Position numbers and translations under genes: made by a program
Notes under the pieces: model-generated
The model's database searches: none
Told to the model about the DNA's origin: nothing
What the model saw: only the letters and a program-made list of their open reading frames with translations
Shown here: piece after piece, positions 1 through 20,000 of the stretch
Layout of the letters: each line of letters begins with the position of its first letter
Numbering within the stretch: position 1 is the first letter of the stretch
NCBI GenBank assembly: GCA_010093815.1
Contig: ML996588.1
Source of the DNA: Pseudovirgaria hyperparasitica
Taxonomy: Eukaryota
Length of the DNA: 20,000 nucleotides
Reading direction: 5' to 3' (one strand)

Positions 1-753
1 CTTCTAACTACGTAACTAGTACTAAACGCACGCTACTAAGTAGAGCTAGAAATAAGTCTATTCTTTACTATCTATAGATATAATCTACTATCCTCTATAC
101 CTCTATAGATAGAAGCTAACTCTAGTTCCTCGCTCTCTACTAAATAAAGAGCGGAAACCTTTATAAAAAAGATAAAGAATATTACTAAGCTATATTAAGT
201 AAATATAGCGGAGGCTATCTAAAAGTAAGAGAAGTCTATAAATAGAAAGTAAACTCTAGTACTAGTATACTATATAGAAGATAAAGTATAGCTTAATTTA
301 AGAAACTATATAATAAGTTAACTAAAGAAGAACCTAGACTTAAAGCACGCGAAATATACTATAGATAAAGTTCTATTATTAGTATCTATTAGACTAAGGG
401 GACTTCCTAGTAATATCTACCTAGTATTCTATATAGATCTACTTAGACTAGCTAGCGAAGACCCTCTATCTAGATAGAAGACTAATAATAAATAACTAGA
501 CTCTATACTTATTAAGATATATAAAGAGTAGTAAATTAAAGAGATACTATATACTAGAAATAAAGGGCGAGGATAGAGAAGAGAAGTCCTAGTAAAATAG
601 GCCGGATACTATAATCTAATATAGGAACCCTTAGTAAATCTAATAGATACTACTATATTAGATAAGTTTAAATAGAAGTTTAGACCTACTAAGATAAATA
701 ATAGTCTACTAGAGTAGTAGACTATAAAGAAAAAGAAGGTATCTATCTAGTAA
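1..753 (+). pseudogene. pol: pol relic: integrase C-terminus plus chromodomain
   Basis: Frame +1 gives *LNLRNY..KKNLDLKHAKYTIDKV..LPSNIYLVFYIDLLR..EDPL, the RIP form of the IHPVFHVDLL motif. The chromodomain at ~525-690 reads E**IKEILYTRNKGRG*RREVLVK*AGYYNLI*EPL. Stops are TAG/TAA at Trp/Gln positions. Confidence 0.85.
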
Positions 754-849
754 TCTATAGAATATATAGATAAAGAAGAGGAAGACTATATAGTCTTAAG
801 AGAGAATAGAAAAGAAATTCATTCTATAGAAAGAAAAGAATAAAAAAAG

Positions 850-1870
850 AGAGAGAGAACTAAATACTAAAGAAAAAGGCCTAGAGACTAGTATATTCTA
901 ATAGACCTATAGATTAGTCTAATAGAGCCCTAATACTAACGCCGGAAGAATACCGCCTATACTATAATAGAAGGTTAGTAAGAGAATTTAACTAGATTCT
1001 AGAATTAAACTTATATTTAACTCTACTAGGCTACTATATTAGTTATCTAAGTAGTTATCTAGAAGGCAACGGTACTAAAAGTATAGTTAGTAATTATTTA
1101 TCTAGAGAGTCTAAATAGTCTTATATAGGAAGTAGACTAGCTACTTATAAGGGCTATAAAGTCTTTATAGCTTTTAGAATCTAGGCGAGGTTCTTATAGA
1201 TATCTAGTCTAAACTAACTATTAGCCGGGCGTTAAAATATAGAACTAGAAGAGAAAAGAACTTACGCCCTAGTATTAGCTAACCGAGTCTATACTATATA
1301 AGTAATATAAGTAATCTCCGGCCTAAAATACTCGGTTAGTAGTTATTATAATAAGGGTTTCTAAGTTAGCTTATAGATTCTAGTAATTTACCTTTCTTAG
1401 GGTATAACGAGTATAGAAGTAACTTTAGTTTAACTAAGCGAATTAGCGGAGCCTAATATAAATAATATAGAGTCTAATACTTACTACTTAGTTAGTATAG
1501 TCTTTACTAGCTAGAGTATAGCTCTAGTAGTAGATAATATTATTTATCTATAGAACCCGAGCGTTAGTAACTAGACCCTAACTAGATAAGAAAGAAGAAT
1601 CTAATCTTATAATAGAGAAGAATAAGATTATTAAGGTCTAGAAAAATAGAAGAGAAGCTATACCTTTATACTCGGGACCCTTAAAATTATAAATAGATCT
1701 TCGTAAATAGAATATTATAAATAAGATATCTATAATATATAAATATCTATTTATATATAACTCCGGAACGTATAAATAACTCTTATTTATATACTCTTAA
1801 TAGATAAGTAAATAGTTCCGGCGTATATAATAATAGACACCCTATTAACCGAGAAGCACCTGGTAAGAGA
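850..1870 (-). pseudogene. Putative antisense multi-intron accessory gene relic in the 3' region of chromovirus #1 (ends uncertain)
   Basis: Four minus-strand GT..branch..AG candidates: 1663-1548, 1484-1434 (GTAAGT/GCTAAT/TAG), 1391-1323 (GTAAAT/ACTAAC/TAG) and 1265-1214 (GTAAGT/GCTAAT/TAG). The exons between them are 63, 42 and 57 nt, all multiples of 3. Exon 1547-1485 reads INNIIYY*SYTLASKDYTN*V, which un-RIPs to a C-x2-C-x6-C motif. Confidence 0.5.
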
Positions 1871-1943
1871 TAGATTAATATAAAAATAGTCCTTAATTAA
1901 AGAACTAAACCCTTTCTTCTATATACTTAATAATAGGTCTAAG

Positions 1944-1989
1944 GCCTAAGGAGTTATAGGGCTAAAGCCTAAGAAGATATAGGGCTAAA
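1944..1989. repeat. Two tandem copies of a 23-bp unit
   Basis: gcctaaggagttatagggctaaa followed directly by gcctaagaagatatagggctaaa. Confidence 0.8.
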
Positions 1990-2007
1990 TTAAAGTAGAT
2001 ACACGGA

Positions 2008-2041
2008 TAGTAAGTCTAGTAAAATTTTACTAGACTTACTA
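2008..2041. repeat. Perfect 34-bp palindrome
   Basis: TAGTAAGTCTAGTAAAA|TTTTACTAGACTTACTA; the two halves are exact reverse complements. Confidence 0.9.
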
Positions 2042-2540
2042 CACGAATATATATATTAAATCTAAGTAGCCTAGCTTATAGAGAGTACTATACACGGTAG
2101 CGATAGAGGCTACTACCGTTCTACGATAATAATTATTACTACTAGAGTAATAATAGATACTACTACGTTAGAAAGCTATTCTTAGATAGATAGCTATCTA
2201 CCTAGTACTAGAGGGATATAGATATAAAAGGAGCTACTAATATAGAAATTAAACCATCTTCTATAAATAACCTATAATAGGTTTAATAGGTGGATCCTTT
2301 TAATAGAAGGTATATACGCCACGACCTAATAGCGGATATTAAGTCTAGTTACTAAGGTCTATATTAGAGGGTGTCATATACGATAATAAGTATTACTATA
2401 AGCTAATAATAATTACTACTATAACGACTAGATATAGAAGAGCGGCTTTATTATAGGTTTTCTAGGAAGCTAGTAGAAATAAGCCGGATAACGCTTACTT
2501 ATAAGCGGTCTATAGCTAGGGTAGACTCTAGTAATAAATA

Positions 2541-2558
2541 AGCGGAGGGAGGGGGTAA
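2541..2558 (+). other. Polypurine tract of chromovirus #1
   Basis: AGCGGAGGGAGGGGGTAA directly before the LTR-like start TATTAAGGG. Confidence 0.75.
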
Positions 2559-2773
2559 TATTAAGGGTAGACCCTAGGTATACTTAACGCTAGTATACTA
2601 CGTCTACGCTACTACTCTCTCCTTACTTAATAAAGCTAAGCGAGCCCCTTTTTAATAGCGTACTCTATCTCTTATCTTAAGAAAGCCGAGTAGACTCCGG
2701 CTTTCTCCCTTATTAAACTTACTATATTCTATAAATACTCTTACGTCTATATATACATAGTATTCCTATAATA
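2559..2773 (+). repeat. 3' LTR of chromovirus #1 (~215 bp)
   Basis: Follows the PPT. The ends TATTAAGG...CCTATAATA are imperfect inverted repeats and the RIP form of TG...CA. Homology to LINE B RT (~12915 onward) starts right after. The partner LTR is not in the window. Confidence 0.65.
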
Positions 2774-3650
2774 GAGGCGAACTTTACTCCGTAGTATTTT
2801 ATCTACTAGATATATCTCTTATAGTCTTATTTAAGGCGTTTATATATTAAACTAGTATTATTATTAATAGCTAGAAGATATATATTATTAGTATATTCTA
2901 CTATCTCTATATATTATATCTCTTATAGAAGGTCTATAGTAAAGAAGAGAAAGAGAATTAGAGAGATAGTACTTCCTTATAGAATACTATATATTATCTT
3001 CTTATATTTACTTTAATATCTAGAGATATATATCTAGGTAATTCTTTTAATAAGGAAGGACTATATAAACTTTATAATCTATTTAGGTATATATCTCTTC
3101 TATAGATTATATATAAGTCTTATATAGTTTATCTTATTAAATACGCCGGCTATATTAAGGGAGAGTAATATTACTATATATTTCTACTTCTATATAGTCT
3201 AGATAACTTTAAGAATATATTAGATAGTAGTAATTAGAGAGCTTCTAGTCTTTATCTTCTAGTTTACTAGAAGAAGGTTATATTCTTATACTATAGTACT
3301 TATCTTCTTTACGATTATAGCTTTAAGTATCTTACTAAGATAGAAGAGAAGAGTAATTAGTCTCTATCCTTTTAGAGAATTAGAGTTCTTCTCTAGCTTT
3401 AGAAGTATAATAGTATAGATAGTCTAGAAGCTTTAGAGGTAGTATCTATTCTTAGTATATATCTAGAAGATAAGACTAATAAGTAGTAAGGTTATCTATA
3501 TAGTATATTTAAAGTATCTATTTAGTATTCTATCTAGTCTAGGCGCTTTATTATTTAGAAGTACTTTAATAGTATTAAGTATATCTTCTTCTATAATCTC
3601 TATAGAGATATTAACCGTATCTAGATATATATTATTATTAATATCTAATA
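2774..3650 (-). mobile_element. LINE A (Tad1-like non-LTR retrotransposon), reverse-transcriptase segment of ORF2, heavily RIPped
   Basis: Colinear with LINE B ~12915-13791 (e.g. ggcgaactttactccgt, aagaagag..agagatagtact, ttattaaa..ccggctatat). Broken at a 14-bp TSD and resumes at 17698. Confidence 0.88.
3637..3650. repeat. Left 14-bp target-site duplication of LINE B
   Basis: ATTAATATCTAATA (3637-3650) vs ATCAATATCTAATA (17698-17711): one CpA>TpA difference. Joining the two sides restores colinearity with LINE B ~13780-13830. Confidence 0.85.
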
Positions 3651-3654
3651 ATAA

Positions 3655-3856
3655 TGTAATGGATGTGACCAAGGTGTTACTATAATAGTAATTAGAATAT
3701 ATTATAATTTAACTTAGAGAGAGTAGGGGTAGCTCGTATGGGTTATAGCTTAAGTATAGTCTTAAGCGAGGTCACGTGATACCCCTATACTAGTCTCTAT
3801 CCGTCCCGGCTCCGTTATATAATACTAGAGATAAGGTAAAGCCGAAGTCCATAACA
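3655..3856 (-). repeat. 3' LTR of chromovirus #2 (202 bp)
   Basis: Termini TGTAATGGA...TCCATAACA (8/9 inverted repeat). Differs from 11249-11450 by 9 substitutions, all transitions. Confidence 0.95.
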
Positions 3857-3870
3857 TACCCTTATTCTCT
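3857..3870 (-). other. Polypurine tract of chromovirus #2
   Basis: Minus-strand AGAGAATAAGGGTA abutting the 3' LTR. Confidence 0.65.
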
Positions 3871-4044
3871 AGGGTTGTCTTAGGGACCGGCTTAGTATTT
3901 CATGTAATAATAACCGGCTCGGTTAGATCTTAGGTTTACGGTCTTTATATCGTACTATATAATAGTAGTAGGGCTATATATTACGTCCGGTAAGGTAGCC
4001 GTATCCCGTAGTCGCGTCTTAGTCGCGTAATAGAGGAGAGTTCC

Positions 4045-4362
4045 TCCATAACGGCGTCGTTAGTTATGTAATCGCATAGTAGTAGCACCTCGTGGTTACG
4101 TCCTAGCGGTCACGTGGTAGAGGTGGGTTCCTTATACTACGGCGTCGTTAGTCATGTGGTCGCACGGCGGTAGCATCTTATAGTCGCGTTCTAGCGGTCA
4201 CGTGGCGGAGGTAGGGTATCCTACGCACGAACCGCGCGTCTTATTTATTATTACCCATTTTAGGACCGGTTCTTCTCCGGGCTAGGGGTTAGGTAGTAGT
4301 AGTAGGGTAGCTTACGCACGACCCGCGTTTATTATTATTATTATCTATTTTAGGACCGGCTC
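4045..4362. repeat. Two pairs of diverged direct repeats upstream of the antisense gene
   Basis: acggcgtcgttag...ctagcggtcacgtgg..gaggt at 4051 and 4139 (88-bp period). tacgcacga..cgcg..ttattatt..attttaggaccgg at 4222 and 4313 (~91-bp period). Confidence 0.8.
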
Positions 4363-4495
4363 CACCCCGGCCCACACGATTTTCCCTAACGCGAGTATAT
4401 AGGTCCCACGTCTAGCGACTTTCTTCTTCTTTAACTACTATCACGCCTACTATCTCGATACCGCGTAGTGGCTACCACGATATTAGTAAACTCGT

Positions 4496-6000
4496 ATGCC
4501 ACCTCGTAGCTTCTATACCATTATTATAAGCGCGCTAGGCCTAAATAGGCCTATTATAGAAGCCGGCGCCGTCTTAGCGGTAGCTATAGGTACTAGGGGT
4601 TAAGACCCTAACGATCGACGCGCGCCTAGGCGCTAGGAACCGCCTAACCGCACCGTGAGTGGGTCCTATCCCTACGCCGTTCCTCATGCTAACTAGGTAG
4701 ATTATTTCTCCTACTACCTCCCGATAGGCTAAGCCTATTTACCGTATAGGGCTATATATTATAGAGGGTAACTCGTTAGAAGACGAGCGTACCGAGTCCG
4801 TGTACTTCGTATATCGTATATATATAAAGGCCCTAGAGAAGACTAGGGTGCTTAAGTACGTGCCGTCTCTACGCTATAGTAGCGCCTACTAATCTAGAGC
4901 GTAGCTATAAGCCTAGCCGCGGTACTAACTATATAAAGTGCCACACGTCGAAAGGGATCTACTTATAGAATACCGAGAAGCTCGCTATGTACCCGGCCCT
5001 ATATAAGGCGTAGAGCCGCCTCGAGAAGTTCGTGCACGAGTCGGTTAATAATAACTTTAGTCATATAATAGACCGTGGTAGTCGCGGCCTAGACCCGACT
5101 AAGCCTTCGTCCGGTAAGTAGCCGTGTATAAACTCTAAGTTCTACCGCCTATACGAGGACTATAAGTCTAACTTAGAGATTACGTATATCGCCCGCCGTA
5201 ACGCTAGCATCGTTAGTTAGGTCCCTATAACGCCTAATCGCGGTGCTATCACGGTAATTAAGACGCTATATCGTGGTAGTAGTAACCGTGGGTAGCTTAG
5301 TAGTATGATTCACTAGATGAATTAGTATATGTCGTATAACGAGGCCTAAATAGGCGAGTTACGCACTAACATCGGCGCCCTATAGGTATATACTTAGTTA
5401 GCCTAATTACTACTATCTTAACACGTGACGTAGGGTTCGATGTAGTAGGTCGCTTCCGGCCTAGCACGCCTAGCTAAGCCGCCGCCTCGCTAACTTCTTA
5501 CCTAGGCGGTTATAGAGGAGGAGGAGCCTCGTTTAAGTAGTGGTCGCCCACGCCGCCCTCGGCTAAGCGGCCCTAAGGAGTCGCCTACCCGCAGCCCGCG
5601 CTATCGCTATACCACCCCCCACCGGCTCCCTATTACTCCCCCCCCGTGGGAGGCCTTGCCGTTACCGCGCCGTCTCTATACCCCGCCCCGCCGCCGCGAC
5701 CCGTCCTAGCGCCGCTCTCGCTCGCCGGAGCGCCGTAGCCGGTCCCCCGACCGCCACGACCGGTCCCCTTACCGCCATAACTAGTCCCCCCGCCGCCGTA
5801 ACTATTTCTATAAGCGTCGCCGCCAATTCTATAACCGCCGGTGTTATACCGTCGAGGGTCGTCGCTTATCGCGTCGTTACTAGTCGCCGTCTCGCAGCCG
5901 CCATAGCCGCCCCGACGAGGTGTATAACTCCCCCTTACTACTAAGCTAGATTAATAGTCGCCCCCGCCGCTAGGAGCCGGCCTAGGGGAGGACTAGGTAA
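4496..6000 (+). pseudogene. Antisense, three-exon accessory gene relic (~470 codons): Zn(II)2Cys6-like cluster, coiled-coil-like middle, Arg/Ser/Pro-rich C-terminus
   Basis: ATG at 4496. Exons 4496-4654, 4701-4855 and 4905-~6000. Intron 4655-4700 is GTGAGT..GCTAAC..TAG and intron 4856-4904 is GTACGT..ACTAAT..TAG. Splicing yields one frame whose internal stops are only TAG/TAA. The spliced motif is Y-x2-Y-x11-Y-x7-Y-x2-C-x6-Y, where TAT/TAC are RIP products of TGT/TGC. The tail reads RRSRSPERRSRSPDRHDRSP. The 3' end is approximate. Confidence 0.72.
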
Positions 6001-6215
6001 CTAACCTTATAGTTAGGATTTGCGGTTAAGGACCGTACCGGCCCCGGCGCCGTATAGACCTAGGGTAGGGCTAGGAGAATAACCTTTTTATGTCTTAAGG
6101 AGGGTGTCGGTTTATTATTAGGTTACTTAGGTACTTAGCGTTTGGCGTTTAGTCTTTATAGAATCTCCACTCTTATATCGGGTTATTAGGGCCGCTATAG
6201 GCCCGTAATAGTAGA

Positions 6216-9200
6216 TTAATATCTTTATTTAGGGATGCGCTAAAGTCGTAGGCCGTTATGTAATCGCGTGCTACTATACCGGGCCTTAAACCTATCTAGT
6301 ACCTCGGTATCCTCTACGTCCTCGAGTAGTACCTATATTAGCTATAGCTAGCCCTTCTATTTTACGAGTACTTGCCTCTTATTTCGCCTACGTGCGTTTT
6401 TCGCCCGAAGGATATCCTTAACCTCGTATTTAGTAACGTCCTTATCGGCTTCGTTAAGTTCGAGTACCGGGCCCGGGCGAGTATCTAGCCGCTCCTAGCT
6501 AGGTAGAGGGTCCTCTACGGCGTGCTCGACTAGGCTAACATAGACCGTCTTATAAAGGTCCCTAGAGAGGTTAAGGGTTACTATTAGGGGGGTGGGTTAG
6601 GCGAGAACCCTATACTTAGTCTATAGCTAGTCGAGTTTCCGGCTCGGGCGATTAGTCTTTACGTTTCGGAGTAAGAACTATACTATATTACTAACCTTAA
6701 AGCGTTTAGCTAGGCGGCGTGACCGGTTAGCTAAGTCCTAGGAACGTTACTCGGCCTAGGTAATAGCCGCCTACGCTAGGGTAGTACCGTTATAGAGGTG
6801 CTTAAGGAAGTTTATAGCCCGGCCTTTCGCTAAGGTCGTAGAGGTATCGGGGAGTAGCCGTCGCGGTAATAGTTCGATATAGTATCTATTTAGAAGTAGG
6901 TTTGGCGCTATACCGGTTACTAATAAGGTGCGGTTATTTAGGGCGAGCTAGCATGCCGGTAGGCACTCCGGCTAATTAGTTTACTTGAAGGTTACTATAA
7001 CGCAAAGTACCGCCTAGACCTCCTAGTTTACTCGCTCTATGCTACCGTCGGTCTACAGGTGGTAGACCATAGAGAGGTCCTAGTGCACGTCTATTATAGA
7101 GTAAAGGGTTATCTAGAACTACCCTAGCCAGTCTAAGCCCTAGTCGGTAATAATAGACTATAGAAACCCCCGGAAACGCTACCATGTATTACGGAATCGC
7201 GCCATATAGTCCTTAGCCGCCATAGAGGTTATCGCCTCTAGCTAGATGAATTTTAAGAGCCAATCTATAATAATAAGTAGGTACCGGGGCTATAACGGGT
7301 CCGATTAGGGGAGGTCGGTTATAAAGTCTATAGAAATCTAGAACTAGAAATGGTCTAGTGTCGGAAGCGGCTAGAGGAGCCTAGGGGCCTTACGCCAATT
7401 TATATAAGCTCTATAGTAGTCGTAGTTCCGCACGAATCGCTAGATATTAGCCTATATACGCTTCTAGTAGTATTCCCGCCGGATAGCTACGTACGTCTCA
7501 TTCTTACTAGAGTAGCCCACGAGGGGGGAAGCGTGGGACCTCTAGATAATAGTTATTATAAGTGGTTCCTATTCGGGTACCTAGATAACTCCCTACCACG
7601 TGAGTGTCCCGTGTACCGATATAGCGTAGTCCGTGACCTATTTAGTCGTAAGCGCCTCTGGTAGAAAGAGGCGTACCCCACCTACTACGGCCGTATAGCG
7701 GACCTAATACGCCGGGATGGACTAAGCGGCTTAGTCCTAAAGCTCCTAGAGGTAGGGATCGGTAAAGATACTTTATCCCTATAGGAGGCGATCCTCCCCG
7801 GAGTAGGTGCTTATAGATACTATTTAGATAGCTTACGGGGCTATAAGCTACCCCTATAAGAGGGACTTCTTAGACGAGTCCTAGTTACGGCGGCTAAGGG
7901 CGTCCGGGCGAGCCGCCTAGGATCCCGGCCGGTATACTAGGTCGTAGTTAAAGAGTATAAGCTAGTTAGACTATCGCTACTACCGCGGGACGAGAAGGTA
8001 AGACTTAGTAAAGTACTCGAGGTTCTTATAGTCCGTATAGATCGTGAAAGGGCGGTAAACGCTCCGAAGCTCGGGTTCCCACGCCTAGAGGCACTAAACT
8101 ATAGTAAGGAGCTTCTTATCGTGGATTATATAGTTCTATTAGACGGCCGTAAGGGCCGCGGAGTGGTAGGCTATTAGGTGCTAAATGCCCCGAACCCTCT
8201 AGGATAGGTACCCGCCTATCGCGTGGCTAGAGTAATCCGCCTCGACCATTATATCGCGCGTCTCGTCCTAGGATTAGAGAATAGGTCCTATAATAAAAGT
8301 ATTCTTAAGCTTAGCAAACGCGTGGTCCTCGGTTAGGCCCTAGTAGAAGGCCGCCCCGGCCCTAGTAAGGGCGTAGAGCGGGGCCGCTACGGTGGAGAAG
8401 TCGGGAAGAAAGTTATAGTAGAAGTTTATAAATCTAATAAATCGCCGGACGCCCCGGACCGTAGTCGGGGGCTCCTAGTCCCGGATCGCGGCGATTTTCT
8501 CCGGGTCGGGGCGGATTAATTTACCGGCGGTAATAATGTACCCTAGGTACTAGACTTCCTTAGTAGCGAAGCGGCACTTAGTAAGGTTATAGTAAAGGTC
8601 CGCTTTAGTAAGGAGAGATAGGATAGTCTTTACGGCGGCCTAGTGGTCCTCTAGCGTGCCCGGGGTATAGATAAGGACATTATTAAGATACGCTATATAG
8701 GTTACCCCTAGGACCCCGCTTAGTACCCCGTTAATATAGCGCTAGAAGAAGGCCGGGGTACTAGAGAGACTAAACGGAAGCACGGTCTATTTAAAGAGGC
8801 CGAACTAGATACGGAAAGCCGTCTTATATTCGTCGCCGGCGGCCACCCGTAGTTTATAGAATGCCGCCTAAATATCGACCTTACTAAACCATAACGCGTT
8901 ACTAATAGTATATAGGGTTTCGCGTATTAGAGGAAGCGGGTATTAATCCTACTCCGTGATGCCGTTAAGGGCTCTATAGTTAATATATAGCCGCCATTTC
9001 CCTCCCGGCTTAGGGACGAGTAATACTAGCGCCCTAGCCGCGGAGGAGCTAGCCCGTATCTAACCCTTATCTATAAGATCCGTGAGCTGGCGGCGTAGCT
9101 CCACCAGCTACTCCCGAGATATAGTATAGAGGGGTCCCTAAGGGAGGTTTACCGGGGTCCCCGCCAGGGTGGACTTAATGCGGATATAGTAGTCGGTACT

Positions 9201-9960
9201 CCCCCGGTAGGGGGGCAGCGCCGACGCCTTCGCCTTATTAAAGAGATCGCGGTAGGCGTGTAGCTTCGATAGGAGCGGGCGCCTATCCTCCGTAAGCTCG
9301 GACGCGTCCTAGTTAGGTATCGGAGGTAGCGGGGGGAGCATAAGCTATAGAAGGCGGGTGACGTCGCGGATGCTGGTAGCGACCACCCGTCCACGGCGAT
9401 AAGCCGTCTCTAGAGCCTCTATAATATGACCCTTCTCGGCAAGCACCCGAATGCGCGTTAGGCGCATATAGGCGTTTACATCCTAGGCTACGAGGCCGTA
9501 GGCGCGGTAGAGTATGATCTCGTCTACCCGTATATTAATAACGGCGCCGGCCTAGTAGAGCCACGGGCTCCTAAGGATAAGGTCCCGGTCTAGCCCGGGC
9601 ACTATATAGGCGGAGAGGCGCTATCTCTATCCGGCGATGTCATACCATATAGTAACGACTTCCGTGATCTCCGGTCCCGACGCTCCGTTAGCGGTAAGAG
9701 CCACTTAATAACGTAGAACCAAGATACATAACTTAGCCACGTCCCTTGTAAGGGATAGGCTAACTACCACGAAATACTCGCACCCTATATCTACTAAGGC
9801 GTCTATATACTTTCTATCCTAGAGGAATAGCGATATAACGGGTGGCGGCCCGTCTATAACCTAAGCGGGTGCGCTATCCTCCGGGTCGGAGCCGTAATCT
9901 TAGTCGCCCGTGGCTTCGTTCCCTACCGAATGTTATAATATCCCCCGACCCGGGCTATAG
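6216..9960 (-). pseudogene. pol: pol relic: aspartic protease, RT, RNase H, integrase, chromodomain
   Basis: PR ALVDIGC (DTG) at ~9780-9800. RT YKTAFRI*FGLFK*TVLPFSL at ~8765-8828 and YLNN (YLDD) at 8679-8690. RNase H IHDKKLLTI at ~8100-8126. Integrase core at ~7000-7540. Chromodomain YEVKDILRAKNARRRNKRQVLVK*KG at ~6270-6430. pol is in the -1 frame relative to gag. Confidence 0.92.
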
Positions 9961-9967
9961 TAAGGGA

Positions 9968-11209
9968 CTATACTTCCCCCGCCTCGGAGTTAGAATTAGT
10001 ATCGTCCTAGGCTAGGGCCGCGACCTTAAGCACCCGTATATTAACGGCGTTTAGGTAGCCCCGTTATTAGTGGCTAGCCTAGCCGTACCGGGTATACACG
10101 CCCGCCGTGCGGCGCTCCTAGAATAAATCCTTTAGAATCCACGAAGGAGGCTCTTTCTTCTTAACCCCGTTCTTACTCTTCGCCGCCGGTAAGGTAGCTC
10201 GCTCCTTACCCTTTATCTTAACGGCCTTAATAGTAACCGCTAACATCGTCGTATTACCGTCCTTATCCTTACCCGGCTTACTTTAGGGCGCCGTGTTTTA
10301 CCTAGTACGGAGCCGGAATAACTCTATATCTATACTAATATCCCTAAGGCGGCCTACGGCGGCCTCGTATTGGTCCGGGAGGCCCCGGTTTAGGGCTACT
10401 ACCTAGGTCTTCTAGTTAAGGCCGTCCCGGAGCCGCATAAGCTTCTAGTCATCGGCCTAGTATATCCCCCTAGCCTCCTAGAGGGCGGTATAGAACTAGA
10501 CGAAGTAATCTATAAACGGCTCCTTAGCCTTTTATACGATTATATTCAGCCGTTAAAGGGCCCGCTCTTTAGTATATATATCTCTAAACTAGAACTTAAG
10601 GTAGTCTAGGAACGCGTGTGGGTCCTAGTTACTATTTAGCCCCCTAGTAGAATATACCGCGCTAACCCCCTTCTATACCTTAGGCGCTAGGTTAGCCTAG
10701 ATAAGGGCTATCTAGTCCCTATAGGTGCCGATGAACTCGGCGTCCCGGGTAATCTTATACCGTATTATAATGGACCACGTATAGAAGAGAGCCTTAGACC
10801 CGTTATACGGATCGCCGAGGGGGAGAGGCTTCCGTTTCATAGGCCGGTCGAGCGTAATATACGGGGCTAATAGTAGTAAAGTAGGGGCGCGTATAGGTAG
10901 GGCCGGGTCGGGCCCGTATAGGCGCTAAGGTGTAGCTAAGGAGGGGTCGGGCTAGGGTAGGGACGAATCCCTATAGGTTAACGTGGTAGGAGTACGGCTA
11001 TATACTTCGACCGTAACTAGGCGGGCGTTAATGCGCTGTAGCGCCGTATAGACGCTCTACTTAATATCGGATATACGAGACTCGCTTGCCGCTTAGGCGG
11101 CCGTAATAGACTTATATACGGCCCGTATTTCGTCTCGGAAGCTAAGGAAGGAGTTAGAGAGTTACCGCATTAGATTAGAGTCTTACGGGTTAAGACTATC
11201 TTATGCTAT
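9968..11209 (-). pseudogene. gag: gag relic with CCHC zinc knuckle
   Basis: 10096-10055 reads YTRYG*ASH**RGY, which un-RIPs to CTRCGQAGHQQRGC (C-x2-C-x4-H-x4-C). Same frame as the ATG at 11170 and a possible RIPped start (ATA) at 11209. Stop at 9970-9968. Confidence 0.82.
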
Positions 11210-11236
11210 AAGGCTACGTATAGGAAGAGGTTAATA

Positions 11237-11247
11237 AAGTTAAATTA
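11237..11247 (-). other. Primer-binding site, self-priming type
   Basis: Minus-strand TAATTTAACTT, 1 nt downstream of the 5' LTR, is the exact complement of minus-strand AAGTTAAATTA inside the LTR (11299-11309). No tRNA-type TGG start is evident. Confidence 0.65.
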
Positions 11248-11248
11248 A

Positions 11249-11450
11249 TATAATGGATGTGACCAAGATGTTACTATAATGGTAATTAGGATATATTATA
11301 ATTTAACTTAGAGAGAGTAGGGGTAGCTCGTATAGGTTATAGCTTAAGTATAGTCTTAAGCGAGGTCACGTAATACCCCTATACTAGTCTCTATCCGTCC
11401 CGGCTCCGTTATATAATGCTAGAGACAAGGCAAAGCCGAAGTCCATAACA
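11249..11450 (-). repeat. 5' LTR of chromovirus #2 (202 bp)
   Basis: Direct repeat of 3655-3856. The left terminus is RIPped (TG>TA) and the right terminus is ...ATAACA. Confidence 0.95.
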
Positions 11451-11468
11451 AATAATAATAATAATAAT
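11451..11468 (-). repeat. (AAT)n 3' tail of LINE B
   Basis: aataataataataataat, split from 3651-3654 by the gypsy insertion. Confidence 0.8.
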
Positions 11469-11799
11469 ATTATATAACTAGGTAGAGTAGTTCTCTATAG
11501 GCCTATGCCTCCTCTAGTCTAAGCTACTATATAAGAAGAAACCCTATAGAGAAAAACTTCCTTATATCTATAACTACATCTCGTGGAACCTCTATTTTAT
11601 CTTAAGTATATAGCTATAGAGTACGCCTATTAGCCTATAGCCTATATTACTATTATTTTATCCTTAGGTAGTATATATAGGTGCGGAGGTTATTAGTTAA
11701 GGGCTACCCTCGACTAATAATCGGGGTTCGCCCGGGGTTCTTCCGGTATATATCGGGTTACTACCGGCGTATACTAGGTCTCTTCCGGCATATATTTCC

Positions 11800-14700
11800 G
11801 GGTCCACTAGTACTAGAGGAGTAGTAGATATATAAGTATCTATCGGGAGACGTCCTTAGAGTACTTATTAAGCTATTATACGATATCTAAAGTCTTCGTA
11901 ACGTAGATAAGCTATTACCATTATATATAGAGGTTAGAGCATATAGCTAGATAGTAGCGTATTATACCTCTCCGGCCGTACGCCTTATACTATAGGGAGG
12001 TATTAGGAACGCCTCTCTTATAGATATAGTATAGAAGTCCTATAGCGCCCGTTCGGGCTTAGATAAGTATAGATACTTAGGCTTTCGTTAGCTCTTTATA
12101 TATCTATTTACTCGGTTCCTTCTATGGCCCTCGAATCTACTCTAGATATCTATTCTACTAGAAGGTCTATTAGACACGGAGTGCCTCTTTCTACTTATCT
12201 TAAGTCCACGACTATATATTTTTTATAAGTTCTTAAAGGCTCTACCGGTCTAGGAGAGCGTCCGGGTTATCTTGGACTTCTTATACTACTTAGCTAGAGT
12301 CGGCTTCTATTAAGTATCTATACCGTATTTAATTCTAGCCTATATATAGAAGTGCGTGGTAATATATGCTAATTTATACACGTAGCGCGGCGAAAGTATA
12401 TTCTACGTTTTCTATACGTTCCTATACTTATTATTTAGTGAAGTATACCACCCTCTATATCTAGTAGAAGTTATATATACTTATAACGTCTATCTCGCGT
12501 CGTAGTAGTACCGTGTTAGTAGCTTTATATATACCTAATATAAGACGGAGTATACGGTTCTATATAGATTCGAGCTTCATTCGCCTAGTCTATATAAGGG
12601 CTATATACTAGTACTCGTGTCTATACATGAAGGCGGGTCGTGCTATAGATATATATAGCTAGCGTGCCTTATCCCGGGCGGTTCTCTATATAGAGACTAT
12701 AATCTATCATATAGTAGCTTCTACCTAGAGGGCCCTAGAGACGGCGTATACTACTTATAGTCCCTATCTAAGCTTACTATCTAGTATAACTCCGAGCGCG
12801 CGTATACTTTATACTAGTAGTTTATTAAATGCGTCGATTCGGGGGCGTTATTCGCCTTCCCTAGTTACCTATTTCCCTTAACGATTAATAAAGTGCATAA
12901 GCTAGTATTTCTCCAGGGCGAACTTTACTCCGTGGTGTTTTACCCACTAGAGGCACCTCTTATAGTCCTATTCTAGTCGTCTATATGTTCGGTTAGTATT
13001 ATTATTAATAGCTAGGAGGTATATGTTATCGGCGTATCCGACTACCTCTATATACTTTATTCCTTAAAGAAGGTCTACCGTAAAGAAGAGGAATAGAATC
13101 GGAGAGATAGTACTCCCTTATAGAATGCCGTATACCGTCTCTTTATATTCGCTCTAGTACCTAGGGATATATATCTAAGTTATTCTTTCTATAAGGAATG
13201 ACTATATAAAGTATATAATCCATTCTAGTATTCGTCTTATCCGGAGGTTATAAATAAGTCTTATATAGTTTACCTTATTAAACGCTCCGGCTATATCGAG
13301 GGAGAGGAGCGATACTACCCGTCCCTATTTCTATACGGCCTAGACGACTTTAATAATATATTAGATAGCTATTATTAGGGAGCTATCTACCTTTACCTTC
13401 TAGTTTAGAGGGAGAAGATTATATTCCTATACTACGGTACTTATCTTCTTCGCTATCGTAGCCTCTAGTATCTTACCTAGGTAGAAGAGAAGGGCGATTA
13501 GTCTCTATCCCTTTAGGGAGTTAGGGCTCTTTTCTAGTTTCGGGAGTATAATAGTATAGGCGACTTAGAAGCTCTAGGGGTGGTACCCCTACGTGACGTA
13601 TACTTAGAATATATAAGTAATAAGCGGTAGGGTTACTTTTATAGTACTTTTTAGGCATCGATTTAGAATTCTATCTAGTTCGGGTACTTTATCATTTAGA
13701 AGTATCTTAATAATATTAAGTATATCCTCCTCCGTAACTTCTTTAGGGATATCTACCGCGTGTAGATATTTGGCGCCGTAAACGTCTAATAGGTCTACTA
13801 GTTCCGGGAGAGGGAACATGGCCTCCCGTAGGGCCTTAGTTTTCTTAAGGCTCGTGGAGTATATTCTCCCCTAATATATTAGGGGAGGTATAAGTGGCGG
13901 GGGTATCGGAGTATCTACGCCCTTAGCCTATTTCGCTATATACTATAGCCCTATTACGTATCGTGTCTATTAACTAGTAATTATACACTACTATTTACGC
14001 CTTTTATTATAGAGGACTTTATCGCGTTATCGTATCGCTTCCTTCTATTCTTTCTACGACTCGGGTATTCTCGTATAGTATACGCGTGTATATAGCCTTT
14101 AGGCGTCTTATCTACTTTCCTATACTTAAGGAATCCCCTTTACGTCTAGGGGCCGGTATATTCGGTATAGTATATGTTTATTTCTCGTATTCTAGTATAT
14201 TTATAGGAGTATCTATACGGCCTAGTCTATAGCTAGGTCGTTAGATATATCGACTATAGAGGGATCTAGAATCGCCGATTCCAGGTCCTTTAGGTACTTT
14301 TCCTAGTCGGTATCCTTCTATATCTATCGTCCCCGTTATTTATTCGGGGTATATACGTTTATTACGGTTTCTATATATTTATAGTTAGAATCCGTCTATA
14401 CCTGGCCTAGGCGGTAGTATTAGATCCGGTAACTAATGTACTCCGTAGCGAAGGTAAGGTTAAGCGTAGACCCGTCTTCGTCCTATTTATGTTTTTTCTA
14501 TATAACTTATTCTATAGGTATAAGTAGGTATAGAAAGTCGTGGTAGCGGGTACGTAGTTCCCTTACTCTAAGTTCTTCTCTAACTATGGCTAGGCCTCCC
14601 TACTATTAGTAGTAGAGGTTAAAGTCTCCTAGGAGGATGTATTACCCTAGTTCCGTAGTACCCTCGAGTATCTCGTCTAGTATAAGTATATATTATTAGT

Positions 14701-15010
14701 TATATATATTATATATATATAGGGGGCCTATATCTATTTATAGGTGTAGTATTATTCTAAGGTTATCGCGCTCGGTATACGACCATAATAAGAGTAGTAT
14801 TAACCTATAAATGTAGAAGAGGACTCGTCTTTCTAGTCCTAGAGGGTATATAGTATGGTATCCGGGGTGTATAGTTAGTTTACTCGTCTAGTAGTGTTTA
14901 TAGGGTTCCTAGATAGCGAGTATTATGGCCCCGGTCTCTTTAAGGAGCGTCGCCTAGTTCTCTCTTTTATATTATATGTTTACCTATATAATTTAGAGTA
15001 TATTCTAGTC
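11800..15010 (-). pseudogene. LINE B ORF2 relic: APE endonuclease, reverse transcriptase, C-terminal CCHC (ends approximate)
   Basis: APE motifs: I*VN at ~14980, LAI*EP at ~14903-14920, LLGDFNL at ~14606-14636, DSNY (DSDH) at ~14381-14392. RT motifs: KVPELDRILN (KAPGPDGIPN) at ~13660-13690, GIL*GSTISPILF at ~13091-13129, GYADN (YADD) at 13025-13039. YKAYGRRGIIRYYLAIC (CCHC) at ~11940-11980. Confidence 0.9.
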
Positions 15011-15014
15011 CCTT

Positions 15015-16322
15015 ATTAGGTACTAGGGAGTATATATACCTATATACTTATTCCTTAGAGGCGCGACTATCCTCGCGCGGTAGCGGCTTTAACTATACCT
15101 TTTAGTCATCCTATCATCTTTAGGATAGTCTACTATCCTATCTAACTACCTTCCGGAGGGGAGGTTAGGGGTATTATAAAGGAAGGGCCCGTGGTAGGTA
15201 TTATATTCTATAACTATCTTACGCCTCTTGCTTTTATCGTATAAATATATTCTATAACCTATTTACGTTTTATATACGTTAACGACCATGACGGGTATTT
15301 CCTATCGTAGTTTAAATACTATACTATATCCCTATTTCTTAGTCCGTCTCCTCGCGGTTTATAAGGGCACTCCTAGATAGCGTGGTCCCTACGGTACTAT
15401 CCGCACTTAGTCTTCTATAAGTACCTTTATATAGTATATCTATACCCTTAATAGTTAAAGTACTATATTATTATCTATACTCTATCCTATGGCTCGGCCA
15501 TAAGGAGCTCTCCTTCTACTAGAAATCCCTCCTATATAATATATTATACGAGGGCGGGGTCTCGGAGCTCCATAATTATAGTAGAGTGTTTTTTCGCCGT
15601 CGTCTTAATCGCCTATAGGTTCTTCTACTACGCTTTTATAATCTTAATCCCTGGGTATTTTCGCGTGTTAGATTATTCTATATATATAATATCCTCCGCT
15701 CCGATAGCCTATCCCTACATAGGTACTATATATACTATAATCGGGTATATAGCTACCCTAATAGACGCGCTAGGGAAGATACTATCTATCGTATTTAGAT
15801 CTCGCGAGATGTTTTACTACGTAGTATTTATTATAGTAGTAAGTACTACCCTATCTAGCGTAACTTTAGTAGCTATAACGCTCGACTATATTCCTTTCTA
15901 TTTATTAATCTTATTTATAATTTCCTTTAGGGATGCCCGTTAGACCTACGCTAGCGTGTCCTTATCCTAGATTATAATACGTATACTATATACTCTATCT
16001 ATAGTCCTAGTGGTCCTTAGTACGGTGGCTCCGGATGTTACTATAATCTAAGCCTACGTGTTAGGGCGCTTATCTTAGGATAGCTCTTCCTAGATTCTCT
16101 ATAGGCTAGCTTCTATTCGGTTAAGCCTACTACTAGGTTCCTCTCGTGGCGACTTCCTTTCTTTCTCCGTAATTCCTCTTAGGTTCTAGATAAGGTCCCG
16201 GAATATATAAAGGAGGGTCTTCTTTCCCTCCTCGGCGTCCCTCTCTACACGTATTACCTAGTATTTAATTTTATCTAGGAGGGTCTCCCCTCTCGGGGTC
16301 CCCTCGGTCTAGGTTATCTATA
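15015..16322 (-). pseudogene. LINE B ORF1 (gag-like) relic; SINE inserted near its start
   Basis: Protein-like minus frame upstream of ORF2 (TEGTPRGETLLDKIKY*VIRVERDAEEGKK...SRLNRIEASL*RI*EELS, coiled-coil-like). Assigned by position; no zinc knuckles were clearly resolved. Confidence 0.6.
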
Positions 16323-17262
16323 ATAATAATAATATTAGTATTTAACTAGGAAGAACTATATATATAGCCATATATATACTCCATAGGCTTAGGCCTCCTC
16401 TAGTATTAGCTACTATGTATATAAGAAAACCTCCTATAATTAGCTCCCTAACTAGACCCTATTACTAATCTAACCTAGCCTAGTCTAAGTCCTCGAATCC
16501 CATTAGGTGATAAACTTACTTCTTATCCTTATATTAGGCTTTTATTACTATATTAGTACCGGCTCTTAATAACGCCCTAACTAACTATAGTAGGTATTAC
16601 CTTTCTTATAATTGGGTAGGTCGCTAGGCTAGGCCTAGTCTTTTATTCCTATATTACCGTGTTTTTTTCCTATCTATAGGAATATAGCTTTGCGCCGGGT
16701 AGTAGTTATTAATTAAAATAACTAATGCCGGAGGGGGTATATATCTAATAGATCCATGCCTTAGCACTAACCCTAGCTAGGCTGAATTCGGAAATTATTC
16801 TTCGGGGCTATATAATTATCTATAGGTGGGCGGGATACTTAATTAGGTATTACCGTCTATTTCGTGGTTACCGAGCCGGAGTAAGCACGAGCTAAGCCGG
16901 ATTAGGGTAGATAAGGCCCCGGTATATAGTAAAAATTCTATGATTCGAGCTAAGCTAGTTATAGGTCTAGCTACTCTAGACGTCGCTCTACCACTTAAGG
17001 TAGCTTAGTAGGTAGCTATATTAGGTAATTCTCATTATATAATAACGGTATAGTTATTTTCATATTACCTAATGGTCGCTTAGAACTAAGTAGTTATATA
17101 ATGGTAACCTTCACGTCACGTGCTCGCTTAGCCCCGTATACTTTTTAACAGAGCGTGCGAAAACTAGTATATGAAAAGGTAGCCGTTATAGAATTCAAAC
17201 CCACGACGTTGGATGACAAACGCTTCTAGTAACGTAGTATACTACCACTACGCCACCTGGCC
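16323..17262 (-). mobile_element. tRNA-derived SINE (940 bp) with a LINE-related 3' tail
   Basis: Perfect 15-bp TSD TCTAGGTTATCTATA at 16308-16322 and 17263-17277. The tRNA-like head starts at the first base. There is an (AAT)n tail, and the ~110-bp 3' end is similar to the LINE B 3' end. No ORF. Confidence 0.88.
17180..17262 (-). promoter_or_regulatory. tRNA-like head of the SINE with Pol III A and B boxes
   Basis: GGCCAGG-TGGCGTAGTGG: the A box is at 17255-17245 and starts at tRNA position 8. GTGGGTTTGAATTCTAT: the B box is at 17201-17191 in a degenerate T-arm. The head ends GGCTA, matching the 5' GGCC acceptor stem. Confidence 0.82.
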
Positions 17263-17697
17263 TCTAGGTTATCTATAGCGCTTCGCACCCTTAGTTAGTT
17301 CCTATATTTTAGATAGGTGTCTAGCTATCTATATTAATATTACTATATAGCCGTTTCTACCGTACTAGTAGGGGTATATCCGGCGTATGCCGGGGTATTA
17401 CGATACCTAAGGCCGCCATGGTTATTAGTTAAGGGTAGCCCTTAACTAATAAAAGGGGGTCGGCGTGTCGGCGTTTATTAGATATAGTCTATACTCGTGT
17501 TATTAAAGAGTCTTCGAGTGTATATATATAGTATCTCTATATATTAGTATCGTTACGTATTATATACTACACGTACGCACGTGTATCGGAGGTTGTTATA
17601 CTCGGTATACTCTATCGTTTAATGTATGTAAATCGCTGTTTTACCCCGAATTAACTAGTTTGGTCCGTTGGGGTGTAAGAAGTTTTTTTTCCCATTA

Positions 17698-18852
17698 ATC
17701 AATATCTAATAGGTCTACTAGCTCTAGGGGGGGAAATATAACTTCTTAGAGAATCTCTATCTTTTTAGGGCTTATAGTATATATCCTTCTCTAGTATATT
17801 AGGGGAGGTATTAGTAGTAGTAGCATCGGTATATCTATACTCTTAGTCTACTTTACTATATACTATAGCTCTATAGCCTAGTATATATATTTATTAGTAA
17901 TTATATACTAGTATTTATATTATTTATTATAGAGGGTCCTATTATAAGATTAGATTATCTCTTTCTATTCCTTCTATACCTTAGTTATCTAGATATAGTA
18001 TATACGTATATATAGTCTCTAGGCTTCCCTTCTACTTTTATATATTTAAGGTATACCCCTTATATCTAGGGGCTTATATATTTAGTATAGTATATATTTA
18101 TCTCTTAAGTTTTAGAAGGCTTAAAGAAGGACTTATACGGCTCTATCTATAGCTAGACTATTAGATATATTAACTATAGAGAGATCTAGAATTACTAATT
18201 CTAGGTCCTCTCTATACTTCTTCTAGTTAGTATCTTTTTATAGCTATCTTCTCTATTATTTATTAGATATAGATATATCTATTATAGTCTCTATATATTT
18301 ATAGTTAGAGTCTATCTATATCTTACTAGAGTAGTAATATTATACTCTATAGCTTATATATTCTATAGTAAGAGTAAGGTTAAGTATAGATCCCTTCTCG
18401 TCCTTCTTATATTTCCTCTATATAATTTATCTAACTAGTATAAGAAGATATAGAAGGTTATAGTACCTTATATATAGTTCTCTTACTCTAAGCTCTTCTC
18501 TAATAACTATTAGGCCTCTCTACTATCTATAGTAGAGATTAAAATTACCTAGAAGAATATATTATTCTAGTTCTATAATACTCTTTAGTATAGTATCTAG
18601 TATAAGTAATTCTCTCTAGTTATAGATATTATAGATATAGAGAAACCCTATTTCTATCTAGAGATATAGTATTATCTAGAGATTATTCTATTCTATATAG
18701 GACTATTCTAAGAGTAGAATAGATTTATATATATAGAATAGAACTCTTCTATCTAGGTCTAGGGGATAGATAGTATAGTATTCTAGATATATTATTAGTT
18801 TATTAGTTTAGTAGTATTTATATAGCTTTTAGATAGCTATTATTATAGTATC
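17698..18852 (-). mobile_element. LINE A continued (linker and APE endonuclease part of ORF2), starting with the right TSD of LINE B
   Basis: Colinear with LINE B ~13778-14930 (aataggtctactag, attaggggaggtat, gatctagaat, gtaaggttaag). Homology stops at ~18850. Confidence 0.87.
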
Positions 18853-20000
18853 TATAAGAGTTGAAAGGGTATATATAAAAATAGATATATATAATACCCT
18901 TAGAAGGATAGGTAGTATAGAAGGTATCTTAAATAAATAAGACCAAGGGATATAATATATAGTATATAAAGTATATTTAATTAAAAAACTTAAGGAGACG
19001 ACTATCTACGGCTATAGAAAGGTCTATATATATATAATTTATATGTGTTATTATTAAGAATCGATAATATATATTAAATAGTATACTAAATACTAATAGT
19101 ATTCTATAAATATCTAAAATCATCTATAATAGTCCGTTTTAGTATACTAAGGACTAATATATTAACTAATATATTATCTCTATCTATATACTTCTAATTT
19201 CTACTTAATCTAATATAAGCTAGTACTTATAAGTTTTATATACATAATAACCTTATAATCTATTATATATATATATATAAGTTATATAGAATAAGAGTCT
19301 AGCTCTACTCTATTCTATTCTATAGAAGTACGTTCTCTAGTACTCTATAGAAGAGTTCTAGTTCTACTCTACTCTAGAGCTATTCTAGCTCTACTCTACT
19401 CTAGAGCTATTTTACCTCTACTCTACTCTATTAAAAGTTTTAAAAGGGTATATATAAAATAGATATATATAATACCCTTAGGAGGATAGGTAGTGTAGAA
19501 GGTATCTTGAATGAATAAGACCAAGGGACACAATATATAGTATATAAAGTATATTTAATTGAAAGGCTTAAAGAAACGACTATCTATGGCTATAGGAAGG
19601 TCTATATATACATAATTTACGTGCGTTATTATCAAGAATCGATAATATATATTAAATGGTATACTAAATACCAATAGTATTCTATAACTATCCGATTTAG
19701 TCCATTTTGGTACGCTAAGAGTTAATATATTAATTAATATATTACCTCTATCCATGTACTTCCGATTCCCACTTAATCTAATATAAGCTAGTACTAGCTT
19801 ATATTAATATAAGTCTCCTAGTCTATAGTCTCTAAGGAAGTTATAGAGTCTAGTCTAGTCTCTAGAGTAGAATATGTAAACTTAACCTCTACTATATCTA
19901 ATAAGTTTATATAAGGTATTTCCTTATTAGGAATAGCTTAATATTAGTAATCGATATTACTAATATTATCTACTTATATATATAAATACTCTATACTCTT
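18853..20000. repeat. Unclassified RIPped repeat element interrupting or truncating LINE A: ~360-bp direct repeats (18862-19227, 19441-19795) flanking a short tandem array
   Basis: The two copies align with one ~10-bp indel and mostly transition differences. The spacer at 19298-19430 holds tctagctctactctactctagagctat-type units. A 28-bp palindrome lies at 19779-19806. Confidence 0.6.

Follow-up and report, generated by a model that had tools for sequence, protein, structure and literature searches.

The closest system described so far is brtn, an antisense gene located between pol and the 3' LTR of Boty-like Ty3 elements of Botrytis, as cited in PMC7264820, PMC4227169, PMC5987419 and bioRxiv 2021.04.13.439636. 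Antisense ORFs are also known from plant LTR retrotransposons, namely Grande gene23, RIRE2, Retand and PvRetro13, and the available text of the same source presents the role of antisense accessory genes of LTR retrotransposons as an open question (PMC7264820). A third point of comparison is provided by the premature-stop-correction genes, which depend on restorative A-to-I editing and include PUK1, AMD1, FgRID, CHE1 and zao-1/2 (PMC11156358, PMC10776026, PMC11169179, PMC12754623).

Our locus lies in element #1 of a 20,000-nt stretch of DNA, hereafter the window. It seems fairly likely that the region is a RIP-killed accessory gene, antisense between pol and the 3' LTR, of a fungal Ty3/chromovirus clade, and that the product was a zinc-cluster regulator. 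The gene exists, its exon structure can be laid out, it is spliced in one relative, and its relatives keep it under purifying selection with six conserved Cys.

The window is RIP-mutated fungal DNA (G000:C24), and the best matches of a neighbouring host gene come from Dothideomycetes. Element #1 is a RIP-killed 7.3-kb chromovirus (Ty3/gypsy) on the + strand; a full-length sister copy measures about 7.3 kb, and the start of element #1 lies about 4.4 kb upstream of the window. The pol of the sister copy, with stops read as X, matches intact pol proteins carrying PF00078/PF17917/PF00665/PF00385 at 45-47% identity and 97-98% query coverage, and shows the chromovirus order of RT-RNaseH-integrase followed by the chromodomain. 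Pfam gave no match on window 1-720, and the chromodomain scores solely via intact relatives. The 215-nt LTRs are paired about 7.05 kb apart in L080, which together with the polypurine tract (PPT) is the arrangement of a chromovirus. The preliminary description had reported that this LTR is unlike that of the window's element #2 and that about 1.8 kb of 3' extension separates the chromodomain-bearing pol end from the PPT, and both observations were confirmed. The features around the antisense gene are as follows:

1..720, + strand: 3' end of element #1 pol (integrase tail and chromodomain), RIP-mutated
2034..2517, no strand: spacer segment with counterparts (66-72%) in repeats close to contig ends (C1, C2 and C10)
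2544..2555, + strand: polypurine tract, from its sequence and the same arrangement in relatives
2559..2773, + strand: 3' LTR of element #1, 215 nt

The distance from ATG to PPT, which includes the spacer between antisense promoter and PPT, is 1011 nt in the window and 394-717 in five relatives. About 490 nt of this spacer match, at 66-72%, the contig-end repeats L083:8500-9440, L085:8920-9340 and L087:8280-8900, and the segment 2034-2517 is absent from the intact relatives. One spacer-like repeat adjoins a decayed SNF2 and Macro-domain region (L088). The sharing with the C1, C2 and C10 repeats possibly reflects exchange between mobile elements. The spacer region also contains an inverted repeat at 1990-2059, with 35-nt arms, no spacer of its own and 80% complementarity. 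Some family-1 pieces (L093 on G000:C28, L091, L092, L089) consist of the 3' extension and LTR without adjacent pol; L093 begins at window 825, just before the end of the antisense gene. Elsewhere in the window, a third Ty3-like family occupies the minus strand at 2776-3650 and 11460-18900 as one long copy and two fragments, and element #2 is inserted beside one of these fragments; no antisense intron triads were found in 11500-17000, within the range of this third family.

A DNA search with 700-2560 returned 35 matches in G000, and the 15 pieces overlapping the gene were compared copy by copy. All examined family-1 copies in G000 are heavily RIP-mutated. Most differences between the copies are CG/TA exchanges; therefore a TA may stand for CA, TG or CG, and the TAY codons are ambiguous. 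The six cluster Cys positions read TAT or TAC in all copies examined (n=12-14 per codon), never TGY and never CGY, and no examined copy of the window family retains a Cys codon or a start codon.

A strict donor-branch-acceptor scan of 850-1870 found three triads on the minus strand and none on the plus strand. In 2000 dinucleotide shuffles of the same region the mean was 0.21 triads and 12 of 2000 reached at least three, to be read with a donor list fixed after inspection of the sequence, one of whose three donors later proved wrong. The same scan of six other window stretches (about 15 kb, both strands) gave no triads. The four antisense intron-like segments of the preliminary description are thus borne out in that minus-strand signals beat the shuffles; intact relatives raise the number to six introns and disqualify one called donor. 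Likewise, its internal exons of 63 and 57 nt are as described, but the one given as 42 nt is really 59 nt long, by the boundary that the relatives set. The donor in question, at 1391, was rejected (GCGAAT in 1 of 12 copies; the boundary is at 1374 in intact relatives). A single unspliced ORF, suggested by the lengths 63/51/42/69/57/57, all multiples of three, arose from the same wrong donor and is gone in the corrected model. An acceptor at 1860 was also rejected, CCGG standing there in 6 of the 15 copies covering the site, and the GT-like sites on either side of the TATA-like box (1671 and 1663) need not be invoked as donors.

The reading Y*SYTLASKDY in one of these exons was confirmed, but it is not the second half of the cluster as had been proposed: it is the N-terminal half, 7 codons after the start, and the second half sits in the next, 59-nt exon. 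Translated in six frames, 850-1870 contains Y-x2-Y-x6-Y 4 times; the window as a whole has 49 occurrences, or 2.45 per kb, so the Tyr motif alone is no better than chance. With so weak a motif and no Cys codon kept in any copy, a test against intact relatives was required.

When the pol of one copy was used as a query, its stops read as X, 44 proteins were obtained; the top 17, at 43-47% identity and 97-98% query coverage, were aligned, and 65 metagenome loci were retrieved with this alignment. All nine close loci with at least 900 nt of uninterrupted 3' flank (7 distinct elements) carry 3-4 antisense intron triads behind pol and 0-1 sense triads; this leaves out L098 and L105, whose flank is short, the interrupted L112/L113, and loci lacking a flank altogether. 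No antisense triad was found in the 17 of 17 distant Ty3 loci examined. The proposal that an antisense multi-intron accessory gene is a feature of the lineage is upheld by this distribution and by the six-Cys protein in the relatives. Five relatives (L099, L103, L106, L109, L110) could be modelled fully, with coding exons of 63, 59, 57 or 60, 84 and 60 nt and a further, final one; in L110 the ends of the final intron are non-canonical. L099:6241-6362 is without intron 1 and holds the six-Cys cluster in a single exon, which is an intron loss or gain inside a retrotransposon-borne gene. L097:5700-6440 (minus) carries a diverged version of the gene in which the linker joining the two halves of the cluster is longer and basic and the tail is acidic. 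In the close relatives L112/L113, an insertion that resembles a DNA transposon and exceeds 2.6 kb interrupts pol.

The lengths 63/59/57/84/60 of the coding exons are identical in the window, L103 and L106. Because the exon lengths of the relatives fit the window exactly, the motif is placed in the first half, the second coding exon measures 59 nt, and two further introns lie downstream. Compared with L103 and L106, each window exon has a RIP-compatible identity of 0.64-0.87, against 0.41-0.46 for shuffled sequence, and all six beat the shuffles against both relatives (at most 5/2000). When the exons of three relatives were slid along the window in a purine/pyrimidine alphabet, 16 of 18 landed on the predicted coordinates. 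One might suppose instead that TA-rich decay by RIP made the splice-like signals and the Tyr spacing, since chance often produces the three-Tyr motif and a called donor turned out to be such an artefact. However, this is refuted by the collinear, exon-by-exon homology with intact, spliced relatives, and its probability is practically nil.

The antisense gene in element #1 is a dead relic with 7 exons, coding from 1547 to 910 for 125 aa. All features below are on the minus strand, given from 5' to 3':

1665..1670: TATAAA, probable TATA box of a putative internal antisense promoter, in 14/14 copies
1611..1640: probable short non-coding first exon, 5' end approximate, modelled on the CAA-rich non-coding exon in relatives
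1548..1610: intron 0, 63 nt, in the 5' UTR; GT in 2/14 copies, AG in 14/14
1485..1547: coding exon 1, 63 nt, start and first cluster half (C-x2-C-x6-C in relatives)
1434..1484: intron 1, 51 nt; GT in 13/14 copies, AG in 12/13; L106 equivalent skipped in RNA run X1
1375..1433: coding exon 2, 59 nt, second, basic cluster half; equal length in L103, L106, L109 and L110
1323..1374: intron 2, 52 nt, donor dead in all copies; GT in 0/12, AG in 12/12; L106 equivalent skipped in X1
1266..1322: coding exon 3, 57 nt, predicted helix
1209..1265: intron 3, 57 nt; GT in 10/12 copies, in one of them GTGAGT
1125..1208: coding exon 4, 84 nt, predicted to form a long helix; compared with L103, RIP-compatible identity 0.87
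1168-1166: codon 74 within exon 4, TAG or TGG in relatives, sense in the window; ATA in 9/12 and GTA in 3/12 copies
1075..1124: intron 4, 50 nt, donor dead in all copies; GT in 0/12, AG in 11/12
1015..1074: coding exon 5, 60 nt
962..1014: intron 5, 53 nt; GT in 5/12 copies, AG in 12/12
910..961: coding exon 6; codon 126 is the probable stop, where L099 and L110 end as well

Relatives have TATA-like sites at -153 to -158 from the ATG (four of them), a CAA-rich non-coding exon, and then an intron ending at the ATG. Exon 1, whose first codon is ATA in 14/14 copies, has a RIP-compatible identity of 0.70 to L103 and 0.78 to L106, against about 0.44 for shuffled sequence. Splicing was seen at the RNA level in a relative, L106, rather than in the window family: the joints 6019>6068 and 6126>6185 in run X1 coincide with introns 2 and 1 of the prediction and each read CT..AC on the + strand, with one contig each at depths of 2.1 and 3.1. 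Four of the 24 listed runs containing part of the gene were examined, and the joints occur in one of these four; runs X2, X4 and X5 cover parts of the L106 gene outside the TAG discussed below and contain no listed joint.

In the relatives, the pooled pN/pS is 0.42-0.43 in the coding frame (0.42 upstream of the internal stop), demonstrating purifying selection, and this selection persists across elements that are 71-92% identical in pol, the pol tree being a quick search without bootstrap in which RIP-mutated rows sit on long branches. A profile search yielded 10 proteins with E no higher than 0.001, of which P0120 and P0127 were dropped as noise, their matches falling mostly in intron-derived columns. 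P0128, an annotated protein of 126 aa from Elasticomyces elasticus, matches the five predicted products end to end, with 45-50% identity over 124-125 residues, and P0123 of Rhynchosporium is a partial match; these two hosts are a Dothideomycete and a Leotiomycete. Alignment A2 was set aside, having misplaced second-half fragments on the first half, and no relatives were found in viral_contigs. A captured host gene carried as a passenger would explain why there are introns and an own promoter, as in cellular genes. But every locus with DNA context stands behind Ty3 pol, P0128 as a query finds no match in G000, and selection is sustained over the divergence just given, so that capture appears highly improbable.

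Zn(II)2Cys6 clusters follow the pattern C-x2-C-x6-C-x5..12-C-x2-C-x6..8-C, and those of Gal4 type have basic residues between Cys2 and Cys3; the Gal4 residues contacting DNA are in the first loop. L099, L103, L106, L109, L110 and P0128 all have the Cys spacing 2-6-10-2-6, within this pattern, and the window has TAY at all six positions. Pfam PF00172 scored 11.5 bits against a cut-off of 21 (E 0.33), below the gathering score. The 41-aa cluster alone (P0045) matched nothing in Pfam or among PDB sequences, a word search with it among longer proteins gave 8 candidates, none of which scored, its leads in the Atlas were under 0.9 at best with Atlas TM of 0.27-0.39, and its single-sequence fold was uninformative. 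Residues 7-19 align to PF00172 profile positions 19-31, and the cluster halves therefore look swapped relative to Gal4; the label "second half" was wrong by position, although the stretch in question is similar to the later half of the Gal4 profile. Basic residues of Gal4 type between Cys2 and Cys3 are missing from the first loop of all five modelled relatives, and P0128 has two Lys there. The basic residues of these relatives are instead located ahead of Cys4 and in the Cys5-Cys6 interval, and because they surround the second half, the cluster looks permuted relative to Gal4.

The structure model is of low confidence (pLDDT 57, pTM 0.33), with helices at 9-14, 30-35, 44-56 and 61-83. The best 8 Foldseek rows obtained from this low-confidence model are all Zn2Cys6 DNA-binding domains, at E 0.58 or worse, and include Pho7 and Gal4 at rmsd 1.9-2.4 A over 37-39 columns; a wide structural search gave Z up to 4.8 and generic helices only. 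The product probably acts like a small zinc-cluster factor, but we do not place it in PF00172.

The gene would be transcribed antisense from its internal TATA promoter, apart from the genomic RNA, and the introns would be kept through reverse transcription because the gene is antisense. The product of about 125 aa would have a binuclear zinc cluster with the basic half second, the reverse of Gal4, followed by probably dimerising helices, and its most likely job may be that of a nucleic-acid-binding regulator of the element's own expression or timing. Plant transposons encode anti-silencing proteins, and by analogy with these the product could be a counter-defence factor against host silencing (methylation, RNAi, RIP) rather than a timing regulator, which would suit purifying selection across the clade in fungi with strong genome defence. 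However, no similarity to such proteins appeared in Pfam, PDB sequences, the profile search or the Atlas, and the heavy RIP damage in every examined family-1 copy of G000 speaks against such protection; we regard this role as distinctly unlikely.

The regulator reading has a further aspect in the sister clade. At codon 74 or 75, a Trp position, 4 of 6 intact relatives (L099, L106, L109, L110) have an in-frame TAG; L116, being RIP-mutated, was excluded from the count. The same codon is TGG in L103, CAC in L097 and ATA or GTA in the window family, and in seven database proteins, a sample in which forms with a stop are under-represented, the residue is W (5), H (1) or C (1). The TAG-bearing four form one clade (SH-aLRT 99, quick tree) with pol 86-92% identical, and because they lie in one clade, the TAG is probably one event. 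RIP was rejected as its source, as pol has no internal stop and its 22-29 Trp and 41-49 Gln codons are intact; an alternative splice acceptor at the TAG was likewise dismissed since the frame would shift. In the 47 codons downstream, the pooled pN/pS is 0.43, against 0.97 and 1.52 in the other frames, and the third-position excess in two disjoint pairs gives p = 0.02 and 0.014 (second pairing, 0.033 and 0.29). The UAG would cut the long helix at residue 74, and a full-length product would arise solely upon bypass.

In all four TAG relatives, the A of the TAG has U at -1 and purines at +1 and +3, and it occupies the third place in a predicted loop of 7 nt closed by five Watson-Crick pairs, which is the layout of a tRNA anticodon arm. 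At 747 UA sites in five pol frames no such arm was found, and synonymous redrawing of the same peptide yields the arm in 10-20% of draws. Relatives that lack the stop keep the stem too: it occurs in L103 and in 10 of 12 family-1 copies, with a compensatory pair in both; L097, with His at this position, has no hairpin there. When G000 was searched for the hairpin pattern, 4 matches turned up, as many as in the controls (4), and none was homologous. The sole RNA contig over the TAG (run X1) is partly intronic and unspliced and shows no other letter at the site. Fungal A-to-I editing is reported to prefer such a base and hairpin context (PMC11156358, PMC11169179, PMC10776026, PMC12754623), and fruiting bodies of Botrytis or Aspergillus reportedly show no editing on a genome-wide scale (PMC11156358).

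That the antisense transcript or the RNA hairpin matters, with the protein secondary, might be argued from the exon-4 hairpin and its compensatory pair in L103 and family 1, and antisense RNA functions are among those proposed for such ORFs in the available text (PMC7264820). But the third-position-biased change, the low pN/pS and the six invariant Cys point to a protein, and synonymous redraws produce the hairpin in 10-20% of cases; we regard an RNA role as very improbable.

Upstream of the gene, L099, L106, L109 and L110 carry a doubled CTATTGT, 200-252 nt before the ATG and just upstream of the TATA-like box, which on sequence grounds is a candidate regulator site. In the family-1 copies a CTATT-like pair occurs at window 1700-1725 (minus), and the copies of the doubled motif are about 15 nt apart. 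CTATTGT resembles, without matching, the MAT1-1-1 motif or the HMG core (PMC8022922, PMC3730723). The doubled motif is confounded with the TAG clade, and stop and motif count as one event. Action of the product on the host in the sexual cycle, drive- or toxin/antidote-like, with different roles for short and long forms, would agree with this near-match in the same four elements and with the resemblance of the UAG and the selected downstream part to stop-correction genes whose full-length forms do harm outside their proper stage (PMC10776026, PMC11169179, PMC12754623). However, such a switch is not general, because the window family, L103, L097 and the seven database proteins have a sense codon, and stop and motif occur in one clade only; we find a role of this kind improbable.

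Returning to the element's own regulator, we consider it a serious possibility, somewhat short of even, that the TAG is read via host A-to-I editing. In this case the UAG would stand at the wobble position of an anticodon-like hairpin, host tRNA-type adenosine deaminases would turn it into a Trp codon, and full-length protein would be made only when edited, e.g., in the sexual stage or under stress. Restorative editing of this kind presupposes mRNA-editing machinery in the host, Tad2-Tad3-Ame1 or OLD. It is doubtful, but conceivable, that the short product is the final one and the downstream conservation a legacy; ribosomal readthrough past the TAG seems rather unlikely, and there is a small chance of some other explanation. 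Tentatively, then, the element clade may encode its own permuted antisense zinc-cluster regulator, which one sub-clade may have placed under host RNA-editing control.

The antisense gene of element #1 had also been suggested to represent the same lineage-wide feature as that of element #2, and here neither the profile nor the exon slides detected homology. The profile comparison gave E of at least 7 in 21 element-2 loci vs 2e-4 in a family-1 copy, and the exons of three relatives found no collinear match in the 3' region of element #2 (0.67-0.76, same as controls). The pol proteins of the two elements are about 35% identical, and the apparent Cys spacing in element #2, 2-11-7-2-6 as read from RIP-mutated copies, differs from 2-6-10-2-6. 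Because RIP lowers the power of these tests, there is room for remote homology, and the two antisense genes have at best a shared design.

This family offers a precise gene model, evidence of splicing from RNA, and a full-length protein of natural origin for direct assay. The sister-clade UAG predicts an A-to-G change in the transcript, or peptides past residue 74. Should this prediction hold, transposon regulation would be linked to fungal mRNA editing, possibly outside the classes known to edit; if the editing reading is true, the gene would be a transposon gene with restorative A-to-I editing as a developmental switch.

In the literature consulted, we found no report of a zinc-cluster accessory gene, nor of editing of a transposon stop codon. 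The product shares with Gal4-type Zn(II)2Cys6 domains (PF00172) the six Cys at 2-6-10-2-6, two short helices followed by longer ones, and weak fold matches to Put3, Pho7, Gal4, Hap1, Leu3 and Ppr1, whereas it stays below the Pfam cut-off, has seemingly swapped halves, and is only about 125 aa long without a middle or activation region. The four TAG-bearing relatives resemble the premature-stop-correction genes in having a TAG in frame at the position of a Trp, flanked by U at -1 and by purines at +1 and +3, as well as the predicted hairpin loop and the frame kept downstream; in contrast, those are host genes with editing seen in RNA, and ours is a retrotransposon gene with predicted editing, whose window family has no stop. 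The plant antisense ORFs are comparable in position, orientation, conservation across copies and proposed regulatory role, and Grande also has an upstream antisense promoter (PMC7264820). However, they belong to other hosts and lineages and no six-cysteine cluster is described for them, whereas the element #1 gene has six short introns. As for brtn, both are extra antisense genes at the pol-3' LTR position of a chromodomain-bearing fungal Ty3 element. The available portions of the brtn descriptions are without a zinc cluster, intron structure or internal stop, and no named BRTN was among the protein matches; the likeness is one of layout. The layout is already known from brtn; the TAG at the Trp position in the sister clade is new.

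Follow-up and report, generated by a model that had tools for sequence, protein, structure and literature searches.

The locus studied here raises the question of what is encoded between pol and the 3′ LTR of a Ty3/gypsy element in the fungus Pseudovirgaria hyperparasitica. Antisense accessory genes of LTR retrotransposons are known, and their functions are almost unexplored. The window, by which we mean the whole 20,000-nt stretch of contig ML996588.1 (assembly GCA_010093815.1) that was analysed, holds a long spacer at this position, and the original prediction placed in it, on the strand opposite gag-pol, a spliced gene for a Zn2Cys6-like protein with an RS-rich tail.

A degraded chromovirus and its spacer

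A Ty3/gypsy chromovirus family that is present in high copy number and heavily mutated by RIP is represented in the window by one copy. The copy is RIP-degraded and lies on the minus strand, as judged from its LTR pair, its Pfam matches and its alignment to intact pols. It has the organization of a chromovirus (Metaviridae), with LTRs flanking gag, the protease, reverse transcriptase, RNase H and integrase regions in that order, and a C-terminal chromodomain. The predicted minus-strand element with a spacer before its 3′ LTR was confirmed, and the spacer is about 2.3-2.4 kb long. The parts of the element are as follows.

3655..3856, minus strand: 3′ LTR, with TG...CA ends, pairing with the other LTR as a direct repeat
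3857..3872, minus strand: polypurine-tract-like run adjoining the 3′ LTR, AGAGAATAAGGG on the sense strand, read directly
6252..9857, minus strand: pol, from protease to chromodomain, a single frame crowded with RIP stops (Pfam and alignment)
6431-6288, minus strand: chromodomain-like stretch, read from the alignment to intact pols
9865..10945, minus strand: putative gag, in the frame starting at 11245 (translation; coordinates from alignment)
11249..11450, minus strand: 5′ LTR, from the direct repeat and from its ends by eye, the first TG being RIPped to TA

The LTRs were detected as a direct repeat of 205 nt with 96% identity (3652-3856 and 11246-11450); read directly, their true ends are 3655 and 3856, and 11249 and 11450, and both outer LTR ends are flanked by AATAA. 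The position of the run at 3857..3872 suggests that it served as the polypurine tract. In the minus frame starting at 11243, Pfam identifies RVT_1 (8e-24), RT_RNaseH, RT_RNaseH_2 and Integrase_H2C2, and the other five frames of the element give no Pfam match. Alignment to the intact pols P0004, P0006, P0008 and P0011 extends over about 1050-1215 residues with 43-51% identity. Several of these aligned pols contain PF00385, and the chromodomain of the window copy has no Pfam match of its own at E ≤ 0.1. The assignment of 9865..10945 as gag is suggested by its position and by a knuckle-like motif at 10099-10055, which reads Y-x2-Y-x4-H-x4-Y and is a further instance of Cys-to-Tyr change by RIP.

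The segment between pol and the LTR might have been a piece of host DNA absent from other family members. It was found in other copies, whose contigs cover all 30 bins of 3600-7500, and most of the spacer is covered about as deeply as pol. The spacer is therefore a property of the family and not a one-off capture.

Intron-like segments and coding signal on the plus strand

The following features were found in the spacer.

4051..4222, no strand: 88-nt tandem repeat, 1.9 copies, with GGTCACGTG in each unit (TRF score 218)
4496..4654, plus strand: exon 1 of the original prediction, ATG 4496, 53 codons with 2 stops, unsupported as coding in that frame
4655..4700, plus strand: intron-like segment 1, 46 nt, GTGAGT...GCTAAC...TAG (motif, predicted splicing)
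4701..4855, plus strand: exon 2, 51 codons and 2 further nt, with one stop, the best of six codon-model frames
4856..4904, plus strand: intron-like segment 2, 49 nt, phase 2, GTACGT...ACTAAT...TAG (motif, predicted splicing)
4905..5444, plus strand: opening part of exon 3, the coding remnant with the strongest support (codon model, GC by codon position)
5114..5176, plus strand: additional intron-like motif outside the predicted model, 63 nt, GTAAGT...CTAAC..TAG
5445..5505, plus strand: additional intron-like motif outside the predicted model, 61 nt, GTAGGT...GCTAAC...CTAG
5506..6003, plus strand as originally read: GC-rich low-complexity stretch (composition), the proposed RS-rich tail, 7 stops

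The two short plus-strand introns that had been predicted, of 46 and 49 nt, are present as segments with canonical motifs at 4655-4700 and 4856-4904. Their excision joins 159 + 155 + 1099 nt in frame, and the peptide across the junction of intron 2 reads exactly as it had been quoted. Intron-like segment 1 contains an ATG at 4686, in the frame of exon 2, which provides an alternative start. The 88-nt tandem repeat sits upstream of the putative antisense gene; GGTCACGTG is found in both LTRs as well, giving 4 occurrences against 0.04 expected, and the repeat may have acted as a promoter or enhancer. A scan of the spacer for promoters and terminators of the bacterial type, models that are not applicable to a fungus, gave results at chance level.

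The spliced model contains 27 in-frame stops in 470 codons (21 TAG and 6 TAA), all of which are of the RIP type, as had been claimed. This property is uninformative, because nearly all stops in every frame are TAA or TAG (1186 of 1222 over the six frames of the element), and it does not discriminate between frames. Stop-codon density was dropped as a test for coding, since stops are no sparser in the true pol frame (about 0.08) than in the wrong frames.

We used a codon model trained only on the gag and pol of the element, with significance determined against dinucleotide shuffles; in cross-validation it found the correct frame in 13 of 14 windows. Over the spacer, the model favours the plus strand, with the exon-2 frame preferred at 4451-4850 and the exon-3 frame at 4851-5400, and the switch between these frames coincides with the 49-nt intron-like segment 2. 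The signal is strongest in exon 3, with a score of 7.8 for 4905-5444 (P = 0.004); the value per 100 codons at 4901-5200 is 11.9 (P = 0.002). The GC content by codon position at 4905-5444 is 0.39/0.39/0.56, compared with 0.50/0.37/0.59 in pol, the third position being highest in both. For exon 2 the predicted frame is the best of six (2.8, the next being -4.7), with weak significance (P = 0.07). The start at ATG 4496 and exon 1 found no support: the predicted frame scores -6.1, and the model prefers another one (1.1, P = 0.24).

The predicted last exon of about 365 codons was borne out in part: its first 180 codons or so are backed by the codon model, but the frame of the RS-rich tail is not. 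In that frame, 166 codons of 5506-6003 include 43 Arg, 25 Pro and 20 Ser, with 14 RS or SR dipeptides. This GC-rich stretch contains a 21-nt tandem repeat (5731-5802). Its other frames are of equally low complexity, and the minus frames are rich in Gly and Arg. The tail frame has a codon score of -13.7; the highest-scoring frame (0.3, P = 0.03) belongs to the minus strand. The proteins of related elements that we read end in acidic tails, and the RS-rich stretch is not supported as part of the protein. Pfam finds no RNA-binding domain beside it in the spacer frames.

The minus-strand score at 5506-6003 raises the possibility that the spacer is coding on the sense strand, as a C-terminal extension of pol or as a third open reading frame, for example the Gly/Arg-rich part at 5500-5950. 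We consider this highly improbable. The signal in the tail is limited to low-complexity sequence, and at 4450-5400 all minus frames score below the plus frames, with the exception of one mirror frame. The 11 closest intact pols end 7-36 residues past the aligned chromodomain region, and a query that includes the tail is matched by them over only about 61% of its length; extension of pol into the Gly/Arg-rich frame was rejected because intact pols stop soon after the chromodomain.

A rather unlikely reading is that the spacer is a non-coding, long 3′ untranslated region with repeats, and that the ‘gene’ is a by-product of RIP, consisting of TA-rich pseudo-introns and pseudo-clusters of Tyr. RIP enriches TA and thereby raises the frequency of TAG, GTA, CTAA and Tyr codons; CTAAC and CTAAT are frequent, with 28-70 occurrences per strand; stop density is blind to frame, and the model carries its 27 stops; and exon 1 and the tail have no backing from the codon model. 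Against it, the codon model beats the shuffles at 4905-5444 and changes frame at intron 2, and the intron-like motifs are concentrated on one strand: four distinct motifs lie on the plus strand at 4655-5505, compared with two on the remaining plus strand and two on the minus strand of the element.

For an antisense gene, the most defensible model runs from exon 2, with a possible start at ATG 4686, through intron 2 (4856-4904) to an exon 3 that ends near 5440; exon 1 and the RS-rich stretch are doubtful parts of it. The window copy itself is dead and no protein can be expressed from it, given the 27 stops and a Tyr in place of five of the six presumed Cys codons.

The cysteine pattern in the window

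Zinc clusters of the GAL4 type have the spacing C-x2-C-x6-C-x5-12-C-x2-C-x6-8-C. In the window, the putative first half of the cluster lies at the end of exon 2, which reads ...Y-R-I-Y-I-K-A-L-E-K-T-R-V-L (Tyr codons 4812 and 4821), and the second half at the start of exon 3, which reads Y-KPSRGTN-Y-IK-C-HTSKGI-Y (codons 4906, 4930, 4939 and 4960). Intron-like segment 2 is located just before the half corresponding to C4-x2-C5-x6-C6, eight codons ahead of Y-x2-C-x6-Y. One of the six ligand codons is Cys (TGC, 4939-4941) and five are Tyr, and the window does not show the six-Cys spacing of PF00172. With the canonical x6 spacing, the third ligand position is occupied by Thr (ACT, 4842-4844). A canonical third Cys is not recoverable there, because RIP cannot make ACT from TGY. 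The ligand assignment originally made requires the non-canonical C-x2-C-x11-C, and with Thr at the canonical third position the proposed variant with a longer first loop could not be confirmed.

The claim that the Cys codons now read as Tyr fared better. The surviving TGC at 4939-4941 reads TAC in most other copies (4940 G>A), which is direct evidence for codon 4939 among the ligand codons; the change at the other five is a reconstruction. The variable places listed number 40 of about 549, and one of the six ligand codons is among them.

How readily such a pattern arises by chance bears on the non-coding reading introduced above. Tyr makes up 6-9% of six-frame residues, and a loose zinc-cluster pattern that accepts Tyr or Cys turns up 15 times when all six frames of the window are translated (39,996 residues), as expected if pseudo-clusters are a product of RIP. 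In the GC-richer element, however, the pattern is rare: it occurs once in 15,594 residues, and of 120,000 virtual introns placed in the element at random, 104 produce it across their junction.

Homology searches with the reading of the window were negative. The original prediction had pointed to PF00172 and to homologues lying between chromovirus pol and LTR. Pfam detects no family in the unspliced spacer frames at E ≤ 0.1; in these frames PF00172 gives no match, and the gathering score of 21 bits is not reached. In a tblastn search of the spacer frames against 79 related loci the best match had an E-value of 1.3, and no sense-strand match to the spacer was found in these relatives either. An HMM built from 120 family members found nothing in the six frames, the spliced model or versions with Tyr changed to Cys. 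BLASTP with other antisense subfamilies against the window returned only low-complexity matches of Gly and Arg; this similarity test has little power, the subfamilies being mutually dissimilar beyond the cluster. When the first 200 codons of exon 3 were used in a phmmer search of 1.84 billion representatives, the single match was P0003, which we rejected as spurious: it is a tandem-repeat protein of 774 residues, hit 10 times by query residues 91-127. The lack of homologues counts in favour of a non-coding spacer. The search for homologues thus failed for the window's own reading, but relatives do hold cluster genes at the same place, as found by pattern.

Antisense zinc-cluster genes in related elements

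We compared 44 related gypsy loci whose DNA extends 700 nt or more beyond pol, and 79 loci for the interior of pol. A canonical paired cluster, C-x2-C-x6-C followed by C-x2-C-x6-8-C, is present on the antisense strand in 14 of the 44 loci; on the sense strand it is found in none of the 44, and within pol in none of the 79. L016 carries an antisense cluster too, bringing the loci with the gene to 15, and the layout of its contig suggests circular permutation. The genes in relatives were found by the cluster pattern alone, so that all of them carry the cluster. Long antisense open reading frames in the spacers of relatives were discarded as evidence, since GC-rich spacers give frames of 100-200 codons in all frames, and conservation of frame between close pairs was likewise discarded, several frames matching on both strands.

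In nine of the 14 loci (L007, L017 and seven of the L068 group), splice motifs predict a short intron between Cys3 and Cys4, in a scan that left out L037 and L076. In L017, reading of the DNA predicts a phase-2 intron seven codons before C4. The window candidate would share this cluster-loop intron with L007, L017 and the L068 group, judging by the motifs. In L038 an intron-like segment ends 1 nt before Cys1. L007 lies within the 18-row pol clade of the window (local support 100, FastTree) and has at least three short introns of 46-72 nt predicted from motifs. In L037 and L038, and in most of the relatives read, the cluster is followed by an acidic tail.

The coding signal of the window, on the plus strand at 4450-5400, lies inside the interval from the LTR (3856) to where pol ends (about 6250), and the agreement of place, strand and intron site with intact relatives argues against a non-coding spacer. 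In favour of the latter, some close relatives are almost spacer-free: the gap between pol and the LTR is about 67 nt in L004 and about 50 nt in L035, which is outside the tree. The close relative L001 has a spacer, and no cluster was found on its antisense strand. L004 and L001 belong to the clade of the window, and this mixed picture among close relatives counts against the antisense zinc-cluster gene.

Zn_clus ranks first among Pfam families for 18 of the 46 members of one subfamily, with E ≤ 0.1 and a best value of 1.7e-4; all matches of the relatives stay below the gathering score of 21 bits (highest score shown, 17.5 bits). None of the 16 Pfam families listed at E ≤ 0.1 resembles a second large transcription-factor domain. 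NCBI names are given for 34 of the 120 listed matches of the subfamily, and all of these are Bipolaris, Pyrenophora, Exserohilum, Stemphylium or Alternaria, with the taxonomy verified for two of the named species; many of the listed matches are called ‘Zn(2)-C6 fungal-type domain-containing protein’ in UniRef. The subfamily that bears this zinc-cluster name is multi-copy in Pleosporales.

The AlphaFold2 model of the L039-type protein has a mean pLDDT of 68.6, with values of 54-73 in the cluster and 87-99 in a long predicted helix (residues 72-131). A Foldseek search of the PDB with this model found no match, and a profile search of PDB sequences returned only coiled-coil noise and no zinc-cluster structure. 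When two antisense subfamilies were compared with hhalign, the cluster alone was aligned (probability 0.4%, E = 0.16). Assignment to the same class is thus based on architecture and not on common descent, because the subfamilies share nothing detectable beyond the cluster.

GAL4 has a similar layout, in which the cluster is followed by a coiled coil and an acidic region. Like GAL4-type factors (PF00172), the relatives have the pattern C-x2-C-x6-C-x8-11-C-x2-C-x6-C, a long helix and mostly an acidic tail. They differ in their size of about 200 residues and in their Pfam scores below the gathering threshold, and the pattern in the window is non-canonical and consists mostly of Tyr.

The core of the prediction, a gene for a Zn2Cys6-like protein that is antisense, intron-bearing and placed between pol and the 3′ LTR, is supported by the relatives (14 of 44 loci, nine of them with the predicted intron) and by the frame switch at intron 2. 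We conclude that the window's spacer is probably a RIP-killed member of a class of antisense zinc-cluster genes of fungal chromoviruses. As far as sequence can tell, the main support for this comes from the comparison of related elements and not from the window itself, where the zinc-cluster reading draws on the architecture and one surviving cysteine.

There is precedent for antisense genes at this position. The antisense gene brtn reportedly lies between pol and the 3′ LTR. It belongs to Boty-like Ty3/gypsy elements of Botrytis cinerea (Zhao et al. 2011, Virology 417:248), according to passages in PMC8365987, PMC7264820, PMC4227169 and PMC5987419. As described in these passages, brtn resembles the class proposed here in being an extra antisense gene beside gag-pol in a fungal gypsy element, a likeness of description and not of sequence; none of the matches in our protein searches was a named Botrytis protein. 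On the basis of the same passages, brtn is the nearest published precedent. In plants, Ty3/gypsy elements contain antisense ORFs between pol and the 3′ LTR, termed aORF-3R, for which a role as regulators of retrotransposition has been suggested in the part of PMC7264820 concerned. That part reports no zinc cluster for these plant elements, whereas the class described here is fungal and has short introns and a Zn2Cys6-type pattern. In the full texts searched, which come mostly from outside the subscription journals, we found no description of a zinc-cluster gene in a gypsy element, and nothing relevant in PMC4112212, PMC4210507 and PMC3248453. The original statement that no characterised family of this kind was known therefore stands for zinc-cluster genes, but, going by the passages on brtn, an antisense gypsy gene as such is in print.

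These precedents also suggest an alternative that we regard as unlikely, namely that the spacer holds a real antisense accessory gene of another kind, an orphan like brtn or the plant antisense ORFs, and that the Tyr pattern is coincidental. The coding signal and the intron motifs stand whether or not a cluster is read into the frame; a canonical third Cys is lacking, nothing in the window matches Zn_clus or the antisense subfamilies, and the passages in PMC8365987 and PMC7264820 describe antisense genes at this position about whose function little is known. However, the surviving Cys has the exact spacing of the C-x2-C-x6-C type right after the intron, as in the relatives; five of the six positions fit with Tyr as former Cys, and the change from Cys to Tyr is seen at codon 4939. 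Every antisense gene identified in the related loci carries the cluster, with the qualification that the pattern was the means of finding them.

We return to the zinc-cluster gene. In our working model, an accessory gene, intact as a class in related elements, would lie in the spacer opposite gag-pol and encode a protein of about 190-225 residues in which a coiled coil follows a six-cysteine cluster of the Zn2Cys6 type. We infer that in live elements it would have a promoter of its own, in the spacer or the 3′ LTR region, and be transcribed convergently with pol, and that its short introns would outlast retrotransposition, being in the wrong orientation for splicing from the genomic RNA. The product may dimerise via the coiled coil and bind DNA, the most plausible target being the element's own LTR or spacer repeats, and could thereby tune the transcription of the element.

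A parallel is found in HBZ of HTLV-1, a retroelement-encoded product that is spliced, antisense and expressed from the side of the 3′ LTR, and that is a dimeric DNA-binding factor acting on its own element's transcription. HBZ is a bZIP protein of a vertebrate retrovirus, and its likeness to the class described here would be functional only, with no relation of sequence or fold. Taken together, we tentatively propose, as a real but less than even possibility, that several lineages of fungal chromoviruses, including a family that is multi-copy in Pleosporales, encode between pol and the 3′ LTR, in a gene that is antisense and bears introns, their own small, dimeric DNA-binding factor of the Zn2Cys6 type, as a fungal counterpart of the antisense regulators of complex retroviruses. 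Such genes would have been missed because their copies are annotated as scattered hypothetical zinc-cluster proteins. The window's family would be a member, and the factor would drive or restrain the element by acting on the LTR of that element or on repeats in its spacer, such as the GGTCACGTG units.

For the window itself the result is more modest, the copy being dead. If the proposal is true, self-regulation of a fungal transposon would become directly testable, with a protein of 200 residues and a site in its own LTR. It would also explain the multi-copy ‘hypothetical Zn(2)-C6 proteins’ that inflate transcription-factor counts in Pleosporales, and would provide a natural case of introns that pass through retrotransposition on the antisense strand.

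The element and its spacer

RIP indices calculated per 1-kb block across all 20 kb (TA/AT 1.4-2.6; (CA+TG)/(AC+GT) 0.03-0.38) reveal that the whole stretch is fungal DNA with heavy RIP mutation. It contains one LTR retrotransposon, spanning 3652-11450, with direct repeats of 205 nt that are 96% alike and whose ends were assigned by eye:

3655, LTR start, TGTAATGG
11249, LTR start, TATAATGG
3856 and 11450, LTR end, CCATAACA

AATAA flanks both ends of the element (3650-3654 and 11451-11455) and is likely a 5-nt target-site duplication, the evidence being weak because the motif sits in AT-rich, low-complexity DNA. Around the element are other RIP-degraded repeats, 71-91% alike (2776-3075/12917-13216; 13785-14339/17705-18259; 18878-19227/19456-19795), and these older repeats form a mosaic in which the gypsy copy is embedded. 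The 20-kb window has no tRNA gene.

With stops treated as X, the minus-strand frame from 11243 matches the Pfam families RVT_1 (E 8.2e-24), RT_RNaseH (8.1e-16), RT_RNaseH_2 (2.1e-15) and Integrase_H2C2 (0.005), and the other five frames of the element have no match at E <= 0.1. The pol frame aligns with intact pols of public assemblies over ~1050-1215 residues (43-51% identity), from 9857 down to 6252. The intact pols stop 7-36 residues beyond the aligned region, and therefore the window pol ends near 6150-6250. The spacer between pol and the 3' LTR is 2.3-2.4 kb long, and a purine run adjoins the LTR. At the place of the putative gag knuckle (10099-10055, minus), assigned by position and spacing, the sequence reads Y-x2-Y-x4-H-x4-Y, and all three Cys appear to have been turned into Tyr by RIP.

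Contigs from two DNA runs of one sample were aligned to 3600-7500 at a likeness of 80%. Each run gave more than 1000 matching contig pieces, 30 of 30 bins were covered, and most of the spacer had a depth comparable to that of pol, with lower values at 3993-4254 and the lowest at 5434-5957. The spacer therefore belongs to the family, and is a constant part of a high-copy family rather than a one-off capture. Nearly all differences between copies are RIP transitions: run X1 has 510 changed places with a tallied kind, and 483 of them are of this type.

Antisense cluster genes in related loci

Scanning metagenome contigs with 11 aligned intact pols yielded 79 related gypsy loci (named here by L and a number), in which the spacer ranges from about 50-70 nt (L035, L004) up to 0.8-1.6 kb. 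Comparison of spacers showed that L068 and L060 have two consecutive antisense ORFs in common, reading ...C-E-R-C-A-D-F-G-I-L-C-I-P-Q-N-L-P and, after a short gap, ...C-A-P-C-A-K-A-K-A-A-C; the pair is a canonical cluster split in two. In the gap, a GTAAGT...TAG intron can be read from the translation, although the motif scan flagged none in L068. Full canonical clusters emerged from a blind pattern scan in L016 (on a contig whose layout suggests circular permutation), L037, L038, L039, L042 and L076, all opposite to the pol strand.

When a pair is defined as C-x2-C-x6-C followed within 12-160 nt by C-x2-C-x6-8-C, it occurs on the antisense strand in 14 of the 44 loci that have 700 nt or more of DNA downstream of their pol match, on the sense strand in none of these 44, and inside the pol region, on either strand, in none of the 79. 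L016 has a pair too, in addition to these 14. An extra 'pair' upstream in L017 was discarded as a Cys/Tyr low-complexity run. A putative short intron lies in the Cys3-Cys4 loop of L007, L017 and the seven L068-group loci. In the intron scan, which covered loci other than L037 and L076, an intron-like segment of L038 ends 1 nt ahead of Cys1, and L007 has at least three such segments (46, 49 and 72 nt). The intronless antisense ORFs comprise 134-223 codons, and most run from a basic N-terminus through the cluster and a helix-prone stretch to an acidic end. In the antisense proteins of L017 (4625-5257) and L068 (9467-10018), the cluster is flanked on either side by very long, helix-prone arms rich in Glu, Lys and Arg, with poly-Glu ends; these proteins are much more charged than the L039 type.

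Pfam Zn_clus scores of 17.0-17.5 bits (L039) and 14.6 bits (L037) are all below the cut-off of 21; Zn_clus is the top family for 18 of the 46 members of the L039-type alignment (best E 1.7e-4). A profile of L039, L016 and L042 matched 212 proteins at E <= 0.001. Among the 120 of these matches listed, the 34 with NCBI names, several from one strain, belong to Bipolaris, Pyrenophora, Exserohilum, Stemphylium or Alternaria only, and the UniRef label is often 'Zn(2)-C6 fungal-type domain-containing protein'; two of the named host species were looked up, and both are Pleosporales. The L038-type protein has 238 matches, with no names among the 120 listed. P0107, a 225-aa database protein that belongs to the antisense family, carries the name 'Chromo domain containing protein' in its Pyrenophora tritici-repentis record, probably by annotation spill-over from the neighbouring pol, which hints that the gene adjoins a chromodomain in that species too.

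An AlphaFold2 model of the L039-type protein has a confident long helix behind a poorly resolved cluster; Foldseek found no match to it in the PDB, and neither did a PDB sequence-profile search. The L039-type HMM matches L042 at a mere 3.8e-6 and no other locus, and hhalign aligned the L039 and L038 types over the cluster alone (E 0.16). The antisense genes of the relatives have place, strand, size and cysteine pattern in common, the subfamilies being otherwise barely alike; common descent of all of them therefore does not follow.

A FastTree phylogeny of pol included the window, 10 database pols and 34 of the 79 loci, namely those in which a single ORF spans 2400 nt or more of the match, a requirement that leaves the L068 group outside the tree. 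The window groups with its closest intact database pols, P0004-P0006 (support 99), within an 18-row clade (support 100) together with L007, a carrier of the antisense gene. L001, L003, L004, L005, L006 and L019 are also in this clade, and the scans that covered them found no cluster pair. The antisense-gene trait requires at least four changes on the tree.

The candidate gene in the window

The original prediction described a spliced plus-strand gene in the spacer, and its elements are present:

4496, plus, ATG
4655-4700, plus, 46-nt intron-like segment, GTGAGT...GCTAAC...TAG
4856-4904, plus, 49-nt intron-like segment, GTACGT...ACTAAT...TAG

Splicing out both segments joins 159 + 155 + 1099 nt in frame, with the predicted junction peptide YRIYIKALEKTRVLN-YKPSRGTNYIKCHTSKGIY. 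The 470-codon model has 27 in-frame stops (21 TAG, 6 TAA). They are of RIP type as claimed, but this is uninformative because TAA and TAG make up 1186 of the 1222 stops counted over the six frames of the element. Stop density was rejected as a sign of coding: the true pol frame, with ~8% stops, has no fewer than wrong frames.

Tyr accounts for 6-9% of six-frame residues. Six-frame translation of the window (39,996 residues) contains 15 occurrences of a loose cluster pattern accepting Tyr or Cys, and that of the element (15,594 residues) only one. The pattern was formed across the junction by 104 of 120,000 random 'virtual introns' (40-80 nt, within the element), and among 117 motif-defined intron-by-frame candidates window-wide it appears only at 4856 (two 3' variants) and at one site in the AT-rich flank. 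Over the whole window, the intron-motif scan gave 10 plus-strand and 6 minus-strand starts; within the element, four distinct plus-strand sites (4655, 4856, 5114, 5445) lie within 850 nt, and the rest has two on each strand.

A codon-usage log-odds model, trained solely on the element's own gag and pol (in-frame codons versus the other five frames), ranked the correct frame highest in 13 of 14 100-codon windows in a leave-one-block-out test. It prefers the plus-strand frame of predicted exon 2 (4701-4855) over 4451-4850 and that of exon 3 (from 4905) over 4851-5400. The change of frame coincides with the 49-nt segment, the length of which gives exactly the one-base shift needed. Relative to dinucleotide-preserving shuffles, 4901-5200 scores 11.9 (null six-frame maximum -3.0 +/- 3.6; P 0.002), 4905-5444 scores 7.8 (P 0.004) and exon 2 scores 2.8 (P 0.07). 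Read in the predicted frame, both parts of exon 3 have their highest GC at codon position three.

The two ends of the predicted gene lack support from the codon model. Exon 1, starting at ATG 4496, scores -6.1 in the predicted frame, and another frame is best. A start at ATG 4686, which lies within 'intron 1' and shares the frame of exon 2, would provide an N-terminal arm of ~42 residues, similar in length to that of the L039 type (36). The predicted RS-rich tail (5506-6003) scores -13.7 in its frame, with a minus-strand frame best at 0.3, in a model biased against such low-complexity sequence because it was trained on gag-pol composition; GC by codon position differs little there (0.61/0.63/0.70). 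The tail is a GC-rich repeat region with a 21-nt tandem repeat of 3.4 copies at 5731-5802, and the relatives read have acidic tails instead. Around this repeat, other family copies differ by gaps whose lengths, 114 and 147 nt, are multiples of three.

Behind intron 2, the frame reads Y-KPSRGTN-Y-IK-C-HTSKGI-Y, a former C-x7-C-x2-C-x6-C if Tyr was Cys; ahead of it, Y-R-I-Y-IKALEK-T-RVL would be C-x2-C-x6 with Thr at the Cys3 place. The sole real Cys codon of the cluster, TGC at 4939-4941, is TAC in most other copies (4940 G>A, among 40 of about 549 variable places listed), a direct example of RIP-made Cys to Tyr within the motif. With Tyr taken as former Cys, five of six ligand positions and the intron fit the canonical layout. 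Three codons separate the Thr from the phase-2 splice site; by our own reading of the DNA, the L017 intron is also in phase 2, three codons past Cys3 and seven ahead of Cys4. Under canonical spacing the codon of the third position is ACT; RIP, which turns C into T and G into A, cannot yield it from TGY. The longer first loop originally proposed, with Tyr 4906 as third ligand, gives a non-canonical x11 loop, and from one copy both readings are candidates.

Homology searches from the window found no credible homolog. A phmmer search with exon 3 (first 200 codons, X in place of stops) against 1.84 billion representatives had a sole match, P0003, a 774-aa tandem-repeat protein matched ten times, always through the same 37 residues of the query, and taken as spurious. 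The six frames of 3857-6300 gave 13 matches to the 79 loci, with a best E of 1.3. An HMM of 120 L039-type proteins found nothing in the six frames, the spliced model or Tyr-to-Cys converted versions, and BLASTP with the other subfamilies returned nothing but Gly/Arg low-complexity matches in 5500-5960; these two negative results are weak because the subfamilies fail to detect one another too. The most likely reading, at slightly better than even odds, takes 4686/4701-5440 (plus) as the RIP-killed remnant of an antisense, intron-bearing small Zn2Cys6-type gene, as in intact relatives at the same place.

Precedents and a possible role

Antisense extra genes are reported for plant Ty3/gypsy elements (PMC7264820) and, in fungi, for Boty-like elements of Botrytis cinerea, whose antisense gene is brtn (PMC8365987, PMC7264820, PMC4227169, PMC5987419). 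In the full-text literature searched, which took in three fungal transposon papers and few subscription journals, no gypsy element is described as carrying a zinc-cluster gene. We therefore rate antisense extra genes in gypsy elements as already known and the zinc-cluster version as new within that literature; BRTN itself may be a zinc-cluster protein of this kind.

A short motif recurs in the LTRs and the spacer:

3770-3778, 4108-4116, 4196-4204 and 11364-11372, GGTCACGTG (GGTCACGTA in the RIPped 5' LTR)

It is present once per LTR and once per unit of an 88-nt tandem repeat that follows the 3' LTR and lies upstream of the putative antisense gene (four matches versus 0.04 expected); with its CACGTG core, it is a candidate for a cis element common to LTRs and spacer. 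We infer that the introns would persist through being antisense to the genomic RNA. The encoded protein would work with the element's own LTR or spacer as its target.
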